Assembly: GCA_964510015.1 (NCBI GenBank)
Contig: CAZEAA010000002.1
Location: forward strand, 427 to 64,426
Direction: 5' to 3'
Length of the DNA stretch: 64,000 nt
DNA from: an uncultured Sandaracinaceae bacterium
GTDB taxonomy: Bacteria; Myxococcota_A; Polyangia; Polyangiales; Houyiibacteriaceae
How positions within the stretch are numbered: position 1 is the first letter of the stretch; each line of letters starts with the position of its first letter. This document shows, piece by piece, positions 1 through 64,000 of the stretch. The position numbers and the translations under genes are program-made. The notes below the pieces were generated by a model. The model was not told the origin of the DNA. It searched no databases and saw only the letters and a list, made by a program, of their open reading frames with translations.

Positions 1-759
1 CGGCTTCTCGGTGCTCTGCCGGCGCTTGGCGATGATCACGCTGACCAGCTCCTGCAAGCGCACGCGCGCCTTGTCCCGCCGACGAAACACGGGGATCGGC
101 AGGTTCGGGTAGTGATAGGCCAGCGGGTGCACGCCCTGCTCGAGGTCGTGATAGATCTGCGCGAACTCGTCGCTGATCTCGTAGCGGAATTCCCGACCCA
201 GCAGGCAGTGCGACGACGTCCGGATGGTGAGCTCCTTCATGAAGTCCACCAGCTGGAACACCCCCTCGTCCTTGCCCCACTCGTCGGCCATGCCGCGCAC
301 TTCGGCCACGATCTTGCTGGAGTGGTTCCGCATGGCGTCGAAGCGCAGCGAAGGCATCAGCATGCGCAGCTGCTCGGTCTTGCGCTCTATCGGAGCGTCG
401 AAGATCAGGCCCTCGCCGAAGATGGGCGCCATCAAACGATAGGCCGCGGACTGGTCGAGCTGCTCGTCGGGGGCGCGGTAGAAGGCCTCGCTCGCCACCT
501 CGCCGGTGAGCAGCACGATCTTCTGGCCCAGCATGGTGAACTCCACCACCTCGCCACCCTCGTCGTGGGCGCGCTGCATGAAGTGGTAGGGGTTCTTGGC
601 GAACGGGATCATGTGGCCGAAGTACGGCAGGCCGCCGCGCAGGCGGGGCGGGCGCTTGCCGCTCTGCGTCTTGCTGGTGGCGGGCGTGCGCACGCGCGGC
701 GCGGTGCTCGGGGCAGGGCTCGAGAGGGGGCTCGCTTGGGTCATCTTCAGCTCGGTCAT
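1..759 (-). CDS. cyp51: Cytochrome P450 sterol 14-alpha-demethylase (CYP51)-like, N-terminal 253 codons; 3' end lies beyond base 1
   Basis: Absent from the ORF track because there is no stop in the window. Minus-strand translation from ATG 759 reads MTELKMTQ...LPYFGHMIPFAKNPYHFMQRAHDEGGEVVEF...LDQSAAYRLMAPIFGEGLIFDAPIERK...YHDLEQGVHPLAYHYPNLPIPVFRRRDKAR. This is collinear with my recollection of M. tuberculosis CYP51 (LDQAKAYPFMTPIFGEGVVFDAS...YHELERGTDPLAYVDPYLPIESFRRRDEAR). The frame stays open to base 1. Confidence 0.8.
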   Translation of the reverse strand, partial: MTELKMTQASPLSSPAPSTAPRVRTPATSKTQSGKRPPRLRGGLPYFGHMIPFAKNPYHFMQRAHDEGGEVVEFTMLGQKIVLLTGEVASEAFYRAPDEQLDQSAAYRLMAPIFGEGLIFDAPIERKTEQLRMLMPSLRFDAMRNHSSKIVAEVRGMADEWGKDEGVFQLVDFMKELTIRTSSHCLLGREFRYEISDEFAQIYHDLEQGVHPLAYHYPNLPIPVFRRRDKARVRLQELVSVIIAKRRQSTEKP

Positions 760-988
760 GGGGCCTCTGGGGTCCGAGCTTAGGCTCGCCAGCGCTCCGC
801 GTGAGCACTCATTCGGCCACTTCGCGCAGTTGGAGCGGCCATCGGAGTCACGGGAGCGGGGCGAACTGCGCACGGGCCACGTCCGCTCCCACGGCAATCA
901 CGCTATCGGGAGAAGATCCGCGAGAGACTGTCGTAGGATGGGGGTGCGCTCGCGCCTTGGGCGGTGCGGTGCACGAGGAGGTCACGCG

Positions 989-3070
989 ATGGGCAGGAAG
1001 CTGGGCTGGGTGGGGTTGGGGTGCGTCGTGCTGGCCGCGGGCTGCGGCACCACGGTGGACGGGACTCCGGATCAAGGGAACAACCCCAGCGACGGCGGGC
1101 CACCGGGCACGCTGGTCACCGTGGACATCCAGGGCGAGGTGCTGCTGGCCAACGGCTACCCCGGCCAGATCCTCCCGCTCTTCCGCTCCGAGATCAGCTC
1201 GGGCTCGGCGCTCGGGCGCGTGGAGCTCTTCGCGCGCTTCTGCGCGGACGCCGCCTGCGTCACGCCGCTCGCGGTGGTGCCGCTCGTCATCGACGGAGCC
1301 GACGAGGACGGCCGCTACGTGCTCGCCAGCGCCAGCACCAGCGGGGAGGGCTTCTCGAAGCCGTTCAGCATCCCGCAGGCGCCGCTCGGGGCGTCGTTCC
1401 TCCAGATCATCGGCGACACGCAGTTCAGCCAGGAGGCGGGCCTCGGTGAGTGCTCGACCACCAGCAACTGCCCCGCCGACTTCGACGTGATCTCCATCGA
1501 CGGCTACCAGGTGGGCCAGAACGTGGACGGCACCACCGAGCAGCCCGGCCCCGCCACGGTCGCCATCACCGTCCCGAACCGCGGCGCGGTGCTCACCCTC
1601 GACGACACCTTCTACCTCGGCCACCTGCAGTTCGATCGCGGGCCCCTCGCGGACCCGGCGCCAGCCGACGACGGCACGCTGCTGCTGGCCATCTCGAACG
1701 AGGCCGACTCCTACCGCAACCTGGTGGGCACCGTGGACCTCAGCAACGCGAGCGCCACGCCGGGCGCGCTCACCACGTCGTACACGCTGCAGAACGACGG
1801 GAGCGCCTTCGCCGGAGACATCTGCGGCATGGTGCGCGGCGGCGGCTCGGTCTACGTCATCGGACTCGACAACGTGGGCACACACATCTTCGAGCTCTCG
1901 GCCGCGACCGGCGCGCAGGTCTCCGACCAGCCGCTGGTGACCATCCCGCCCGCCGACGGCGACGACCCGCCCGACCCGAACTCCTTCGCGCGCCCATGCC
2001 GCGGTGTGTACGGCGTGGTGAACAGCGTGGAGCACCTCTACCTGATCCAGTTCGCCGGAGCCGGTGCGCTCGAGACGTCCTACCCGTTCCCCTTCTACGA
2101 CGTGGACGTCACCAACGGCACCTACACGACGCCAATAACCGACACGGACTACGCGCTGCGCGCCATCGCGATCGACGGCACGGCGCACCTCTTCGCCATC
2201 GACATGAGCTGGTCGAAGGACGCGGGCGACAACAACATCGACTTCAACCGCATCCTCGAGCTCGAGCGCGACAGCGATGGCTACGTCATCGGCATCGACT
2301 CCACCACCGTGACCGACCTCGCGTCGGACGAGCCCTGCGGCGCCACCAACAACTGGCCTTCGGGCGCGGCGGTGGTGACCATCGACGGCGCGTCGCAGCT
2401 GGTGCTCGGCCACAACACGGGCGTAGCGACGTACAACGTGTCCACGCTGGAGCAGGACGTGAACCTGCCCTTGCCCGGCTTCGGGCAGCTCTTCGCCGAG
2501 CTCGTCCCGAGCGGGGACGGCACGCGGCTCTACGCGCTCCCGCAGTGCAAGGCGCTCAACACCAGCACCACCTTCGAGCTGCCGTATGCGCAGACCACCG
2601 AGAACGCGGACACCAACCTGGTGGCCATCCTCGCCACCACCGGCACGGACCTCGCCATCGCGAGCACCACCATCGACATCGACGCCGACGGCACCAACGA
2701 CCACGGCATCGACCTCGACTACTGGTTCCTGAAGCGCTTCATCCGCGACCACAGCACCACGCTGCCCATCCCGCCCGTGGTGTTCACGGGCCCGCAGCTG
2801 GCGGTGGGCGAGAGCATGCTCTTCGTCCGCGGGAGCGGCATCCAGGGTGACGGCACGCCGAACCAGATCTCCTCGTCGGGCCTCGGGCAGGTGCAGGACA
2901 TCGGCTTCTTCAGCCTGAGCACGGGGCGCGGCATCGTCTTCGACGACTACATCCCGTGGACCGACGGTCTCAGCTCGGAAGCCGGCACGGGTACCGGCAT
3001 CTGGGGTTACGACGTGCACGCGGGTCGGGAGTCTTCGGTGGGCGCGATCCTGTACCTTCCCGCTCCATGA
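989..3070 (+). CDS. Secreted lipoprotein, unknown function (693 aa)
   Basis: Track ORF 596..3070. I place the start at in-frame ATG 989, which is preceded by GAGGAGG (975-981) and gives the lipoprotein signal MGRKLGWVGLGCVVLAAGC. The upstream ORF portion is Arg/Gly-rich junk. No family recognised. Confidence 0.6.
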   Translation: MGRKLGWVGLGCVVLAAGCGTTVDGTPDQGNNPSDGGPPGTLVTVDIQGEVLLANGYPGQILPLFRSEISSGSALGRVELFARFCADAACVTPLAVVPLVIDGADEDGRYVLASASTSGEGFSKPFSIPQAPLGASFLQIIGDTQFSQEAGLGECSTTSNCPADFDVISIDGYQVGQNVDGTTEQPGPATVAITVPNRGAVLTLDDTFYLGHLQFDRGPLADPAPADDGTLLLAISNEADSYRNLVGTVDLSNASATPGALTTSYTLQNDGSAFAGDICGMVRGGGSVYVIGLDNVGTHIFELSAATGAQVSDQPLVTIPPADGDDPPDPNSFARPCRGVYGVVNSVEHLYLIQFAGAGALETSYPFPFYDVDVTNGTYTTPITDTDYALRAIAIDGTAHLFAIDMSWSKDAGDNNIDFNRILELERDSDGYVIGIDSTTVTDLASDEPCGATNNWPSGAAVVTIDGASQLVLGHNTGVATYNVSTLEQDVNLPLPGFGQLFAELVPSGDGTRLYALPQCKALNTSTTFELPYAQTTENADTNLVAILATTGTDLAIASTTIDIDADGTNDHGIDLDYWFLKRFIRDHSTTLPIPPVVFTGPQLAVGESMLFVRGSGIQGDGTPNQISSSGLGQVQDIGFFSLSTGRGIVFDDYIPWTDGLSSEAGTGTGIWGYDVHAGRESSVGAILYLPAP

Positions 3071-3136
3071 GCGCAGAGCCCGACAGCCTTGCGTGGTTTC
3101 GGCGGGCTGGGCAGGCTGCTCCGTGAGGAGACGTCC

Positions 3137-4354
3137 ATGCCCATGTCCGCGCTGACCGACCCGTCCGAGCCCCTGCGCTACGACCCCTTCGAGGTGGGGG
3201 AGCTGGCGGACCCCTATCCGCTCTACGAGCGGCTGCGCGAAGAGGCGCCCGTCTATCACCACGCAGCCGGTGACTTCTGGGTGCTCTCGCGCTTCGACGA
3301 CGTCTTCCGGGCCACGCGCGACTTCACCACCTTCTCGTCGGCGCGTGGGCTCACGTTCATCCGCGACGAGATGAAGATCCTGGGCCTCGCGCCCACCTTC
3401 ATCATGATGGATCCGCCCAATCACACCGCGCTGCGCAGGCTGATCTCGAAGGGCTTCACGCCCGACCGTGTGTCTTCCATGGAGCCGCTCATCCGCGAGT
3501 TCGTGCGTGGGCGCGCGGAGCAGCTCGCGGAGCGTTGCGCCGCCGGCGAGACGCCCAACGTGGTGGACGAGTACACGTCACCGCTGCCCACGTTCGTGCT
3601 GGCCGAGTTGCTTGGGGTGCCCGCCGAGGACCGCCCGCGCTTCGACCCGTGGTCGCGCGCCATCACCAGCGCGTCGATGGAGCCCGAAGACATGGGGGCC
3701 GCGGTGAACGCCGTCGCGCAGCTCTTCGGCTACTTCGTGCAGCTCCTCGAGCGGCGCCGCGTGGAGCCCGGCGACGACATGCTGTCGGCCCTGCGCGCCG
3801 CCGAGGTCGACGGCCAGAAGCTCAGCAACTGGGACCTGCTGGGCTTCTGCTTCGTCTTCATCGCGGGCGGCAACGACACCACCAACCACATGCTGGCCAA
3901 CGCGCTGGTCCGCCTCGAGGAGCACCCCGAGCAACGCGCGTGGTTGCACGCGAACCCCGACCGCATCGGCCCTGCGGTGGACGAGTTCCTGCGCTTCGAC
4001 GCTCCCGTGCAGGGCCTCTCGCGCACGCTCACCGGCGCGCTCGAGCTCCACGGTCAGCGCCTGCCCGAAGGCGCGAAGGTGCACCTGCTGTACGCCAGCG
4101 CCAACCGCGACCCGCGCCAGTATGGGGACAGCGCGGGCCAGCTGGACGTGACGCGTGACGTGCAGCGCCACATGAGCTTCACGCAGGGGCCGCACTTCTG
4201 CATCGGCGCCCACCTCGCGCGCATGATGGGGCGCATCGGTCTCGAAGAGCTCCTGCTGCGCTTCCCGGACTACCAGCTGGACCTCGCTGGCGCCGTGCGC
4301 ACGCGTTCGGCGTTCGTGCGCGGCTACGACGTGCTCCCCTTCCGCGCGAGCTGA
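3137..4354 (+). CDS. Cytochrome P450 (soluble bacterial type)
   Basis: Track ORF 3089..4354. ATG 3137 follows GAGGAG (3125-3130). It has the heme-thiolate loop FTQGPHFCIGAHLAR, the I-helix FIAGGNDTT and an ExxR-like EFLRFD. Confidence 0.85.
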   Translation: MPMSALTDPSEPLRYDPFEVGELADPYPLYERLREEAPVYHHAAGDFWVLSRFDDVFRATRDFTTFSSARGLTFIRDEMKILGLAPTFIMMDPPNHTALRRLISKGFTPDRVSSMEPLIREFVRGRAEQLAERCAAGETPNVVDEYTSPLPTFVLAELLGVPAEDRPRFDPWSRAITSASMEPEDMGAAVNAVAQLFGYFVQLLERRRVEPGDDMLSALRAAEVDGQKLSNWDLLGFCFVFIAGGNDTTNHMLANALVRLEEHPEQRAWLHANPDRIGPAVDEFLRFDAPVQGLSRTLTGALELHGQRLPEGAKVHLLYASANRDPRQYGDSAGQLDVTRDVQRHMSFTQGPHFCIGAHLARMMGRIGLEELLLRFPDYQLDLAGAVRTRSAFVRGYDVLPFRAS

Positions 4355-4424
4355 GAGGGCGTCGCCTCGTCGCCGGACCGCGGCTCAGGTCGGGACGATT
4401 TCTCGCGGCTCACGTCGTTTTAAC

Positions 4425-4453
4425 TTGATAGTGATATTCACTATCATTATATT
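4425..4453 (+). promoter_or_regulatory. Near-consensus sigma70-type promoter TTGATA-17 nt-TATATT
   Basis: TTGATA at 4425-4430, a 17-nt spacer, then TATATT at 4448-4453. It sits in a local AT-rich patch of an otherwise ~70% GC window. It points toward the HD-domain gene at 4634. Confidence 0.55.
4426..4446. promoter_or_regulatory. Perfect 9-bp inverted repeat TGATAGTGA-TAT-TCACTATCA (operator-like) inside the promoter spacer
   Basis: The arms are exact reverse complements and the repeat overlaps the -35 element and spacer of the promoter above. Confidence 0.5.
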
Positions 4454-4633
4454 GAGGGGAGTTGGTGACCGGAGTGAACTTCCACTCACCGACCTGGCTG
4501 GGTAGCCACCCTTGCGGTGGGCGCGGACTGACTCACCGCGGATCCATCCGACGCGCCTGGAGGCGGTGGGCTCCTCCTCCGGGCGCGTCATTTCTTTAAC
4601 GCCTCCCCGTGACGGGCCGGCTAGCGTGCGTCG

Positions 4634-5284
4634 ATGGACGTCCTGAGCGTCGACCGCATCACACGAGCCATCTTGGAAGCGCGCTGGCCGCACGACACCG
4701 CGCTGCCCTTGGTGGCCACGCTGGCCGAGGCCTACGGCAGACCGCCGCGCGCGTACCACGACCTTCGCCACATCGAGGAGCTGCTGGGCTGGTACGAGCG
4801 CCTGGGCGTGGAGGGGCCAGGCTGGCAGGCGCCGCACGACGTGCTCGCGGCGGTGCTCTATCACGACGCCATCTACGAGGCGGGGCGGCCCGACAACGAG
4901 GCGCTCTCCGCGGCGCTGGCGGTCGGCGACATCGCGCGCTTCGAGCTGCCGTGCGAGTCCACACGCGTGAGCGAGCTGATCCTCGCGACGGCGCGCCACG
5001 GCACGCTGGCTGTGGATCCCGTGGCGGACCCCGACCTCGCGCACTTCCTCGACGCCGACATGGCCATCCTGGGTGCTTCGCCCGACCGCTTCGACGACTA
5101 CGAGCGGGCCATCGCCAACGAGTACGCCGCGATCCCAGCCGCTGCCTTCCGCGCCGGCCGGGGCCGCTTCCTCACGCGCTTGCTCGCGCTCCCGCGCCTC
5201 TATCAGACGTCGTTCTTCTCGTCGCGGCTCGAGTCGGCCGCCCGCGCCAACCTCACCCGCGCGAGCGCTGCGCTGAACGGCTGA
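4634..5284 (+). CDS. HD-superfamily metal-dependent phosphohydrolase-like protein (COG4339-like)
   Basis: Track ORF, 216 aa. Motifs YHDLRHIEELL and LYHDAIYE, plus the overall length, match my memory of the uncharacterised HD family COG4339. Confidence 0.55.
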   Translation: MDVLSVDRITRAILEARWPHDTALPLVATLAEAYGRPPRAYHDLRHIEELLGWYERLGVEGPGWQAPHDVLAAVLYHDAIYEAGRPDNEALSAALAVGDIARFELPCESTRVSELILATARHGTLAVDPVADPDLAHFLDADMAILGASPDRFDDYERAIANEYAAIPAAAFRAGRGRFLTRLLALPRLYQTSFFSSRLESAARANLTRASAALNG

Positions 5285-5652
5285 CGAACCGGCGTGGTGC
5301 TCGGCCCGGACGCCCCTTCGGCGCTGGCGGGCGGCGTGGGCAGCCTCTCGATCAGCGTGGGCGCGCTGCCGTCACCGACGCCGAGCAGCAGCGTCTCGCC
5401 GTCCACCTGCACCAGCACCAGCGCGTGCCGAGCATCGAGGGGCGTGCGCTCGAGCACACGAATGCGTCCGCTACCGCCGCGTAACAGGCCGCCGCGTGAG
5501 AGACCCCGCAGGACCACGAACGCCAGCACCGACACGGCCAGCAGCGCCAACACCGCCTGAAGCAGCGCGGCGCCGTAGCCGCCCGTGATCACGGGAGACA
5601 CCGGCGCCGAGGTGGCTTGGAGGCCCGAGGTGGCCTGGAGGAGTACCCACAC
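5203..5652 (-). CDS. FliO/MopB-like single-pass membrane protein (orphan)
   Basis: Track ORF, 149 aa. A TM helix LLQAVLALLAVSVLAFVVL is followed by RIRVLERTPLDARHALVLVQVDGETLLLGVGDGSAPTLIERL, the layout typical of the FliO family. Its 3' end overlaps the convergent HD gene by 82 bp. Confidence 0.4.
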   Translation of the reverse strand: MWVLLQATSGLQATSAPVSPVITGGYGAALLQAVLALLAVSVLAFVVLRGLSRGGLLRGGSGRIRVLERTPLDARHALVLVQVDGETLLLGVGDGSAPTLIERLPTPPASAEGASGPSTTPVRQPFSAALARVRLARAADSSRDEKNDV

Positions 5653-5694
5653 CCACCCCTCATGACATGACGTCCGAGGGGCGACAACGCGCGC

Positions 5695-7872
5695 TCAGTG
5701 CGCGGCGTCGAGCTCGATGCTCGCGAGGAGGATCTCTGCGATGTCGAGCTGCTTGACCGAGTCTTCCTTCTCTTGGTCCTTGAGGCCGTCGGTCAGCATG
5801 GTGGAGCAGAAGGGGCAGCCGGTGGCGATGGTGCTCGCGCCGGTGTCCAGCAGCTGCAGCGTGCGCTTGCTGTTCACGCGCTCGCCGTGCTCTTCCATGA
5901 ACATCTGCGCGCCGCCGGCGCCGCAGCAGAGGCCCTTGTTCTTGTTCCAGTACTCGACCTCCACCAGCTCCACGCCGGCCTTCTCGAGCACCTCGCGCGG
6001 GGCGCTGTAGACGTCGTTGTAGCGGCCCAGGTAGCAGCTGTCGTGGTACGCGACCTTGCCGCCGACCTTCTTGGTGGGCTTCAGCTTGTCACGCGCGATG
6101 AGGCCGTTGAGGAACTCGCTGTGGTGCACCACGTCGTAGTTGCCGCCGAAGTCGCTGTACTCGTTCCCGAGCGTGTTGAAGCAGTGCGGGCAGGCCGTGA
6201 TGATGGTGCGCTTGCCGTTCATGCCGTAGCCGTTGAGCGTCTCGACGTTCTGCGCGGCCAGCGTCTGGAAGAGGTACTCGTTGCCGCCGCGGCGCGCGGG
6301 GTCACCCGTGCAGGTCTCCTCGGTGCCGAGGATGGCGAAGTTCACGCCGCCCTGCTTGAGCAGCTGCACCGTGGCGCGGGCCACCTTCTTGGCGCGGTCG
6401 TCGAAGCTCGCGGCGCAGCCCACCCAGTACAAGACCTCGGCGTCTGGCGTGTCGCTCATGAGCGGCACGTTCAGGCCGTCGGCCCAGTCGGCGCGGTCCA
6501 TGGCCGAGATGTTCCACGGGTTGCCGTTGGTCTCGATGCCGTTGAACGCCGTCTGCAGCTGCGCGGGGAAGTCGTTCTTCATCATGACTTCTTCGCGGCG
6601 CATCCCGATGATCTTGTCCACGTAGGTGATCATGACCGGGCACTGCTCTTCGCACGCGCGGCAGCTGGTGCAGGCCCAGATGACGTCCGGGTGGAGGATG
6701 TTCGGCACCAGGTCCACGACCTGGTTGTTCTGGAAGTAGCCACCCTCGGGCGCCGGGGGGTTGGCGCGCATCGGCTCACCGTTCTCGCTGCTGTCCTGCG
6801 CGGGGGCGTTGTCCTGCGGCACGGTCACGGTGCTGTCCTTGCCGAACATCGCCTCTTCGGTGTCGTAGAGGTGGTCGCGCAGCGCCAGGGTGAGGTGCTT
6901 CGGCGAGAGCTTCTTGTTGGTGATGTAGGCCGGGCAGTTGTCGCTGCAGCGCCCGCACTCGGTGCAGGTGTACAGGTCCATGATGCCCTTGTAGCTGAGG
7001 TCGGAGATGCGGTTGATGCCCAGCGTCTCCTCGCGCTCGACCTTGCCCTCGATGTCCTGGACCGTGGGCAGCGCGTTGTGGCGGCGCTGGTAGGCGAAGA
7101 CGTTCGGGATGACCGTGATGATGTGGAAGTGCTTCGAGAACGGGAGGATGTTCAGGAAGATCAGCACGAACGCCGAGTGCCACCAGAAGCCCAGGTGCTG
7201 CAGCACCTTGAGGGGCCCGGGGCCGAGGTCGGCGCCCGAGAAGGCCATGGCGAGCAGCGAGCCGAAGGGCTCGTACCAGGCCCAGTGGGTGGCGGTGCCG
7301 GTGGCGGCGTTGTGGATGGAGAGCGACGCGCCGACGTAGAGGAAGTCGGCGATCATCATCGTGAAGATGATGCCGAGGATGACGTTCGGCTCGTTGCCGA
7401 GGGTCATGCGCGCGCCGCGCTGGCTGTACTTCGGGTCGCCGTGGTCGACGCCCTTCTTCACGAGGCGGATGTACCAGAAGGCGAGGGCGCCCAGCACGGC
7501 GGCGCCGGCGGCCAGCTCCTTGATGAGCGAGTAGCCGCGACCGAGGATGTGGTCGGTGCTGAGCAGGCCCCAGAAGTCGAACGTGGGATCGAAGCCGCGG
7601 CCCCACAGCATGATGCTGTTGAGCAGCAGCACCTGGAACGCCATGAAGATGCCCACGTGGGCGAAGCCCGCGAGGGAGTAGTTCGGCATCTTCTTCTGGA
7701 AGAGGGCGAAGACGACCAGCGTCTTCACGCGGTCGAACAGCTCACCAGGACGCGAGAGGTCGAAGTCCGGATCTGGGACGCCGATCTGCATCTGACGAAT
7801 GCGGCGCTTCGCGCTCCACGAAAAGAAGCCCAGGGTGGTCAGCAGGACCAACGTCATCGCGATGGGGCTCAT
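5695..7872 (-). CDS. Membrane-anchored (Fe-S)-binding oxidoreductase, HdrD/GlpC-like (N-terminal multi-TM domain + 2x[4Fe-4S] + CCG domains)
   Basis: Track ORF, 725 aa. Ferredoxin motifs CTECGRCSDNCP and CTSCRACEEQCP are present, with Cys-rich CCG-type segments (GLCCGAGG, GCPFC). GAGGAG lies upstream of ATG 7872. Confidence 0.8.
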   Translation of the reverse strand: MSPIAMTLVLLTTLGFFSWSAKRRIRQMQIGVPDPDFDLSRPGELFDRVKTLVVFALFQKKMPNYSLAGFAHVGIFMAFQVLLLNSIMLWGRGFDPTFDFWGLLSTDHILGRGYSLIKELAAGAAVLGALAFWYIRLVKKGVDHGDPKYSQRGARMTLGNEPNVILGIIFTMMIADFLYVGASLSIHNAATGTATHWAWYEPFGSLLAMAFSGADLGPGPLKVLQHLGFWWHSAFVLIFLNILPFSKHFHIITVIPNVFAYQRRHNALPTVQDIEGKVEREETLGINRISDLSYKGIMDLYTCTECGRCSDNCPAYITNKKLSPKHLTLALRDHLYDTEEAMFGKDSTVTVPQDNAPAQDSSENGEPMRANPPAPEGGYFQNNQVVDLVPNILHPDVIWACTSCRACEEQCPVMITYVDKIIGMRREEVMMKNDFPAQLQTAFNGIETNGNPWNISAMDRADWADGLNVPLMSDTPDAEVLYWVGCAASFDDRAKKVARATVQLLKQGGVNFAILGTEETCTGDPARRGGNEYLFQTLAAQNVETLNGYGMNGKRTIITACPHCFNTLGNEYSDFGGNYDVVHHSEFLNGLIARDKLKPTKKVGGKVAYHDSCYLGRYNDVYSAPREVLEKAGVELVEVEYWNKNKGLCCGAGGAQMFMEEHGERVNSKRTLQLLDTGASTIATGCPFCSTMLTDGLKDQEKEDSVKQLDIAEILLASIELDAAH

Positions 7873-8011
7873 GAATCTCTTGCTCCTCTAGTCCCCGGCC
7901 AGAGGGCTCGGGGCTGTGTTGCAGCCCCCCCATCCACGACTTCGACGAGGACGGTGACTCGGGGGCTCTTCGGGTTCTAGAAGTGGTCGGCCCCCAAGTC
8001 AAACTCGCGGG

Positions 8012-8569
8012 TCAGCGGGGCAGCTTGGCGTCGAAAAACGCCTTTAGTTTCACGAGGTTCTTCTCCTCGCGCGAGAAGGTCGGGGCCTCGAACCCGCGGA
8101 CGAAGTTCCTTACGTCGTCCACGAACGACTGCTGCGTGCTGTCATCTTCGAGGATGTCCTGGACGGAACGGCCACGCGCGGCGCCCTTGCGGAGGCCCTT
8201 CACGTACGCCTTCAGGCGGTCGTAGTCCTTGCCCAGGAACTCGCGGATGATGTCGCAGTCGTTGGCGAGGCGACCCAGGGAGCGCATGCGCTCGGCCGGC
8301 ACGCCGCTGATGTCCGCGTCGCTGGCCAGCTCGGCCGCCACGCGCAGCACGAAGGCGTCGTCCAGGTAGCCGATGTCGTCGATGCCGTCGGGGATCAGAT
8401 CGAGGCTCTTGAAGAGGTAATTGACGCCGCCGGCGATGCACTCGCGGGCTTCGTTCGAGATGCTGGCCACCGGCACCAGCTCCACGAGCTCGGACGCGTC
8501 CTCCCCGAGGCCACGCAGCCACGCGGGAAAGAGGTCGAGGTACTTGGTCTGATCGTTGTCTTGGCTCAT
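8012..8569 (-). CDS. Hypothetical protein with DUF1232-like motif
   Basis: Track ORF, 185 aa. LIPDGIDDIGYLDDAFVLR resembles the DUF1232 (YkvA) signature. No TM segment is seen. Confidence 0.45.
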   Translation of the reverse strand: MSQDNDQTKYLDLFPAWLRGLGEDASELVELVPVASISNEARECIAGGVNYLFKSLDLIPDGIDDIGYLDDAFVLRVAAELASDADISGVPAERMRSLGRLANDCDIIREFLGKDYDRLKAYVKGLRKGAARGRSVQDILEDDSTQQSFVDDVRNFVRGFEAPTFSREEKNLVKLKAFFDAKLPR

Positions 8570-8632
8570 GGGGGAGGCCCTTTATGCTCGTGTCGTGCCG
8601 AAGCTGCGGCGATGATAGAGAACACTGGCGTG

Positions 8633-9373
8633 ATGAAGCAAGGACTACCCGAATCCCGGCGGACGCATTACCGGCGGCTGCGGTGCACGGCGCAACTGGC
8701 GCTCGTGCTCGTGGCGTGGCTGGCCGGCCTGGCCCCGGGCTCGGCCGCCGCCCAAGACAGCGCGCTCGTGATGATCGCCAGCATGGAGGGTGTGGCGCCG
8801 GAGGAGGCGCGCGCGGCCTTCGCGGTGTTGCTCGCCGAGTTGCGGGCGCGGCACGCCGCCGGCGATCTGCGCGCCGATGTCACCCGGGCTCCCGCCGAGA
8901 CGTTCGCGGCCTGCGAGCTGTCCCGCTGTCGGGCGTCGTTGATGCTGCGCTGGCACGCGTACGCGGTGGTGCTGGTCCACTTCGTCGCAGCGGGCGTCCA
9001 GCCCGTGACGGCGCCCCGCGTGGTGCTGGACGTCTTCGACGCCAGCGGGCAGCGCGCGGGTCAGGCGGCCATCGACCTCGTGGCCGGAGACACCGGCTCC
9101 TACGCGGAAGCCTTGCGGGCGGGGCTCGCGTCCGTGACGTTGCCGCGCCCCACCTTCGCGCCCCTGTTGGTGACGTGCGACGTGGACGCCGCGCGTGTGT
9201 TCGTGGACGAGCGGCCTCTCGGGGTCGTGCCCCTGGGCGCGCTGCGCGTGGCACCGGGACGTCATCGGCTGCGCGTGCTCGCGCCCGGCCATCTCCCTCA
9301 CGAGCAGACCATCGACGTGCCCCCGACCGGTGCGCGCGTGGACTTGCGTCTGCGGCCGGAGGGAGGCTCGTGA
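8633..9373 (+). CDS. PEGA-domain secreted protein
   Basis: Track ORF 8561..9373. The start is set at ATG 8633 (MKQGL..., signal LALVLVAWLAGLAPGSAAA); 8612 is also possible. The C-terminal VFVDERPLGVVPLGALRVAPGRHRLRV is PEGA-like. Confidence 0.55.
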   Translation: MKQGLPESRRTHYRRLRCTAQLALVLVAWLAGLAPGSAAAQDSALVMIASMEGVAPEEARAAFAVLLAELRARHAAGDLRADVTRAPAETFAACELSRCRASLMLRWHAYAVVLVHFVAAGVQPVTAPRVVLDVFDASGQRAGQAAIDLVAGDTGSYAEALRAGLASVTLPRPTFAPLLVTCDVDAARVFVDERPLGVVPLGALRVAPGRHRLRVLAPGHLPHEQTIDVPPTGARVDLRLRPEGGS

Positions 9374-10500
9374 GCCAATCGGCGAGTGCCCTCGCGGCGG
9401 GCCTGGTCGCCGTCTTCGTGGTCGCTGGAGGGGCTGGCTGCGCGTCGGCGCCACCTCCCCACGTGCAGCGCGCCACCACGGACGGAGTGGAGACCGGCCC
9501 CTACGTCTCTCCTTATCAGTACGAGCACTACCTGCGCGGGGAGCTCGCCCTCGCCGAGGGGCAGCCTGCGGTCGCGGCCGCCGAGTTCGCCCTGGCGCGC
9601 ACGGGCTCGGCGGATGACGCCTTCCTGCGCGCGCGCCACGCCCAGGCGCTGACGGAGGCGGGCGACTGGGAGCGCGCCGGCCGTGTGCTCGACGACTCGC
9701 TCACCCTCTTTCCAGGCTCGCTCGACCTGCACCTCGCGCAGGCTCGCTGGGCGGAAGGGCAGGGGCGTGATGACGAGGCTCTCGGGGCGCTCCGCCGTGC
9801 GGAGCAGGTGGCCCCCCGCTCGCCGCTCGCGCCGCTGGCCCACGCCAAGCTGCTCTCGCGCTTGGGACGCGACGACGAAGCGCAGGCCGTACTGGAAGCG
9901 TTCCTGCTCCGCAGCGCCGATCCGCAGGCGCGTGCGGTGCGCCTCGAGCTCGCGCTGCGGCGCGGTGACCTCGACCTGGCGGTCCAGCTGGTGCGCGCCT
10001 CACCGCCGCCACCCGGCGCGCCGACCTCCGTCGTGCGCGTGGCCCAGCTGGCGCTCGAGCGGGGGCGCCCCGACCTCGCCATCGACCTCTTGCAGCGGTC
10101 GACGCGTGCCGACGAGCGCGTCTTGCGCATCCGAGCGTACGCCCAGGCAGGCCGCTACGAGGAGGCCGAGGCCCAGCTGGCGGTCGCGCAGGATGGCGAC
10201 CTCGGTGGTGTCGAAGAGCGCGCCGCCCTGTACTTGTTGGTTCGGCGCGCCGACGTGGCGCTCGAGCTGCTGGGCGAGTGCGTGGCGCGCCCCGAAGCGG
10301 CGGCGCCGCGGGAGGCGCTGCTGATCGGAGCGTGCCTCCTGCAGCTGGGCCGGCCGAGCGAGGCGGCCAGCTGGCTCGCCCGCGTGCCCCGCGACTCGAC
10401 GGACGGCGCCGCGGCCAGGACCGAGCTGGTCGAGGCGCTGCGCGTCGCTGGGCTCCCCGCTCTGGCGGGCGAGCTGCTGGCCCGCACTGCGCGGCCGTAG
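9370..10500 (+). CDS. TPR-repeat lipoprotein
   Basis: This is the real part of track ORF 8584..10500. GTG 9370 overlaps the upstream TGA (GTGA) and is preceded by GGAGGGAGG. The lipobox is VVAGGAGC, and the protein is Ala/Leu-rich with TPR-like helices throughout. Confidence 0.65.
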   Translation: MSQSASALAAGLVAVFVVAGGAGCASAPPPHVQRATTDGVETGPYVSPYQYEHYLRGELALAEGQPAVAAAEFALARTGSADDAFLRARHAQALTEAGDWERAGRVLDDSLTLFPGSLDLHLAQARWAEGQGRDDEALGALRRAEQVAPRSPLAPLAHAKLLSRLGRDDEAQAVLEAFLLRSADPQARAVRLELALRRGDLDLAVQLVRASPPPPGAPTSVVRVAQLALERGRPDLAIDLLQRSTRADERVLRIRAYAQAGRYEEAEAQLAVAQDGDLGGVEERAALYLLVRRADVALELLGECVARPEAAAPREALLIGACLLQLGRPSEAASWLARVPRDSTDGAAARTELVEALRVAGLPALAGELLARTARP

Positions 10501-10510
10501 GGCTGGCCCG

Positions 10511-10939
10511 TCAGCGCATGCCCTCGGGCATGTCCTGAGCCTGCCCGATGAACATCAGCAGCACGGCACCGCCGCCTTGTCCCGCCGGTTCGAGGGTGAT
10601 GTTCCAACGCGCGAGCTGCTCGCCGCTGACCAGGCGCTCTCCGTCGAAGCTGAAGAACGTGCGTCCGTCCGGGAACACCACGATGGAGAAGTGGCGTCGC
10701 GCGATCATCCGCGCGGGAGGCTCGGAGACGGCCTGCGCGATGCCCACCAGACCGAGGATGATGGGCACTTCGTCGCCGGGCTCGAAGTCGTACCAGATGA
10801 TCTGGTTCGACTGGGCGGCGGCTTCGAGGTCCGCGGCGGACGCCTGGGAGAAGCGGACGTGGGGCCCTGCGGAGCGTGGCCCGCAAGCCGTGAGGGTGAG
10901 CACGGCGAGGACGAGAGACAGTGACGAAATGTAGCGCAT
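10511..10939 (-). CDS. Small lipoprotein, unknown function (142 aa)
   Basis: Track ORF 10511..11032. ATG 10939 is preceded by AAGGAGG and gives MRYISSLSLVLAVLTLTAC. Confidence 0.6.
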   Translation of the reverse strand: MRYISSLSLVLAVLTLTACGPRSAGPHVRFSQASAADLEAAAQSNQIIWYDFEPGDEVPIILGLVGIAQAVSEPPARMIARRHFSIVVFPDGRTFFSFDGERLVSGEQLARWNITLEPAGQGGGAVLLMFIGQAQDMPEGMR

Positions 10940-11052
10940 GAAGCCTCCTTGCAAGGGCGGCACGCTACATGCGTCAGGGCGTGGATGTCGATGCCCAAGT
11001 GCAGCGAGCGGCCCGAGCGGCGGCCTCGGCAAGGAGCGGGTCTGCGGCGGTG

Positions 11053-11661
11053 CTAGTACTCGCCGAACAGGTCCTGGATGCGGACATCCAGGGCGGACGC
11101 GATCTTGTACAGCGAGCTGATGCTGGCGCTCGACTCGGCGCGCTCGATCTGGCTGAGCAGCGACACGCTGAGGTTGGTGCGCCGCGAGAGCAGCTTGAGC
11201 GTGAGCCCGGCGTCCTTGCGGAGGCGGCGGATGGACTCGCCGATGACCTTGTGCAGGTCCTCCTCGGGGGTGCGCGAGAGGCCCTTCTTGCGGAGCACGC
11301 GCTCGAGCACGGCGCGGAACTCGTCCGGGTTGAACGGCTTCTTCAGGTAGTCGACCGCGTCGAGCTTCATGCTCTGGACGGCGGTGTCGAGCGAGGGATA
11401 GCCGGTGAAGATCACCACGGCGATGTCCTTGTCCACACGGCGGACGCGCTCGAGGACCTCCACGCCGTCCATCTTGGGCATCATGAGATCCAGTACCAGC
11501 AGATGGTATCCGCCAGCTCGGACCGTCTCTTCCACTGCCTGCGGATCGTTCAAGGTCGTGACCTCGAAGCCATCCGCGGTGAGGAAGGTCTCCATGAATT
11601 CACAGATGGCTTTGTCGTCGTCGACGACCAGCACACGGACTTGTTGGGGCAGCTTCGGCAT
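11053..11661 (-). CDS. Response regulator, REC domain fused to XRE (Cro/C1) HTH
   Basis: Track ORF 11053..11766, which runs into the tRNA. The start is set at ATG 11661 (MPKLPQQVRVLVVDDD). REC motifs are DLMMPKMDG and KKPF. The C-terminal LTLKLLSRRTNLSVSLLSQIERAES is XRE-type. Confidence 0.8.
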   Translation of the reverse strand: MPKLPQQVRVLVVDDDKAICEFMETFLTADGFEVTTLNDPQAVEETVRAGGYHLLVLDLMMPKMDGVEVLERVRRVDKDIAVVIFTGYPSLDTAVQSMKLDAVDYLKKPFNPDEFRAVLERVLRKKGLSRTPEEDLHKVIGESIRRLRKDAGLTLKLLSRRTNLSVSLLSQIERAESSASISSLYKIASALDVRIQDLFGEY

Positions 11662-11730
11662 AGTTACGTTCCCGTAAGGCTGGACCAAACCCTCGATTGG
11701 GCCAACTATATTTTCGCTGCGGGAAGAAAA

Positions 11731-11807
11731 TGGTCGGGGCGAGAGGATTCGAACCTCCGGCCTCACGGTCCCGAACCGTGCGCGCTACCAAACTGCGCTA
11801 CGCCCCG
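11731..11807 (-). tRNA. tRNA-Pro (anticodon CGG), CCA encoded
   Basis: The minus strand reads CGGGGCG-TA-GCGC-AGTTTGGTA-GCGC-G-CACGG-TTCGGGA-CCGTG-AGGCC-GGAGG-TTCGAAT-CCTCT-CGCCCCG-A-CCA. All four stems pair, and the total is 77 nt. Confidence 0.95.
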
Positions 11808-11846
11808 TTTGAGCCGGGCGGAACCTAGCTCCCGACCCAGGGGCTG

Positions 11847-13244
11847 TCAACGAATGAAACGAAATACTTGGTAGGCGTCGGCGCTGCCGTCCACGCCCGC
11901 GGTCCACGGACCGATGCGCACCGCGCCATCGGCGTCCGGCAGCACGCAAGACGCTTCGTGGAAGGGCTCAGCGCGCAGTCCGAGCGCCTCGGCGGCCTGT
12001 GTCACCAGCGCCCCTTCCTCCATCAAGGGCGAGCACACCGCGTAGACCAACACGCCACCGGGGCGCAGCAGACGCGCGGCGTTCGCGAGCAGGCGACCCT
12101 GCACCTGGCCCATGCGCGCCGGATCCTCGGGCGTGAGCCGCAGCAGCAGCTCCGGCCGGCGGTGGAACGTCCCGGCCCCGGTGCAGGGTGCGTCCAGTAG
12201 CACGCGATCGAATTTCCCCTCGAGGCCTGCGCAGCCCACCTCAAGGTTGGCGCACACCAAGTCCACCTCGGTCTGGCAGCCCACGCGCTGCAGCGCCGCT
12301 GGAATCTGTTCGAGGCGTGCTTCGTGGAGCTCGATGGCGCTCACGTGGCCCGTGCGACCCACCGCCTCGGCCAGCTGCAGCGTCTTGCCGCCGCGTCCCG
12401 CGCAGGCGTCCGCCACGCGCTCGCCCGGCTGTGCGCCGACCAGGGCGCCCACCAGCTGCGAGCCGATCTCCTGCACCACGAAGTCGCCGCGCTCGAAGCC
12501 GGCGAGGCTGCGCGGGTCGCCCACGCGTCGAGCCCGCAGCGCCGTGGTGGGCGTGGCGAGGCGCTCGAACGCGCGACCCGCGGTGCCGGCTCCATTGCCC
12601 GACTCGTCAGGCTCGGCATGGAGCTCATCTTCCCCACGCAGCCCCGCGAGCACGGCGTCCACATCGCGGCCGGCTGACACACGCAGATCCAGTGGGGGCG
12701 GCAGGGGGCGCGCCGAGATCAACGTCGCGGCGCGCTCTTGGCCCAGCGACGTGGTCAGCGCCCGCGCGAACCAGGCGGGCAGGGCCACGCTCGTGGGCGG
12801 CGCCGGATGCTCGGGCCGCTCGGCCGCGAGCCCCCGCAGCACGGCGTTCACGAAGCCCGCCACGCGCTGACCGCGCGCCTCGCGCACCGCGTTGACGCTG
12901 GCGTTCACGGCCGCGTGGGGCGGCACGCGCGAGAGGTGCTGCAGCTGATAGACCCCCACCCGCAGCGCGGCCCGGGTCAGCGCGTCCACACGACCGCCGC
13001 GGCTGAGGCGCGCCTCGATGCGGGCGTCCAGGTTCGGCAGCGTCCGCAACACGCCGTAGACGATCTCGGCGGCCAGCGCTGCGTCGCGCCCGCTCACCTG
13101 GCGGCGCACCAGCTCCGCGTCGAGCGCGCGGCTGGCCCAGGCTTCCTCTTGGTCCACCCGGCGCAGCACCTCGATGGCCACGGCCCGCGCGTCGGGGCTC
13201 AGGGGGCGCTGTGGATCGCGGGGAGATCGGGGGTGTCCGGCCAT
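11847..13244 (-). CDS. rsmB: 16S rRNA (cytosine967-C5)-methyltransferase RsmB/Sun
   Basis: Track ORF, 465 aa. It has an N-terminal NusB-like region and a SAM-MTase core (DACAGRGGKT, DAPCTGAGT, YAVCS). The annotated start overlaps rseP by 46 bp, so the true start is uncertain. Confidence 0.85.
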   Translation of the reverse strand: MAGHPRSPRDPQRPLSPDARAVAIEVLRRVDQEEAWASRALDAELVRRQVSGRDAALAAEIVYGVLRTLPNLDARIEARLSRGGRVDALTRAALRVGVYQLQHLSRVPPHAAVNASVNAVREARGQRVAGFVNAVLRGLAAERPEHPAPPTSVALPAWFARALTTSLGQERAATLISARPLPPPLDLRVSAGRDVDAVLAGLRGEDELHAEPDESGNGAGTAGRAFERLATPTTALRARRVGDPRSLAGFERGDFVVQEIGSQLVGALVGAQPGERVADACAGRGGKTLQLAEAVGRTGHVSAIELHEARLEQIPAALQRVGCQTEVDLVCANLEVGCAGLEGKFDRVLLDAPCTGAGTFHRRPELLLRLTPEDPARMGQVQGRLLANAARLLRPGGVLVYAVCSPLMEEGALVTQAAEALGLRAEPFHEASCVLPDADGAVRIGPWTAGVDGSADAYQVFRFIR

Positions 13245-14902
13245 AGGCGCTCGAGGTCGTTCTTGAAGGCGATCGCCATCATGAGCAAGAGCAGCACCAG
13301 GCCCACCAGCCCCGCTTGCTCACGCCTGCGCCGCGACACCGGGCGGCGCAACACGGTCTCCACGAAGAAGAAGAGCAGGTGCCCTCCGTCCAGCATGGGG
13401 ATGGGCAGCAGGTTGAGGATGCCGAGGTTCACGCTCACGAAGGCCATCAGGCGCAGGTAGTCGCTGGCTCCCGCCTGGGCGGCGCGCCCGGTCTCTTCGT
13501 ACACGCTGATGGGACCGCCGATCGACTTCACGGTGATGCGCCCCTGGAAGAGCCGCAGCAGCGAGTACAACGTCAGCTCGACCATGCGGCGCGTCTCGTC
13601 GATGGCCACGCCGCTCGCGTGGGCGACTTCGTGCTCGGGCGAGACGGCAGGCAGGATGGTGACCGGCCGGAACCCGTCGATGCCGAAGACCACGCGGTCG
13701 TACAGCTCGCCGTGGGGCGTGATGCCCTGGGCGCGCGGCAGGGTCACGTGGCCTTCGTGCAGGCGGTCGCCACGGCGCCACTCGATGCGGTGCGAGGCGC
13801 CCTCCTGACCGCTGAGCCGTTCCACCACGTCGGCCCATACGCGCACCACGTGGCCGTCCACCGTGATGATGCGGTCCCCGGGCAAGAGGCCCATGCGGTG
13901 TTCGGCGGACCCGGCGCGCACGTAGGACACATAGGTGGCGGCGCTCTCGAGGCCCACGCGATGCAGGGCGTCACCCGCTCCCGGAGGAGCGACCAACGAG
14001 GTGAACTGCGGACGATAGATGTCCATCTCCACGAGCCCGCCGAGCGCACGCTCGAGGCGCTCCGGCCGCAGCAGCGTGACGGGGATGAGCGCCTGCGTGC
14101 CGAGCGGTCCGCGCGCTTGCTGCAGGGTCTCGATGCGCGTCCCGCCGAGGCCCAGGATGCGGTCGAAGGTGCGGATGCCCGAGCGCGCGGCCACGCTCGC
14201 CGGAGACGTGACGCCCACGATGGGCAGCGGGCTCGCGGGGCTGATGCCCACCAGGCCCACGCGCTCCACCACGCCCAGCTCCGGGATGCGCGCGCTCTCG
14301 CCGGGCGCCGCCAGCAGCACCTCGGCCCAGCGCTCGCGCTCGCCACGTGGCGCCCCGCCGCCGCGCTCGCGCTCGATCTCGAAGACCACCAGCTCGCCCG
14401 GATGCTCGCGCACGATGTGGGAAACGGCGCTGAATGTAGACACCGGCTCACCGTTCACGGCGACCACGCGATCCCCGGGCAGGATCAGCCCGTCGGCCGG
14501 CATGCCCGGACGCACGGAGCCCACCTCGGACGGCGTGAGCGTGGCGTCCGCCCCCAGCGTGACGAAAAAGAAGAGCGCCAGCGGGAAGCACAGGTTCATG
14601 GCCGGCCCCGCCAGCACGATGACCACGCGGCGCCACACCGACTGCGCATAGAAGCTGCGGGGGCGGTCCTCTGCGCGCACGTAGTCGCGCGGGCTTTCGC
14701 CGAGCATGCGCACGTAGCCCCCGAGCGGCAGGACCCCCACGCGATAGACCGTGTCACCCCACTTGGCCGAGACGAGCGTCGGGCCGAACCCCAGGCTGAA
14801 CGTCTCGACCTTGACACCGAACAGCTTGGCCCAGGTGAAGTGGCCGAGCTCGTGGACGAAGATCAGCACTCCCACGAGCATCACGAAGTAGACGAGGTTC
14901 AT
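13199..14902 (-). CDS. rseP: RIP metalloprotease RseP (site-2 protease, M50, with PDZ domains)
   Basis: Track ORF, 567 aa. HELGH is in the first TM region and the C-terminal motif NLLPIPMLDGGH is present. Confidence 0.9.
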   Translation of the reverse strand: MNLVYFVMLVGVLIFVHELGHFTWAKLFGVKVETFSLGFGPTLVSAKWGDTVYRVGVLPLGGYVRMLGESPRDYVRAEDRPRSFYAQSVWRRVVIVLAGPAMNLCFPLALFFFVTLGADATLTPSEVGSVRPGMPADGLILPGDRVVAVNGEPVSTFSAVSHIVREHPGELVVFEIERERGGGAPRGERERWAEVLLAAPGESARIPELGVVERVGLVGISPASPLPIVGVTSPASVAARSGIRTFDRILGLGGTRIETLQQARGPLGTQALIPVTLLRPERLERALGGLVEMDIYRPQFTSLVAPPGAGDALHRVGLESAATYVSYVRAGSAEHRMGLLPGDRIITVDGHVVRVWADVVERLSGQEGASHRIEWRRGDRLHEGHVTLPRAQGITPHGELYDRVVFGIDGFRPVTILPAVSPEHEVAHASGVAIDETRRMVELTLYSLLRLFQGRITVKSIGGPISVYEETGRAAQAGASDYLRLMAFVSVNLGILNLLPIPMLDGGHLLFFFVETVLRRPVSRRRREQAGLVGLVLLLLMMAIAFKNDLERLWPDTPDLPAIHSAP

Positions 14903-14960
14903 CGGACGAGCGGTGCGAGATGGAACGAGCGCGAGCCAAGGGGGCGCTCCCGGTGTATCC

Positions 14961-14988
14961 TGGCACGTATTATTGGCACACGCGTGCC
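14961..14988 (+). promoter_or_regulatory. Clustered TGGCAC half-sites (TGGCAC-N7-TGGCAC-ACGC-GTGCC); sigma54-like or activator site candidate
   Basis: TGGCAC occurs at 14961-66 and 14974-79, with the inverted arm GTGCC at 14984-88. The cluster lies 25-50 nt upstream of ATG 15013. The spacing does not fit the strict TGGCAC-N5-TTGC consensus. Confidence 0.2.
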
Positions 14989-15012
14989 GAGCCCATGGAA
15001 AGGCACTCGACT

Positions 15013-16422
15013 ATGAAGACGCGAAACGCTTCTGTGCGTAATTTCAGCCTGCGCGACCACCTGATGGGCTTGGTGGCCCTCGCCCCCCTCGCCGCGTTCG
15101 CGGTTGGCTGCGGGGGTAGCAGCGACACGTTCGAGACCAACAACTGTAGCGACTTCGACTCGGCCAACTGCGTGGAGATCGAGGGCGGCGACGCGGCCGC
15201 GCTGCTCACCGCCGTCAACACGCTCGAAGACGACACCACGGTCATCCTCGGGCCTGGCACCTTCGTGTTCACCAACCAGGTGACCATCCGCGCCAACGGC
15301 ATCAACTTCGTGGGGCAAGGCATCGAGGAGACCACGCTCTCGTTCACCGACGCGGCGGCGCAGTCCAACGGCGTGGACGCGGTGGGCGACGACTTCCTCA
15401 TCCAGGACCTCACCGTGCTGGACGCCAAGAAGGATGGCATCCGCGTCGAGAACAGCGCGGGCGTCACCTTCCGCCGCATCCGGGCGACGTGGACCAGCCC
15501 GGGCCTGTCGAGCAACGGGGCGTACGGCATCTACCCCGTCCACAGCAGCGAGGTCCTCGTGGAGGACAGCTTCGCGTACAACGCGTCGGACGCCGGCCTC
15601 TACGTGGGCCAGTGCCGCAACGTGGTGGTGCGCCGCAACGAGGTCCGCGGAAACGTCGCCGGACTCGAGATCGAGAACACTCAGTACGCGGACGTCTACG
15701 AGAACCACGCCGAAGACAACACCGGCGGCATCGTGGTCTTCGACCTCCCGGGCAACCCCGTCGTGGGTCGCGACGTGCACCTCCACGACAACACCATCAT
15801 TCGCAACAACCGTCGCAACTTCGCGCCGGGTGGCACCGTGGCGCAGATCCCGCCGGGCACCGGCACGTTCGTGATGGCCTCGCGGCGGGTCGTGATCAGC
15901 GACAACCGCTACGAAGAGAACAACGCCGTGGACATCGCGATCATCAGCGGCCTGATCCTCGAGGAGAACCCGCCGGAAGATTGGGAGCTGGACCCCGCGG
16001 TGCTGGAGGACATCGACGACCTCGGCCTGCTCCCCGGCCCCGTCAGGACGGACTACGTGACCAACTATCGCACGGAGAACATCGTCATCTCGGGCAACAT
16101 GCACATCAACCCCGGCTCCTCGTACACGCTCACGCTGCTCTTCGGCCAGCTGCTGGCGGTGCTCTACGGAGACGAGCCGTCGGACTCGGTGCTCTACGAC
16201 ACCATCGGTGAGTCCATGTTCGATGCCGAGGTGGCCGCGAACAACTCGAACGACAACCACATCTGCGTCGGTGGCAACACCAACGGCAGCTTCGCCAGCT
16301 TCGACGCCCCCAACCAGCCCGGCGGCCCGTTCCTGCAGATCGACGCGGCCCCGTTCGCGCCGTTCGACTGCACCACGCTGGCCGGTGGCGAGCTCGAAGT
16401 CTGGAACCCCGAAGCCCCATGA
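15013..16422 (+). CDS. Parallel beta-helix repeat lipoprotein (TIGR03805-like)
   Basis: Track ORF 14920..16422. The start is ATG 15013 (MKTRN...LAAFAVGC lipobox). The protein shows repeated beta-helix turns (VENSAGVTFRRI, VEDSFAYNASDAGLYV, VRRNEVRGNVAGLEIEN, VYENHAEDNTGGIVVF). Confidence 0.7.
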   Translation: MKTRNASVRNFSLRDHLMGLVALAPLAAFAVGCGGSSDTFETNNCSDFDSANCVEIEGGDAAALLTAVNTLEDDTTVILGPGTFVFTNQVTIRANGINFVGQGIEETTLSFTDAAAQSNGVDAVGDDFLIQDLTVLDAKKDGIRVENSAGVTFRRIRATWTSPGLSSNGAYGIYPVHSSEVLVEDSFAYNASDAGLYVGQCRNVVVRRNEVRGNVAGLEIENTQYADVYENHAEDNTGGIVVFDLPGNPVVGRDVHLHDNTIIRNNRRNFAPGGTVAQIPPGTGTFVMASRRVVISDNRYEENNAVDIAIISGLILEENPPEDWELDPAVLEDIDDLGLLPGPVRTDYVTNYRTENIVISGNMHINPGSSYTLTLLFGQLLAVLYGDEPSDSVLYDTIGESMFDAEVAANNSNDNHICVGGNTNGSFASFDAPNQPGGPFLQIDAAPFAPFDCTTLAGGELEVWNPEAP

Positions 16423-17600
16423 GTCAGCGCGGACTTCGCTCTTTTCGAGGGCGGGAAGTATGTGCGGTGCTCGGCCTGGTGACGCTGCTGGGCATCGCCG
16501 GCTGCGGCGGCGACTCGTCGGGCGGCTTCGACGACTCTCGGCCGCCGCGTGTCTCGCTGACTGGGGCCACGCCAGAACGCCTCTCGGACTACAACCTGCT
16601 CGCCTACGACGGCGACGGTCAGTTTCGCTACAACACGCGCGTTGTCCCCTATGACCTGAACACGCCGCTCTTCAGCGACTACGCACTGAAGGACCGCGCC
16701 ATCTACGTTCCAGAGGGCAGCAGCGCCACCTACACCGACACCGGCGTGTTGGAGTTCCCCGTGGGCACCGTCCTGATCAAGAGCTTCTCCGTGGCCGCCG
16801 ATCTGCGCAGCCCGGACGAGAACCGCACACTGGTCGAGACGCGCTTGCTGATCCACTTCGAGGATGGCTGGCGCGCGTTCCCCTACATCTGGAACGAAGC
16901 GCAGACCGAGGCGTTCTTCAGCCCGGCAGGTGAAGTTCGACCCATCTCCTTCATCGACGCCGAAGGCGAGGAGCAGGTCGCCAACTACCTGTTCCCGCAG
17001 CGCAACCAGTGCCAGTCGTGCCACGAGCGTCGCGATGACGACGGCACCACGCGCATCGTTCCGGTGGGTCCGAAGGCGCGCAACCTGAACCGTGACTACG
17101 ACTACGGTGCGGGGGTGGGAACCGTAAACCAGCTCACGCGGCTGGCGGACACGGGGCTCCTCACGGGCCTTCCAAGCCTGTCGGAAGTCGACGCCGCTTT
17201 CGACTTTGCGGTCATCGAAGCGGATGGCGTGGCGAGCCTCGGCAGCGCCGACCTCGATGAGGCTGCGCGCACCTACCTGGACGTCAACTGCGCGCACTGC
17301 CACAACCCCAACGGGGTGCAGGGCATCACCTCGCAGCTCTTCCTGAACTACGAGAGCGAAGACCTCTTTCGCCTCGGTTACTGCAAGCGGCCGGGTAGCG
17401 CCGGTTCTGGCACGGGCGGGCACACCTACGACATCGTGCCAGGGAACCCCGACGAGTCGATCTTGGTATTCCGGGTGGAGACCGAGGAAGCGGGGGCCAT
17501 GATGCCGCTGCTGGGGCGGTCGCTCCAACACCGCAGGGGTGCAGAGCTGCTGCGTGCCTGGGTGGCTGACATGCCAGCCCAGGACTGCAGCGCACCGTAG
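16419..17600 (+). CDS. Diheme c-type cytochrome, SO_2930/HNE_0200 family-like (TIGR03806-like)
   Basis: Track ORF, 393 aa with an ATGA overlap with the upstream gene. It has two CxxCH motifs (CQSCH, CAHCH) and the lipobox LLGIAGC. This family is known to pair with TIGR03805 beta-helix proteins. Confidence 0.7.
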   Translation: MSQRGLRSFRGREVCAVLGLVTLLGIAGCGGDSSGGFDDSRPPRVSLTGATPERLSDYNLLAYDGDGQFRYNTRVVPYDLNTPLFSDYALKDRAIYVPEGSSATYTDTGVLEFPVGTVLIKSFSVAADLRSPDENRTLVETRLLIHFEDGWRAFPYIWNEAQTEAFFSPAGEVRPISFIDAEGEEQVANYLFPQRNQCQSCHERRDDDGTTRIVPVGPKARNLNRDYDYGAGVGTVNQLTRLADTGLLTGLPSLSEVDAAFDFAVIEADGVASLGSADLDEAARTYLDVNCAHCHNPNGVQGITSQLFLNYESEDLFRLGYCKRPGSAGSGTGGHTYDIVPGNPDESILVFRVETEEAGAMMPLLGRSLQHRRGAELLRAWVADMPAQDCSAP

Positions 17601-17624
17601 AGCGGCTCTTCCGAGCGAGTGTCG

Positions 17625-17651
17625 CGAGCCCGCGAATCTTTCTCGGGCTCG
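17625..17651 (+). terminator. Hairpin CGAGCCCG-N11-CGGGCTCG downstream of the cytochrome gene
   Basis: An 8-bp perfect stem lies 25 nt after the stop at 17600. There is no U-tract, so intrinsic-terminator status is uncertain. Confidence 0.3.
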
Positions 17652-17742
17652 GGACGTCCTACCGCGGACACCAGCCGGCCACGCCGTTTCTGCCGGGATG
17701 AAACCTCGGCCGAAGGGGCGTAAGCTCCGCTCGAAACCCGCC

Positions 17743-18855
17743 ATGACCAAGCTCGCCCTCCACCCTTTGCTCCTGCCGGTCGCCGCCGTGCTGCTCTTCT
17801 CTGGGTTGGGGGCGTCGCACGCGCACGCGCAGAACACCTTCAACCAGTACGCCGATGAGGCCACCGAGGTGACGGGCTCGCTGCTGGAGCTGGCCGCGCC
17901 GCTCTTCGAGGACTGCGAGGCGCTCGCGGGGGTTGCTCGCCGCACGTGCACCACCCGTGTGCGCAACGCGGCGCGCGACCTGAACCGCACCACCTACCTG
18001 GCCACGTTGCCCGCGGGTGACCACCTGCGCTTCGACCCCTACGAGCCCATGGGCGGCGGCTTCCGTGTTTACTTGCGCGGCTTCGAGCAGCGCGACGGTC
18101 AGCGCGTGATCGCCACGCGCGCCACCGAGGGCGGCGCGCTGCCCGTGCACACCATCGCGCAGGGCTTCTCCACCGTGCCCGCGCGCGCGGCCCGTCCGTG
18201 GGTCATCCAGAACGCCCCCGAGCGGCTCATCTTGCGCATCGTCTTCCGCTTCGGCGAGACGTTCCGTGACGGCGAGCTGCGCGGCGCGGTGCTCAACCTG
18301 GTGGCCGCCCAGGTCTTCAACGACGGCACCGGCAACGTGCTGCTGGACACCACCCGCACGCCGGGGCCTCCGCAAGAGCCGCATGCCCTCGACCGGCGCG
18401 TGCGTCTGTGGGACCGCAATGGCCACGCCGAAGCGCTGTGGCAGGCACCCGATGGACGCCGCTACGTGTTCCACGTGGAGAACCAGCCGCTGCTGAACCC
18501 GCCCAACTCGAGCGCGCCCATGCTCCACGCATGGCACGGCCCGGAGCGACAGAGCGTGGTGCACTTCGTGGCGCCGTGCTGCACCGCCAACATCTCGGTG
18601 GCCCCGCGTGACGCCGAGACCGTCATGGTGATCATCACCGAGCGAGCGCCGGAAGGTGCGGTGGCGGGCCAGGGCCAGGTGCTGATCATCCGCTTCATCC
18701 AGGCGCGCGGCGCGTTTCGCGTGGTGGCGCGCTGGCGTGGCAGCAACACCGAGCGTCCGCCGGCCTGGGTGACCGACCCGACGGCGCCGTTGCCCGACGC
18801 CGCCACCGACGCGGCCGAAGCCCAGGAAGAGGGCGCCGCGCAAGAAGGCGAGTAG
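17743..18855 (+). CDS. Secreted hypothetical protein (370 aa)
   Basis: Track ORF 17539..18855. The start is ATG 17743, giving the signal MTKLALHPLLLPVAAVLLFSGLGASHAHA (ATG 17698 is also possible). No family recognised. Confidence 0.55.
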   Translation: MTKLALHPLLLPVAAVLLFSGLGASHAHAQNTFNQYADEATEVTGSLLELAAPLFEDCEALAGVARRTCTTRVRNAARDLNRTTYLATLPAGDHLRFDPYEPMGGGFRVYLRGFEQRDGQRVIATRATEGGALPVHTIAQGFSTVPARAARPWVIQNAPERLILRIVFRFGETFRDGELRGAVLNLVAAQVFNDGTGNVLLDTTRTPGPPQEPHALDRRVRLWDRNGHAEALWQAPDGRRYVFHVENQPLLNPPNSSAPMLHAWHGPERQSVVHFVAPCCTANISVAPRDAETVMVIITERAPEGAVAGQGQVLIIRFIQARGAFRVVARWRGSNTERPPAWVTDPTAPLPDAATDAAEAQEEGAAQEGE

Positions 18856-18880
18856 GCGGCGCTGCGGGGGAGCGGCTGGC

Positions 18881-19471
18881 TCAGCCCACGGGGGCCGGCA
18901 CCGGCGGCTGACGGAACACGGACGACCGGTAGTAACGCAGCTCCTCGATGCTCTCGAGGATGTCGTCGATGGCGCGGTGGTTGCCGCGCTTGGGCGGACG
19001 CTTGCTGTAATCCTCGGGGAACCAGCGCTGTGTCAGCTCCTTCACCGTGGACACGTCGATCATGCGGTAGTGCAGGTAGGTGTCCACCGTGGGCATGTAG
19101 AGCGCGATGAAGCGCCGGTCCTGATGGATGGAGTTGCCGGCCAGCGGCGCGCTGCGCGGATGGCAGTGCGCCTGCAAGAACGCGAGCACCTGCGCCTCGG
19201 CGTCCGCCTCCGTGACGGTGGACTCGCGCACGCGGTCGATGAGCCCGCTCTGCCCGTGGTGCTTCTTGTTCCAGTCGTCCATCGCGGCGAGGCGCTCTTC
19301 GGGCTGGTGCACCACGAGGTTGGGCCCCTCGGCCACCACGTTGAGCTCTCCGTCCGTGATCAGCACCGCGATCTCGATGATCCGCTCGCGCTCGGGGACC
19401 AGTCCGGTCATCTCGAGGTCAGCCCACACGATTCGTGCCGACCGGGGGTCTTGCTGCTCTGTCGCCGCCAT
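18881..19471 (-). CDS. orn: Oligoribonuclease
   Basis: Track ORF, 196 aa. DEDDh exonuclease motifs are present: WADLEMTGL, AGNSIHQDRRF and HRAIDDILESIEELRYY. Confidence 0.9.
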   Translation of the reverse strand: MAATEQQDPRSARIVWADLEMTGLVPERERIIEIAVLITDGELNVVAEGPNLVVHQPEERLAAMDDWNKKHHGQSGLIDRVRESTVTEADAEAQVLAFLQAHCHPRSAPLAGNSIHQDRRFIALYMPTVDTYLHYRMIDVSTVKELTQRWFPEDYSKRPPKRGNHRAIDDILESIEELRYYRSSVFRQPPVPAPVG

Positions 19472-19545
19472 TGCCCCCGCTATATCTCACGGGAGCGCCC
19501 GGCCGTCACCAACGGATCGGGCAGGCGCCTCCGCGGGAGCTCGGC

Positions 19546-19845
19546 TCAGAACTGCTCTTGGGCCGGGCCGGTGAGGTCGCTGCAGTCCTGTACGCTGCAG
19601 TCGCGCTCGTCGCTGGGGCCAGTGAGGTCGCTGCAGTCCTGTACGCTGCAGTCGCGCTCGTCGCTGGGGCCAGTGAGGTCGCTGCAATCCTCCACGCTGC
19701 AGTCGCGCTCGTCGGCCGGGCCCGAGCTCTCTTCGTCAGCCACGGTGTCGCCCGTGCCCGCGCTCGCTCCGCCGCAGCCGAGGGCGCTTCCGGGGATCGA
19801 CAGGGCCATCGCTGCGGCCACGAACAACTCTCGATTGATCTTCAT
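19546..19845 (-). CDS. Small Cys-rich tandem-repeat lipoprotein (99 aa)
   Basis: Track ORF. The signal is MKINRELFVAAAMALSIPGSALGC. The mature part carries 3x DERDCSV(Q/E)DCSDLTGP(S). Confidence 0.6.
   Translation of the reverse strand: MKINRELFVAAAMALSIPGSALGCGGASAGTGDTVADEESSGPADERDCSVEDCSDLTGPSDERDCSVQDCSDLTGPSDERDCSVQDCSDLTGPAQEQF
19571..19723. repeat. 51-bp tandem repeat x3 (units 19571-19621 and 19622-19672 identical; third unit diverged)
   Basis: Read directly: gtgaggtcgctgcagtcctgtacgctgcagtcgcgctcgtcgctggggcca occurs twice, 51/51 identical. Each unit contains an internal 9-bp repeat gctgcagtc. Confidence 0.95.
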
Positions 19846-19905
19846 GCTGTGCTTCCTGTGCTTCCTGGTGAGTGGAGTGCTTACTGCGAAGAGTCGGGGG
19901 CTCGC

Positions 19906-20484
19906 TCAGCGCGCGGGGACGGGCGGACGGAACAACGCGCCCAGATCGAAGTCCACCGCGTCGAAGGGCTCGGGCCGGCAGACGGCGCCGTCGTCGTCCG
20001 TGAACGCGCCGAGGCGCACCCAGCGTGCGCTCTCGTTGCGAAAGACCTCGAGCACCCGCAGGTCGACGTCCACGAGCCAGAGGTGCTTCACACCGACCTC
20101 GGCGTAGGCGTCCATCTTCACGCCGCGGTCGCGCTTGGCCGTGGCGGGTGAGAGCAGCTCGCACACCCAGTCGGGAGCGAGCGTGAAGAACGCCGTCTCG
20201 GGCAGCTCGGGCATGCGCTCCACGCGCCAGCCGGCGATGTCGGGCACGAGCACGTGGCTGCCGAGATGGACCTCGGGTTCGTGGATGATCCACCACCCGC
20301 CAGGGCCTCCGATGCCGCGGCGGAACGGGCCGCTCAGCAGCGCGCCCAGCTCGGACGCGGCGCTGACGTGCCGCGGACGCGGCTGCGGCTGGGTCTCGAG
20401 CGCCCCGAAGATGATCTCGCCCGTCACCCCTTCGGGGAGCGCCAAGATGTCGTCGTAGGTCGCGTGCTTGCGGGCGGCGGTCAT
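19906..20484 (-). CDS. Uma2-family (DUF820) putative endonuclease
   Basis: Track ORF, 192 aa. The layout YDDILALPEG...EII...PDIAGW...APDWVCELLSP...DRGVKMDAYAEVGVKHLWLVD is typical of Uma2 PD-(D/E)xK proteins. Confidence 0.7.
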   Translation of the reverse strand: MTAARKHATYDDILALPEGVTGEIIFGALETQPQPRPRHVSAASELGALLSGPFRRGIGGPGGWWIIHEPEVHLGSHVLVPDIAGWRVERMPELPETAFFTLAPDWVCELLSPATAKRDRGVKMDAYAEVGVKHLWLVDVDLRVLEVFRNESARWVRLGAFTDDDGAVCRPEPFDAVDFDLGALFRPPVPAR

Positions 20485-21743
20485 CGGAGAGGGCAGGGTA
20501 GCATGCGTGCCGCTCGGACGGCTTCTCGCGCGACTTCGCGGTCGGAGAACGCGACCGGACCCGTGGCGAGGAGCTGCTGTGCTTCGTGCCCGCGCCCGGC
20601 GACGACCACGCAGTCGGTCGCGGCTGCGCGCGCGACGGCGTGGTGGATGGCCGCGCGGCGGTCGGCTTCACGGTGCCACACGGCGCGCCGGGACGCGGCA
20701 CACCCGCTCTCGATGGCGTCGAGGATGCGCTCGGGGTCTTCGCTGCGCGGGTTGTCGTTGGTGAGCACGACCACGTCGGCGTGCTGGTCCGCGACGCGGC
20801 CCATCTCGGGGCGCTTGCTCGGGTCCTTGTCGCCGCCGCAGCCGAACACACACCACAGCTGCCCGCGCGGGCTCGTGAGGAGGCCGCGCGCCTCGACCAG
20901 CGTGCGGGCGAGCGCATCGGGAGTGTGCGCGTAGTCCACCACCACGAGCGGCTGCTCCGACACCACGTCGAAGCGTCCGGGGACGCCCGCGAACGAGCGC
21001 AGGCCCTGCCGAATGGCGTCCGGATGGTAGCCGAGGAAGGCCGTGGCGAGCGCCGCGCCGAGGGCGTTCTGCACGTGCACGGCCCCGACCGCGCGCAGCT
21101 CGTAGCGGCCCGCGAGCGCTTCGAAGCCGTGACCCCCAGACACCTCGAAGCGGGTCCCAGAGACCGACGCCTGCACCCGGTGCGCCCGCAGCTGGAGCGG
21201 CAGCGATGCGCAGTCCGCATGCACCCCGCCCACCACGTAGCCCAGCCGGCGCACACCGGCCGGCACCACCTCGTCGAGCAACGCGCTGCACGGGTCGGCG
21301 AGGTTCAAGACCACCGCGCCGCTCGCGGGGATGGTCATGAACAGCTGTGCCTTGGCGGCCAGGTAGGCCTCGGGCGACCCGTGCACGTCCAGGTGGTCGT
21401 GCGTGAGGTTGGTGAACACGCCCACGTCGGCGGGCCAGTGCTGCGCGAAGCCGGCGGCGAGGGCCTTCGAGGTGGTCTCGACGGCCAGGGTGCGCACGCC
21501 CCGCCCGATGGCGCTCAGCAGCAACTCCCGGAACGCGACCATGCTCACGTCGGCGGAGAGCTGTTGCTCACCCACCCAGGTGCCGAGCGTGGTCGCGCGC
21601 GCCGAGGTCTCGTCTGCCGCAGCCACGATGGCCGCCACCATGCTCGTCGTCGTGGTCTTGCCGTTCGTGCCGGTGACTCCCACCGAGCGAAGCTGCGGTC
21701 GCAGGAGCCCGAGCGGGGATGTGGATGCGAGCGAAGTGTCCAT
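20481..21743 (-). CDS. MurE-like Mur ligase lacking the N-terminal UDP-binding domain
   Basis: Track ORF, 420 aa. The P-loop GVTGTNGKTTTT starts at residue 22, versus roughly residue 110 in E. coli MurE. MurE-type motifs are present: FTNLTHDHLDVHG, DYAHTPDAL, FGCGGDKDPSKRP and DNPRSEDP. There is a 4-bp overlap with the Uma2 gene. Confidence 0.75.
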   Translation of the reverse strand: MDTSLASTSPLGLLRPQLRSVGVTGTNGKTTTTSMVAAIVAAADETSARATTLGTWVGEQQLSADVSMVAFRELLLSAIGRGVRTLAVETTSKALAAGFAQHWPADVGVFTNLTHDHLDVHGSPEAYLAAKAQLFMTIPASGAVVLNLADPCSALLDEVVPAGVRRLGYVVGGVHADCASLPLQLRAHRVQASVSGTRFEVSGGHGFEALAGRYELRAVGAVHVQNALGAALATAFLGYHPDAIRQGLRSFAGVPGRFDVVSEQPLVVVDYAHTPDALARTLVEARGLLTSPRGQLWCVFGCGGDKDPSKRPEMGRVADQHADVVVLTNDNPRSEDPERILDAIESGCAASRRAVWHREADRRAAIHHAVARAAATDCVVVAGRGHEAQQLLATGPVAFSDREVAREAVRAARMLPCPLR

Positions 21744-21803
21744 GGTGGCACGCGAGCGTGGAAGCAGCGTGCCACAAGACGACGGTCGCGCGTGGGCTCC
21801 CGC

Positions 21804-23063
21804 CTACTCCGCGGCGGCGATGGTCATGGCGGAGCGCGCGTGGGACTCGCGACGGATCCCGAGCACGACCGTGTGCAGCCAGCCGAAGCTCACCACGATC
21901 AACGCGAACATCACCCAGAAGCAGGCCTCTGGGCGACCGGTGGCGGACTCGAGGTACCCGAAGCCCAGCGGCATGAAGAAACCGCCGAGCGCGCCGAGCG
22001 TGCCCACCAGACCACCGACCAGGCCGACGTCCTTCGCGTAGTACTCCGGGATGTACTTGTAGACGGAGGCCTTGCCGATGCCCATGCCCACCCCGAGCGC
22101 CAACACGCAGCCGGTGAACACGGTCAGGCTGGTGCCCGGGAGCATCAACGGCACGCACGCGATCAGTATGGCGATGAAGACGCCGTAGGTGACGGGGCGG
22201 GGGCCGAAGCGATCGGACCAGTAGCCGCCCAGCGGACGCAGCAAGCTCGCCGGGAAGATGAAGAGCGCCGTCAGCAGCGCGGCGGTGGGCAGGGGCAGCT
22301 CGTACACGTCGGTGTAGTACGTGGGGAGGCGGAGCGAGAACGCGACGTAGGCGCCGAAGACCACCACGTAGTAGAGGCCGAAGCGCCACACGCGCACCTC
22401 GCGCAGCGGCGTCATCATGGAAGCGAGCGAGCGCGTCGCCCCCGGCGTGCGGTCGGGCGTCGGCGAGAGGAACCACACCAGCGCCGCCATCACGATGAGC
22501 ATCGCCGTGTACATCACTGGCACGAAGCGGTAGCCACCCGGAATGGCACTACCGAGGAGGCCGGCCGCCGGGACCAGGGTGATGAGCGTGGGTGCGATCA
22601 GCTTGGTGACCGACGCCCCGACGTTGCCCGCGCCGAACGTGCCGAGAGCGACCCCTTGCTTCTCGCGCGGCTGCCACGCAGCGTTCCACGCGATACCGAC
22701 GGAGAACGTGTTGCCCGCGATGCCGAACGCGAGCGCGCAGAACATGACCTCCCAGTACGAGCCCGCGAGGCTCAGCAGGTAGCAGGGGACGGCGGTCACC
22801 AAGAGCAGCCCCGTCATCATCGCGCGGCCGCCGTAGCGGTCGGTCAGCATGCCGAAGGGCAACCGGAAGATGGAGCCGCTGAGCACCGCGATGGCGGTGA
22901 TCCACGTCACTTGGAGCCTCGAGAGGCCCAGCGCTTCGCGCATGGGAACCGCGAGCACGCCGAGCATCAGCCAGACGGCGAAGCACAGCGTGAACGCGGC
23001 GGTGGACAGGATCAGCACCCGAGAGGCAGCTGACTCGGACTCCGAGCGGGGTTGCGACGTCAT
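21804..23063 (-). CDS. narK: MFS transporter, NarK/NasA nitrate/nitrite porter-like
   Basis: Track ORF 21804..23231. The start is ATG 23063 (MTSQPRSE...). It has 12 predicted TM segments, and GTFGAGNVGASV and FGMLTDRYGGR resemble the NNP family. Confidence 0.65.
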   Translation of the reverse strand: MTSQPRSESESAASRVLILSTAAFTLCFAVWLMLGVLAVPMREALGLSRLQVTWITAIAVLSGSIFRLPFGMLTDRYGGRAMMTGLLLVTAVPCYLLSLAGSYWEVMFCALAFGIAGNTFSVGIAWNAAWQPREKQGVALGTFGAGNVGASVTKLIAPTLITLVPAAGLLGSAIPGGYRFVPVMYTAMLIVMAALVWFLSPTPDRTPGATRSLASMMTPLREVRVWRFGLYYVVVFGAYVAFSLRLPTYYTDVYELPLPTAALLTALFIFPASLLRPLGGYWSDRFGPRPVTYGVFIAILIACVPLMLPGTSLTVFTGCVLALGVGMGIGKASVYKYIPEYYAKDVGLVGGLVGTLGALGGFFMPLGFGYLESATGRPEACFWVMFALIVVSFGWLHTVVLGIRRESHARSAMTIAAAE

Positions 23064-23253
23064 GGACGAAACGCTGACCGCCGTACGTTTCGTGGCGTGA
23101 ACGCCCTTGTAAATTGGAGGTTTCGGACTCCTCGAGGCGTGACCCTCGAATGTTTCCGGATGATGGCAAGACGGAACGCACAACGGCGGGGCGCCCTCCT
23201 GGGACGCCTCCGCCGATGTGACGCGAGCCATCGCCGCCGGGGCGGCGCGTCGC

Positions 23254-24501
23254 TCAGAGCCCCGAGAAGTGCACGAAGACGTCTCGAACGTTCGCCGTGC
23301 GGTCGTCCGCGTCGGGACCCATGCCCAGCTTCGAGGTGCCCTCGAACGCCGCCGCGAGGACCACGCGGGTGGGCGTCAGCGTGAGCCGCACGTTCTCGAC
23401 GGATTCATCACCCAGGAACGTGCGCACGAACTCACCGCCCGCGTTGGCCGACATGCGCACCAGGAACGTGCCATTCGTGCCCATCACGCCGTTCTGGGTG
23501 GTGACCGGGTTGGTGCCCACGCCGCGGATGAAGCCGGCCACGTAGAGGCTGCTCCCCGCGGGGTTGGTGGCCATGCTGTTGACAGCGTCGTACTCGGACC
23601 CGCCGCCGGTCCGCACCCACTGTGCAGCGCCCAGCTGGTCGTAGGCCGCAATGAACCAGTCCACCACCCCGAGGCAGGCGGTCGCTGCGGGGCGCGTCGG
23701 GAAGGTCACCGAGCCCGCGAACGTGCCGCCGATGTAGACTCGACCCGACGCGTCGCTCGCGATGGCGTTCACCGCGTCGCCCGACATGGAGCCGCCGATG
23801 GCGCGGCTCCACGCGAGAGAGCCACTCGTGTTCATGCGGGCGAGGTAGGCGTCCTGTTCGCCATGCGAGGTGTTGACGCCGTAGGTGCCGACGAAGACGC
23901 CGGCCACGTACAGCTGCCCTTCGGGAGCGGCCGCGATGGCCGCGATGGACGAGGTGGCGGCGTGGGGGATGGCGACGCTCTCCGCGCTGCCCGTCTCGGT
24001 GTCGATCGCGAGCAGGTGGGCGCCGCTCGTGCTGCTGCCCGAGACGTAGAGGAGACCGTCGGTGTGGAGGTGGAGCGCCTTGAGCGTGTCGCCTCCGGCC
24101 GAGGCGAAGGTGGGCCGCATCGCCCACAGCACCTCGCCGTCCGCGTCGAGCTTGGCCACCAGCGGATCACTGCCTCCGACGCTGTTCAGCGACGCGTCAC
24201 CGATCTCGACGTCGTCCGAGAACGTCAGCGCCACGTAGATGTCCCCCGCGCTGTCGGTGGCGACCGCGTGGCAGATCTCGTCGCCAGCTCCGTCCGTGCG
24301 CACCACCCAAGCGAGGCTGCCATCGGGTCGCATGCGGGTCACGAAGACGTCGTTGCCGAACGCGACCGACACCTGGCCATCCACGGTCGGGACGGTGACG
24401 TTGCCGGCGGCGCAGACGATGACGTCGCCGCCGGGGAGCGCGGCCACCGAGGGCTGGTTCTGCGTTCCGTTGCCGCCGATGATGCGCGACGCGATGGCCA
24501 C
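23254..24501 (-). CDS. Beta-propeller repeat (SBBP-like) protein, apparently lacking a signal peptide/5' end
   Basis: Track ORF, 415 aa starting at GTG 24501. It has repeated D.SG..YV.G.F motifs. The reading frame stays open for another 60 codons upstream (to the stop at 24682-84) with no ATG/GTG/TTG. Confidence 0.6.
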   Translation of the reverse strand: MAIASRIIGGNGTQNQPSVAALPGGDVIVCAAGNVTVPTVDGQVSVAFGNDVFVTRMRPDGSLAWVVRTDGAGDEICHAVATDSAGDIYVALTFSDDVEIGDASLNSVGGSDPLVAKLDADGEVLWAMRPTFASAGGDTLKALHLHTDGLLYVSGSSTSGAHLLAIDTETGSAESVAIPHAATSSIAAIAAAPEGQLYVAGVFVGTYGVNTSHGEQDAYLARMNTSGSLAWSRAIGGSMSGDAVNAIASDASGRVYIGGTFAGSVTFPTRPAATACLGVVDWFIAAYDQLGAAQWVRTGGGSEYDAVNSMATNPAGSSLYVAGFIRGVGTNPVTTQNGVMGTNGTFLVRMSANAGGEFVRTFLGDESVENVRLTLTPTRVVLAAAFEGTSKLGMGPDADDRTANVRDVFVHFSGL

Positions 24502-24905
24502 ACCGCCCTGGAAGTAGGCCTCCGCGCTGCGCGGCTCGTCGAGCGTCAGCGTGCAGGTGTCGTCCTGCTCGGTCTCGCAGATCCCGGTCCAGCCGCCGAA
24601 AGCCTGGCCGTCGTCGGGCTCCGCGGTGACGGTGACGGTGTGGCCCTCGGGGATCTCGTGGGCGTGAACGTCAGCGCTCCATCAGCACGTCTCGTGCCAC
24701 TCGCTCGTGGTGTCCTCTTGGTTCCGTAAAATGAAAGGATGTCGGTGGGTTGCGGTGTTGGCGCGAGCCGGCGGCCTGGGCCGGGCGGTGCCGAGTCGGT
24801 GTGCGCGCACGGGTGCACGGTGGGCGCGCACGGTGCGCCCGCACGCACCCGGGGACGGGGTCGCCGGTGTTGGTACGGCCGGCTCGAACGCGCTATCGCA
24901 TCCGA

Positions 24906-25934
24906 GTGAACCCCGTCGCGCCGATAGGAACCGATGTCGCCCACGCGGCCGAGCTGCTGCGCGCGGGGGAGGTGGTCGGCATGCCCACCGAGACGGTCTA
25001 CGGTCTGGCCGCGGTGGCGTTCGATGAACGCGCGGTGGTGAAGGTGTTCGAGGTGAAGGGGCGGCCGAGCTTCGACCCGCTCATCGTGCACTTGGCCCGC
25101 GCGTCCGAGCTCGGGCAGGTGGCGGACGTCGCGTTGCTCGACACGGCGGACCGTGCCCGCGTGCAGACCCTGGCGGCGCGCTGCTGGCCCGGCCCGCTCA
25201 CGCTGGTGCTCCCGAAGCTGCCGGTCGTGCCCGACCTCGTGACGAGCGGCCTCGACACCGTGGCCGTGCGCGTGCCGGCTCACCCCATGGCCCAGGCCTT
25301 GATCGAGGCAGCTCGGGCGCCCCTGGCGGCGCCGAGCGCGAACCCCTTCGGCTACGTGAGCCCCACCCGCCCCGAGCACGTGGCGCAGAAGCTGGGTCAC
25401 GGGGTGCCCTACGTGCTCGACGGTGGGCCCTGCGAGGTGGGCGTGGAGAGCACCATCCTGGCGGCACCGCGCGCGGGCGTCTCCTCGGCCTGGACGGTGC
25501 TGCGCGACGGAGGCCTGAGCCGTGAGGCGCTCTCGGCAGCGCTGGGCGTGACCCTCGTGGATGGCACCTCCGCGGTGGGGCGCGCCGAGAGCCCCGCGGC
25601 GCCGGGGCAGCTCGAGAGCCACTATGCGCCGCGCACGCCGCTGCGCTTCGGCGCCCTCGAGCCGCTGCTGCGCGACGCGGGCGGCGCGCGCGTGCACGTG
25701 ATCGCCTTTCGTGAGGCCCCCGTAGGCCTCTCGGCCGACGTGCTGTCCCCCTCGGGGGACTTGTCCGAAGCCGCGCGTCGGCTGTTCGCGCTGATGCGGC
25801 GCGCGGACACGCTGGGCGCCGACTTGATCATCGCGGAGCGCGTACCGGACGAAGGGCTCGGGCGCGCCATCAACGACCGCTTGCGACGAGCATCCGCCCG
25901 CGAGGGAGCTGATACGCTGCGCCATGGCCCGTGA
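24906..25934 (+). CDS. sua5: L-threonylcarbamoyladenylate synthase, Sua5/YwlC type (YrdC + Sua5 C-domain)
   Basis: Track ORF 24750..25934. The first 52 codons are Arg-rich junk, so the start is set at GTG 24906. Motifs are GMPTETVYGLAA, KGRPSFDPLIVH, LAAPSANPFG and the QLESHYAP region. Confidence 0.8.
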   Translation: MNPVAPIGTDVAHAAELLRAGEVVGMPTETVYGLAAVAFDERAVVKVFEVKGRPSFDPLIVHLARASELGQVADVALLDTADRARVQTLAARCWPGPLTLVLPKLPVVPDLVTSGLDTVAVRVPAHPMAQALIEAARAPLAAPSANPFGYVSPTRPEHVAQKLGHGVPYVLDGGPCEVGVESTILAAPRAGVSSAWTVLRDGGLSREALSAALGVTLVDGTSAVGRAESPAAPGQLESHYAPRTPLRFGALEPLLRDAGGARVHVIAFREAPVGLSADVLSPSGDLSEAARRLFALMRRADTLGADLIIAERVPDEGLGRAINDRLRRASAREGADTLRHGP

Positions 25935-28602
25935 ACGTGTCGTCTTGGTCGATGGGAGCGCGCTGCTCTACCGCGCGTTCTTCGCGCTGCCCAGCAGTCT
26001 CGCTACTTCGGCCGGCGTGCCCACCAACGCCACGTTCGGCTTCGCCCAGATGTGTCGCAAGGTCTTCGCGGGGAAGCGCCCGAGCTTCGGCGCCGTGGTG
26101 TTCGATGCGCCCGGAGCGACCTTCCGCGAGGAGCGCTTCCCCGAGTACAAGGCGCAGCGGCCGTCCATGCCCGCGGAGCTGCGCGCGCAGCTCGACGACG
26201 TGGACCGCGTGGTGCGCGTCTTCGGGCTGCCCAACCTGCGGGTGAGCGGCTACGAGGCCGACGACGTGATCGCCACGCTCACGCGCGACGCGCTCGAGGC
26301 AGGGCACGAGGTGCACATCGTGTCGGGCGACAAGGACTTTGCGCAGCTGGTGGGGGACCACGTGCGGCTCGTGGACACCATGCGCGACGTCACCTACGAC
26401 GCCGAGCTGGTCCGCAAGAAGTGGGGCGTGCCGCCCGCGCAGATGCGCGACTACCAGGCGCTGGTGGGCGACAAGATCGACAACGTGCCCGGTGTGCCGG
26501 GGATCGGGCAGAAGACCGCGGTCACGTTGCTCGAGCGCTTCGGCACGCTCGAGGGCGTGCTCGCGGGCACCGCCGAGCTGAAGGGCAAGCAGCGCGAGAA
26601 CCTCGAGACGTTCGCCGACCAGGCGCGCTTGTCGCTCGAGCTGGTGACGCTCGACGCGCACGCTCCCTTGCCGCTCACGCTGGCCGAGACGCGCCTCGCC
26701 GAGCCCGACCCGAGCGTGGTGAACGCGGTCTTCCGCGAGCTGGAGTTCTTCTCGCTGCTGGGGGCCGAGGCGCCCGCCGCGGGTGCGGCCGAGGTCACTG
26801 CCGACGTGGCCATCGCGGAGAGCGCCGAGGCCCTGCTCGCGTTTCGCAGCGCGGCCTCCGGCGGGTGCGCCCTCTTCGCCCTCTACGCGGGGCCCACGCC
26901 AGCGGCCGCGGAGCTCTACGGCGTGGCGCTCGCCGCGGGGACCGACGCGCTCTTCGTACCCGTGGGCGGCGCCGACCCCGACGCCACGAACGACGCGGGC
27001 TCGCCGTTGCGCGCGGCGTTGGCCAGCGCGCTCGCCGACGCGAGCTGGCCGAAGCGCGTGCACGACGCGCGCGACACCCAGACGGTGCTCACCGCCCACA
27101 ACCTCCCACTCGCCGGCGTGGTGCTCGACACGCAGCTCGCGTCCTATCTCATCGACCCCACGGCCAACTTGCCGCACGAGCTCGAGCAGGTGACGCGGGC
27201 GTTCCTGCAGCGCGTGCTGCCCAGCCTGGCAGCGCCGGAGGGAGGCGCCGCCAAGCGCGCGCGCCCCACGCCCGCCGACGCTGATCCGCGTGCTCGCGGC
27301 GCCTTTGCGTGCTCGCGTGCGCTGGCCATCGAGGAGCTCAGCGCGCCGCTCGAGGCGTCGCTGAACGACCAGGACCAGGCGCGCGTGATGCGCGACCTGG
27401 AGCTGCCGCTCTCGCAGGTGCTGGCCGACATGCAGTTGGCCGGGGTGCGCGTGGACGCCGACGCCCTGTCGCGGCTCAGCACCGAGTTCGAGCAACGCAA
27501 GGCCGTCATCGAGGCCGAGATCTTCGCGCTGGCTGGCCGCACGTTCAACCTCGCGTCGCCCAAGCAGCTGGGCGAGGTGCTCTTCGACGAGCTGAAGCTG
27601 CCCATCCAGAAGCGCACCAAGACGGGCTACAGCACGGACGCGGAGGTGCTCGAGCGCCTGGCCCCGAAGCACCCCATCGCCGAGAAGATCCTGCGGCAGC
27701 GCGAGCTGGCCAAGCTGATCAACACCTACACCGAGGTGCTGCGCGCCGCCATCGACCCGCGCACGGGGCGTGTGCACTGCACCTTCCAGCAGACGGTCAG
27801 CTCGTCGGGCCGCCTGATCACCACCGAGCCCGACCTGCAGCGCACGCCCATCCGCGGCGAAGACGGGAAGCGCATCCGCGCGGCGTTCCTGCCCCGTGAC
27901 GGCTGGGTGATGGTCTCCGCCGACTGGAGCCAGATCGAGCTGCGTCTCCTGGCGCACCTCTCGGAGGACCCCGCGCTGATGCAGGCCTTCCGGGACGAGG
28001 TGGACGTGCACCGGCGCACAGCCTCCGAGATCTTTCGCTGCGCCCCCAGCGAGGTGGACCGCGTGCAGCGCAACGTGGGCAAGACCGTGAACTTCGCCAC
28101 CATCTACGGCCAGGGGGCCACGGCGCTCGCGCAGGGGCTGGGTGTCGCGCGCAGCGAGGCCAAGGCCTACATCGACCGCTACTTCGAGGTCTACGGCGGC
28201 GTGCGCACGTGGCTCGACCAGAGCATCGCGGGGGCTCACCAGAACGGCTACGTGGACACCATGCTGGGCCGTCGGCGCAGGATCCCGGAGCTCACCAGCG
28301 GTGACCCGGCCACGCGTTCCTACGGCGAGCGCATCGCGGCGAACACGCCCATCCAGGGCTCGGCCGCGGACCTCTGCAAGCTGGCCATGCTGGGTATCGC
28401 GCGGCGCCTGCGCGAAGACGACCTCGCCGCGGCGATGGTGCTGCAGATCCACGACGAGCTGCTGTTCGAGGTGGCGCCGGAGGACCTCGAGCGCTTGGTG
28501 CCCATCGTGCGCCACGAGATGGAGCAGGTGTGGCCGGCGCTGCGCGTGCCGCTGGTGGTGGACCTGGGGCACGGCAAGTCGTGGGAAGAGGCGCACGGAT
28601 GA
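25924..28602 (+). CDS. polA: DNA polymerase I
   Basis: Track ORF, 892 aa. It has a 5'-nuclease N-terminus (VLVDGSALLYRAFFALP), a pol domain with motif A (SADWSQIELRLLAH) and motif B (RRTASEIF...KTVNFATIYG), and QIHDELLFE. Confidence 0.95.
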   Translation: MARERVVLVDGSALLYRAFFALPSSLATSAGVPTNATFGFAQMCRKVFAGKRPSFGAVVFDAPGATFREERFPEYKAQRPSMPAELRAQLDDVDRVVRVFGLPNLRVSGYEADDVIATLTRDALEAGHEVHIVSGDKDFAQLVGDHVRLVDTMRDVTYDAELVRKKWGVPPAQMRDYQALVGDKIDNVPGVPGIGQKTAVTLLERFGTLEGVLAGTAELKGKQRENLETFADQARLSLELVTLDAHAPLPLTLAETRLAEPDPSVVNAVFRELEFFSLLGAEAPAAGAAEVTADVAIAESAEALLAFRSAASGGCALFALYAGPTPAAAELYGVALAAGTDALFVPVGGADPDATNDAGSPLRAALASALADASWPKRVHDARDTQTVLTAHNLPLAGVVLDTQLASYLIDPTANLPHELEQVTRAFLQRVLPSLAAPEGGAAKRARPTPADADPRARGAFACSRALAIEELSAPLEASLNDQDQARVMRDLELPLSQVLADMQLAGVRVDADALSRLSTEFEQRKAVIEAEIFALAGRTFNLASPKQLGEVLFDELKLPIQKRTKTGYSTDAEVLERLAPKHPIAEKILRQRELAKLINTYTEVLRAAIDPRTGRVHCTFQQTVSSSGRLITTEPDLQRTPIRGEDGKRIRAAFLPRDGWVMVSADWSQIELRLLAHLSEDPALMQAFRDEVDVHRRTASEIFRCAPSEVDRVQRNVGKTVNFATIYGQGATALAQGLGVARSEAKAYIDRYFEVYGGVRTWLDQSIAGAHQNGYVDTMLGRRRRIPELTSGDPATRSYGERIAANTPIQGSAADLCKLAMLGIARRLREDDLAAAMVLQIHDELLFEVAPEDLERLVPIVRHEMEQVWPALRVPLVVDLGHGKSWEEAHG

Positions 28603-29744
28603 AGGTGACGCGTGTGCACGGGGTAGCGGCTATTTCCGCAGCCACCTGGGACAGCCTCGCGGGCGAAGACGACCCGTTCGCCGAGCACGCGTTCCTGTCC
28701 ACGCTCGAGAACTCGGGCTCGGTGGGTGGTGACTCGGGCTGGGACGCGGAGCACGTCCTGGTGCACGATGGGGGTCAGCTGGTGGGGGCCCTGCCCCTCT
28801 ATCGCAAGCAGCACAGCTACGGCGAGTACATCTTCGACTTCGCGTGGGCGAACGCGTCGTCGCGGATCGGTGCGCCGTACTACCCGAAGCTGGTGGGCAT
28901 GACGCCGCTCACGCCGGCCACGGGCACACGCCTCCTGGTGCACCCCGAGGCCGATCGCCCGGCCGTAGTGCGTGCCCTGCTGGACGGCGCGATCGCTGGC
29001 GCCGAGGCGCTGCGGGCGTCGTCCATCCACCTCAACTTCCTGAGCGCGCGCGAAGCCGAGGACGTGGCCGCCCACGGCGGGTTCCTGCCCCGCACCACGC
29101 ATCAGTTCCACTTCCACAACGACGGCTACCGCGACTTCGAGGACTTCGTGGCGCGCTTTCGCTCGTCCATGCGCAAGAAGCTCCGCAAGGAGCGGCGCGC
29201 CGTGACCGACAGCGGACTCGACGTGGGCGTGTGCACCGGCGACGCGCTGTCGGCGGAGGACTGGTCGCTGCTGCGCACGTTCTATCTCGACACCTGCTGG
29301 CGCAAGGGCAGCGAGCCCTACTTGAGCGAGCGGTTCTTCACGTTGCTGGCCGAGCGCTGCGCGCACCGCGTGGTGGTGGGCTACGCCCGACGTAACGGTT
29401 CGCTCGTGGCCGCGTCTCTCAACTTCGAGAAAGGCAAGCACCTGTACGGCCGCTACTGGGGCTGTGACGAGAGCCACGAGATGCTGCACTTCGAGCTCTG
29501 CTACTACCAGCTGATCGACCGTGCCATCACGCGCGGGCTCACGCGCTTCGAGGCGGGCGCGCAGGGCACCCACAAGGTGCGGCGCGGTCTCATGCCGAGC
29601 GCCATCCACAGCGCGCACTTCATTCGCAACCCCGTGCTGCGCGACGCCGTGGCCGACTACCTCCCGCGTGAGCGCGCGGGCGTGCTGCACGAGATGGAGG
29701 CGCTGGCGGAGCACGGTCCGTTCCGCCGCGGAGACGAAGAATGA
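28599..29744 (+). CDS. FemAB-like/GNAT-fold protein (DUF482, COG3146-like)
   Basis: Real part of track ORF 28530..29744. ATG 28599 overlaps the polA TGA (ATGA). GYRDFEDFVARFRSSMRKKLRKERR and HFELCYYQ resemble this family from memory. Confidence 0.6.
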   Translation: MKVTRVHGVAAISAATWDSLAGEDDPFAEHAFLSTLENSGSVGGDSGWDAEHVLVHDGGQLVGALPLYRKQHSYGEYIFDFAWANASSRIGAPYYPKLVGMTPLTPATGTRLLVHPEADRPAVVRALLDGAIAGAEALRASSIHLNFLSAREAEDVAAHGGFLPRTTHQFHFHNDGYRDFEDFVARFRSSMRKKLRKERRAVTDSGLDVGVCTGDALSAEDWSLLRTFYLDTCWRKGSEPYLSERFFTLLAERCAHRVVVGYARRNGSLVAASLNFEKGKHLYGRYWGCDESHEMLHFELCYYQLIDRAITRGLTRFEAGAQGTHKVRRGLMPSAIHSAHFIRNPVLRDAVADYLPRERAGVLHEMEALAEHGPFRRGDEE

Positions 29745-30955
29745 CGTTCGGGCTCTACACCCTGTTCGCGTACCTGGGTTCCGTCGGCGCCGCGTGGGTG
29801 CTGCGCAACAAGTTCTTCGCCATCTTCATGGGCGTGCTGCTGGGCCTCGAGAGCCTCGTGGCCACGGCGTACGCGCCGTTCGTGGGTGGGCTCTTCCCCG
29901 TGTTCGTCTTCCTGCACGTCACGGTCTTCATCCAGGTGCTCTCGCTCCTGCGGCCTGCGCTCCGGCCCTTCGCGTTCCGTGCGCTGATCAGCTGGCCCGC
30001 CTACTTCTTCCTGGCAGCCATGCTGCTCGGCGTGTTCTGGCTGCCGGTGCTGCTGCTGGCCAGCGCGCCCGGGTCGCTGCCCGTCCAGGTCATCCTCAGC
30101 GTGCCCTTCGTGCTGGCGGCCATCGGGATGTGGCAGTCGCTCGTGGGGCGCGAGTCGCTCGTCCCCGTGTCGCTGATGGACGCGCTCGAGGGTGACGGCG
30201 ACGTGGTCATGCGGCACGTGCCCCCGGCGCCCGGTCATGCCGCGGCGCGGCCGCTGCGCATCGTGCAGATCACGGATCCGCACCTCGGCCCCTTCATGAG
30301 CGTGCCGCGCTTGAAGCGCATCGCGCAGCGCGCGGTGGACCGCCAGCCCGACCTGATCGTGCTGACCGGGGACTTCCTCACCATGGAGTCGCAGGCGCGC
30401 GAGGACTATCTGGCGGAGGCCTTCTCGCCGCTGGCCGCGCTCGAGGGGCGCGTCTACGCGTGCCTGGGCAACCACGACCACGAGGCGCTGCACATCGTGA
30501 AGAACGCGCTGGCGCGCGCCAAGGTGCGCCTGCTGGTGGACCAGAGCGAGCTGGTGGAGACGCCCGCCGGCCTCGTGCAGGTGGTGGGCGCGGACTACCA
30601 CTTCCAGGGTCGCCACGAGCAGCTGACGCGGCTGGCCACGGCCAACCCGCGCGTGCCCGGTGCGTTTCGGCTGTGGCTGCTGCACGACCCGGGCGCCTTC
30701 CGGCGCATCCCCGTGGGCGACGCGGACCTGGTGCTCAGCGGTCACACGCACGGCGGTCAGGTGGGCTTGCTCTCCCTCGGTGGCAGCTGGACGCCGGTGT
30801 GGTCCATCGCGAAGATCCCCGACCACGGCCTCTTCGCGCGCGGCCGCGACCGCCTCTACATCCACCGCGGCACGGGCCACTACGGCTTCCCGCTGCGCTT
30901 GGGCGTGCCGTCCGAGCAGAGCCTGCTCGAGGTGTACTTCCAGGCGCGCACCTGA
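29741..30955 (+). CDS. Membrane-anchored metallophosphoesterase
   Basis: Track ORF, 404 aa with an ATGA overlap upstream. It has four to five N-terminal TM helices. Motifs are DPHLG, GDFL, GNHDHE and GHTHGGQ. Confidence 0.8.
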   Translation: MTFGLYTLFAYLGSVGAAWVLRNKFFAIFMGVLLGLESLVATAYAPFVGGLFPVFVFLHVTVFIQVLSLLRPALRPFAFRALISWPAYFFLAAMLLGVFWLPVLLLASAPGSLPVQVILSVPFVLAAIGMWQSLVGRESLVPVSLMDALEGDGDVVMRHVPPAPGHAAARPLRIVQITDPHLGPFMSVPRLKRIAQRAVDRQPDLIVLTGDFLTMESQAREDYLAEAFSPLAALEGRVYACLGNHDHEALHIVKNALARAKVRLLVDQSELVETPAGLVQVVGADYHFQGRHEQLTRLATANPRVPGAFRLWLLHDPGAFRRIPVGDADLVLSGHTHGGQVGLLSLGGSWTPVWSIAKIPDHGLFARGRDRLYIHRGTGHYGFPLRLGVPSEQSLLEVYFQART

Positions 30956-30966
30956 GCGGACCGCGG

Positions 30967-31698
30967 CTACGCCGACAGCTGCCGCCCTCGAGGGACGGCC
31001 AGCATGTACCGCAGCGCGTGGCGCAGGCGCTCCTTCGCGTCCTCTTCGACGACCACGCCGTGGGCCATCACCAAGCGCGTGAAGTCGAGCGCCATGACCC
31101 GCTCGAGGCTCTGTCGGGTGGCCTCGCGGTCGCGCACCATGAAGCGCAGCTCGAGCCCCTGGGCGAGCTTCTGGTGAGCGCCCACTAGGCGCAGGATCAG
31201 CCCCGTGAGCAGGCCCTGCGTGGGGCCCAGCACGTGGAACACCAGGTCGGTCACCACCAGCGTGCGCGAAGGAGCATGAAAGAAGAGGGTCTCGTCGAGC
31301 GCCGGCATTCCCTCCACGGGGATGGCCTGCACGTCGCGGGGCATGCCCTCGGGCAGGGCTAGGTGCGAAGGGACCGCGCGGCCCAGCTTGCCGAGCTTCG
31401 CCGGGAGGCCACCGGCCAGGTGCACCTGCGCGTCCGGCCAGCGCGCTGCCGCGTCACCCACGAAGAGGTGATGGAACTTGTTGGGCGAGACGATGTGCGT
31501 CACCCGCCCCAGCGCCGAGACGCGCGCGGCGAGCGCGTCGTCCATGCGCAGCGGCGAGATCACCATCAGCTCGCCCGAGCCAACACCCAGCAGCGTGGAG
31601 CGTATGGGCAGGTGAAACCCCGGGGCCACGCGCAGGTGGCTCTCGAGGGCGTGGACGTCATCGGCGAGGCGGACGAGCTCGGTCATGTGGCCTTCCAT
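30967..31698 (-). CDS. DUF4336-like protein (metallo-beta-lactamase-fold relative)
   Basis: Track ORF, 243 aa. VSPNKFHHLFVGD and the overall pattern recall DUF4336. It lies 25 nt downstream of cheB on the same strand. Confidence 0.45.
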   Translation of the reverse strand: MEGHMTELVRLADDVHALESHLRVAPGFHLPIRSTLLGVGSGELMVISPLRMDDALAARVSALGRVTHIVSPNKFHHLFVGDAAARWPDAQVHLAGGLPAKLGKLGRAVPSHLALPEGMPRDVQAIPVEGMPALDETLFFHAPSRTLVVTDLVFHVLGPTQGLLTGLILRLVGAHQKLAQGLELRFMVRDREATRQSLERVMALDFTRLVMAHGVVVEEDAKERLRHALRYMLAVPRGRQLSA

Positions 31699-31723
31699 GG
31701 TGCCGGAGGGACCGGCACACGGG

Positions 31724-32845
31724 TCATGGGCTCAGTGACGTTCGTCGTCCACGGAGGGACCGCTCGATGGCGTGGCCAACTCGGTCGATATGGAGGATCT
31801 CGTCCGCGGCGCCCGCCTCGGCGGCGGCTCGCGGCATGCCGTAGATCACGCTCGAGCCTTCGTCCTGCGCGATGGTTCGGTGACCGGCACGCCGCATGGC
31901 CAGCAGCCCCTTCGCGCCGTCCCGCCCCATGCCGGTCAAGAGCACCCCGACCGCGGTCCCGCGATGATGCATGGCGACGCTCTCGAAGAAGACGTCCACC
32001 GAGGGCCGGTAGGGGTAGTCGCGCGGCTCGGCGATGTAGTCGAGGCGCCCGTCCGACCCGACCCGCAGGTGGTCGCTGGTGGCCGCCAGCAGGGCCTCCC
32101 CGACGCGCAGCGAGTCGCCCGCTCTCGCGAGGCTCACGGGGAACCCCGAGCTCTGCGCAATCCACGCTGCGATCGTTCCGGCGAACGACTCGTCAACGTG
32201 CTGAACGATGACGATCCCGCCGGGGAATGGCCGCTCCAGGGAGGCCAGCACACGGCTCACGGCGTTCGGGCCGCCCGTCGAAGCGCCAATCGCCACCATG
32301 GCCGGCACGTGCCCTCGCGCGCCCACGATCAGCGAGCCGCCGGCGCTCGCAGGGGGCTCGGACGACGGGCGGCGTGCCGGAACGTTCGCCGTCGCGGAAG
32401 CTGGCAGTGCCGCCTCGCTCCGCGCGCGGTCGGCGGCGCGACGAGCGCCGAGGCGGGCCGCGAGCGCGAGCTTGCGCACCAGCGACGACACCCCGTGCAG
32501 CACCGAGGAGCCATCGAGCCACGGCATGTCCACCACGTCGAGCGCGCCCTCTTCCATGGCGTCGTAGACCTCGTTCACCCGCTCTCCGCGCCCCGTGCGG
32601 ACCAAGAGCACGGCGGCGCGGCACTCGGCGTCGAGGCGCTTCACCGTCGCGGCAGCAGTCGGCCCCGGGAGGTCCACCGAGAGCAGCACCACGGAGACGG
32701 CCTCGGCCCCGGCCCGGCGCACGGCGTCGGCGGCGTCTCGCGCGCTCCAGGCGACGACGTGATCGGGCAGGGACTCCACGGCCTTCCGGAGCACCTCGAT
32801 GGCCGACGACGAGGGATGGGCGATCCCGACGCGCGTCACGGTCAC
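31724..32845 (-). CDS. cheB: Chemotaxis methylesterase CheB/WspF-like with degenerate receiver domain
   Basis: Real part of track ORF 31724..33283. GTG 32845 overlaps the cheY TGA (GTGA). The catalytic regions are AIGASTGGPNA, IVIVQHV and LTGMGRDGAKG. The REC-like N-terminus lacks the DD pair (IAHPSSS) and the conserved Lys (VVDMP). Confidence 0.8.
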   Translation of the reverse strand: MTVTRVGIAHPSSSAIEVLRKAVESLPDHVVAWSARDAADAVRRAGAEAVSVVLLSVDLPGPTAAATVKRLDAECRAAVLLVRTGRGERVNEVYDAMEEGALDVVDMPWLDGSSVLHGVSSLVRKLALAARLGARRAADRARSEAALPASATANVPARRPSSEPPASAGGSLIVGARGHVPAMVAIGASTGGPNAVSRVLASLERPFPGGIVIVQHVDESFAGTIAAWIAQSSGFPVSLARAGDSLRVGEALLAATSDHLRVGSDGRLDYIAEPRDYPYRPSVDVFFESVAMHHRGTAVGVLLTGMGRDGAKGLLAMRRAGHRTIAQDEGSSVIYGMPRAAAEAGAADEILHIDRVGHAIERSLRGRRTSLSP

Positions 32846-33246
32846 GACGGCCCCCCGATCAGCTCTTCCACCGCGCGGGCCAGTGTCTCGTCGTGAAAGC
32901 TGGTCTTGCCGAGGTAGTAGTCCGCGCCGGCTTCGAGGCCGCGCATGCGGTCGGCGTCGCGCTCCTTGTAGGAGACGATCATCACGGGCAGCACCCTCAG
33001 GCGAGGGTGATCCTTGATGGCGCGCGTCAGCTCGAGCCCGTTCATGCGCGGCATGTCCACGTCGGTGATCACCAGGTCGAACTCGCCCGCGCGCACGGCG
33101 TTCCAGCCGTCGGCGCCGTCGGTGGCGACCACCACCTCGTAGCCCCGGTTCTCGAGGATCTGCCGCTCCACTTCGCGGACCGTGATGGAGTCGTCCACCA
33201 CCAGCACGCGCTTCCGGGTGCGGGCACGGCTGTCGTCCACCGACAC
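32842..33246 (-). CDS. cheY: CheY-like receiver (corresponds to the C-terminal REC of WspE)
   Basis: Track ORF, 134 aa with a GTG start. Motifs are VLVVDDS, DLVITDVDMPRMNG and IVSYK. It is in the same frame as cheA, separated from it by TAG plus 12 codons. Confidence 0.8.
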   Translation of the reverse strand: MSVDDSRARTRKRVLVVDDSITVREVERQILENRGYEVVVATDGADGWNAVRAGEFDLVITDVDMPRMNGLELTRAIKDHPRLRVLPVMIVSYKERDADRMRGLEAGADYYLGKTSFHDETLARAVEELIGGPS

Positions 33247-33282
33247 GAGTCGCGGGCGCCCCCGCCGCGCGAGCGAAGCACA

Positions 33283-35184
33283 CTAGCGCGCGAGGTCGTC
33301 CACGTCGAGCACTACGATGGGGCTCCCGTCGCGTCCCATCGCGATGGCCACCACGTCCTGCACGCGTCCGAGCCGCGGGTCGAGCGGACGCACGACCAGC
33401 TCGAGCTCGCCGACGATGCGATCCACCACGAGGCCGAAGCGGTCTTGCCGGTCGCCGATGACGACCACGTCGAGCGCGTCTTCCCGAGCGACCCCCTGGC
33501 CCAGCTCGAGCACCTCGGCCAGCGTCACCAGTCCGACCGGGTGGCCGTCCACCATCATCTGCTCGCGACCCTCGATGGTGGACACCTGCTCGCTCGAGCC
33601 GCGCACCACGCGCTCCACACGGTGCAGCGCGATGGCGTGCGGGGAGCCCGCCACCTCGATGTGGAGGCAGCGAACGACGGAGCGCGTGAGGGGCAGCTCG
33701 AGCTCGAAGCGGGTGCCCACGCCGAGGTGCGAGACGATGCGCACGTCGCCTCCCACCTCTCGGACGGTGCTCTGGACGACGTCGAGCCCGACGCCGCGCC
33801 CCGAGAGCTCGCTGACCGCGTCCCGTGTGGAGAAGCCTGGTAGGAACAGGAACTCGAGCAGCTCGCGGGTGTCGAGATTTGCGGCGCTCGCGGCGGGCGC
33901 GAACCCTCGCTCCGCGATCCGCGCGCGGATCTTCTCGACGTCGATGCCCCGACCGTCATCGCTGATGGCGACGGCCAGCAGGCCCGCGCGATGGCGGGCT
34001 TCGATGCGCAGCGTGCCCGTCTCGCCCTTGCCCTTCGCCACGCGCTCCGCGGGCGTCTCGAGCCCATGATCCACGGCGTTGCGCAGCAAGTGCCCGAGCG
34101 GCGCGTCGAGCTTCTCGAGGATGTCGCGGTCGACGCCGACCGCCCCGCCCACGATCTCGAGCTTCACCTCCTTGCCCAGCGCACGACCCAGGTCGCGCAC
34201 CACCCGCGGGTACTTCGAGGCACCCTCGTCGAGTGGGCGCATGCGGGAGGCCAGCACCTCGCGATGCAGCCGCGAGGCGAGATCGTGGGAGCGCCGGGTC
34301 TCGTCCTCGAGCGTGTCCAGGCGCTCGGTCACCGCCTGAGCGAGCTCACTCGAGCGTTGGCGCGCTTCGTCCACCAGGCCCAGCGCGAGCGGCGCGCCCC
34401 GCAGCAGGTCGTGAAGCTCATCGAGCACCTCCCCGAGGCCGAGGTGCCGCGTGCGGGTCTCGCGGAGCTCGTCGACGGCGCCTTGGAGCCGGCCCGACGC
34501 CACCAGCGTCTCGCTGGCCAGGTTGAGCACCCTGCTCATGCTCTCGGCGGCCACGCGAATGACCCGCTCACGCGCCTCGGCCGCCGGCGCAGGACGGGCG
34601 TTGTCGGGCTCGTTCGGTGCGGCCGGCTCGACCGCGCTGGGCCGTGGGGAGGCTGCACGGGGAGGGTCGGTCACCGCGGACGCATGTCCGGGAGCCGGCC
34701 CCACCGGGGTTGCGTGGACCGCTGTCGATGGAGGCGGCACGGGTGGCTCGGGCGTGGCAGGCAACGGCTGCAGCGGCCCAGGCGCTGTCCGCGCCGTCAC
34801 GAGCGCGGCGACCGCCGCCGTGATGTCGGCCGCCCGCGTGTCCTTGAACGCCTTCGCGGCAGCCTCGTCGCAGGCCGCCAGCTGCCGGAGGAGGTCCACG
34901 CACGCGAGCTCCGCGTCGATGATGCCGCGGTGGACGCGTAGCTCCCCAGCGCGCGCAGCGACGAACACGTCCTCCATCGCGTGCGCGATCTGCACGCCGG
35001 CCTCGAGACCCACGATCTTCGCCGCGCCCTTGATGGAGTGCGCCGCGCGCATCAAGGCGTCCAGCGTGGCGCGGTCGGCGGGTGACGCTTCGAGCGTCAG
35101 CAGGCCCGCGTCGAGGGCGGCCGCGTGGGCATCGAGCTCCTCGCGGAAGAGCTCGAGCAGGCTCATGGCGCCGAAGTCGCTCAT
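33283..35184 (-). CDS. cheA: Chemotaxis histidine kinase CheA/WspE-like (Hpt-dimerisation-HATPase-CheW domain)
   Basis: Real part of track ORF 33283..35736. ATG 35184 overlaps the upstream TGA (ATGA). It has the Hpt motif AAHSIKGAAKIVG, HLLRNAVDHG, DDGRGID, GRGVGLDVV and a C-terminal CheW-like domain. Confidence 0.9.
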   Translation of the reverse strand: MSDFGAMSLLELFREELDAHAAALDAGLLTLEASPADRATLDALMRAAHSIKGAAKIVGLEAGVQIAHAMEDVFVAARAGELRVHRGIIDAELACVDLLRQLAACDEAAAKAFKDTRAADITAAVAALVTARTAPGPLQPLPATPEPPVPPPSTAVHATPVGPAPGHASAVTDPPRAASPRPSAVEPAAPNEPDNARPAPAAEARERVIRVAAESMSRVLNLASETLVASGRLQGAVDELRETRTRHLGLGEVLDELHDLLRGAPLALGLVDEARQRSSELAQAVTERLDTLEDETRRSHDLASRLHREVLASRMRPLDEGASKYPRVVRDLGRALGKEVKLEIVGGAVGVDRDILEKLDAPLGHLLRNAVDHGLETPAERVAKGKGETGTLRIEARHRAGLLAVAISDDGRGIDVEKIRARIAERGFAPAASAANLDTRELLEFLFLPGFSTRDAVSELSGRGVGLDVVQSTVREVGGDVRIVSHLGVGTRFELELPLTRSVVRCLHIEVAGSPHAIALHRVERVVRGSSEQVSTIEGREQMMVDGHPVGLVTLAEVLELGQGVAREDALDVVVIGDRQDRFGLVVDRIVGELELVVRPLDPRLGRVQDVVAIAMGRDGSPIVVLDVDDLAR

Positions 35185-35831
35185 GCCACGCACCTCGCGA
35201 GCGCGGCGAACAGCGAGGCGCCGTCCATGAGTCCAACCAGACGCTCTCCATCGTGGACGACGCCGCTCACGTGAGGGGACAGAGATCGAGAGAGCGTCGC
35301 TGGTGCGGGCAGCACGTCGGCGTCCGCGAAGCGGCGAATGCCGTCCACCTCGTCTACCCGCAGGCTGAAGCGTCCGTTTGGGTCCTCGATCACCACGAGT
35401 CGAGCGCGGGCTCCCGCGCCATCGTCGGAGGGGATGTCGAGGAGCGCGCGCAGGGAGACCGACAAGACCACCTGACCCCTCACGTTGACCAGCCCTTCGA
35501 ACGCTCCTCCGGTGCGGTGGGTGAGCGGGAACGCGCGCCGGGCCTCGGTGACCTCGACGCAGCTGGCCGACGGAATGCCCAGCCACTCGTTGCCCACCCG
35601 GAGGGTGAGGTAGGTGGTGGACGGACCGAGTGGCGGAGCCTCGGGCGTGGCCAGCCGCTCGGTCCACTCCGATCGGTAGCCGGGGGGCATCGGCCGGTCG
35701 AACAGTCCACGCGCCGTGTCGGCGAACACCGGGCAACGCAGGCAGTGCACGTGCGTCACGAGCTCCGCGCAGGTTCGGTCGCCGTACACGCCCACGCGCT
35801 CGAAGCAGCTGGGTTCACCCGCGGTGCTCAC
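35181..35831 (-). CDS. cheW: CheW-like coupling protein, WspD-like, with N-terminal 4-Cys motif
   Basis: Track ORF, 216 aa with a GTGA overlap with cheR. The N-terminus is CFERVGVYGDRTCAELVTHVHCLRCPVF, and a CheW domain follows (LTLRVGNEWLGIP...). Confidence 0.8.
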   Translation of the reverse strand: MSTAGEPSCFERVGVYGDRTCAELVTHVHCLRCPVFADTARGLFDRPMPPGYRSEWTERLATPEAPPLGPSTTYLTLRVGNEWLGIPSASCVEVTEARRAFPLTHRTGGAFEGLVNVRGQVVLSVSLRALLDIPSDDGAGARARLVVIEDPNGRFSLRVDEVDGIRRFADADVLPAPATLSRSLSPHVSGVVHDGERLVGLMDGASLFAALARCVA

Positions 35832-37117
35832 GACTCACCGCCCTTCGGGCGTTGACGGCTTGCGCGTGCTCGGAACTGGGCCGCGCTCGGGTCTCCCCGA
35901 CGCTCGCGCAAGAGCGCCATGTTCACCAGGCTCGCGTAGTGCTCGCTGTCGAGGTAGATGGCCCGCGAGAGGCAGCGCTCGGCCTCCTCGAGGCGCCCCT
36001 CCTCCTGGCAGATCACGCCGAGCAGGTGGAAGGCATCGGCGGTGGGACGCGCCAGCGCCTCCTCGACGAGCACCCGGGCCTCGGCCAGCGCCCCCTGGTC
36101 GGCGAGCGCGCGCGCGACCGCGAGCGGATCGCGCTCTTCGGTCTCCGCACGGCGCGGCGTCTCGGACGCCGGACCCGTTGCCGCTCGCGCGAGCACCACG
36201 CCACGCGCCGTGTCGGCGCTCGTGACCGGGGCAGCGGGCGGCTGGCGCGGGGAGGTCCTTCCGAGCGGTGTCCGTGGGCCCGACGGGGTTCGTGGCGGCA
36301 GCGCGGGCGTCACGCTCGCCGAGCTGTCGTGGATGCGCTCGTAGCCGAACGCCCGGACGTCGGGCAGCCGGCGCAGACCGTCGTCGAACCCCGCGAGAGA
36401 CTCCGCGTGGCCCACGAACAGCAGGCCGCCCACCACCAAGCTGGCACGCAGCGTGGCCACCAACGCCTCTCGTGCCCGTCGGTCGAAGTAGATGAGCAGG
36501 TTGCGGCAGAAGATGACGTCGTAGGCGAGGGCGCCGCGCAGGACGTCGGGATCCACGGCGTTTCCCCGACGAAACGACACGCTCTCCCGCGCGGCCGGCA
36601 CGAGCGCGAAGTGTTCGCCGCTCGGCACGAACCAATGCGGCTTCGAGAGCTCTGCCCGCGGGCTGCGAAACGAGCTGTTCCGGTAGAGCCCGGCGGCCGC
36701 ACGCGCGAGGGCGGCGGTGCTCACGTCCATGCCGTCCACCCGAAACTGCGACGGCTGTAGGCCCGCCTCGCGAAGCGCGATGGCGATCGAGTACGTCTCT
36801 TCTCCCGTGGCACACGGGAGACTCAGCACGCGCAGTGGCGCGTTCGCGTCAGGGGAACGTCTCCGGGCGTGGCGAGCCAGCTCCATGAACGGGTTCTCGT
36901 CGCGGAAGAACCACGTCTCCGGGACCACGAGCGCCTCCACCAGCGCGTCGAGCTCCGCCGCATCGCGCTGCAGCGTCTCGTACCACAGCGCCGGCGACAA
37001 CCCCGTGGCCCGCACCCGGGCGCGGATGGCGTCGTCGTAGACGGCGTCGCCGAGGGTGGTGGGCGAGAACCCCACGTGGTCCCGGAGCAGGGCGCGCACG
37101 GCAGCACCCACGTTCAT
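35828..37117 (-). CDS. cheR: Chemotaxis methyltransferase CheR/WspC-like with C-terminal TPR
   Basis: Track ORF, 429 aa. Motifs are ETWFFRD, LRVLSLPCATGEETYSIA and DVIFCRNLLIYF. The C-terminal 100 aa are TPR-like (FHLLGVICQEEGRLEEAERCLSRAIYLD). Confidence 0.85.
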   Translation of the reverse strand: MNVGAAVRALLRDHVGFSPTTLGDAVYDDAIRARVRATGLSPALWYETLQRDAAELDALVEALVVPETWFFRDENPFMELARHARRRSPDANAPLRVLSLPCATGEETYSIAIALREAGLQPSQFRVDGMDVSTAALARAAAGLYRNSSFRSPRAELSKPHWFVPSGEHFALVPAARESVSFRRGNAVDPDVLRGALAYDVIFCRNLLIYFDRRAREALVATLRASLVVGGLLFVGHAESLAGFDDGLRRLPDVRAFGYERIHDSSASVTPALPPRTPSGPRTPLGRTSPRQPPAAPVTSADTARGVVLARAATGPASETPRRAETEERDPLAVARALADQGALAEARVLVEEALARPTADAFHLLGVICQEEGRLEEAERCLSRAIYLDSEHYASLVNMALLRERRGDPSAAQFRARASRQRPKGGES

Positions 37118-37554
37118 GGCGCCGCCATCAGGGAGCGCAGCTCGGGAGGCATCGCGCCGGCGAGAACGAGCATGTGTACGGGGCGCCCATCGATGACCAC
37201 GGCGTCCGCGACCGCCGGGTGACGCGAGACGTCGAGGCGCCGTTCGGGCGCCGGCAGACGGCGCATGGATATTCGGCCGACGAGCACGCCCACCAGCCCA
37301 TCGCGGGTGCGCGACAGCACCACGCGGACGGCGAGGCTGTCGCCGGTGGCCACGCCCGCGAGCGCCAGCGCCAGATCGACGACGGGCACGACGGTGCCGC
37401 CATACGAGAACGTGCCGAGCAGCGCAGGAGGCGCGCCCGGCAAGGGCCGCAGCGTGGGCAGCGGCAGCACCGTGACGACGTCCGCGCAGAGGATCGCGAA
37501 CAGGTCGCCTCCGACTTGGACGATCAGGGCCGCCGGCTCTAGGGGTGGGCTCAC
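37114..37554 (-). CDS. cheW: CheW coupling protein (WspB-like)
   Basis: Track ORF, 146 aa. GTG 37554 overlaps the MCP stop (GTGA), and its stop overlaps the cheR ATG (ATGA). The CheW-domain pattern is LIVQVGGDLFAI...GTFSYGGTVVPVVDL. Confidence 0.75.
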   Translation of the reverse strand: MSPPLEPAALIVQVGGDLFAILCADVVTVLPLPTLRPLPGAPPALLGTFSYGGTVVPVVDLALALAGVATGDSLAVRVVLSRTRDGLVGVLVGRISMRRLPAPERRLDVSRHPAVADAVVIDGRPVHMLVLAGAMPPELRSLMAAP

Positions 37555-39206
37555 TCGCTCACCCGGAAGTGCGCGATCTCGTTGCGCAGACCACCGACCG
37601 CGTCTCGCAGGTGCTCCGTGGCGGCGTTGAACTCGCGAACGGACGCGGCGGTGTGACGCGCCCCGTCGGTCAGGGACCGCATGGCCTCGTCGATCTGGCG
37701 GGCGCCCTGGTTCTGGCTGCGCATGCCTTCGCCCACCTGCTCGAAGCGATCGCTGGCCGACTTCACCTGCTCGATGATGCCGCCGAAGCGCAGCCCGACG
37801 TCGCTCGCGATGGCGACGCCCTTCTCCACGTCGTGGGCGAACCGCTCCATCTCCGCGACGCCGGTGGTCACGGCGCTCTGCATCTGCCGCACGATCTGCT
37901 CGATGTTCAGCGTGGACACGGCGGTCTGGTCCGCGAGGCGCCGAATCTCGCGGGCGAGCACCAGGAACCCGAGGCCGTGCTCGCCCGCCTTCTCGGCTTC
38001 GATCGCGGCGTTCACGCTCAGCAGGTGGGTCTGGTCGGCGATCTTGGTGATGGTGGTGACCACCAGGTTGATGTCGCCGGCCTTGTCGCGAATGGTGGCC
38101 AGCTTGCTCGAGATCCCGGTGGAGGAGCTGGCCAGCCCGCGCATGCGCTGGTCGAGGCTCACGATGGACGCACGGCCGTCTTCGGCGATGTCGGCCGTCT
38201 GGTTGGCCGTCCGCGAGACGTCTTCCATGGCCGACAGCAGCTCCTGGCTGGTGGCGCTGATCTCCTTCACCGCGGCGGCGATCTGGCTGCTCGAGGCGCC
38301 GAAGCCCGCGGCCGTGGCCTCTTGCGACGCGGTGGTCGCGGCGAACTCCGTGGCGGTGGACATGAGCTCCACGCTCGAGCGCTTCACGCGCGTCACCAGG
38401 CTCTCGAGGCTCTCGGCCATGGCGCGGATCGAGACCAAGAGTGCGCCGGCTTCGTCGCTTCCCTCCGCGGCGACGCGCACGGTGAGGTCGCCGGCAGCCA
38501 CGCGCTCGGCGGCGGCGGTGGCCGCGCTCACCCGTCGCACCAGGCGCCTAGCCACCCCGCGGGCGTACATGCCGAGCGCGAGGGCCAGCACCAGCCCGCC
38601 GATCCCCAGCGCGAGCAACGTGGACATCCCCGAGCGCAGCTCGCTCGTCGCGGTCGCCTCGTGCATGCGGTTGCGCTCGGTGGCGAGCACCACCACGCGA
38701 TCGATCGCGCGCCGGTGCGCGGCGTAGTGTTGGTAGAGTTCGCCGCGCGCGAGCTGCGTCGCTGCGGCCTGATCGCCGGCGCGGACGGCGGCCATGAACA
38801 CGCTGTCGCGTGCCTCGTAGAACGCGACCGCCGCTCGATACGAGTCGTCGACCATCGCACTGCGGAGCGGGCCCGGCGGCAGATCCCGGTCCCAGCGGAG
38901 GTGGGTGGTCTCGTACTCCCCTCTCAACTGACTTCCTCGCGCGACGAACTCCGCGATGCGGTCCGGGTTGGTCTCCTGTGTGAGCTGGAGAACCAACAGG
39001 TAGGACTCGACGATGTACTCGGGTGGCGGTAGGACGTCTGCGATCAGGTCTTTCCCCTCGATGATCGAGTCATACAAGGGACCCTTGACGCGAACAGTCT
39101 CGATTGTGACCCACGCACGGTGCGCGAAGCCCACGAAGAGGCTGACCTGGAGGGCCACGAGGATGAAGATTTGACCGGCAATCCCTATGTTGATTCGTCG
39201 ATCCAC
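37551..39206 (-). CDS. Methyl-accepting chemotaxis protein (WspA-like): 2 TM, periplasmic helical sensor, HAMP, signalling domain
   Basis: Track ORF 37551..39389 extends across the divergent gene's start. I prefer GTG 39206 (MDRRINIGIAGQIFILVALQVSLFVGF); the start is uncertain. The highly conserved tip is ITKIADQTHLLSVNAAIEAEKAGEHGLGFLVLAREIRRLADQT. Confidence 0.8.
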   Translation of the reverse strand: MDRRINIGIAGQIFILVALQVSLFVGFAHRAWVTIETVRVKGPLYDSIIEGKDLIADVLPPPEYIVESYLLVLQLTQETNPDRIAEFVARGSQLRGEYETTHLRWDRDLPPGPLRSAMVDDSYRAAVAFYEARDSVFMAAVRAGDQAAATQLARGELYQHYAAHRRAIDRVVVLATERNRMHEATATSELRSGMSTLLALGIGGLVLALALGMYARGVARRLVRRVSAATAAAERVAAGDLTVRVAAEGSDEAGALLVSIRAMAESLESLVTRVKRSSVELMSTATEFAATTASQEATAAGFGASSSQIAAAVKEISATSQELLSAMEDVSRTANQTADIAEDGRASIVSLDQRMRGLASSSTGISSKLATIRDKAGDINLVVTTITKIADQTHLLSVNAAIEAEKAGEHGLGFLVLAREIRRLADQTAVSTLNIEQIVRQMQSAVTTGVAEMERFAHDVEKGVAIASDVGLRFGGIIEQVKSASDRFEQVGEGMRSQNQGARQIDEAMRSLTDGARHTAASVREFNAATEHLRDAVGGLRNEIAHFRVSE

Positions 39207-39294
39207 GAAGTACTCGTTTCGGCCATGTTTCCGGGCTGTTTCTGCGCAGTGCGAAGCTTGACTGGCTCTCTCGCATGATATCCTGCGTCGACTC

Positions 39295-40299
39295 ATGGAT
39301 GAACTAAAACCTGTCGTCTTGCTCGTCGATGACCAGCGCATGGTCGGCGAGGCGGTGCGTCGAATGCTCGCTTCCGAAGCCGACATCACGTTTCATTTCT
39401 GCATCGATCCCACCGTCGCTCTCGAGCGCGCCATCGAAGTTCATCCCACGATCATTCTGCAAGACCTCGTCATGCCGGGGGTCGACGGGTTCATGCTGCT
39501 GGCGAGCTACCGCTCGACCCCTGCCATCCGCGACGTCCCGGTGGTGGTGCTGTCGTCGAACGAGGAGCCGAAGGACAAGAGCCGAGCGTTCGCCGAGGGC
39601 GCCGCCGACTACCTCGTGAAGCTGCCCGACCCGGTGGAGCTGGTGGCCCGCGTGAGGGCGCACTCACGTCGCTTTCTCCTCGAGCGGGCCCGCGAGCGCA
39701 TGCTCCGCGAGCTGCAAGAGACCCAGCAGCAGCTCGAGGCCAGCAACGCCCGGCTCCACCTGCTCTCGTCGGTGGACGGGCTCACCGGAATCGCCAATCG
39801 GCGCATCTTCGACGACACGCTGGCGCGCGAAGCCCGCCGAGCCGAGCGCGAGGGAGACGTCCTCTCCGTGGTCCTGGTGGACATCGACTACTTCAAGCGC
39901 TTCAACGACTCCTACGGGCACCAGGGCGGCGACGAAGCGCTGCGGCAGGTCGCGCAGGCGCTCGCCAGCGTGGCGCGGCGAGCAGGCGACACCGTGGCGC
40001 GCTACGGTGGAGAAGAGTTCGCGTTCGTGCTGCCGTCCACGTCGCTCGACGGAGCCCTGCGTGTCGCCGAAGACGCGCGTGCCGCCGTTCACCGCCTCGC
40101 GATCGAGCATCGGTCGTCGGACGTCAGCGATCACGTCACCCTCAGCCTCGGGGTGGCGACCGCCGTCGCCGCGGGTGCGGCCATCGACGTGACCAACCTG
40201 ATCACGCGCGCGGACGCCGCCCTCTACGAAGCGAAGCGGAACGGGCGCAACCGGGCGGAGTGCGACCCCGGCTCGGCGCTCGGCGCCTCGCTCACGTAG
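39295..40299 (+). CDS. wspR: Response-regulator diguanylate cyclase, WspR-like (REC-GGDEF)
   Basis: Track ORF, 334 aa. Motifs are VLLVDDQ, ILQDLVMPGVDG, DYLVKLPD, GGEEF (RYGGEEF) and the I-site RAGD five residues upstream. By memory, it closely parallels P. aeruginosa WspR. Confidence 0.85.
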   Translation: MDELKPVVLLVDDQRMVGEAVRRMLASEADITFHFCIDPTVALERAIEVHPTIILQDLVMPGVDGFMLLASYRSTPAIRDVPVVVLSSNEEPKDKSRAFAEGAADYLVKLPDPVELVARVRAHSRRFLLERARERMLRELQETQQQLEASNARLHLLSSVDGLTGIANRRIFDDTLAREARRAEREGDVLSVVLVDIDYFKRFNDSYGHQGGDEALRQVAQALASVARRAGDTVARYGGEEFAFVLPSTSLDGALRVAEDARAAVHRLAIEHRSSDVSDHVTLSLGVATAVAAGAAIDVTNLITRADAALYEAKRNGRNRAECDPGSALGASLT

Positions 40300-40336
40300 G
40301 AGGCGACGCGGGGCTGGGCTACACTGCACGCGAATC

Positions 40337-40891
40337 ATGCGCCACTCGCTGCACGCCCTGCCGCTCCTCGCCCTCGGCCTCCTGCTCCATCCGCTGCTCA
40401 CGAGCTGCCAGGAGGGCAGCAGCAGCCTGCCTCTGGTGATCAACGAGGTGCACGCCACACCGCCCGAGTGGGTGGAGATCCTGAACCTCAGCGATCAGGC
40501 GCAGCCGCTGCGTGACGTGCAGCTGATGGGCAGCGACGCGGACGGCAACCCCACCGAAGAGCGCACCCAGCTGCCCGACATCGCCATCCTGCCCAACGAG
40601 CACCTGGTGGTGGCGCTCGGACGGCTGGAAGCCGACGGCGAGCTCCACAACGCGCGGGAGTGCGGCATCGAGGGCGTGAGCGAGTGCCTGTTCGCCACGT
40701 TCCGCGTGCGCGCGGACGAAGGGGAGACGGTCTTCCTCTTCGAGGGCTCGCGGCACATCGACTCGTTCACCTACGCGCCGCGCGGTGCCTCCTTGGACCA
40801 GTCGCAGTGCCGGCTGCCCAACGGGACGGGGCTCGAGCGCGCCTGCACCGCGACGCCGTCGGAAGAGAACGAGGCGGTCGCCGCCCCCTGA
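40337..40891 (+). CDS. Lamin-tail-domain (LTD) lipoprotein
   Basis: Track ORF, 184 aa. The lipobox is LLTSC. LVINEVHATPPEWVEILNLS is the LTD N-terminal signature. Confidence 0.6.
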   Translation: MRHSLHALPLLALGLLLHPLLTSCQEGSSSLPLVINEVHATPPEWVEILNLSDQAQPLRDVQLMGSDADGNPTEERTQLPDIAILPNEHLVVALGRLEADGELHNARECGIEGVSECLFATFRVRADEGETVFLFEGSRHIDSFTYAPRGASLDQSQCRLPNGTGLERACTATPSEENEAVAAP

Positions 40892-40912
40892 GCTGCCCCA
40901 AGCGCGTGGCCC

Positions 40913-41911
40913 TCACTCGAGGATGAGGCGGGTGACGACGATGCCACCGGGCGTGGTGCCGTCGAACTCGCTGCCCACGCCGAGCTGGATGCGGAAGCGC
41001 GGCACCACCTGCCAGTGGATCTGGGCGAGCAGCAGCCCCGCGTGGTGGCCGCCCAGCCCGAGCGCGATGTTGCCTTCGAGCCCGAGCGTGACGGCCTCGT
41101 CGACGTCGTAGAACACGCTCGGGTTGATCAGCACCTGCTGATGCGCGTTGCTCTCCGCCGTGGTGCGGAAGCCCGCCATCGCGAACAGACTCACGTGCCC
41201 GACGCTGCCGCCCGCCAGGTAGAGCGCGGCGACCTCGGCGACGTCGTCGTCGAGCAGGTACTCGCCGATCACCTGAACGCCGTGCGTGAGGCTCTCCGAG
41301 CGCGTGGGGATGGTGTACTGCACCGCCGCCTTCAGCGCGTGGACGTGGCGGTCCACCATGGGCAGCTCCAGCTCCACGGCGAACCCGTCCGCGATGGCCC
41401 ACTCGGCCTCCGGCGCCCAGGTGGTGGCGGCGGCGCCCCCGCGGCGTGGCCTCACCGAGAACAGCACGTTGGTCTCGAGCTCGCCGGCGTGCGCACCGAG
41501 CCCGCGGACGAGGTCGAAGTTCAGCGGCTCGGGGATGTGCGGCGCGGATCCGATGAAGAGACCGGCGCGGCGCGGGTCGGACTCGCCGTCTTCCACGCGG
41601 CCATCGCGGTCGACGTCTTCGTCACCATCGAGCACGCCGTCGCTGTCCGTATCGGGGTCCAGCGGCTCGGTCCCCGTGCGCCGCTCGACGCTGTCGGAGA
41701 TGCCGTCCCCGTCGGCGTCCGGTTGGTCGCGCTCACGCTCACGTTCTTCGGCCGCCACCTCCTCGATGGCATGCCCCAGGGGGACCGACGGCCCGGGCTC
41801 TTCGGGGGCGTGGGCTCGCGCCGCGTTCGCGCAGCACACGACGCCGGCGGCCAGGATCAGACGAAGGACGAGAAGGGGGGCGTCTCGGACGACGCGCGCG
41901 CTGACAGCCAT
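40913..41911 (-). CDS. Secreted/outer-membrane protein with thrombospondin type-3 (Ca-binding) repeats and a beta-rich C-terminal domain
   Basis: Track ORF 40913..41938. ATG 41911 gives the signal MAVSARVV...LILAAGVVCCANAARAHA. The repeats are DADGDGISD and DPDTDSDGVLDGDEDVDRDG. The C-terminus alternates hydrophobic residues. Confidence 0.55.
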   Translation of the reverse strand: MAVSARVVRDAPLLVLRLILAAGVVCCANAARAHAPEEPGPSVPLGHAIEEVAAEERERERDQPDADGDGISDSVERRTGTEPLDPDTDSDGVLDGDEDVDRDGRVEDGESDPRRAGLFIGSAPHIPEPLNFDLVRGLGAHAGELETNVLFSVRPRRGGAAATTWAPEAEWAIADGFAVELELPMVDRHVHALKAAVQYTIPTRSESLTHGVQVIGEYLLDDDVAEVAALYLAGGSVGHVSLFAMAGFRTTAESNAHQQVLINPSVFYDVDEAVTLGLEGNIALGLGGHHAGLLLAQIHWQVVPRFRIQLGVGSEFDGTTPGGIVVTRLILE

Positions 41912-41977
41912 GAAGCCGGGCCAACACGGCCGGCACAAATCTGTTCCCTGCGTGACGTCCCGCCTTGACGCGGAAGT

Positions 41978-41998
41978 CTATTGACTGTAGTTCAATAG
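41978..41998. promoter_or_regulatory. Inverted repeat CTATTGA-N7-TCAATAG (operator-like) upstream of the monooxygenase gene
   Basis: The 7-bp arms are perfect, in an AT-richer intergenic patch 22 nt before ATG 42020. TTGACG (41965-70) and TTGACT (41981-86) are nearby. Confidence 0.35.
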
Positions 41999-42019
41999 GG
42001 AACCTCTCAAGGAGTCGAC

Positions 42020-43564
42020 ATGAACAGCGAACACGTGGACGTGCTGATCGTCGGAGCGGGCCTCTCGGGCATTGGAGCGGCGCATCAGATCCAGGCGGAG
42101 TGTCCCTCGAAGTCCTTCTTGCTGCTCGAGGCGCGCGAGGTGATCGGCGGTACCTGGGACCTCTTCCGCTACCCCGGCGTCCGCTCGGACTCCGACATGT
42201 ACACGCTGGGCTATCGCTTCCGCCCGTGGACGGGGGCCAAGTCCCTCGCCGACGGACCTTCGATCTTGCGGTACATCCGCGACACCGCGCGCGAGGCCGG
42301 CATCGACCGGAAGATCCGCTTCCACCACAAGGTGGTGCGCGCCGAGTGGTCGAGCGAGACGCGCCGCTGGACCGTGACGGCCGAGAGAAGCGACACGGGC
42401 GAGCGGGTCCAGTTCACCGCTGGCTTCGTCTACAACTGCAGCGGCTACTACCGCTACGACGCGGGCTACACCCCGGACTTCCCGGGCATGGAGCGCTTCG
42501 CGGGGCAGGTCATCCATCCCCAGCGCTGGCCCGAGACGCTGGACTACACGGGCAAGCGCGTGCTGGTCATCGGCAGCGGCGCCACGGCCGTGACGCTGGT
42601 GCCCTCCATGGCGGACGCCGCGGCGCACGTGACCATGCTGCAGCGCTCGCCCACCTACGTGGTGAGCGTGCCGGGCCAGGACCCGTTCGCCACGAAGGCG
42701 CGCCAGTACCTGCCCGAGGCCGCGGCGTACTCGCTGACGCGCTGGAAGAACGTGATGCTGAGCGCGGGCATCTACCAGTTCGCGCAGCGGCGCCCCGAGA
42801 AGATGAAGGCCTTCATCCGCAAGATGCTGGTGCGCCAGCTGCCCTCGGACTTCGACGTCGATACGCACTTCAAGCCCCGCTACAACCCGTGGGATCAACG
42901 CCTCTGCGCCGTGCCCGACGGCGACCTCTTCAAGTCCATCCGCAAGGGCAAGGTCTCGGTGGTCACGGACACCATCGAGACGTTCACGGAGAAGGGCGTG
43001 CGCTTGCACTCGGGCAAGGAGCTCGAGGCCGACATCATCGTCACCGCCACGGGGTTCACGCTGCAGATGATGGGCGGCGCGCAGCTGGTGGTGGACGGGC
43101 AGGTCGTGCGGCTCTCCGAGAAGATGACCTACAAGGGTATGATGCTGAGCGACGTGCCGAACTCGGCGTTCACCATCGGCTACACCAACTCGTCGTGGAC
43201 GCTGAAGGCCGACCTGGTGGCCGAGTACGTCTGCCGCATGCTCAACTTCATGGACGAGCAGGGCTACGACGTGGCCGTGGCGCGCAACGACGACCCGAGC
43301 GTGCGGCAGAGCCCGCTGATGGACTTCGGCGCGGGCTACGTGCAGCGCTCGCTCGAGGAGCTGCCCACGCAAGGGTCCAAGTGGCCCTGGAAGCTGGGCA
43401 TGAGCTATCCCGTGGACGTGGTCACGCTGCGCCACGGGTCGGTGGACGACGGCGTGATGCGCTTCAGCCGCGGGGCGATGGGGGCTATTCGGTCCGCAGC
43501 GCCGCAACGGGGTCGAGCTGAGCAGCCCGCCGCGCCGGCCCCACTCCGAACAGCAGGCCGATAG
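42020..43564 (+). CDS. Flavin-dependent Baeyer-Villiger/EthA-like monooxygenase
   Basis: Track ORF, 514 aa, with AAGGAG upstream. It has FAD GxGxxG (VGAGLSG), the BVMO fingerprint FAGQVIHPQRW and the NADP site GSGATA. Confidence 0.85.
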   Translation: MNSEHVDVLIVGAGLSGIGAAHQIQAECPSKSFLLLEAREVIGGTWDLFRYPGVRSDSDMYTLGYRFRPWTGAKSLADGPSILRYIRDTAREAGIDRKIRFHHKVVRAEWSSETRRWTVTAERSDTGERVQFTAGFVYNCSGYYRYDAGYTPDFPGMERFAGQVIHPQRWPETLDYTGKRVLVIGSGATAVTLVPSMADAAAHVTMLQRSPTYVVSVPGQDPFATKARQYLPEAAAYSLTRWKNVMLSAGIYQFAQRRPEKMKAFIRKMLVRQLPSDFDVDTHFKPRYNPWDQRLCAVPDGDLFKSIRKGKVSVVTDTIETFTEKGVRLHSGKELEADIIVTATGFTLQMMGGAQLVVDGQVVRLSEKMTYKGMMLSDVPNSAFTIGYTNSSWTLKADLVAEYVCRMLNFMDEQGYDVAVARNDDPSVRQSPLMDFGAGYVQRSLEELPTQGSKWPWKLGMSYPVDVVTLRHGSVDDGVMRFSRGAMGAIRSAAPQRGRAEQPAAPAPLRTAGR

Positions 43565-44690
43565 TCACCGACACGCCCAGCGACAGGAAGATGCCGTAGA
43601 GCGGGATGATCGGTGGCCAGTCGCCCAGGTGCGCGATGCCGTAGGCCAGCGCCACGCCGAGCAGCACGCCTACGATGCCGCCCGCGATGGACACCACCAC
43701 CGCCTCGACGAGAAACTGGAGGAGGATGTCCCGCCGACGGGCGCCCACGGCCATGCGGACGCCGATCTCGCGCGTCCGCTCGCGCACCGACACCAGCATG
43801 ATGTTCATGATGCCGATGCCGCCCACCAGCAGCGACACGGCGGCCACGCTGCCGAGCAGCGCCTTGAACACGCCCGTCACCTGACCGAGCGTCTCGAGCA
43901 TCTCGGCCTGCGAGCGCACCGCGAAGTCGTCCTCCACGTCGTCACGCAGGCGGTGGCGCGCGCGCAGCACCTGGGTGACGCGCTCCACCAGCTGCGGCGC
44001 GTCGTCTTCGTTGGCGATCTGCAGGTTCAGGCCGCTCAGCTGCGGCAGGCCGAACAGCGAGCTCTGGTGCGTGCTGAGCGGGACGTAGACCTGGTCGTCG
44101 GGGGAGCTGAAGCCGGTGTCGCCCTTGCGCCCGAGCACACCCAAGACCCGGAAGGTGATGCCGCGCAGCTGCACGCGGGCTCCGAGCGGCGACGTGTCGC
44201 CGAAGAGCGTCTGGGCGACGTTGTGGCCGAGCACCACGACGCGTCGGCGCTGGTCGATGTCGGCCGTGGAGATGCCGAGGCCCGTCTGCACCGAGAGCGC
44301 GCGCACCCGGAAGTACGCGGGCGTGACGCCATAGATGGTGGCCGTCTGGTTGAACTCGCGGTACTTCACCTGCGCGCTGCCCGCAGCCTCGGGGGCTACC
44401 CCCGTGATGCCGGGCAAGCGCCCGAGCGCCTCGGCGTCCGCCAGCGTGAGCGTGTCCACGGTGCCGCTTCGCACGGGCCCGTTGGTGCGGTTGGACGGCC
44501 GGATGTAGAGCAGGTTCGCGCCCAGCGCCCGGATCTGGTTCTCGACGCTGGCCTGCGCGCCCTCGCCGATGGCGAGCACGGCCACCACGGCTGCCACGCC
44601 GATCACCATACCGAGCGCGGTCAGCGCCGTGCGCATGCGGTTGCTGGCCAAGGAGCGCATCGCGGTGCGCGCGGTCTCACGGATCAACAT
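43485..44690 (-). CDS. ABC transporter permease, MacB/FtsX family
   Basis: Track ORF, 401 aa. It has the MacB periplasmic domain followed by FtsX-type C-terminal TMs (MNIMLVSVRERTREIGVRMAVGA). Confidence 0.85.
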   Translation of the reverse strand: MLIRETARTAMRSLASNRMRTALTALGMVIGVAAVVAVLAIGEGAQASVENQIRALGANLLYIRPSNRTNGPVRSGTVDTLTLADAEALGRLPGITGVAPEAAGSAQVKYREFNQTATIYGVTPAYFRVRALSVQTGLGISTADIDQRRRVVVLGHNVAQTLFGDTSPLGARVQLRGITFRVLGVLGRKGDTGFSSPDDQVYVPLSTHQSSLFGLPQLSGLNLQIANEDDAPQLVERVTQVLRARHRLRDDVEDDFAVRSQAEMLETLGQVTGVFKALLGSVAAVSLLVGGIGIMNIMLVSVRERTREIGVRMAVGARRRDILLQFLVEAVVVSIAGGIVGVLLGVALAYGIAHLGDWPPIIPLYGIFLSLGVSVTIGLLFGVGPARRAAQLDPVAALRTE

Positions 44691-44691
44691 G

Positions 44692-45444
44692 CTAGGCCCC
44701 CCCGTGCGCGAGCTCGGCGCGCCGGATCTCGTCGACGATGGCCGCAGCCGGCCCGTCGCCCTCGATGACGCCGTCGCGCATCGTGAGCGCGCGCTTCAGC
44801 GTGGAGGCCACGCTCAGGTCGTGCGTGACCATGATGATGGTGGCCCCCTCGGCGTTGAGCTCGGCGAGCAAGCCGAGCACCTCGTGCCCCGTGCGGGTGT
44901 CGAGGGCGCCGGTGGGCTCGTCGCACAGCAGGATGGAGGGGTGGGTGACCAGCGCGCGCGCGATGGCCACCCGCTGCTTCTGGCCACCAGACAGCTCGGA
45001 AGGCACGTGGTGCGCGCGGTCCGCGAGGCCCACGCGCTCGAGCGCGTGCAGCGCGCGCTCCTTGGTCCGATCCACGCCCGCGTAGAGCAGCGGCAGCTCC
45101 ACGTTCTCGGCGGCGCTCATGCGCGGGAGCAGGTTGAAGCTCTGGAACACGAAGCCGATGTGCCGGTTGCGCACGGCGGCCAGCTCGTCGCTCTTCATGG
45201 TGGCCACGTCGCGCCCCTCGAGCCGGTAGACACCCTCCGTGGGCTGGTCCAGGCACCCGAGGATGTTGAGCAGCGAGCTCTTTCCGCAGCCCGAGGGACC
45301 GAGGATGGCGACCGACTCGCCGCGCTCGATGGTGAAGGAGATGCCGTTGACCGCCACCACGCGCAGCTCGGGCCGGTCGGGGTGGTAGACCTTGCTGAGC
45401 GCCTCGATGATGACGGGCGCGCCGCTCATCGCCGCCGCGCTCAT
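44692..45444 (-). CDS. ABC transporter ATP-binding protein (MacB/LolD type)
   Basis: Track ORF, 250 aa. It has Walker A GPSGCGKSS, signature LSGGQKQR and Walker B ILLCDEPTGALD. An alternative ATG is at 45429. Confidence 0.9.
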   Translation of the reverse strand: MSAAAMSGAPVIIEALSKVYHPDRPELRVVAVNGISFTIERGESVAILGPSGCGKSSLLNILGCLDQPTEGVYRLEGRDVATMKSDELAAVRNRHIGFVFQSFNLLPRMSAAENVELPLLYAGVDRTKERALHALERVGLADRAHHVPSELSGGQKQRVAIARALVTHPSILLCDEPTGALDTRTGHEVLGLLAELNAEGATIIMVTHDLSVASTLKRALTMRDGVIEGDGPAAAIVDEIRRAELAHGGA

Positions 45445-46664
45445 CGCCGCCGCCGCCCGCCACCGGGGCCGCCGAACAGGGCGCTCCCGCCGCTGCCGCT
45501 CGGGCGCGCCCCCGCTTCCCCCTCGGGCCTCGGCGGGTTCGGGTCGGCGGCGATCACGTCGCCTTCGTTCAAGCCGCTCAGGACCACCACGCTGGTTCCA
45601 TCGGTGCCGCCGGTGGTGATGTTGTGGTCCTCGCCGTTCGCGAGGATCACGGTGTGCTCGTCGCCGTGGCTGCGTACCGCGGTGAGCGGGATGAGCAGCA
45701 CGTCTTGCTGACGGTTCGTCACGATCTCGACGTCGGCGCTCATGCCCGAGCGCAGCTGGCTCCGGCGCTCGTCGGTGACCACGATCTCCACGTCGAACGT
45801 GACCACGTTGGAGGCGTTCGTGCCGAGCGGGCTCACGCGATGGACGCGGCCCGTGAACACCACGTCGCGGTAGGCATCGACCCGGATCTGGACCTCCTGA
45901 CCCACCGAGACAGACCCGATCTGAGCCTCGTCGATGGCTCCGATCACGCGCAGATCCGCGAGGTCCGCCAGCGTCATGATCGCCGACCCGCCGCCGACGT
46001 TGGTCACCGCCGAGGTCACCATGGAGCCGACCTCGACCGTGACCGAGAGCACCGTGCCGCTGATGGGCGCGGTGATGACGGTGGCCTCCCGCCGGCGCCG
46101 CGCGTCCGACACGCTCAGGCGCGACGACTCGACCAGCGCGCGGGCCGCGGCCACGTTCGCGCGGCGCAGCTCTACCTGCCGCTCCGCCTGGGCGCGCTGA
46201 TGCTCGGTGCCACGCGCGGCCTCGTCCGAGACGATGCCCAGCGTCTGACCGCGGGCCGAGACGTCGTGCGTCACCCCCGCTTGTTGCAGCTCGGCCTCGG
46301 CGACCGCGAGGTTGGCCTGCGCCTCGCGCAGCTGAGCGAGGCTGCGCCGTTGCTCCGCGAGCGAGCCATCCACGGCACGGTCGGTGTCGAACGGGTCGAG
46401 GCGGATCAGGGGCGTCCCGGCGGTGACCACCTGGCCCTCTTGCACCATCACCTCGATGACCTCGCCGCTCTCTCGCGAGCGGATCTCCACCTGCACGTCG
46501 GGCTGTATGGTGCCGGTCGCGCCGGCGTACTCCACCAGCTCGCCGCGCGTGACCGTCACGGTCTGGCGTGGCCGCCCGGCCTCCGGGTCCTCGCGGAAGA
46601 AGAAGTAGTAGATGGCGCCCCCGATGGCGCCGAGGAGCACGAGGGCGATCAACGCGCGCTTCAT
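45441..46664 (-). CDS. Efflux periplasmic adaptor (membrane fusion protein, MacA/HlyD family)
   Basis: Real part of track ORF 45441..47579. ATG 46664 overlaps the upstream TGA (ATGA). The N-terminus is MKRALIALVLLGAIGGAIYYF, followed by a coiled-coil hairpin and beta-barrel regions. Confidence 0.8.
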   Translation of the reverse strand: MKRALIALVLLGAIGGAIYYFFFREDPEAGRPRQTVTVTRGELVEYAGATGTIQPDVQVEIRSRESGEVIEVMVQEGQVVTAGTPLIRLDPFDTDRAVDGSLAEQRRSLAQLREAQANLAVAEAELQQAGVTHDVSARGQTLGIVSDEAARGTEHQRAQAERQVELRRANVAAARALVESSRLSVSDARRRREATVITAPISGTVLSVTVEVGSMVTSAVTNVGGGSAIMTLADLADLRVIGAIDEAQIGSVSVGQEVQIRVDAYRDVVFTGRVHRVSPLGTNASNVVTFDVEIVVTDERRSQLRSGMSADVEIVTNRQQDVLLIPLTAVRSHGDEHTVILANGEDHNITTGGTDGTSVVVLSGLNEGDVIAADPNPPRPEGEAGARPSGSGGSALFGGPGGGRRRR

Positions 46665-48247
46665 GATGGCGTGGTCCCGGCCACGCGCGGCGCGACCAAC
46701 GAAGTGAGCAGCTCTCCCGTGCGGTGGCGCAGACGCAGCACCACCAGCACCTCGTCGAGCACGGCGCGCTCGCGCTGCAGGATGGCGGCCCGCGCTTGTT
46801 GCTGGGCCTCGATCAACACGACGGGCGTGGTCGTCCCGAGCGCCAGACGCTCGCGCTCGGCGCCGGCCAGCTCGTCGGCCAGCTGGCTCTGCGTGCTGCT
46901 CTGGGCCACGCGCGTGTGGGCCGCCTCGAGCTCCGTGAACAGCGTGGCGAGCTCGGTCTCGATGGCCATCTCGCGTGCGTGCGCCCGAGCCCGGGCGGCC
47001 AGCAGCTGGGCAGCGGCCTGGGCGTGGGCACCTGCCGCGCGGCCTCCGCCGACGGGCAGCTCCAGCTCGAGGCGGCCGCCGACCGAGAACGCCGGGCGAC
47101 CCCCCGGCAGCGCGAGGCCCTCGAGCATGTCGTCGGTCCAGATGCCGGACATCGAGCCGTTGACGATCAGGTCGAGGCGCGTCTGGTCCGCGTCCGCGGT
47201 AGCGCGCAGCGCTTCTTCGGCGGCCTCGATCTCGGCCTCGACGGCCAGCCACTCGCTGGAGTTGGCGAGCGTCATCGCCAGCGCGCTCGCGAAGTCCAGC
47301 GCGTACGCGTCGAGCGCCGGTGCGGTGATGGCCACCAGTGGCTGGCCGTCCGCCGCCTGCCGCGCGAGGAGTCGGCCGAGCTCCAGGGCTCGGGCATCGC
47401 GCTGCTGCGTGCTGGTCACCAGCGCGTTCTGCACCGTGAGCTGCTCGGTGGCAAAACGCAGCACGTCGGCCCGCGCCAACGTCCCGAGGGCCTCCTGACG
47501 GCGGGTGGCTTCGTCGAGCTGCTGCGTGGCGAGCGCCAGCGCCTGCTGCTGCACCTCGACGGCGCGCTGCGCGTACCACAGCTCCCAGTAGGCGGTCAGC
47601 ACGTCGCGCGCGAGCTCGCTCGCTGCTTGATCGTGCAGGTGGCCGGCCTGACGCTCGATGGCGCGCGCCCGCTCGAACGACGCCCGCGTGGCGTCCCGTC
47701 CCGCTCCGCGCAAGAGCGGCTGGGTGGCGGTCAGCGCGACCTGCCCGCGGTAGACGGGGCCGATGGTCACGGCCGTGGTGGTGCCGGCCGTCAGGTTGAC
47801 CGTCTGCCAGAGCATGGACGAGGTGACCGTCGCGCTGACCCGCGTGCCGAGCGCGCCCGTGTGCGCCACCCCGAGGCTCGCGTCGCCGCCGTGGTCCTCG
47901 TTGAGCACGGGCCCCTGGCTGGTGGCCGAGAAGCGCTCGTTGCGACTGGCGCCCAGGCTGGCCGTGACCACGGGCCGCACGGCCTCGCGCTCGGCTTCTC
48001 GCCCGTACCGCGCCGCGACGGCGTCCTGCGCCGCCGCTTCGAGCGCCGGGTTGTGCTCCGCCGCCAACGCCAGGGCCTCTTCCGCGGTCAGCGGCTGCGC
48101 GAGGCTCTCGGCGGGCCAGCCCAGCACCAGCACCAGCGACGCGGGGACCGCCAGCCCGCGAGCAGCGTGGCGTGCGCGCCGCAGCGACGGTGCGACGGAG
48201 GACGTCCTCGGAGGACGGGGCGGTGGGGGGGAGACGACGTAGAGCAT
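46661..48247 (-). CDS. TolC-family outer membrane efflux protein
   Basis: Track ORF 46661..48439. The start is set at ATG 48247. The LTAEEALALAAEHNPALEAA motif and a duplicated alpha-helical/beta-barrel repeat pattern are typical of OEP/TolC. Confidence 0.75.
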   Translation of the reverse strand: MLYVVSPPPPRPPRTSSVAPSLRRARHAARGLAVPASLVLVLGWPAESLAQPLTAEEALALAAEHNPALEAAAQDAVAARYGREAEREAVRPVVTASLGASRNERFSATSQGPVLNEDHGGDASLGVAHTGALGTRVSATVTSSMLWQTVNLTAGTTTAVTIGPVYRGQVALTATQPLLRGAGRDATRASFERARAIERQAGHLHDQAASELARDVLTAYWELWYAQRAVEVQQQALALATQQLDEATRRQEALGTLARADVLRFATEQLTVQNALVTSTQQRDARALELGRLLARQAADGQPLVAITAPALDAYALDFASALAMTLANSSEWLAVEAEIEAAEEALRATADADQTRLDLIVNGSMSGIWTDDMLEGLALPGGRPAFSVGGRLELELPVGGGRAAGAHAQAAAQLLAARARAHAREMAIETELATLFTELEAAHTRVAQSSTQSQLADELAGAERERLALGTTTPVVLIEAQQQARAAILQRERAVLDEVLVVLRLRHRTGELLTSLVAPRVAGTTPS

Positions 48248-48350
48248 GGGGCCACTTTCTAGCACCCTTGGCGCCCCACGTATTCCACGGGGACGAACGA
48301 GCAGGGGAGCCGATCCAGGATTCCTTTCAGCTTCCACCGTGGCACGGCCA

Positions 48351-48392
48351 TGTGAAGCGACCGTGCTCGGCGGTGTGAAGAAGTGTGAAGCG
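48351..48392. promoter_or_regulatory. Three TGTGAAG direct repeats (two in exact 10-bp tandem) upstream of the efflux operon
   Basis: TGTGAAGCG is at 48351-59, GTGTGAAGAA at 48373-82 and GTGTGAAGCG at 48383-92. They lie 100-145 nt upstream of the tolC-like start (minus strand). Confidence 0.25.
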
Positions 48393-48435
48393 CGCGCGGC
48401 AGCCCGCGTCGGCCCGCGTGGGCCCCCGCCGCGGG

Positions 48436-49206
48436 TCACGTCGGTTCAGCGGCTGGGGGGACGGCTGCGGGGCCCACGTAGTCCACCACGCGCTCCACGA
48501 AGGCCCGCCAGTCGAGGGGGCAGTCGTTGTGACCGCCCTCTTCGGCGAGCAACGGGCCCCCCGTGATGGCGGCCAGCGCCTCGGCCTGCGCGAAGGGCAC
48601 CAGCTCGTCCCGGCGGCCATGCAGGTGCAGCGCGCGGGCCGGCTTGTGGCGCAGCACCTCGGCGCTGTCGAAGGGATCGGTCACGAAGCGCGCAGGCAGG
48701 CGGTAGAGGTGGCTGGCCAGCGCCACCACGCTGCTGAACGTGCTCATCAGCACCAACGCGTGAGCGTCGCGCTCGCGGTACACCTGGCACACGGCCCCAC
48801 CGCCCAGCGACCGGCCCATCAGGATGCAGCGGCTCGCGTCCACCTCGGGCAGCGCCTGCATGCGGTCGTAGAGGCGCACGAAGTCCTCCCGCACCTTGGC
48901 CTCGCTGGCTTGGCCCTCGCTGCGTCCGTACCCGCGGTACTCGGCGAGCAGCACGTGGAAGCCGCGCTCGCGGAAGGCCCGCATGGGGTGTGGCCAGTCG
49001 TCGATCAGCTCGCCGTTGCCGTGCGCGAAGAAGATGGCGGGGCGCGGTCCGCTGCCGGTGAGCGCGGGCAACCACCACGCCTCGATGGGGCCTTCGTCCG
49101 TGACCAGCGTCCAGCGCTCGAGGCCAGCGACGTCCGAGCCGGCGCGACAGGCCGGGATGCGGTCCTGGGCTGGGAAGAGCAGCGCGCGCTGGAGCTTCTT
49201 GAACAA
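48436..49206 (-). CDS. Alpha/beta hydrolase
   Basis: Track ORF, 256 aa. It has the nucleophile elbow GRSLGG and an HGNGE oxyanion region. Confidence 0.75.
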   Translation of the reverse strand: MFKKLQRALLFPAQDRIPACRAGSDVAGLERWTLVTDEGPIEAWWLPALTGSGPRPAIFFAHGNGELIDDWPHPMRAFRERGFHVLLAEYRGYGRSEGQASEAKVREDFVRLYDRMQALPEVDASRCILMGRSLGGGAVCQVYRERDAHALVLMSTFSSVVALASHLYRLPARFVTDPFDSAEVLRHKPARALHLHGRRDELVPFAQAEALAAITGGPLLAEEGGHNDCPLDWRAFVERVVDYVGPAAVPPAAEPT

Positions 49207-49208
49207 GC

Positions 49209-49937
49209 TCAGGGCGCGCCTCCGTGGGGCAAGCGCGCGAGGAAGTCGGCCACGTGCTGCGCGACCGCGGCGCTCTCCTCCATGGGCAGGCTGTGGCCCG
49301 CGCCCGGCAGCACCACCAGCGAAGAGCCAGCGATGCGCTCGTGCAGAAAGCGCGCGTACTTGAGCGGCGTCAGCGGGTCGGCGTCGCCCACCAGGATGAG
49401 CGTCGGGGTCCTGATCTCGTGGACGCGCGCCATCCGATCGAACGCGTCGGCGGCGCGCCAGTCGGCGAGGGCCGTGGCCCGTGGGGTCAGCGGTGAGGGC
49501 TCGACGCTGCGCACGAAGTCTTCGTCGGCGGGCGACCGGGGCGTGGCGTCCTCCTCCGGGGGGCCGAGCGCCGCGAGGATGCTGGGATGCACCCGCAGAC
49601 GCGCGCCGGTGGACACCAGCACGAGGGCCTGCAGACCCGTGGGCGCGTCGAGCGCGTACTCGAGGGCCACGGCCCCACCCATCGAGTGCCCCAGCACGAC
49701 GTGCGGGGCTTCGAGGCTGCCCAGCTGTGCCAGCACGTACTCGCGCACGTAGGCCGCCAGGTCGCTGACCGTCTCGCGCGGTGGCCCCGCGACGTCGGCG
49801 CGACCAGGGTAAGACAGCGGGTGCGTGGCGACCCCGTGCCGCGCTGCGAGGATCCGCGCGAGCTTGGTGACGGCCCCGGCTTCGGCGCCCGCGCCGTGGC
49901 AGAGGAAGACGCTCGGCTCGGTCGCTGCGCCGCTCAC
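49209..49937 (-). CDS. Alpha/beta hydrolase
   Basis: Real part of track ORF 49209..50489. GTG 49937 overlaps the upstream TGA (GTGA). It has the nucleophile elbow GHSMGG and a C-terminal GAGH. Confidence 0.7.
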   Translation of the reverse strand: MSGAATEPSVFLCHGAGAEAGAVTKLARILAARHGVATHPLSYPGRADVAGPPRETVSDLAAYVREYVLAQLGSLEAPHVVLGHSMGGAVALEYALDAPTGLQALVLVSTGARLRVHPSILAALGPPEEDATPRSPADEDFVRSVEPSPLTPRATALADWRAADAFDRMARVHEIRTPTLILVGDADPLTPLKYARFLHERIAGSSLVVLPGAGHSLPMEESAAVAQHVADFLARLPHGGAP

Positions 49938-50377
49938 AGCGACTCGGCGCGCTCCTGGAACTTCTGCATCATCTCGGGCAGCTGCGAGTCGGCGAAGGCC
50001 TTCTGGATCTCGAGCGCGATGGGCAGCGACGTCACCAGCTCCGAGCGGTAGTGCGCGATGGTCTCGCCGTCGGCCGTCTCTTCCAGGCGCCACTCGCCGT
50101 CGTTCACGGTCAGGTCGGGCGACGCCTGCAGCGTCCAGCTCACCTTCAACGCAGCGCGGTCGATGACGTAGTCGAGCGTGTAGTCGGTCTTCACGTCCAG
50201 GCCCGCGAAGGCCACGGCCACGTGGAAGCGCGCGCGCAGCGCCGTGTCGCTCTTCGAGAGCACCTCGACCTTCTTCACCTCGGGCAGGAAGCGGGGGTAG
50301 TTCTCCACGTCCAGCACCACGTCCAGGAATTCGGAGGGGGCCACGAAGGTCTCGACGGTCGTCTCGCTGATGGGCAT
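49934..50377 (-). CDS. SRPBCC-fold protein (RatA/Coq10-like polyketide cyclase/dehydrase family)
   Basis: Real part of track ORF 49934..51517. The start is ATG 50377, giving 147 aa. DVENYPRFLPEV matches the family motif. Confidence 0.65.
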   Translation of the reverse strand: MPISETTVETFVAPSEFLDVVLDVENYPRFLPEVKKVEVLSKSDTALRARFHVAVAFAGLDVKTDYTLDYVIDRAALKVSWTLQASPDLTVNDGEWRLEETADGETIAHYRSELVTSLPIALEIQKAFADSQLPEMMQKFQERAESL

Positions 50378-50542
50378 GACCTTTCTCGTACAGCGCCCAC
50401 GGCGGGGGGTGCAACGGGATTCGTCGGGTCGCCACGGAATCGCCACAACTTCTCCGCGGGCCTTCCTCGGGCTCTTCGCGCGGGCGCAACGACGCTCCGA
50501 CACGCTGGCCTCCATGACATGTACGACCAATGGAGGTGTGCG

Positions 50543-51856
50543 ATGAAGAGGTTCGGTTCGATCCTGGGGATCTGGGTGGGCTGCGCGTTCGCGTGGATGG
50601 TGCTGGGCTCGACGCTGACGGTGCGCTCCGGCGAGATGTCGTCGTCCCTGCGCTCGGAGGTCCACCAGCTCTGGGGGCCGGAAGGCGTGCAGGTGGCGCC
50701 GACCGCGTCGTTCGAGCGCGTGGGCGTCACCGCCGAGACGCAGACCGTCACGGACACGCAGGGCGAGACCCGTCAGACCACCACGCAGCGCGAGGAGCGC
50801 ACTCGCGTGGACGTCCCGCTGGTGCAGTCGGACCTGCACGCCACCTTCGACCTCGAGCAGCGCAAGAAGGGCCTGAACTGGTTCCCTACCTACGCCATCT
50901 CGTTCCGCGGCGTGTACCGCTTCGTGAACCCCACCCAGGAGCCGCAGCGCGTCAGCATGGTGGTGCCGCTGATGGCCGACAACGTGGGCTACGACAACTT
51001 CGTGGTGCGCGTGCCGGGCGGGGCCGAGCTGCCCTTCGTGATCTCCCCCGAGTTCGCCACCGTGGAGCGCGACTTCGCGCCGGGCGAGGCCTTGTCGTTC
51101 GAGGTGGCCTACCGCACGCGCGGCACCAGCTCGTGGACCTACCACATGGCGCAGGGCAACGGCCGGGTGCGTGACTTCCACCTCGTGGTGGACACCGACT
51201 TCGCCGACGTGGACTTCCCGCCCGGCTCGCTCTCCCCCAGCGAGCACCGCGCGGCGGGCGGTGGCTGGCACGGTGAGTGGGCGTTCGACTCCCTGATCTC
51301 GAGCGCGCCCGTGGCGCTGTCCATGCCCGAGGAGCTCAACCCCGGGCCGCTCGCCTCGCGCATCACGTTCTTCGCGCCCGTCTCGCTGCTGTTCTTCTTC
51401 TTCGTGGTGGCCGTACTCGCCACCGTCCAGAAGAAGGAGCTCCACCCCATGCACTACTTCATGATCGGGTGCGCGTTCTTCGCGTTCCACCTGCTGTTCG
51501 CCTACCTGGTGGACCACGTGCCGGTGACCGCGTCGTTCTCGCTCAGCGCGTTGGTGTCGCTGCTGCTGGTGGTGTCCTACGCGCGCCTCTTCGTGGGCTG
51601 GCGCTTCGCGCTCCGCGAGGTGGGCATCAGCCAGGTGCTGTACCTGGTGCTCTTCAGCTACAGCTTCTTCTGGGACGGCTTCACCGGGCTGGCCATCACC
51701 CTAGGGGCCATCGGGACGCTCTTCGTGATGATGCAGGTCACCGGTCGCCTCGACTGGGGCAAGAGCGAGGGTGGGCCCGCGACGGGAGCCCCCGCTCCGC
51801 TTCCCCCGAGCGGCTTCGGTGACCAAGCCCCCGGGGCTCGGCCCGCCGCGTTCTAG
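50543..51856 (+). CDS. creD: CreD-like inner membrane protein
   Basis: Real part of track ORF 50051..51856. ATG 50543 follows TGGAGG. It has one N-terminal TM, a large periplasmic domain and five C-terminal TMs. LHPMHY and MMQVTGRLDW parallel E. coli CreD LHPMQY and MFVTRNIDW (from memory). Confidence 0.65.
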   Translation: MKRFGSILGIWVGCAFAWMVLGSTLTVRSGEMSSSLRSEVHQLWGPEGVQVAPTASFERVGVTAETQTVTDTQGETRQTTTQREERTRVDVPLVQSDLHATFDLEQRKKGLNWFPTYAISFRGVYRFVNPTQEPQRVSMVVPLMADNVGYDNFVVRVPGGAELPFVISPEFATVERDFAPGEALSFEVAYRTRGTSSWTYHMAQGNGRVRDFHLVVDTDFADVDFPPGSLSPSEHRAAGGGWHGEWAFDSLISSAPVALSMPEELNPGPLASRITFFAPVSLLFFFFVVAVLATVQKKELHPMHYFMIGCAFFAFHLLFAYLVDHVPVTASFSLSALVSLLLVVSYARLFVGWRFALREVGISQVLYLVLFSYSFFWDGFTGLAITLGAIGTLFVMMQVTGRLDWGKSEGGPATGAPAPLPPSGFGDQAPGARPAAF

Positions 51857-51895
51857 CCCGTATCTCGGGCAGTGCCCGTACCTCGGGCAGCGGCG

Positions 51896-53245
51896 CTAGC
51901 CGGCGTCGGCAGCCAGATCCTCGGCGGCGAGCTGGTCGCGGTCGGACACCACGCGGTTTCGACCGCCGCGCTTGGCCTCGTAGAGCGCGGCGTCGGCCAC
52001 GTCCAGCAGCGTCTCCACGGTGGCGTAGACGGGGGGGAGCGTGGCGATGCCGAAGCTCGCGGTCACCTTCAAGCGGCCGTGGTCCTCCCTCACGGAGGGC
52101 ACGCCGAAGTCGAGCGCGGCGACCGCCACCCGGCAGCGCTCGGCCACCACGCGGGCCTCGCCGTCACCGATGCCCGGCAGCACGACCAGGAACTCTTCTC
52201 CCCCGAAGCGGCCCAGCGTGTCGTTCTTCCGCAGCACCAGCTGCAGCGCGCCCGCCACCTGCCGCAGCACCTCGTCGCCGATCAAGTGACCGTGGTCGTC
52301 GTTCACGCGCTTGAAGTGGTCGATGTCCACCATGACCACCGACAGCGGGCGCTTGGTGCTGGCGCGGGCGAACGCGCGGTCGAGTACGTCCATGACGTAG
52401 CCGCGGTTGAAGATGCCGGTCAGCGCGTCGGTCTGCGCCGCGTGCTCGAGGCGCCGCTCGCGGTAGTGCCAGCTCGAGACGATCATCCCGAGGAAGGGGA
52501 AGACGATCAGCGAGAGGGCCACGGTGGCTACCGTGGAGCGCAGCAGCCAGTCGGGGTCCAGCCCCCGTCCCGCCGTGGACGCCATGTAGAGCGTCTCGAA
52601 CGGCAAATGGCCTTCGTGGCTCAGCCACGCGATGGCCGCGATGCCGAGCACGTGGAAGGCCATCCCGGCGAGCAGCACGCGCCGCTCGAAGAAGATCATG
52701 CCCGTGGTCACGCCGGCCAGGAGCGCGAAGCCGCTCGGCGCGCTGAACGGGCCGGTCACGTAGCTGAAGAAGGCGATGTTGAGCGCGTAGTAGATGGCGG
52801 TCACGTGCGTGAGCACGGGGCGCGGGTCGCTGTCCTGCGCGCGCACCAGCCGCAGCGTGGGGATCAGCATGAGCGGCCACACCAAGAGGATGACCACCGA
52901 CCACGGCGCGCTCGCCTGCACCTCCTGCAGCTCGCTGGGGCGGAAGAACGGCCAGCCGTCCAGCACCACCGCCGTGAGGCCGTAGGTCCCCGCGGCCACG
53001 CTCATCAGCGCCTGAACGAAGAGGCACTTGGCCGCATCGGTCAGCCGGCCCGTCGTCCCGGCCTTCTCGGCCAGCCGGTCGAGCAGCGGACGGTCTTCCA
53101 CGCGGGTGGGGGTGGTCAGCCCGGACCACGACGAGAGCCCGTCACCCGACGACGAGAGCGAGCGGCGCTCCGCGCTGCGCAGAGCGACAGCGTCCGAGGA
53201 GAGCGACTTCGGCTCTTCGGGGGGGCGCGTCGACGACGGGGACAT
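51896..53245 (-). CDS. Membrane-bound diguanylate cyclase (multi-TM sensor + GGDEF)
   Basis: Track ORF, 449 aa. Motifs are DALTGIFNRG, RFGGEEF and YEAKRGGRN. There are about six TM helices N-terminal to the GGDEF domain. Confidence 0.85.
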   Translation of the reverse strand: MSPSSTRPPEEPKSLSSDAVALRSAERRSLSSSGDGLSSWSGLTTPTRVEDRPLLDRLAEKAGTTGRLTDAAKCLFVQALMSVAAGTYGLTAVVLDGWPFFRPSELQEVQASAPWSVVILLVWPLMLIPTLRLVRAQDSDPRPVLTHVTAIYYALNIAFFSYVTGPFSAPSGFALLAGVTTGMIFFERRVLLAGMAFHVLGIAAIAWLSHEGHLPFETLYMASTAGRGLDPDWLLRSTVATVALSLIVFPFLGMIVSSWHYRERRLEHAAQTDALTGIFNRGYVMDVLDRAFARASTKRPLSVVMVDIDHFKRVNDDHGHLIGDEVLRQVAGALQLVLRKNDTLGRFGGEEFLVVLPGIGDGEARVVAERCRVAVAALDFGVPSVREDHGRLKVTASFGIATLPPVYATVETLLDVADAALYEAKRGGRNRVVSDRDQLAAEDLAADAG

Positions 53246-53305
53246 TCCTGACCCTAGAGTGTATCGTTGTCACGATCTTGGGAACGCCCTTTGTTCCCCG
53301 CGACC

Positions 53306-55963
53306 ATGAGTGAACGTTCCAGTACCAGCTCGACGGATTCGCGGCAGGAGCGCGGGCAGCATCGAGACCTGGTCTCGAGCTTGAGCTGGCACGTTCGACG
53401 CGCGATGCTCGTCGGCGTCGCCGCGTTCATGCTGGTGGGGGCGCTGTACCTCGTGGCCCCGCCGGCACAGCCCGCTCGCACCATCGCCGCGCTGAGCATG
53501 GGGCTGGCGCTGGGGTGCGCCTTGCTGGCGATGGTCACCCGTCTGCTCCCGCCTCGCCACGGGCTCGCGCTCGCGTTCGTGGCCGCCACGCTGGTGGCGG
53601 TGCATCCGCTGGGCATCATCCTGCTCTCGCAGCACCCCGACCAGACGGTCGTGATCGTGTTCTGCATGCTGACCGGCGCGGGCGTCGTCCCGAGCGCGGC
53701 GGTCTCCGTGTACCTCACCCTCTTGTTGATGGTCGGCTGGTTGCTGTTGCGCCCGCCCATGGAGCCGAGCGTCTCGGCCCACTGGATGGTCAACGTGCTG
53801 GTTTCCGCGGCCGCGGCCGTCGTCATCGCCGCCGTGCGCGAGCGCTTCGTGCGCACCATCGGTGTGCTGGCGAAGCAAGACGAAGAGTCGCGCAGGCGCC
53901 TCGTGGCTCAGACGCGCGAGGTGGCCGAGGCGCGCGACGCTGCGCTCGAGTCCGCCCGCGCCAAGGGTCGCTTCCTGGCGAACATGAGCCACGAGATCCG
54001 CACGCCACTCAATGGAATCATCGGCATGCTCTCGCTGCTGCGTCGCACGCCCCTTCACGCGGATCAAGAGCGGTATCTCGACGACGTCGTGCGCTCGAGC
54101 GAGCTGCTGATGGCCATCGTCAACGACATCCTCGACGTGTCGAAGATCGAAGCTGGCGCCGTTGAACTCGAGCTGGTGGCCTTCGACATCGCCGATCTCA
54201 TGGAGGAGGTCGCGTCCGCACACGCCGCCACGGCGCTCCATCGCGGCATCGAGCTGATCGCGGACGTCGACGCCAACCTGCCGAAGCAGGTCATCGGCGA
54301 CCCGCTGCGCGTGCGTCAGATCGTGACCAACCTGGTCTCGAACGCGATCAAGTTCACCGCGTCAGGCGAGGTGGTGCTCTCCGCGCGTCAGCTACGGGTG
54401 ACGCCCGCGGGCATGGTCAGGCTGCGCTTGGCGGTCACCGACACCGGCGTGGGCATCCCGGCGGACAAGCTGTCCACCATCTTCAATCCATTCTCGCAGG
54501 CCGACACGTCCACCACGCGGCAGTTCGGCGGCACCGGGCTCGGGCTCACCATTTGTCGGCAGCTCGCGAGCCTGATGGGGAGCGACCTGCGCGTGGACAG
54601 CGTGGAGGGTCAGGGCAGCTCGTTCCACTTCGAGCTGGAGCTCGAGAAAGAGGATCTTCGCACCACGCGCGGTCTGAAGGTCAACGAGCGCCTGTGGAAC
54701 GCACACATCCTGATCATGGACGCGTCCGAGCGCATGCGCGCCACGCTCCAGTCGCAGCTGGGTGCGTGGGGACTCGAGACGGTGCTGTGCTCCACCCCGG
54801 ACGAAGCGGCGCGCGCGGCCGCCGAGTTCGCGAGCGCCGGGCGACCGCTCGACGTCGCCATCGTGGACGTGACCAGCCTGGGTCAGCCCATCTTGTCGAA
54901 CGCGCAGGAGCTGGGCGCCACGCTCGCGCCGCTGGGCTGCACCATGATCGCGATGGGCTCGGCGCTCGGGGAGGTTCGGCAGCAGCTCGACGTATGCGGG
55001 TTCGTGACGGACTTGCCGAAGCCGATCCATCGCAACCGACTCTTGGATGCGCTCAACGCCGCGCTCGCCGCCGAGCCGATCGTGCCGCAGGTGGGGGCTC
55101 CGCCCTCGGAGGTCCCGCCCAGCGCCTTGACCGACGCGGCGCGCGCGGAGGTGGTGCCCAACGGTCTGGTGGTGTTGGTGGCCGAGGACAACGAGACGAA
55201 CCAGCGGGTGGCCGTCGCGCAGCTCCGTGCGCTCGGCTACGCCGCGGACGTGGTGGCGGACGGCACGGCCGCGCTGGCGGCGCTCGAGGCGCGCACGCCG
55301 CCCTACGCGTGTGTCCTGATGGATGGACAGATGCCGGTGATGGACGGCTACGCGACCACCCGCGAAGTGCGCCTTCGAGAGGCGCGGACAGGGCGCGCCC
55401 GCGTGCCCATCGTGGCGCTGACGGCGAACGCCATGGCCGGCGACCGCGAGCGCGCGCTCCGGGCGGGGATGGACGCCTACCTGGCGAAGCCGTTCACCCT
55501 CGAGCAGCTCGACCAGACCCTGCGTGAGTGCTGCGCAGCGCCCGCCGATGGGGTACCTTCCTCGGGCATGGACGAGCGGGATACATCTGCGAGGCCCGAG
55601 ACTGCGGACGACTGGCGCGAGACGCTCGACACCACCATCGTGGACCAGCTGCTGATGCTGGAGCGTGGGAGCCCGGGCTTCTTCGGACAGGTCGTGGAGA
55701 CCTACCTGTCCACCAGCGACGAGAACCTGAGCGAGCTGGTGGACGCGGCCCGCGCGGGGGACAAGAAGCTCATGCAGCGCAAGGCCCACGCGCTGGTGGG
55801 GAGCAGTCGTCAGGTCGGGGCTGCGCGTGTGGGCGAGCTGTGCGTGGCCATCGAGCGCGCGGCCTCCATCGCCGAGGCCGAGGCTCAGCTCCCCGCCCTC
55901 GAAGACGAGCTCGCGCGTGCCCAGGTGGCGCTGGTGGCTGCGGTCAAGAGCCTCGGTGCCTAG
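53306..55963 (+). CDS. Hybrid sensor histidine kinase/response regulator with Hpt (TM sensor-HisKA-HATPase-REC-like-REC-Hpt)
   Basis: Track ORF 53267..55963, with the start set at ATG 53306. It has the H-box MSHEIRTPLNG, the G2 box GGTGLGLTICR, REC motifs VLVAEDNETNQ...MDGQMPVMDG...LAKPF, and Hpt HALVGSSRQVGA. Confidence 0.85.
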   Translation: MSERSSTSSTDSRQERGQHRDLVSSLSWHVRRAMLVGVAAFMLVGALYLVAPPAQPARTIAALSMGLALGCALLAMVTRLLPPRHGLALAFVAATLVAVHPLGIILLSQHPDQTVVIVFCMLTGAGVVPSAAVSVYLTLLLMVGWLLLRPPMEPSVSAHWMVNVLVSAAAAVVIAAVRERFVRTIGVLAKQDEESRRRLVAQTREVAEARDAALESARAKGRFLANMSHEIRTPLNGIIGMLSLLRRTPLHADQERYLDDVVRSSELLMAIVNDILDVSKIEAGAVELELVAFDIADLMEEVASAHAATALHRGIELIADVDANLPKQVIGDPLRVRQIVTNLVSNAIKFTASGEVVLSARQLRVTPAGMVRLRLAVTDTGVGIPADKLSTIFNPFSQADTSTTRQFGGTGLGLTICRQLASLMGSDLRVDSVEGQGSSFHFELELEKEDLRTTRGLKVNERLWNAHILIMDASERMRATLQSQLGAWGLETVLCSTPDEAARAAAEFASAGRPLDVAIVDVTSLGQPILSNAQELGATLAPLGCTMIAMGSALGEVRQQLDVCGFVTDLPKPIHRNRLLDALNAALAAEPIVPQVGAPPSEVPPSALTDAARAEVVPNGLVVLVAEDNETNQRVAVAQLRALGYAADVVADGTAALAALEARTPPYACVLMDGQMPVMDGYATTREVRLREARTGRARVPIVALTANAMAGDRERALRAGMDAYLAKPFTLEQLDQTLRECCAAPADGVPSSGMDERDTSARPETADDWRETLDTTIVDQLLMLERGSPGFFGQVVETYLSTSDENLSELVDAARAGDKKLMQRKAHALVGSSRQVGAARVGELCVAIERAASIAEAEAQLPALEDELARAQVALVAAVKSLGA

Positions 55964-56123
55964 AGCGCATCTCATGACCCTCTCGGTCGCCTCGCTGGCG
56001 GGGTGCGCCCGCTCTGTCTCGTCCCTGCTCCTCCAGAATGCTTCGGCATTCTGTCGTCCCATGGACAGCCAGTTCGGGCACACCGCGCTGCGCGATGCTC
56101 GGTCGAGGGTTATGAGATGCGCT
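55964..56123. other. 160-nt element closed by a 19-bp inverted repeat, with internal 8-bp/UUCG hairpin (structured RNA or MITE-like)
   Basis: AGCGCATCTCATGACCCTC (55964-82) pairs with GAGGGTTATGAGATGCGCT (56105-23). This is 18/19 complementary, and the mismatch is a G-U wobble in RNA. The internal hairpin CAGAATGC-TTCG-GCATTCTG is at 56034-53. The element starts immediately after the kinase TAG stop. Confidence 0.5.
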
Positions 56124-56177
56124 CGAGGGCGTGCACGGGAACGCGCGGACGGTGCTCGAGCGTTGACCGGGAGACCA

Positions 56178-58265
56178 ATGACACCAACCGCACGCTACGG
56201 GTCAGTCGCTTCCCTCTCTCTCTTGGTCGCGTGCCTCACGCCGCTCACGGGGTGTGGCGGCTCTGGACAGTCGCGACCGCTCACCGCCGCGACGGTGCAG
56301 CGGGCATCCCTCGGCTTCCAGCACCGCCTGTCGCTCAGCACCTACATGCTGTGCGACAGCGCTGGGGGCGGGATGCGCTGTCGTGGTCTCCATGCCCTCG
56401 ACACGGAGGAAGAGGGCTGGATGAGCTACCCCGGCGACTACGGCCTCGTGTCCGTCGGGAGCCTGATGCATTGCGGCTTGCAGAACGGAGAGGTCGTCTG
56501 CTGGGGCGACGACCCGGTGGACGGCTCGGCGGACTCGCTGCACCAGGCGCTCTGCATCGACCAGTCGTTCCACGGCCTGACGGGGGTGCGCGAGCTGGCC
56601 TTGCACGAAGACACCGGCTGCGTGGTCACCAGCACGGGAGTGGCGCGCTGCTGGGGTGCCACCCTGGCGCTCGAGGACTACCACGACTTCGGCATGTACG
56701 ACGTCGTCCGAGGTGCGCACGGGCTGGCGGTGGGTGCCGCGCAGGGATGCGCCCTGACCGCGTCGGGGGTGCGTTGCTGGGGCGACCCCGTCGGTCTGCC
56801 GGACGCGGATGAACCCCTGCCTGCGGGACGGGCCTACGGCGTCACCGTGCCCGATCCGGCCCAGGTCGTGGTGGGGGACGGCTTCGCGTGCGCGCGGAGC
56901 ACGGATCGGCGGGTTTTCTGCTGGGGCTACGACTCTCACGGCACCCTCGGACGCGGGCCACTCGATCCCGCCGAGCAGCACGCCCCTCGCGAGGTCCCCG
57001 ACCTGCGGGCCGTGGACCTCGTGTCGTCGAGCGACAACGTGTGTGCGCGTACGGAGCAGGGTCAGACCTTCTGCTGGGGCGGGAACACCTCGGGGCAGCT
57101 GGGCCTCGGCCATACGCGACGTGTGGAGACACCCACCCACGTGCCGGCTCTCGATGCCGCAGTGGACCTGGCGCTCTCGGCGGAGGCCATGTGCGCGCGC
57201 TTCGACGACCAGAGCGTGCGGTGCGCAGGCGACCTCACGGCGGTGATGGCTGGGCATACGATCGAGGTCATGGGGCCGCAGCGCTTGGCAGGAGTGGTGG
57301 CGACGCGCCTTCACCTGTCCGACCACGCAGCCTGCTTCAGCACGGCGCAGGGTGTGCGCTGCGTGGGTGGCGGTGGCTACCTGCGGCGCGGCCATCAGGA
57401 GGCCGCGGCGGGTTGGGCACCAACCCTCCCGGTGGCGGGCGACATCACGGATCTCGCCCTCCAGTCCGAGAGCCCGTGTGTTCGCTTGCAGGACGGGCGG
57501 CTGCGCTGCGACCAACATCCCTTTCTCGTCGAGCAGACCGGAACGCTGGCGTTCGAGTCCCGCGGGTCGCGCGCCTGCTTCGTGGACGCGGCGCATCGGG
57601 TTCACTGCTGGGTGCGTGGGCGCAACGAAGCGCCGGCTCGGCTGGCCGGGCTCGATGACGCGGTGGAAATCGCGATGACCCTCGACCGCGTGTGTGCCAT
57701 CACCGCCGGCGGGAGCCTCGTCTGTCGGCCTTGGGACCCGCAGCGCCCGACCGTCGCGAGCGGGCTCTCGTCCAACCTGACCGACTTCGTCGCGCTCGCC
57801 GTGAGCAGCAACTCGACGTGCGCCCTCCGCCAGGGTGGCCAGGTCCTGTGTTGGGACGGGGTCACGCCACACTCGGGGGAGATCACGGGCATCAGCGCAT
57901 TGGCCACCGCGTCTGGCCAGATGTGTGGCATCGAAGGGGGCCGCGTTCGATGCCTCGAGTTCCAACAGCACGCCATGTCGCTCGGGGACCCGCTCCCGGA
58001 GATCGAGGGTGCGGTGGAGCTGGCCTCCGCGGCCAACTACTTCTGCGCGCGCGATGGAAGTGGCGCCGTGTGGTGCTGGGGGAAGAACGACAGCGCGCAG
58101 CTCGGCGTGCTGCCCCCCACCGTGCGTCTCGCGTTCACCGCGCTCTCGGACCAGGAAGCAACGCCCGTGGACCCTGCCTCCTTCGCCTGCCAGGGCACGG
58201 TGGAGTACGACGGCTACGAGACGTACGACGAGTACGGGGAAGAGTACGAAGACGACGGCTTCTGA
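56178..58265 (+). CDS. RCC1-repeat lipoprotein (beta-propeller)
   Basis: Track ORF 55827..58265. The start is ATG 56178 (lipobox LTGC). It has repeated C(W)G.N..GQLG-type blades (FCWGGNTSGQLGLG, FCWGYDSHGTLGRG, WCWGKNDSAQLG). The C-terminal tail is acidic and Tyr-rich. Confidence 0.75.
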   Translation: MTPTARYGSVASLSLLVACLTPLTGCGGSGQSRPLTAATVQRASLGFQHRLSLSTYMLCDSAGGGMRCRGLHALDTEEEGWMSYPGDYGLVSVGSLMHCGLQNGEVVCWGDDPVDGSADSLHQALCIDQSFHGLTGVRELALHEDTGCVVTSTGVARCWGATLALEDYHDFGMYDVVRGAHGLAVGAAQGCALTASGVRCWGDPVGLPDADEPLPAGRAYGVTVPDPAQVVVGDGFACARSTDRRVFCWGYDSHGTLGRGPLDPAEQHAPREVPDLRAVDLVSSSDNVCARTEQGQTFCWGGNTSGQLGLGHTRRVETPTHVPALDAAVDLALSAEAMCARFDDQSVRCAGDLTAVMAGHTIEVMGPQRLAGVVATRLHLSDHAACFSTAQGVRCVGGGGYLRRGHQEAAAGWAPTLPVAGDITDLALQSESPCVRLQDGRLRCDQHPFLVEQTGTLAFESRGSRACFVDAAHRVHCWVRGRNEAPARLAGLDDAVEIAMTLDRVCAITAGGSLVCRPWDPQRPTVASGLSSNLTDFVALAVSSNSTCALRQGGQVLCWDGVTPHSGEITGISALATASGQMCGIEGGRVRCLEFQQHAMSLGDPLPEIEGAVELASAANYFCARDGSGAVWCWGKNDSAQLGVLPPTVRLAFTALSDQEATPVDPASFACQGTVEYDGYETYDEYGEEYEDDGF

Positions 58266-58287
58266 GGGCTACTGAGGGCCCCGCGCG

Positions 58288-58953
58288 CTACTGCGGCACG
58301 CCAGCCATGACCGTGGCGAAGCGGTCGCCCGACACGTCCACGAAGATGCCCTCGGCGCTGGCCGTGCGCGTGGTGCCGGCGAGGACCTGCCCCTTCAGCT
58401 TGAAGCGCCGCCCGCTGTGCTCGGCGATGTAGCCCTCGCACCGCAGCGGCACGCCCAACGGGGTGGGCGCGTGGTAGCGCACGTTCAGCGTCGCGGTGAC
58501 CACGGACACGCCGGTCGAGATGGCCGCGTGGCCCAGCACCTCGTCGAGCAGCGTGGCCACCACGCCCCCGTGCACCAGGCCGGGCGCCCCGCCGTGCGCG
58601 GGCCCGAGCGTGATCTCGCCCACCACCAAGTCCCCCTCGCGGCGCAGCACCATGGGGCCCGCCACGGGGTTGCTCTTCCCCAGCATCGCCCCGCGGTCCA
58701 CGAAGCGCAGCGGCTCGGCCAGGTAGCTGCCATTGCGAAACGCGTCTTGCGATGCACTACGCGGCAGCTCGGCCAGCCGTCGCTCGAGCGCCCGCACGCT
58801 CTCGGTCGCGGCCCGCAGCGTGTCGGCGTCGGCGCGCGTCTCGATGCAGCGCTCGATCAGTCCACGCAGCGCGCTGGCCAGCTCGCGCTGTGCCGCCCAG
58901 TCGTCCGAGCCGGCGGTCTCGGGTGGCTTCATCCACGTCATGGGGTCCGACAT
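58288..58953 (-). CDS. PaaI-family hotdog-fold thioesterase with N-terminal extension
   Basis: Real part of track ORF 58288..59421. The start is ATG 58953 (58965 is also possible). PGLVHGGVVATLLDEVLG is the PaaI/4HBT motif. Confidence 0.65.
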   Translation of the reverse strand: MSDPMTWMKPPETAGSDDWAAQRELASALRGLIERCIETRADADTLRAATESVRALERRLAELPRSASQDAFRNGSYLAEPLRFVDRGAMLGKSNPVAGPMVLRREGDLVVGEITLGPAHGGAPGLVHGGVVATLLDEVLGHAAISTGVSVVTATLNVRYHAPTPLGVPLRCEGYIAEHSGRRFKLKGQVLAGTTRTASAEGIFVDVSGDRFATVMAGVPQ

Positions 58954-59033
58954 GCGGCGCAGCATGACCCGAAGGCGGCGCGCGGGCCGCTCCCTGCGCT
59001 CGTTTCCCGCGGGACCGGCTGGCAGCGTGCAAA

Positions 59034-59049
59034 TGTGACGTTTGTCACG
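59034..59049. promoter_or_regulatory. CRP/FNR-type site candidate TGTGA-N6-TCACG
   Basis: aaaTGTGAcgtttgTCACGcc matches 9/10 of the TGTGA-N6-TCACA core. It lies in the divergent region between the thioesterase and phoX-like genes, 56 nt before ATG 59105. Confidence 0.25.
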
Positions 59050-59104
59050 CCCGTCGCGGCGTTGTCGCTTGGGGATGTGCCACCGGGTGTGAATAATCGC
59101 CCGC

Positions 59105-60355
59105 ATGACGACTCGCCCGCCCGCCACCTCACTCAGCCGTCGAGGCTTCCTCCAACGCAGCGCCGCTGGCACGGGGGCGCTCTTGCTGGGGCCCACGCTC
59201 CTCGGGCCCACGGTCGCGGGCTGCGGTGGCGGTGACGGCGCCGTCAGCGTGCCCACCCCCGCGGCGGGCGACCTCACGCGCCACGGGGCGCTCGGCGCCG
59301 CCAACGAGTTCGGCATGCGCCTCCCCGCGGGCTTCACGGGCCGCATCATCGCCACCTCGGACCAGCCGGTCATCGAAGGGCAGGAGTACGTGTGGCACGA
59401 CTTCCCGGACGGCGGCGCCACGTTCGAGACCGAAGATCAGGGCTACATCTACGTGTCCAACTCCGAGATCCCCATCGTGCGGGGCCGCTCGGGCGTGGGC
59501 GCCATCCGCTTCGATCGCGACGGCAACATCCTCGACGCGTACGCCAGCCTGACGGGCTCCACCTGGAATTGCTCGGGCGGCGCCACGCCGTGGGGCACCT
59601 GGCTCTCGGGCGAAGAGCGCGAGCAAGGCTTGGTCTGGGAGTGCGACCCCACGGGCGCCACGGCGGGTGTGGAGCGCCCGGCCCTGGGGCTCTTCATCCA
59701 CGAGGCGGTGGTGGTGGACCCCGTGCGCATGCGCCTCTACCTCACCGAGGACACCACGAACGGTCGCTTCTATCGCTTCACCCCCGACGCGCTCGACGCG
59801 GACGGCAACGCGATCCTCACAGCGGGCACCCTCGAGGTGATGCGCGTGACCAGCGGCGACGTAGGGGCGGTCACGTGGCTCGAGGTCCCCGACCCGAGCG
59901 CCGAGCTGGTGCCAACCCGCTTGCAGGTGCCGGAGAGCACCGCCTTCACGGGCGGCGAGGGCGTCTGGTACCACGAGGACGAGGTCTACTTCACCACCAA
60001 GGGCGACGACCGCATCTGGGCGCACCACGTGGTGGATGACACGCTGCGCATCGTCTACGACTCGAACGAAGTGGCGGATCCCATCCTGCAGGGCGTGGAC
60101 TTCATCCTCGCCACCAGCGCGGGAGACCTGCTGGTAGCCGAGGACGGCGACGACATGCAGGTGGTGGCCATCTCGCCGAGCGGCGACGTGGTGCCGCTCG
60201 TGCAGATCGACGGCCACGACGGCTCCGAGATCACGGGCCTGGCCTTCGACCCCACGCTGCGGCGCTTGTACTTCAGCTCGCAGCGCGGTGTGACGGGCAC
60301 GGGCACGGGCGTCACCTTCGAGGTGACGGGGCCCTTCTTCGGGCCCCTCGGCTGA
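59105..60355 (+). CDS. Tat-exported DUF839/PhoX-like beta-propeller protein (putative phosphatase)
   Basis: Track ORF, 416 aa. It has the twin-arginine signal SRRGFLQRSAAG followed by the lipobox VAGC. NCSGGATPWGTWLSGEE is the PhoX/DUF839 hallmark. Confidence 0.7.
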   Translation: MTTRPPATSLSRRGFLQRSAAGTGALLLGPTLLGPTVAGCGGGDGAVSVPTPAAGDLTRHGALGAANEFGMRLPAGFTGRIIATSDQPVIEGQEYVWHDFPDGGATFETEDQGYIYVSNSEIPIVRGRSGVGAIRFDRDGNILDAYASLTGSTWNCSGGATPWGTWLSGEEREQGLVWECDPTGATAGVERPALGLFIHEAVVVDPVRMRLYLTEDTTNGRFYRFTPDALDADGNAILTAGTLEVMRVTSGDVGAVTWLEVPDPSAELVPTRLQVPESTAFTGGEGVWYHEDEVYFTTKGDDRIWAHHVVDDTLRIVYDSNEVADPILQGVDFILATSAGDLLVAEDGDDMQVVAISPSGDVVPLVQIDGHDGSEITGLAFDPTLRRLYFSSQRGVTGTGTGVTFEVTGPFFGPLG

Positions 60356-60363
60356 CACTCGAG

Positions 60364-60396
60364 GTGACGGGGCCCTTCTTCGGGCCCCTCCGTCAC
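60364..60396 (+). terminator. Strong hairpin GTGACGGGGCCC-TTCTTC-GGGCCCC(TCC)GTCAC after the phoX-like gene
   Basis: It forms 7 bp + 5 bp of stem with a 3-nt bulge, 9 nt after the stop. There is no U-tract. The hairpin lies in a 32-bp copy (60359-60390) of the gene's last codons (60318-60349). Confidence 0.4.
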
Positions 60397-60469
60397 GTCG
60401 CTCCGAGCAGGGCGCGGCGCCATGTAGCGCCCGGCTCAGGGGTGCGCGCCGCTCGAGGCAGCGCGCGGC

Positions 60470-63400
60470 TCAGGGCTGCGCGTTGCAGAGCGCGCCGCTC
60501 AGGACACCGCTGCGGCAGAGGTCCAAGCAGACCTCGCCCGTGAGGTAACCCAGACGGCAGAGGCGGGCCTTTTCGTCTTCCGTCATCTGGTCCTCGGAGA
60601 CCTCCACGCGCTCTGCCTGTCCCTCGGCGGCCCAGCGCGCGCGCTCGGCCATGATGGTGCGCAGCCCCGCGACCTCTTCCGCGCTGCTGGCCTCGCTCGC
60701 GTGGTCGTGCTGCTCGCGCGGATCGTCGTCCACGTGGAACAGCTCGGTGGTGGGCAGGCCGCGCGGGTTGCCCTCGTTCGCGGTGATCAGCTTGCGCTCG
60801 CTCATCCCGGTGCGGACGCGCACCGACTCGAGCACGTTCTCGGCGTGGCTCTCTTCGGCGTACACGGTGTCGGTGCCGGTGAAGAGGTCACCCCCCTGCA
60901 CGCCCTCGGGCACCTCGAGGCCCTGCTGACGCAGCAGCGTGGGCATGATGTCGATGCTCTGCACCCAGTGGCGCAGCACCGTGCCGCCGCGCGCGTTGCC
61001 CGGCAGCTTCACGAAGAGGGGCACGCGCAGCTGCTCGTCGTACAGCGTGTCGCCGTGCCAGAAGCCGCCGTGGTCGCAGAACTCCTCGCCGTGGTCGGAG
61101 GTCACGATGATGGTCATGTCGTCGTACAGGCCGCGCCGCTGCAGCTCGGCCACCAGCGCGCCGAAGTGCTCGTCCCAGTAGGTGATCTCGCCGTCGTACA
61201 GGCGACGCAGCGCGGGGGCCTCCTCGGGGCGCGGGTTCTGGTGCGCGGCGCGCGAGTAGCCGTTGCCCGAGTACGGGTGCTCGAAGTACGGGTCGTGCGG
61301 GTCCATGTAGCCCGCCATCAGCATCCACGGGCGGTCCGAGGGCGCGCGCTCGAGCCACGCGAACAGCTCGCGGTTCACGGTCTCGGCGTCTTGGTAGTCG
61401 TCACCGGGCGCGATGATGTCGAACAGGCCGTTGAACTTCTCGCGCACGCGGCGCGCCACCTGCAGGATCAGCAGCTTGCTCGAGTCCGCGTCCGCGCCCA
61501 GCACGAAGCGCGGCTCGAGGAAGCGGTACTCGTCGAAGCCCTGCCCGAAGTTGAAGCGCGGCTCCACGTTGAAGTTGGTCATGAAGCCGCCGGTCACGAA
61601 CCCGCGCGCGCTCATGGCCTCGGCCATGGTGGTGACCTCCTCCGGCAGACGCGAGCCCTTGCCCATCACCGTGTGGCTGCTCGGCATGCGGCCCGTCATG
61701 ATCGAGGCGAAGCTCGGACGGGTCCAGCTGGCGTTCGAGAAGGCCTGGTCGAAGCGCACCGCGTCGGCCGCGAAGGCGTCCAGGTTGGGGGTGTGCCCTT
61801 GCGAGTAGCCCCACGCCGGGATGTGATCGGCGCGCATGGTGTCCACCACGATGAGCAGCACGTTGCCCGCGCTGGCCGGCGGCGTGGCGCGGTTCTGGTG
61901 ATTGTTGGCGGTGGCGGGCTTGCCCACCGCGAAGGTGATGCCCACCAGCAGCGCGATGATGCCCACGAAGAAGGCGAGCGAGCCGCGCATCCCGAGCATG
62001 GGGGCGGCCACTTGCTTCTTCAGCAGGAAGCGCAGCGTCACGCTGATGACCAGGTAGAGCACGAAGCCGAAGATGGCTGCGGAGCCGAGCAGCATGAGGC
62101 CCTGCTTGCTCTTGTAGGCCAGCTCTTCGTTGAAGACGTCGCGGCGCACCAGGAAGGTGCCCAGCACGAAGCCGAACAGGCCGACGATGGCGCCGCAGTA
62201 GCGCGCATAGGCGTCCGCCTCCGGCATGGCCTCGCGCTTCATCATGCGGCTGATGTGCGCCATGACGAAGCCGCCGACGCCGCCCAGCACCGAGCAGAGC
62301 AAGGCGTAGCTCACGGCGCCGTAGACCAACGCGTTCAGGCCCGTGGGCACGGCGCTGGTGGCCACGATGACGCTGCCCTCGGCGAGGCCGATCAGCACGC
62401 CAGCCAGCATGCCCGCGCCGAAGCCCAGGATGGCCCCGCGCTTCGGCACCGACCAGCTGGCCGGGTCTCCACCGGTCTTCGCGTAGAACTCGTCCTCGCG
62501 GTTCGCTTCCTCCACCGTGATGTCGTTGCGCAGCCCTCCCTTGCGGGCGAGGAAGAACAGGCCGCCCCACGCCGACACGAACATCTCGCAGGCGAAGCCC
62601 ACCGTGGGGATGAGCACGGCCACGGCGAGCGGCAGCCCGATGGCGGGGGAGGTGTAGAGCGCCACGGCGGCGGACTCACGCAGCCCGAGGCCGTTGATGG
62701 AGATGGGGAGCAACGTGGCGAGGATCTGGAGGGACGACGCGAAGAACACGTGACCCACGCCCAGCTCGACTCCGAGCGCGCGCGCGGCGCACACGTAGAT
62801 CAGGTTGTTGAACGCGTGGACGGCCACGCCCAAGAGCGTCACCTGCACCAGCAGCAGGTTCTTGCCCTGGTAGGCGCAGACCGCGTCGATGAGCGTGTGG
62901 ATGCGCGCGCGAATGTTGGCGGGGAGGAAGCCGGCCAGCACCCGGAAGAGGTGCGGTCGCGCCAAGAACGTGAGCCCGATGCTCACGATGACGGCGAAGC
63001 CCAGGTTGACCAGCACCACGCCCATGGTGCCGATGAACGCCGAGCCGAAGACGCTGCCCATCATGACCACGAGGCCGAACGCCAGCTGCCCCATGATCAT
63101 CTCCACGCTGATCACGGCGCCGGCGCGCGCGACCTTGCCCGTGCGATCGGCGATGTCGAAGATGCGCCAGCCGCCGAAGCCGGTGAAACCACCGGGTGTG
63201 AACGCGCCCCAGAAGCGCGCGATCATGAAGGAGCCACCCAGGAAGCGCCACGGCGCGTGGATGCCCTGTCCCACCAAGAGGCGCTGCCAGCGCACGATGG
63301 CGCACACGATGGCGCTCAGCTGCATCCCCACGGCGGCGAGCACCCAGCGCATGTCCAGGTTGGCGATGCGCTCCTTCAGGTCGTCGGCGCCATCCCGCGC

Positions 63401-63574
63401 CAACACCTTGTCGAAGATGACGAAGAGCATGGCCGCCGTGAACGCGATCTTGATCGCCAGCGATACGTACTTCTTGATCCCCGGCTTCGGCTTGGCTTCG
63501 CCCCGCGCCTCTGGGGTCTCGGTCTGTGCTGCGCCCTCGGGGCGCGCCAGGTCTTGCTGGTCGTGTTCCGTCAT
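60470..63574 (-). CDS. Fusion protein: flippase-like (LPG-synthase-TM/UPF0104) domain + extra TM block + sulfatase-like (alkaline-phosphatase superfamily) domain, 1034 aa
   Basis: Real part of track ORF 60470..63943. The start is ATG 63574 (MTEHDQQ). The N-terminal multi-TM region has the UPF0104 pattern. The C-terminus carries VLLIVVDTMRADH and SWTRPSFASIMTG, with Thr where sulfatases have Cys/Ser. The tail has four Cys. Confidence 0.75.
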   Translation of the reverse strand: MTEHDQQDLARPEGAAQTETPEARGEAKPKPGIKKYVSLAIKIAFTAAMLFVIFDKVLARDGADDLKERIANLDMRWVLAAVGMQLSAIVCAIVRWQRLLVGQGIHAPWRFLGGSFMIARFWGAFTPGGFTGFGGWRIFDIADRTGKVARAGAVISVEMIMGQLAFGLVVMMGSVFGSAFIGTMGVVLVNLGFAVIVSIGLTFLARPHLFRVLAGFLPANIRARIHTLIDAVCAYQGKNLLLVQVTLLGVAVHAFNNLIYVCAARALGVELGVGHVFFASSLQILATLLPISINGLGLRESAAVALYTSPAIGLPLAVAVLIPTVGFACEMFVSAWGGLFFLARKGGLRNDITVEEANREDEFYAKTGGDPASWSVPKRGAILGFGAGMLAGVLIGLAEGSVIVATSAVPTGLNALVYGAVSYALLCSVLGGVGGFVMAHISRMMKREAMPEADAYARYCGAIVGLFGFVLGTFLVRRDVFNEELAYKSKQGLMLLGSAAIFGFVLYLVISVTLRFLLKKQVAAPMLGMRGSLAFFVGIIALLVGITFAVGKPATANNHQNRATPPASAGNVLLIVVDTMRADHIPAWGYSQGHTPNLDAFAADAVRFDQAFSNASWTRPSFASIMTGRMPSSHTVMGKGSRLPEEVTTMAEAMSARGFVTGGFMTNFNVEPRFNFGQGFDEYRFLEPRFVLGADADSSKLLILQVARRVREKFNGLFDIIAPGDDYQDAETVNRELFAWLERAPSDRPWMLMAGYMDPHDPYFEHPYSGNGYSRAAHQNPRPEEAPALRRLYDGEITYWDEHFGALVAELQRRGLYDDMTIIVTSDHGEEFCDHGGFWHGDTLYDEQLRVPLFVKLPGNARGGTVLRHWVQSIDIMPTLLRQQGLEVPEGVQGGDLFTGTDTVYAEESHAENVLESVRVRTGMSERKLITANEGNPRGLPTTELFHVDDDPREQHDHASEASSAEEVAGLRTIMAERARWAAEGQAERVEVSEDQMTEDEKARLCRLGYLTGEVCLDLCRSGVLSGALCNAQP

Positions 63575-63743
63575 GAGTCCTCGTGCTGACCCGCGGCGTT
63601 CGCCCCGCCACGGGATACCCCTCCGGTATCGAGCCGGCAGTCTGGGGTCAAATTCTCGGCCGGTCACCCCGCGTGCAGGTGGCGGGAACTTGCCCCGGCT
63701 GACGAGCGTTGGTAGCTGCACCCCGAACCTCGGAGATCGGCGC

Positions 63744-64000
63744 ATGCAACGCTCAACCAACGTCCTTTCCTTCCCCCATTCGACCCTCGCAGGCGCCCGC
63801 GCGTCCTTCGTCCACACGGTGGGCTTCCTCTTGATGAGTGGCAGCGCGCTCTTGGGCTGCGGCGGGAGCGACGAGGCCGCCACCACCGGGACCGGCGCTG
63901 CCGTGACCGAGACGCCCGCGCCGACCACGGCCACCACGAACACCGGGGCGGGCGAGGTGCAGCCGCCCGCCGACCCGCTGGCGCTGCCCGCCGACCTGCC
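63744..64000 (+). CDS. Lipoprotein, N-terminal fragment (continues beyond the window)
   Basis: Not in the track because there is no stop in the window. ATG 63744 gives MQRSTNVLSF...FLLMSGSALLGCGGSDEAATTGTG, with an LLGC lipobox and a Thr/Ala/Pro-rich linker. Confidence 0.5.
   Translation, partial: MQRSTNVLSFPHSTLAGARASFVHTVGFLLMSGSALLGCGGSDEAATTGTGAAVTETPAPTTATTNTGAGEVQPPADPLALPADL

Follow-up and report, generated by a model that had tools for sequence, protein, structure and literature searches.

A MurE-like ligase family of Polyangia without uridine-binding domain 1 and with a remodelled acceptor pocket

The window analysed here, a 64-kb stretch of DNA from an uncultured Sandaracinaceae bacterium, encodes a 420-amino acid Mur ligase that consists of domains 2 and 3 only (20481..21743, minus strand; ORF call, Pfam, TIGR01085 and AlphaFold2). 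This protein, referred to below as short MurE, belongs to a Polyangia family in which domain 1 is absent from all members. Judged from the aligned sequences, purifying selection maintains the short form throughout the family, and it is neither an artefact nor a product of decay. The favoured reading, tentative and given a little under an even chance, is that short MurE functions as a stem-peptide ligase for DAP that leaves the uridine unread and probably works together with MurF.

Domain organization and conserved sites

Short MurE has the conserved domains Mur_ligase_M (PF08245, residues 23-233; 108.9 bits) and Mur_ligase_C (PF02875, residues 256-385; 113.4 bits) and nothing else; PF01225 was not matched in the Pfam scan of the 420-amino acid protein. 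This bears out a sequence-only reading of the window, which had described a MurE-like ligase missing domain 1. The protein passes the murE subfamily model TIGR01085 (326.8 bits, cutoff 257.3) with an alignment that begins at model position 85 of 472, and thus approximately 85-90 N-terminal residues are absent. It scores below the cutoff of every NCBIfam MurE equivalog (for example NF001124, 320 against 476, and NF001126, 304 against 373).

The P-loop GVTGTNGKT is located at residues 22-30 (21654..21680, minus strand), starting at residue 22 as first read, and is preceded by just 21 residues. K131 (21351..21353, minus strand), which is contained in the family signature PE.YLAAKAQLF, forms an invariant column aligned to the lysine that is carbamylated in MurE (K224 in E. 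coli). Further motifs are DYAHTPDAL (residues 270-278), FGCGGDKDPSKRP (residues 300-312) and DNPR (residues 330-333; 20745..20756, minus strand), the last of which had rightly been singled out as the retained DAP-selecting motif; like the P-loop, all three are in invariant alignment columns. P-loop residues T24-K29 are invariant among 82 sequences, and the P-loop, E89, D116/H117/H121, K131, R311, DNPR and GxGHE are invariant in alignments of 82 to 348 sequences. The meso-DAP site of MurE is formed by DNPR, Arg389 and Glu468 (PMC3829189), to which the invariant columns D330-N331-P332-R333, R311 and E387 of short MurE correspond. An AlphaFold2 model of the protein (pLDDT 95.6, pTM 0.93) superposes on closed forms of MurE, and its closest PDB folds are MurE structures (TMq 0.82-0.86). 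The top match in a PDB sequence search is 8F5D (213 bits). As judged from these conserved columns, short MurE retains intact sites for ATP and meso-DAP along with its catalytic residues.

Absence of a hidden domain 1

Only 60 bp (21744..21803) separate the murE ATG from the stop codon of the upstream MFS gene, whose ORF ends at 21804; this spacing is as originally given. A stop codon is present in frame 20 codons 5' of the ATG (read in locus L097, which has identical sequence), so there is no room for domain 1. Searches by tblastn with two MurE N-domains gave no match in the whole 64-kb window, and none in any frame at related loci, in keeping with the earlier statement that the missing domain is not concealed in another frame. 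The possibility that domain 1 has been split off as a separate gene nearby was rejected on the same blank tblastn result and because, in neighbour clustering, a lipoprotein gene is the sole recurrent small neighbour.

Wrong start calls are frequent in high-GC genomes, and some relatives have long open frames upstream of murE, as would be expected if the N-terminal domain had been lost to a frameshift, a wrong start or another assembly or gene-calling error. These frames, however, are out-of-frame high-GC artefacts, with Arg/Pro/Ala-rich translations unlike a real domain, and no frame yields an N-domain match. Approximately 37 independent loci have an in-frame stop fewer than 85 codons ahead of the P-loop, and a 100% identical protein is encoded in contigs of six independent sequencing runs, leaving this explanation a negligible probability. 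That short MurE is a decaying remnant of murE, as the sequence-only reading had allowed, is scarcely more credible. One domain is missing and the site is outside the dcw cluster, but the same architecture recurs in more than 120 clusters (90% identity) and in approximately 38 full-length representatives (50% identity), the columns for catalysis, ATP and DAP show no variation, the structure model is very confident and the gene contains neither a frameshift nor an internal stop.

Remodelled acceptor pocket

In MurE, domain 1 contributes the uridine site only, and the substrate pocket lies mostly in domain 2 (PMC3829189). The D-Glu portion of the substrate is contacted by Arg192 and the TTP loop (PMC6736417, PMC3133487). 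Alignment of canonical and short MurE shows that the corresponding segment of the latter, residues 65-104 (21432..21551, minus strand), has been remodelled. S67-M68-V69 occur where canonical MurE has the TTP loop, ETTSK (E89-K93) where it has EVSSH, and G98-F99, followed by the family-specific W103-P104, where it has G-R (Arg192 in E. coli). Arg occupies the Arg192 position of 195 of the 196 canonical proteins but of 0 of 116 short ones, where Phe is the replacement. Similarly, 194-195 of the 196 canonical sequences have the TT pair (Thr157/158), which is missing throughout the short family. In 90 of the 116 family members a Lys or Arg takes the place of His186, a change that, from the alignment, may compensate for the replacement of Arg192 by Phe. 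Ser184 is exchanged for Thr and Asn307 for His. Of the positions conserved to at least 90% in canonical MurE, the short family has lost just nine, most of which map to the linker or to known acceptor-contact segments.

Distribution of the family

The short family forms one group in a neighbour-joining tree (bootstrap 72/100), and those members that bear names all belong to Polyangia (Sandaracinaceae, Polyangiaceae, Minicystis). Identity to canonical MurE is 35-48%, the upper values (44-48%) being ordinary for a comparison between phyla. No sister group was recovered in the neighbour-joining tree, and vertical descent and transfer are consequently not separable. A search seeded with P0189, the nearest canonical MurE, returned a small Myxococcota group and then mixed phyla; among its matches, few of which bear an organism label, there was no canonical MurE labelled as Polyangia.

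The murE gene is typically found between ftsI and murF in the dcw cluster, although this location is not obligatory. No dcw genes are present in the window, as the sequence-only reading had stated, or in any of 85 related loci (0/85). Locus L016, a canonical Myxococcota dcw cluster, provides a contrast. A scan for promoters and terminators gave nothing informative. Neither a MurE without domain 1 nor a MurF-MurE chimera was found described in the literature searched.

Fusions to MurF

In two subfamilies short MurE is fused to MurF (P0154, P0167, P0155, P0186, P0026, L101 and L122). The MurF half covers positions 4-416 of TIGR01143 (score 296, cutoff 288.6) and so keeps its own N-terminal domain. 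The window ORF is unfused, starting 21 residues ahead of its P-loop with the MFS transporter gene upstream. A Labilithrix MAG (L017) has the fusion-type MurF as a standalone gene that is not part of a dcw cluster. A contig scan with the MurF halves relied on two near-universal peptides, and 79 of the 80 loci among the matches listed were unrelated canonical MurF genes. Used as a query, the MurF-like fragment of P0026 gave only weak and fragmentary matches, none of which led to a Polyangia dcw cluster.

Lipoprotein partner and Uma2 insert

The conserved partner of short murE is a gene encoding a 99-amino acid lipoprotein (19546..19845, minus strand; ORF and motif scan) with the N-terminus MKINRELFVAAAMALSIPGSALGC and three Cys-rich repeats. 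A 51-bp tandem repeat (19565-19714) is present in 2.9 copies within this gene. Of 43 occurrences of the N-terminal motif MKIDRxxFL in 812 kb, 42 are no more than 1.2 kb from a short murE, and the linkage is kept across three gene arrangements.

In the window, the gene directly downstream of murE is instead one for a 192-amino acid Uma2 protein of the PD-(D/E)xK type (19906..20484, minus strand). The initial assignment to Uma2 is confirmed by PF05685 (73.6 bits, cutoff 27), and the PD...E-L-L-S-P motif is visible by eye. The gene is single-copy within the window, and PADLOC matches its product to the candidate PDC-S03 (E = 1.2e-15), a putative defence family of the stand-alone kind. The Uma2 start codon and the murE stop share 4 bp (ATGA), and the layout is the same in the contigs of the six sequencing runs that carry the 100% identical short MurE, as would suit the translationally coupled, functional module that had been proposed. 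This proposal did not survive a survey of neighbours and is very improbable. No Uma2 gene is found downstream of short murE at any other locus examined, including those of relatives with 77% and 71% protein identity. Except for the Uma2 block, the window and L099 are colinear (75% nucleotide identity); the block is missing from L177, L002 and L099 and lies on an insert of approximately 650 bp (19866..20516, minus strand; limits approximate, from alignment to L099). The insert encodes the final 11 codons of the present murE (...RAARMLPCPLR*), has displaced approximately the last seven ancestral codons and has separated murE from the lipoprotein gene, breaking an ancestral ATGA overlap between the two. 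On the evidence of this alignment, Uma2 is a recent insertion that is unrelated to murE and confined to the window's own species; its match to a stand-alone candidate defence family likewise speaks against a module.

The gene upstream of murE, which encodes an MFS transporter (21804..23231, minus strand; Pfam MFS_1), is context and not a conserved neighbour, as different genes occupy this position in L177, L001, L002, L009 and L010. It had been read as narK-like; the MFS_1 assignment stands, but the protein does not reach the cutoff of the NarK model TIGR00886 (218 bits against 311.7).

Comparison with known Mur ligases

Short MurE shares with canonical MurE the fold of domains 2 and 3, the P-loop, the Mg/catalytic residues, the carbamylated-Lys position, DNPR and the DAP-site Glu; it differs in lacking domain 1, the TTP loop and Arg192 and in being encoded outside the dcw cluster, paired with a lipoprotein. 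The absence of a UDP-binding domain has a natural precedent in MurT of the GatD/MurT lipid II amidotransferase, a Mur ligase without an N-domain whose substrate, lipid II, is not UDP-linked (PMC6113224), and which also has a short flexible N-terminus. MurT, however, amidates D-Glu, is partnered by GatD and carries a DNAAD motif and a C-terminal domain of the DUF1727 type, whereas short MurE has a normal Mur_ligase_C domain and DNPR and is far nearer MurE in sequence. No glutamine-amidotransferase family was found near short murE in the Pfam lists of called genes or in neighbour clustering.

The MurE-MurF chimeras (Bordetella pertussis, PDB 8F5D) resemble the fusions described above in joining two consecutive stem-peptide ligases in one polypeptide. 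The known order is MurE followed by a MurF with MurE complete, whereas in the relatives of short MurE the order is MurF followed by a MurE without domain 1; a MurF-first order is not mentioned in a survey of Mur chimeras (PMC10214165). Mpl and the recycling ligases are likewise Mur-family proteins encoded outside the dcw cluster that act on stem-peptide material, but Mpl retains the UDP-binding N-domain and resembles MurC, and short MurE scores only 39.7 bits with TIGR01081 (cutoff 388.7). FolC, the M domain of cyanophycin synthetase and CapB also pair a middle domain with a C-terminal one, lack a UDP-binding domain and use acceptors that are not nucleotide-linked; they differ from short MurE in their scores (at most 111 bits), in the absence of DNPR and in their amino-acid substrates.

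Proposed model and alternatives

The proposed model for short MurE is as follows. A Polyangia family of single origin would have lost uridine-binding domain 1 and rebuilt its acceptor pocket, with its TTP loop gone and its positive charge now at the position of His186 in place of Arg192. The enzyme is predicted to be active in the ATP-dependent ligation of meso-diaminopimelate, with the peptidoglycan stem peptide still its substrate and its step preceding that of MurF. It would bind the precursor by the MurNAc-L-Ala-D-Glu end, leaving the uridine unread, while MurF, which is a separate protein here but is joined to it in some relatives, probably grips the UDP end. In this model short MurE would most likely serve as the MurE of its lineage. 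Catalytic activity, the acceptor, the cooperation with MurF and the status as sole MurE are in each case what we infer from the comparisons above. The TIGR01085 score, the confident model, the invariant sites, the small number of lost positions, the Lys or Arg at the His186 position, the monophyly, the ordinary identity to canonical MurE, the MurF fusions, the standalone MurF of Labilithrix and the restriction of domain 1 to the uridine site suggest this reading. Against it, the joint loss of Arg192, the TTP loop and domain 1 is how a change of acceptor would be expected to look, the action of MurT on lipid II and the 0/85 dcw loci would by analogy point the same way, and the conserved neighbour encodes an exported lipoprotein and is not a mur gene.

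These same features would fit a specialised paralogue, a reading that is possible though doubtful. A canonical murE would then be located elsewhere in the genome, and short MurE would add meso-DAP to an acceptor without a nucleotide handle (a lipid-linked or free muropeptide, or another carboxylate) in an envelope role tied to the MKIDRxxFL lipoprotein. The loss of domain 1, the replacement of D-Glu/acceptor contacts (TTP loop, Arg192, His186 and Asn307), the MurT precedent, the tight lipoprotein linkage in three arrangements and the consistent location outside dcw clusters all favour it. The N-terminal domain kept by the fusion partner MurF, however, points to a UDP-linked pathway; DAP recognition is unaltered; an exported lipoprotein sits poorly with a cytoplasmic ligase; and the nearest canonical homologues include no Polyangia-labelled MurE, a weak argument. 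The suggestion of a non-UDP acceptor in the sequence-only reading thus gains from the replacement of near-invariant acceptor contacts and loses from the fusion of relatives to full-length MurF. A more specific version, in which short MurE and the lipoprotein constitute a Polyangia-specific envelope module of two genes that uses a lipid-linked or peptide acceptor without a nucleotide handle, as MurT does with lipid II, and provides a stem-peptide or DAP-tagging route apart from the UDP pathway, with a functional link to a family of exported repeat lipoproteins, is rather unlikely.

Implications

MurE is an essential and much-studied antibiotic target whose three domains and acceptor contacts are regarded as universal, and Polyangia are known for complex envelopes and natural products. 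Automatic annotation now calls the proteins of the short family ordinary MurE. Should short MurE prove to be a paralogue, it would represent a DAP-adding reaction on a non-nucleotide acceptor, not previously described and tied to a new lipoprotein family. If it is instead the working MurE of Polyangia, as favoured here, this would bear on models of Mur-ligase complexes and on the design of uracil-pocket inhibitors: uridine recognition and the Arg192/TTP clamp would be dispensable, and the MurF-first fusions would point to one substrate grip shared by two ligases.

Gene order and domain architecture

The gene for the short MurE (420 aa; 20481..21743, - strand) is the second of four head-to-tail genes. 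It follows an MFS transporter gene (21804..23231, -) after a 60-bp spacer, and its stop codon overlaps the start of a Uma2 gene (192 aa; 19906..20484, -) in an ATGA. A 99-aa ORF, the window copy of a lipoprotein gene (19546..19845, -), lies another 60 bp past the Uma2 gene. An RNase_T-family exonuclease gene (PF00929, 113 bits; oligoribonuclease-like; 18881-19471, -) is found directly downstream of the lipoprotein gene. A 393-aa ORF at 16419-17600 (+) possibly encodes a di-haem c-type cytochrome lipoprotein; its product has a signal like those of lipoproteins (LLGIAGCGG) and a pair of CxxCH motifs, CQSCH and CAHCH.

The ligase has the Pfam domains Mur_ligase_M (residues 23-233) and Mur_ligase_C (256-385) and no other. 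It scores 326.8 bits against the NCBIfam model TIGR01085 (murE; cutoff 257.3), aligning to model positions 85 to 471, and is below the cutoff for all NCBIfam MurE equivalog models. The P-loop starts at residue 22. A longer protein is ruled out by an in-frame stop 20 codons 5' of the ATG (read in L097, a locus identical in sequence), and tblastn with two MurE N-domains as queries gave no match in the 64-kb window. The sequence-only reading, a MurE-like ligase lacking domain 1, is thus right in every checkable detail.

Loss of domain 1 across the family

In a search of 5.8 billion proteins, nearly all of the best 120 matches measure 355-452 aa and consist of the two domains alone. Two are longer: P0026, a truncated MurF fusion, and P0050, a read-through into a downstream lipoprotein gene. 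Organism names on these 120 matches are all Myxococcota of Polyangia type (Sandaracinaceae, Polyangiaceae, "Myxococcales" and Minicystis rosea), the closest named relatives being Sandaracinaceae (68-72% identity). When 1.84 billion representatives were searched exhaustively with HMMER, the best 150 included about 38 short, full-length ones at the 50% level, with the nearest canonical MurEs ranking just after the short forms (44-48% identity). A neighbour-joining tree (358 columns) unites short and fused forms in a single clade with 72 of 100 bootstraps, and does not fix the sister group.

Metagenome loci (n = 80) were collected with the family-specific peptide YLAAKAQL. In approximately 37, an in-frame stop precedes the P-loop by fewer than 85 codons, which leaves no room to encode domain 1, and no N-domain match was found at any of the 80. 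Longer upstream frames in some loci, considered as a possible domain 1, translate to Arg/Pro/Ala-rich out-of-frame sequence and no real protein domain. The short two-domain form is a family trait, and with the upstream stops and the lack of N-domains at these loci this excludes an artefact or the decaying copy that had been proposed earlier.

Lipoprotein partner and Uma2 insertion

None of ftsI, murF-mraY-murD, ftsW, murG, murC, murB or ddl is found near the short murE in the window or in 85 related loci; in contrast, P0189, the nearest canonical Myxococcota MurE, is encoded in a textbook dcw cluster. The sole recurrent neighbour is the small lipoprotein gene. Its product begins M-K-I-D-R-x-x-F-L, followed by a lipobox Cys and a variable repeat-rich tail; Cys-rich 17-residue repeats (window), ECVGWTPTGEC repeats, WXXGXW repeats and LDL-receptor class A repeats are among the types of tail. 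The MKIDRxxFL motif occurs 43 times in 812 kb of DNA, 42 of these at most 1.2 kb from a short murE (in 42 loci). When it shares the strand of murE, the gene lies either upstream or downstream, in the latter case often with an ATGA overlap; in a third arrangement it is downstream in convergent orientation. Because I-D-R/L-x-x-F-L is kept while its codons vary synonymously, the constraint acts on the protein. The N-terminus falls outside all Pfam and NCBIfam models.

The family was seen at window 19546-19845 (-) and in loci L001, L002, L009, L010, L012 and L099-L177. Its RxxFL core is Tat-signal-like, but the twin arginine is usually absent. In the window copy, a 51-bp tandem repeat (19565-19714; 2.9 copies, 95% matches) encodes GPSDERDCSV(E/Q)DCSDLT. 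In the P0050 gene call (526 aa), a short MurE runs through into MKIDREKFL lipoprotein sequence; whether this reflects a genuine fusion, a frameshift or a missed stop, it confirms the adjacency of the two genes in a further lineage.

In the window, Uma2 sits as an insertion between murE and the lipoprotein gene. In the related loci L177, L099 and L002 (77%, 71% and 69% protein identity), the lipoprotein gene directly follows murE, overlapping its stop via ATGA in the first two. The window and L099 (75% nucleotide identity) are colinear except for approximately 650 bp (roughly 19866-20516), a block that carries Uma2 and in which the ancestral murE end ...QQKEDTA* is replaced by ...RAARMLPCPLR*. 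Every contig found to carry Uma2 has a ligase with 100% identity to that of the window. The 4-bp overlap noted in the sequence-only reading is real, but with Uma2 on an insert there is no evidence that it forms a functional unit with MurE. In PADLOC, the Uma2 product hits the candidate defence family PDC-S03 (E-value: 1.2e-15); the gene is single-copy in the 64-kb window. Directly upstream of the lipoprotein ATG (about 19846-19870), AGGAAGCAC occurs twice in tandem. The 3' end of the ancestral murE, as seen in L099 (AAGGAAGACACAGC ATGA), is similar, so the tandem copies may have arisen as a scar or by duplication where the insert joins.

MurF fusions

In several relatives, a full-length MurF and a short MurE form one polypeptide, as in P0154 (909 aa) and P0167 (877 aa; five near-identical members); P0155, P0186, P0026, L101 and L122 are truncated examples. 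The MurF half aligns to TIGR01143 positions 4-416 (score 296 versus 288.6), and approximately 115 residues precede its own P-loop. Within the short clade the fusions belong to two subfamilies, and their genes lie outside dcw clusters. The fusion loci L012 (10001-12730), L013, L014, L101 and L122 adjoin fabH-like and ABC1 kinase genes. Known chimeras have MurE followed by MurF, whereas the order here is reversed, and the survey accompanying the B. pertussis MurE-MurF structure (PMC10214165) makes no mention of it. A stand-alone MurF of the divergent type seen in the fusions is encoded in a Labilithrix sp. MAG (JBGAFW010000042.1; L017:10001-11269), with 43% identity to the P0154 MurF half and approximately 30% to canonical MurF. 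No mur or dcw gene lies within 10 kb of it, suggesting a dispersed arrangement of mur genes in Polyangia.

Acceptor pocket and proposed function

The AlphaFold2 model of the window ligase (pLDDT 95.6, pTM 0.93) superposes on closed, ligand-bound MurE structures (TMq 0.82-0.86). The short forms (116, plus 33 divergent ones) were set against 196 canonical MurEs from many phyla. They retain the P-loop, the Mg/catalytic Glu and His residues, K131 (the position of the lysine carbamylated in MurE), Arg389, DNPR and the GxGHE motif. In MurE, meso-DAP is bound by DNPR and the Glu (PMC3829189). Only nine canonical positions conserved at 90% or more are lost (PDB numbering): the domain 1-2 linker Pro, Gly141 (Thr in the short family), the three residues of the Thr157-Thr158-Pro loop (absent), Ser184 (Thr), His186 (Lys/Arg/Gln), Arg192 (Phe/Leu/Val/Ile; Arg in none of 116) and Asn307 (His/Gln/Phe). 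Thr195, Thr196, Ser222 and Arg230 of Mtb MurE are described as key substrate contacts and, in docking, contact an isophthalic-acid group that mimics D-Glu (PMC6736417, PMC3133487, PMC10058398). Given the offset of 38 between the two carbamylated lysines, they are probably equivalent to four of the residues altered here. As domain 1 of MurE holds the uridine site and diphosphate loop and domain 2 provides most of the pocket (PMC3829189), loss of the former and altered contacts in the latter imply that the short family no longer grips the nucleotide and has a rebuilt acceptor pocket, with the ATP and DAP sites left alone. Of 116 members, 90 regain a positive charge at the position of His186, where a carboxylate may therefore still bind.

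The short MurE is tentatively proposed to be the stem-peptide DAP ligase of its lineage, one that does without uridine recognition. The MurF fusions agree with this, since a MurF that has an N-domain of its own implies that the pathway is UDP-linked, and so do the ordinary evolutionary rate, the unchanged DAP site and the dispersed mur genes. As the fusions suggest, MurF may hold the UDP end of the substrate, with the dipeptide end reaching into the short MurE. A somewhat less likely explanation is that the protein is instead a paralogue with a non-nucleotide acceptor, one of the options raised from the sequence, for which the loss of near-universal acceptor contacts, the precedent of MurT (PMC6113224) and the tight linkage to an exported lipoprotein argue.

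No description of a MurE lacking domain 1, of fusions with MurF ahead of MurE or of the partner lipoprotein turned up in the literature searched, and public annotation labels the short proteins plainly as MurE. The short MurE is a clade-wide exception to both the textbook three-domain architecture and the acceptor contacts of an essential enzyme.

Follow-up and report, generated by a model that had tools for sequence, protein, structure and literature searches.

Gene organization of the locus

The window, i.e., the whole 64-kb stretch of DNA that was analysed, has a G+C content of about 72% and carries on its minus strand an operon of the Wsp type (Table 1). An MCP with a HAMP domain, two CheW proteins, a CheR with TPR repeats and a CheB are encoded together in this operon, and a REC-GGDEF (WspR-like) regulator is associated with it. 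The kinase gene of the operon encodes the domains Hpt, HATPase_c and CheW-like P5, and can be followed on the minus strand in one frame from the ATG at 35184 to the TGA at 32844..32842, the sole stop inside this frame being the TAG at 33285..33283. The junction reads, on the minus strand, GAC CTC GCG CGC TAG TGT GCT TCG CTC GCG CGG CGG GGG CGC CCG CGA CTC GTG TCG GTG GAC, with 12 sense codons (33282..33247) between the TAG and the GTG at 33246..33244. The first-pass annotation had described this TAG as the single in-frame split between a 633-codon CheA and a 134-codon REC, and had also stated that this is the only junction of the operon without a 4-bp overlap. Re-reading of the sequence and of the frame showed the first statement to be correct, and the second holds as well, given that the other five junctions are all GTGA or ATGA overlaps.

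Table 1. Features of the wspE-like gene and of the operon that surrounds it
Feature	Position	Strand	Remarks
Premature TAG	33283..33285	-	Variant base 33284 (minus-strand A, plus-strand T); other contigs C (plus-strand G), TCG = Ser
Whole wspE-like hybrid gene	32842..35184	-	780 codons + stop, Hpt-HATPase-CheW(P5)-REC in other assemblies; in the window one interruption, codon 634
5' part, 633-codon CheA-like kinase core up to the TAG	33283..35184	-	Pfam Hpt 9-102, HATPase_c 363-500, CheW-like P5 506-632
12 codons, CASLARRGRPRL	33247..33282	-	Conserved P5-to-REC connector, coding
3' part, receiver (REC) ORF with the first GTG in frame as its start, 134 codons	32842..33246	-	Pfam Response_reg 14-125
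CheB/WspF-like methylesterase	31724..32845	-	Pfam; GTG overlaps the REC stop (GTGA)
CheW (WspD-like)	35181..35831	-	Pfam; 4-bp overlap with the wspE start
CheR with TPR repeats (WspC-like)	35828..37117	-	Pfam; exact protein named WspC in a source
CheW (WspB-like)	37114..37554	-	Pfam
MCP with HAMP (WspA-like)	37551..39389	-	Pfam; start uncertain
REC-GGDEF response regulator (WspR-like)	39295..40299	+	REC and GGDEF model matches; divergent from the operon

The synteny of the operon is common to the relatives L002 (a Sandaracinaceae MAG, GCA_016702865.1) and L003 and to contig L084, and the divergent REC-GGDEF gene has the same layout in L002 and L003. On L084, which is identical to the window in this region, the MCP gene was called with 551 aa, placing its start at about 39206. 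Members of the cluster have been named WspE and WspC by the sources in which they are found.

The set of genes (MCP, CheW, CheR-TPR, CheW, CheA-REC hybrid, CheB and REC-GGDEF) is the one also found in the Wsp system of Pseudomonas, and the comparison with Pseudomonas WspE that was drawn in the first-pass annotation is apt, both for the gene set and for the conservation of the hybrid kinase. In Pseudomonas, WspE is a hybrid histidine kinase of the CheA/CheY type with WspR and WspF as its phosphorylation targets, whereas its counterpart in the window is cut by one TAG. The position of the WspR-like gene also differs, being divergent and upstream of the operon in the window, and last in the operon in the Wsp system of Pseudomonas. 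A further difference is the organism, which, to judge by the named relatives closest to it, is a myxobacterium of the family Sandaracinaceae. The likeness to Pseudomonas WspE extends to the connector motif between P5 and REC and to the receiver, both of which are conserved, with the function of the protein at this locus being predicted from the sequence. The REC domain is separated by the TAG from the rest of the ORF in the window, while it is fused in the same ORF in 11 contigs of other assemblies and in all relatives. Homology therefore indicates that the gene is a WspE-type hybrid by descent, for which the allele found in the window does not encode the fusion.

Conservation of the connector between the kinase and the receiver

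The in-frame arrangement of the two ORFs is, by itself, not beyond chance, because one pair of neighbouring genes in three shares its frame and because long stop-free stretches are found in a G+C-rich genome. A scan of the whole window for same-frame junctions returned many neighbours that share a frame by chance, together with antisense shadow ORFs with high GC3. The scan was dropped as a detector of broken genes, since it was swamped by both. It is homology, and not the frame, that identifies the two parts as a single interrupted ORF.

The search for homologues with the read-through translation returned as best matches fused proteins with the organization Hpt-HATPase-CheW-REC, which cover 100% of the query and are 95%, 86% and 87% identical to it, and the matches that follow these three have 59-67% identity. 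The junction in all of these matches reads ...DDLAR-S-CASLARRGRPRLVSVD... or a close variant of it. The REC domain is present in all of the best 120 homologues with the exception of one frameshifted fragment. Genome contigs were also scanned with P0003, using the generic pattern DVDMPRMN, and the matches listed left out the close relatives and the genome of the window itself. In all 80 distant genome loci among the matches listed, which come from many phyla, the match reaches the end of REC. The first-pass annotation had named, as what would refute its view, orthologues that consistently encode CheA and CheY separately, with unrelated spacers between them; the opposite was seen, all orthologues, close and distant, being fused.

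The junction motif D-x-x-D-[LMIV]-x-R-S is found 25-34 residues before the receiver core in 112 of the WspE-like hybrids that were fetched, which come from many phyla, and in the same 112 hybrids R-S-[CIV]-x-x-L is kept at a near-constant distance from REC. The residue at the position of the stop is Ser in 109 of the 112 hybrids that have the junction motif, Leu in two and Cys in one. At the level of the codon, L001, L002 and L003 all have TCG at this position, and the alignment of orthologues at the stop, which had been proposed as a check in the first-pass annotation, thus returned a sense codon and a fusion in the relatives. The 12 codons of the connector differ from those of L002 by four synonymous and no non-synonymous changes, and from those of L003 by six synonymous and none non-synonymous. 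For the REC core, 40 synonymous and no non-synonymous changes were counted against L002, and 37 synonymous and one non-synonymous against L003 (77 and 1 in total). These counts indicate that what appears as a 'spacer' of 12 codons is coding sequence under purifying selection. From this comparison, the TAG interrupts a connector that is conserved, at a codon that is itself conserved, and is not part of an intergenic spacer, because the relatives have TCG, the changes in the connector are synonymous only, and Ser is the residue found at this position in nearly all of the hybrids.

Two copies of the gene among those collected are irregular. The copy in L001 lacks 105 nt, in frame, at a short repeat, and a second copy, P0008, is frameshifted. 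The deletion and the frameshift may both be assembly artefacts.

Comparison with contigs of the same population

Position 33284 is covered by 11 contigs (L001 included) from 11 runs or analyses, where some of the ERZ assemblies might share reads with some of the SRR runs, and all of them read C at this position, which gives TCG (Ser). The best of them is L084 (9,656 nt, SRR13208890), which is equal to the window in 9,655 of the 9,656 bases, the sole mismatch being 33284. Contig L085 (ERZ724529), with 3,768 nt aligned, likewise has one mismatch to the window, at 33284. Eight more contigs, which were fetched via the CheB gene, reach this position and have C, and for four of these (L088, L092, L093 and L094) it is the sole mismatch to the window. 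The substitution that converts TCG to TAG, i.e., C to A on the coding strand at 33284, is private to the contig of the window.

The same picture is obtained with the proteins. The protein of 780 aa on record as P0134, which comes from contigs L084 and L085, is the read-through translation of the window with Ser at the position of the stop, and the comparison with it shows that the REC sequence of the window is intact and does not differ from the one in the fused allele. An exact-sequence look-up found the 633-aa product (P0122) and the 134-aa product (P0121) each in only one contig, an NCBI record of 67,139 bp that has no annotation and is presumably that of the window itself; no assembly of Logan, ENA or JGI was found with either of these products of the TAG allele. 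By contrast, 10 to 29 contigs (NCBI, Logan, ENA and JGI) encode the proteins of the neighbouring genes in exactly the same form. When JGI metagenomes were scanned with the 36-nt junction carrying N at the variable base, neither allele was matched.

For the comparison of the consensus, the contigs that cover the site were pooled with ten contigs over 19.6-27.7 kb, and in this way about 19 kb of the window were compared. No indels were found against the near-identical contigs over these 19 kb, and the only gaps, three in number, are against L087, which represents a divergent strain of 97%. The private differences of the window fall in two dense clusters, one (25823-26219) with 22 sites and the other (31174-31320) with 10, and both clusters look like strain or recombination tracts. 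Position 33284 is the only isolated private substitution in the about 19 kb that were compared.

Nonsense allele or consensus error

Homology and the contigs of the same population indicate that the locus is an ordinary hybrid wspE of the Wsp type, with 780 codons that form one ORF both by descent and in the other members of the population that have been sampled. It carries one disabling change, with an intact ORF in close relatives and no further decay, which is what is found in a nonsense allele. The locus is nothing new in kind, since the gene belongs to a family that is known and differs by a premature stop that is private to it. The first-pass annotation had listed four options for the TAG, namely a recent nonsense mutation, a sequencing error, a genuine split with re-initiation at the GTG, and readthrough of the stop. 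The first two stand, given that 11 contigs read TCG, while the genuine split and the readthrough are not supported as evolved features, given that the stop is found in no relative.

Between the two that stand, we lean towards a real and very young nonsense allele that is present in the sampled cells and was taken up by the assembler. The consensus of the window looks clean, because no indels and no other isolated private substitution are found in about 19 kb, and this supports a real allele. In short-read metagenome assemblies, mismatches of this kind are usually real variants, and random errors are rarely fixed. The data also contain points that weigh against a real allele. Products of the TAG allele are found in no other assembly, though several series of runs contain the organism at 100% identity, and an origin of the MAG in one of these runs would speak for an artefact. 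Runs with the same population are SRR13208890, SRR13208909, SRR28520264-292, SRR14932552 and SRR8831203, together with those behind ERZ724527/529/546 and ERZ27257534. Furthermore, a nonsense allele that makes up the majority is harder to explain, because the residues of the receiver known to activate the pathway in P. fluorescens are only four. The Wsp pathway, including the receiver of WspE, is a documented target of mutation (PMC6324874, PMC10522488).

The proportion of the possible substitutions in the wsp genes that create a stop, which is 2.2%, was considered as evidence of selection and rejected, since the site had been chosen for being a stop.

The alternative is an artefact of assembly, sequencing or polishing, where TCG is what the cells have and the A at 33284 is confined to the consensus that was deposited. 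This is a serious possibility, although we do not consider it probable. The TAG allele is present in one contig only, while C is found in the 11 contigs of other assemblies, several of which otherwise have the sequence of the window over 3 to 9.6 kb, and no other source of the protein collection contains the products of 134 aa and 633 aa. The change is G to T on the plus strand, and G to T is the classic type of error caused by oxidative damage. It can be added that the deletion in L001 and the frameshift in P0008 point to possible assembly defects in this same gene. On the other hand, an artefact at this one base has to be reconciled with a consensus that is otherwise clean over about 19 kb, and with a contig that is 67 kb long, which implies decent coverage. 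De Bruijn assemblers rarely fix an error when the coverage is decent. An ordinary nonsense pseudogene and a consensus error in a MAG have in common with this locus the single stop, the intact ORF and orthologues, and the restriction to one assembly, and nothing in the present data sets the locus of the window apart from this class.

Predicted consequences of a probable nonsense allele

If the nonsense allele is real, termination after Arg633 would give a kinase core with a complete P5 (Pfam CheW 506-632) and no receiver. The ORF of the receiver is intact, but its synthesis would depend on re-initiation at the GUG at 33246 or at that at 33240, and would be low or nil. CheB is coupled to the stop of the receiver by the GTGA overlap, and its translation would probably drop. 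Signalling to the diguanylate cyclase (REC-GGDEF) would be altered and, by analogy with the receiver-site mutants of Pseudomonas, most likely raised. In P. fluorescens SBW25, changes in WspE at four residues of the receiver that surround the phosphorylated Asp activate the pathway (PMC6324874), and in P. lurida, a disrupted WspE receiver is associated with raised c-di-GMP and with higher fitness in the host (PMC10522488).

The mutations of the 'wrinkly spreader' type in the WspE receiver (SBW25; P. lurida) are, like the TAG of the window, lesions that affect the receiver part of the protein. Nonetheless, the known alleles of SBW25 are missense changes at four residues and not truncations (PMC6324874), whereas in the window the receiver is uncoupled by a stop. 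A truncation of WspE may, for this reason, be neither equivalent to the missense alleles of SBW25 nor advantageous, and the search of the literature found no paper in which a truncation of the WspE receiver was tested. It appears unlikely that the TAG is a real allele that became the majority in one natural sample owing to an advantage, with the uncoupled receiver and a weaker methylesterase locking the Wsp-like pathway on and raising c-di-GMP. If this were true, the locus would represent, in a myxobacterium in nature, the equivalent of the laboratory 'wrinkly spreader' mutations, and would show a hybrid kinase just as its gene undergoes fission.

Split gene and readthrough as improbable readings

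An evolved and functional split, in which CheA and a CheY-like protein are separate genes and REC is translated by re-initiation at the GTG at 33246, is very improbable. The domains of both halves are intact and an in-frame GTG is available 36 nt past the stop; moreover, separate genes for CheA and CheY are common in other chemosensory systems. However, no relative at any distance is cut at that point, neither in the search for homologues nor in that for loci, and members of the population with DNA identical except at 33284 have the fused gene. The stop falls on the conserved Ser of a conserved motif and not in a variable linker, and the junction does not have the 4-bp overlap by which all the other genes of the operon are joined. 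For naturally separate genes, a split that is kept in relatives and a spacer that is non-coding or evolves independently would be expected, but all relatives are fused and the 'spacer' evolves as coding sequence, with 10 synonymous and no non-synonymous changes. The motif check for a ribosome-binding site for the GTG at 33246 returned as a possible candidate only a run of G, 12 nt upstream; the start signals look poor, though weak re-initiation may occur.

Even less credible is a programmed readthrough or recoding of the UAG by which the kinase of 633 aa and the hybrid of 780 aa are made side by side. The domain past the stop is intact and in the same frame, such that any leak would give the full-length protein, and low-level spontaneous readthrough occurs at every stop codon. 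However, the stop is not conserved (TCG or Ser in relatives), TAG is not reassigned because it closes 12 of the 39 predicted genes of the window, the predicted RNA fold of 33190-33310 is no better than that of shuffled sequence (z = +1.0), the tRNA scan found no suppressor tRNA in the 64-kb window, and UAG followed by U is an efficient context for termination in E. coli. As evolved features, the split and the readthrough are already largely refuted by the comparison of sequences, and the locus gives no sign of a design as two genes that has evolved, or of a signal for recoding.

Annotation of the locus

The annotation should join both ORFs in a single wspE that has an internal stop (pseudo, or a possible error of sequencing), and not list CheA and CheY separately, and the site should not serve as evidence that WspE can be split or that readthrough occurs in bacteria. 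The biological weight of the locus is small, being that of a conventional operon of the Wsp type with a one-base premature stop in one assembly. If the nonsense allele is real and also frequent in the sample from which it comes, the locus would provide a modest case of mutation of the Wsp pathway in a population of myxobacteria in nature. Among the relatives that have a name, the nearest are Sandaracinaceae MAGs (Myxococcota), and the run SRR20005812, which is the source of L003, comes from the study of a recirculating aquaculture system.

Altered copies of the wspE-like gene in other assemblies

A broken version of wspE is seen in P0008, a 636-aa product from an ENA contig of 3,206 nt and a relative of L002 (the Sandaracinaceae MAG GCA_016702865.1). 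P0008 tracks P0002-type WspE as far as '...REDALDVV', where the reading frame changes, so that the assembly of this second species has a frameshifted copy. This means that low-coverage assemblies do contain broken versions of wspE.

In L001 (metagenome contig ERZ27257534), which is from the same population as the window, 35 codons (105 nt) that the window has in the CheW-like domain are missing, and the product, P0001, has 745 aa. An 11-nt repeat lies at the join of this gap. Either L001 is a variant with an in-frame deletion, or the sequence collapsed during assembly. The final 100 nt of L001, within the start of cheB, carry 21 mismatches to the window.

Coordinates of the features discussed (window positions unless stated)
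Feature	Position	Strand	Remark
tRNA-Pro (CGG)	11731-11807	minus	sole tRNA within the window
Sua5-like gene	24750-25934		
polA	25924-28602		
Window-private cluster 1	25823-26219		22 differences in 400 nt, versus six otherwise near-identical contigs
DUF4336 gene	30967-31698	minus	
Window-private cluster 2	31174-31320		10 differences, dense; only two contigs cover it
Region of the L001 gap	33407-33500; L001 3739-3749	minus	P5 domain of wspE
MCP gene	37551-39389	minus	start ambiguous
WspR-like REC-GGDEF gene	39295-40299	+	divergent, next to the MCP gene

Gene order and the start of the MCP gene

In Pseudomonas the WspR gene follows wspF, whereas in the window the WspR-like gene is divergent and placed at the MCP end of the operon, an arrangement also kept in L002, L003 (a second relative) and L084 (a 9,656-nt contig identical to the window except at base 33284). 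The longest MCP ORF has 612 aa, from GTG 39389, and this version would overlap the start region of the divergent gene; the gene call on L084 gives 551 aa, with a start near 39206.

Window-private differences and the Sua5-like/polA junction

Apart from base 33284, the differences private to the window lie in two dense clusters over the roughly 19 kb compared. The first sits where the Sua5-like gene meets polA; its appearance suggests a strain tract, a recombination tract or a consensus that is chimeric between strains. Sua5-like and polA are two genes with an 11-nt overlap both in the window and in L003. For L002 12518-14286, compared with window 24750-28602, the gene caller gives a single 1,231-aa product in which both the Sua5/YrdC and the DNA polymerase I domains are present; a gene fusion, a frameshift or an artefact of start calling in that MAG may account for it. 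The second cluster falls in the DUF4336 gene, where the neighbouring sites 31419-31609 also differ between the other contigs.
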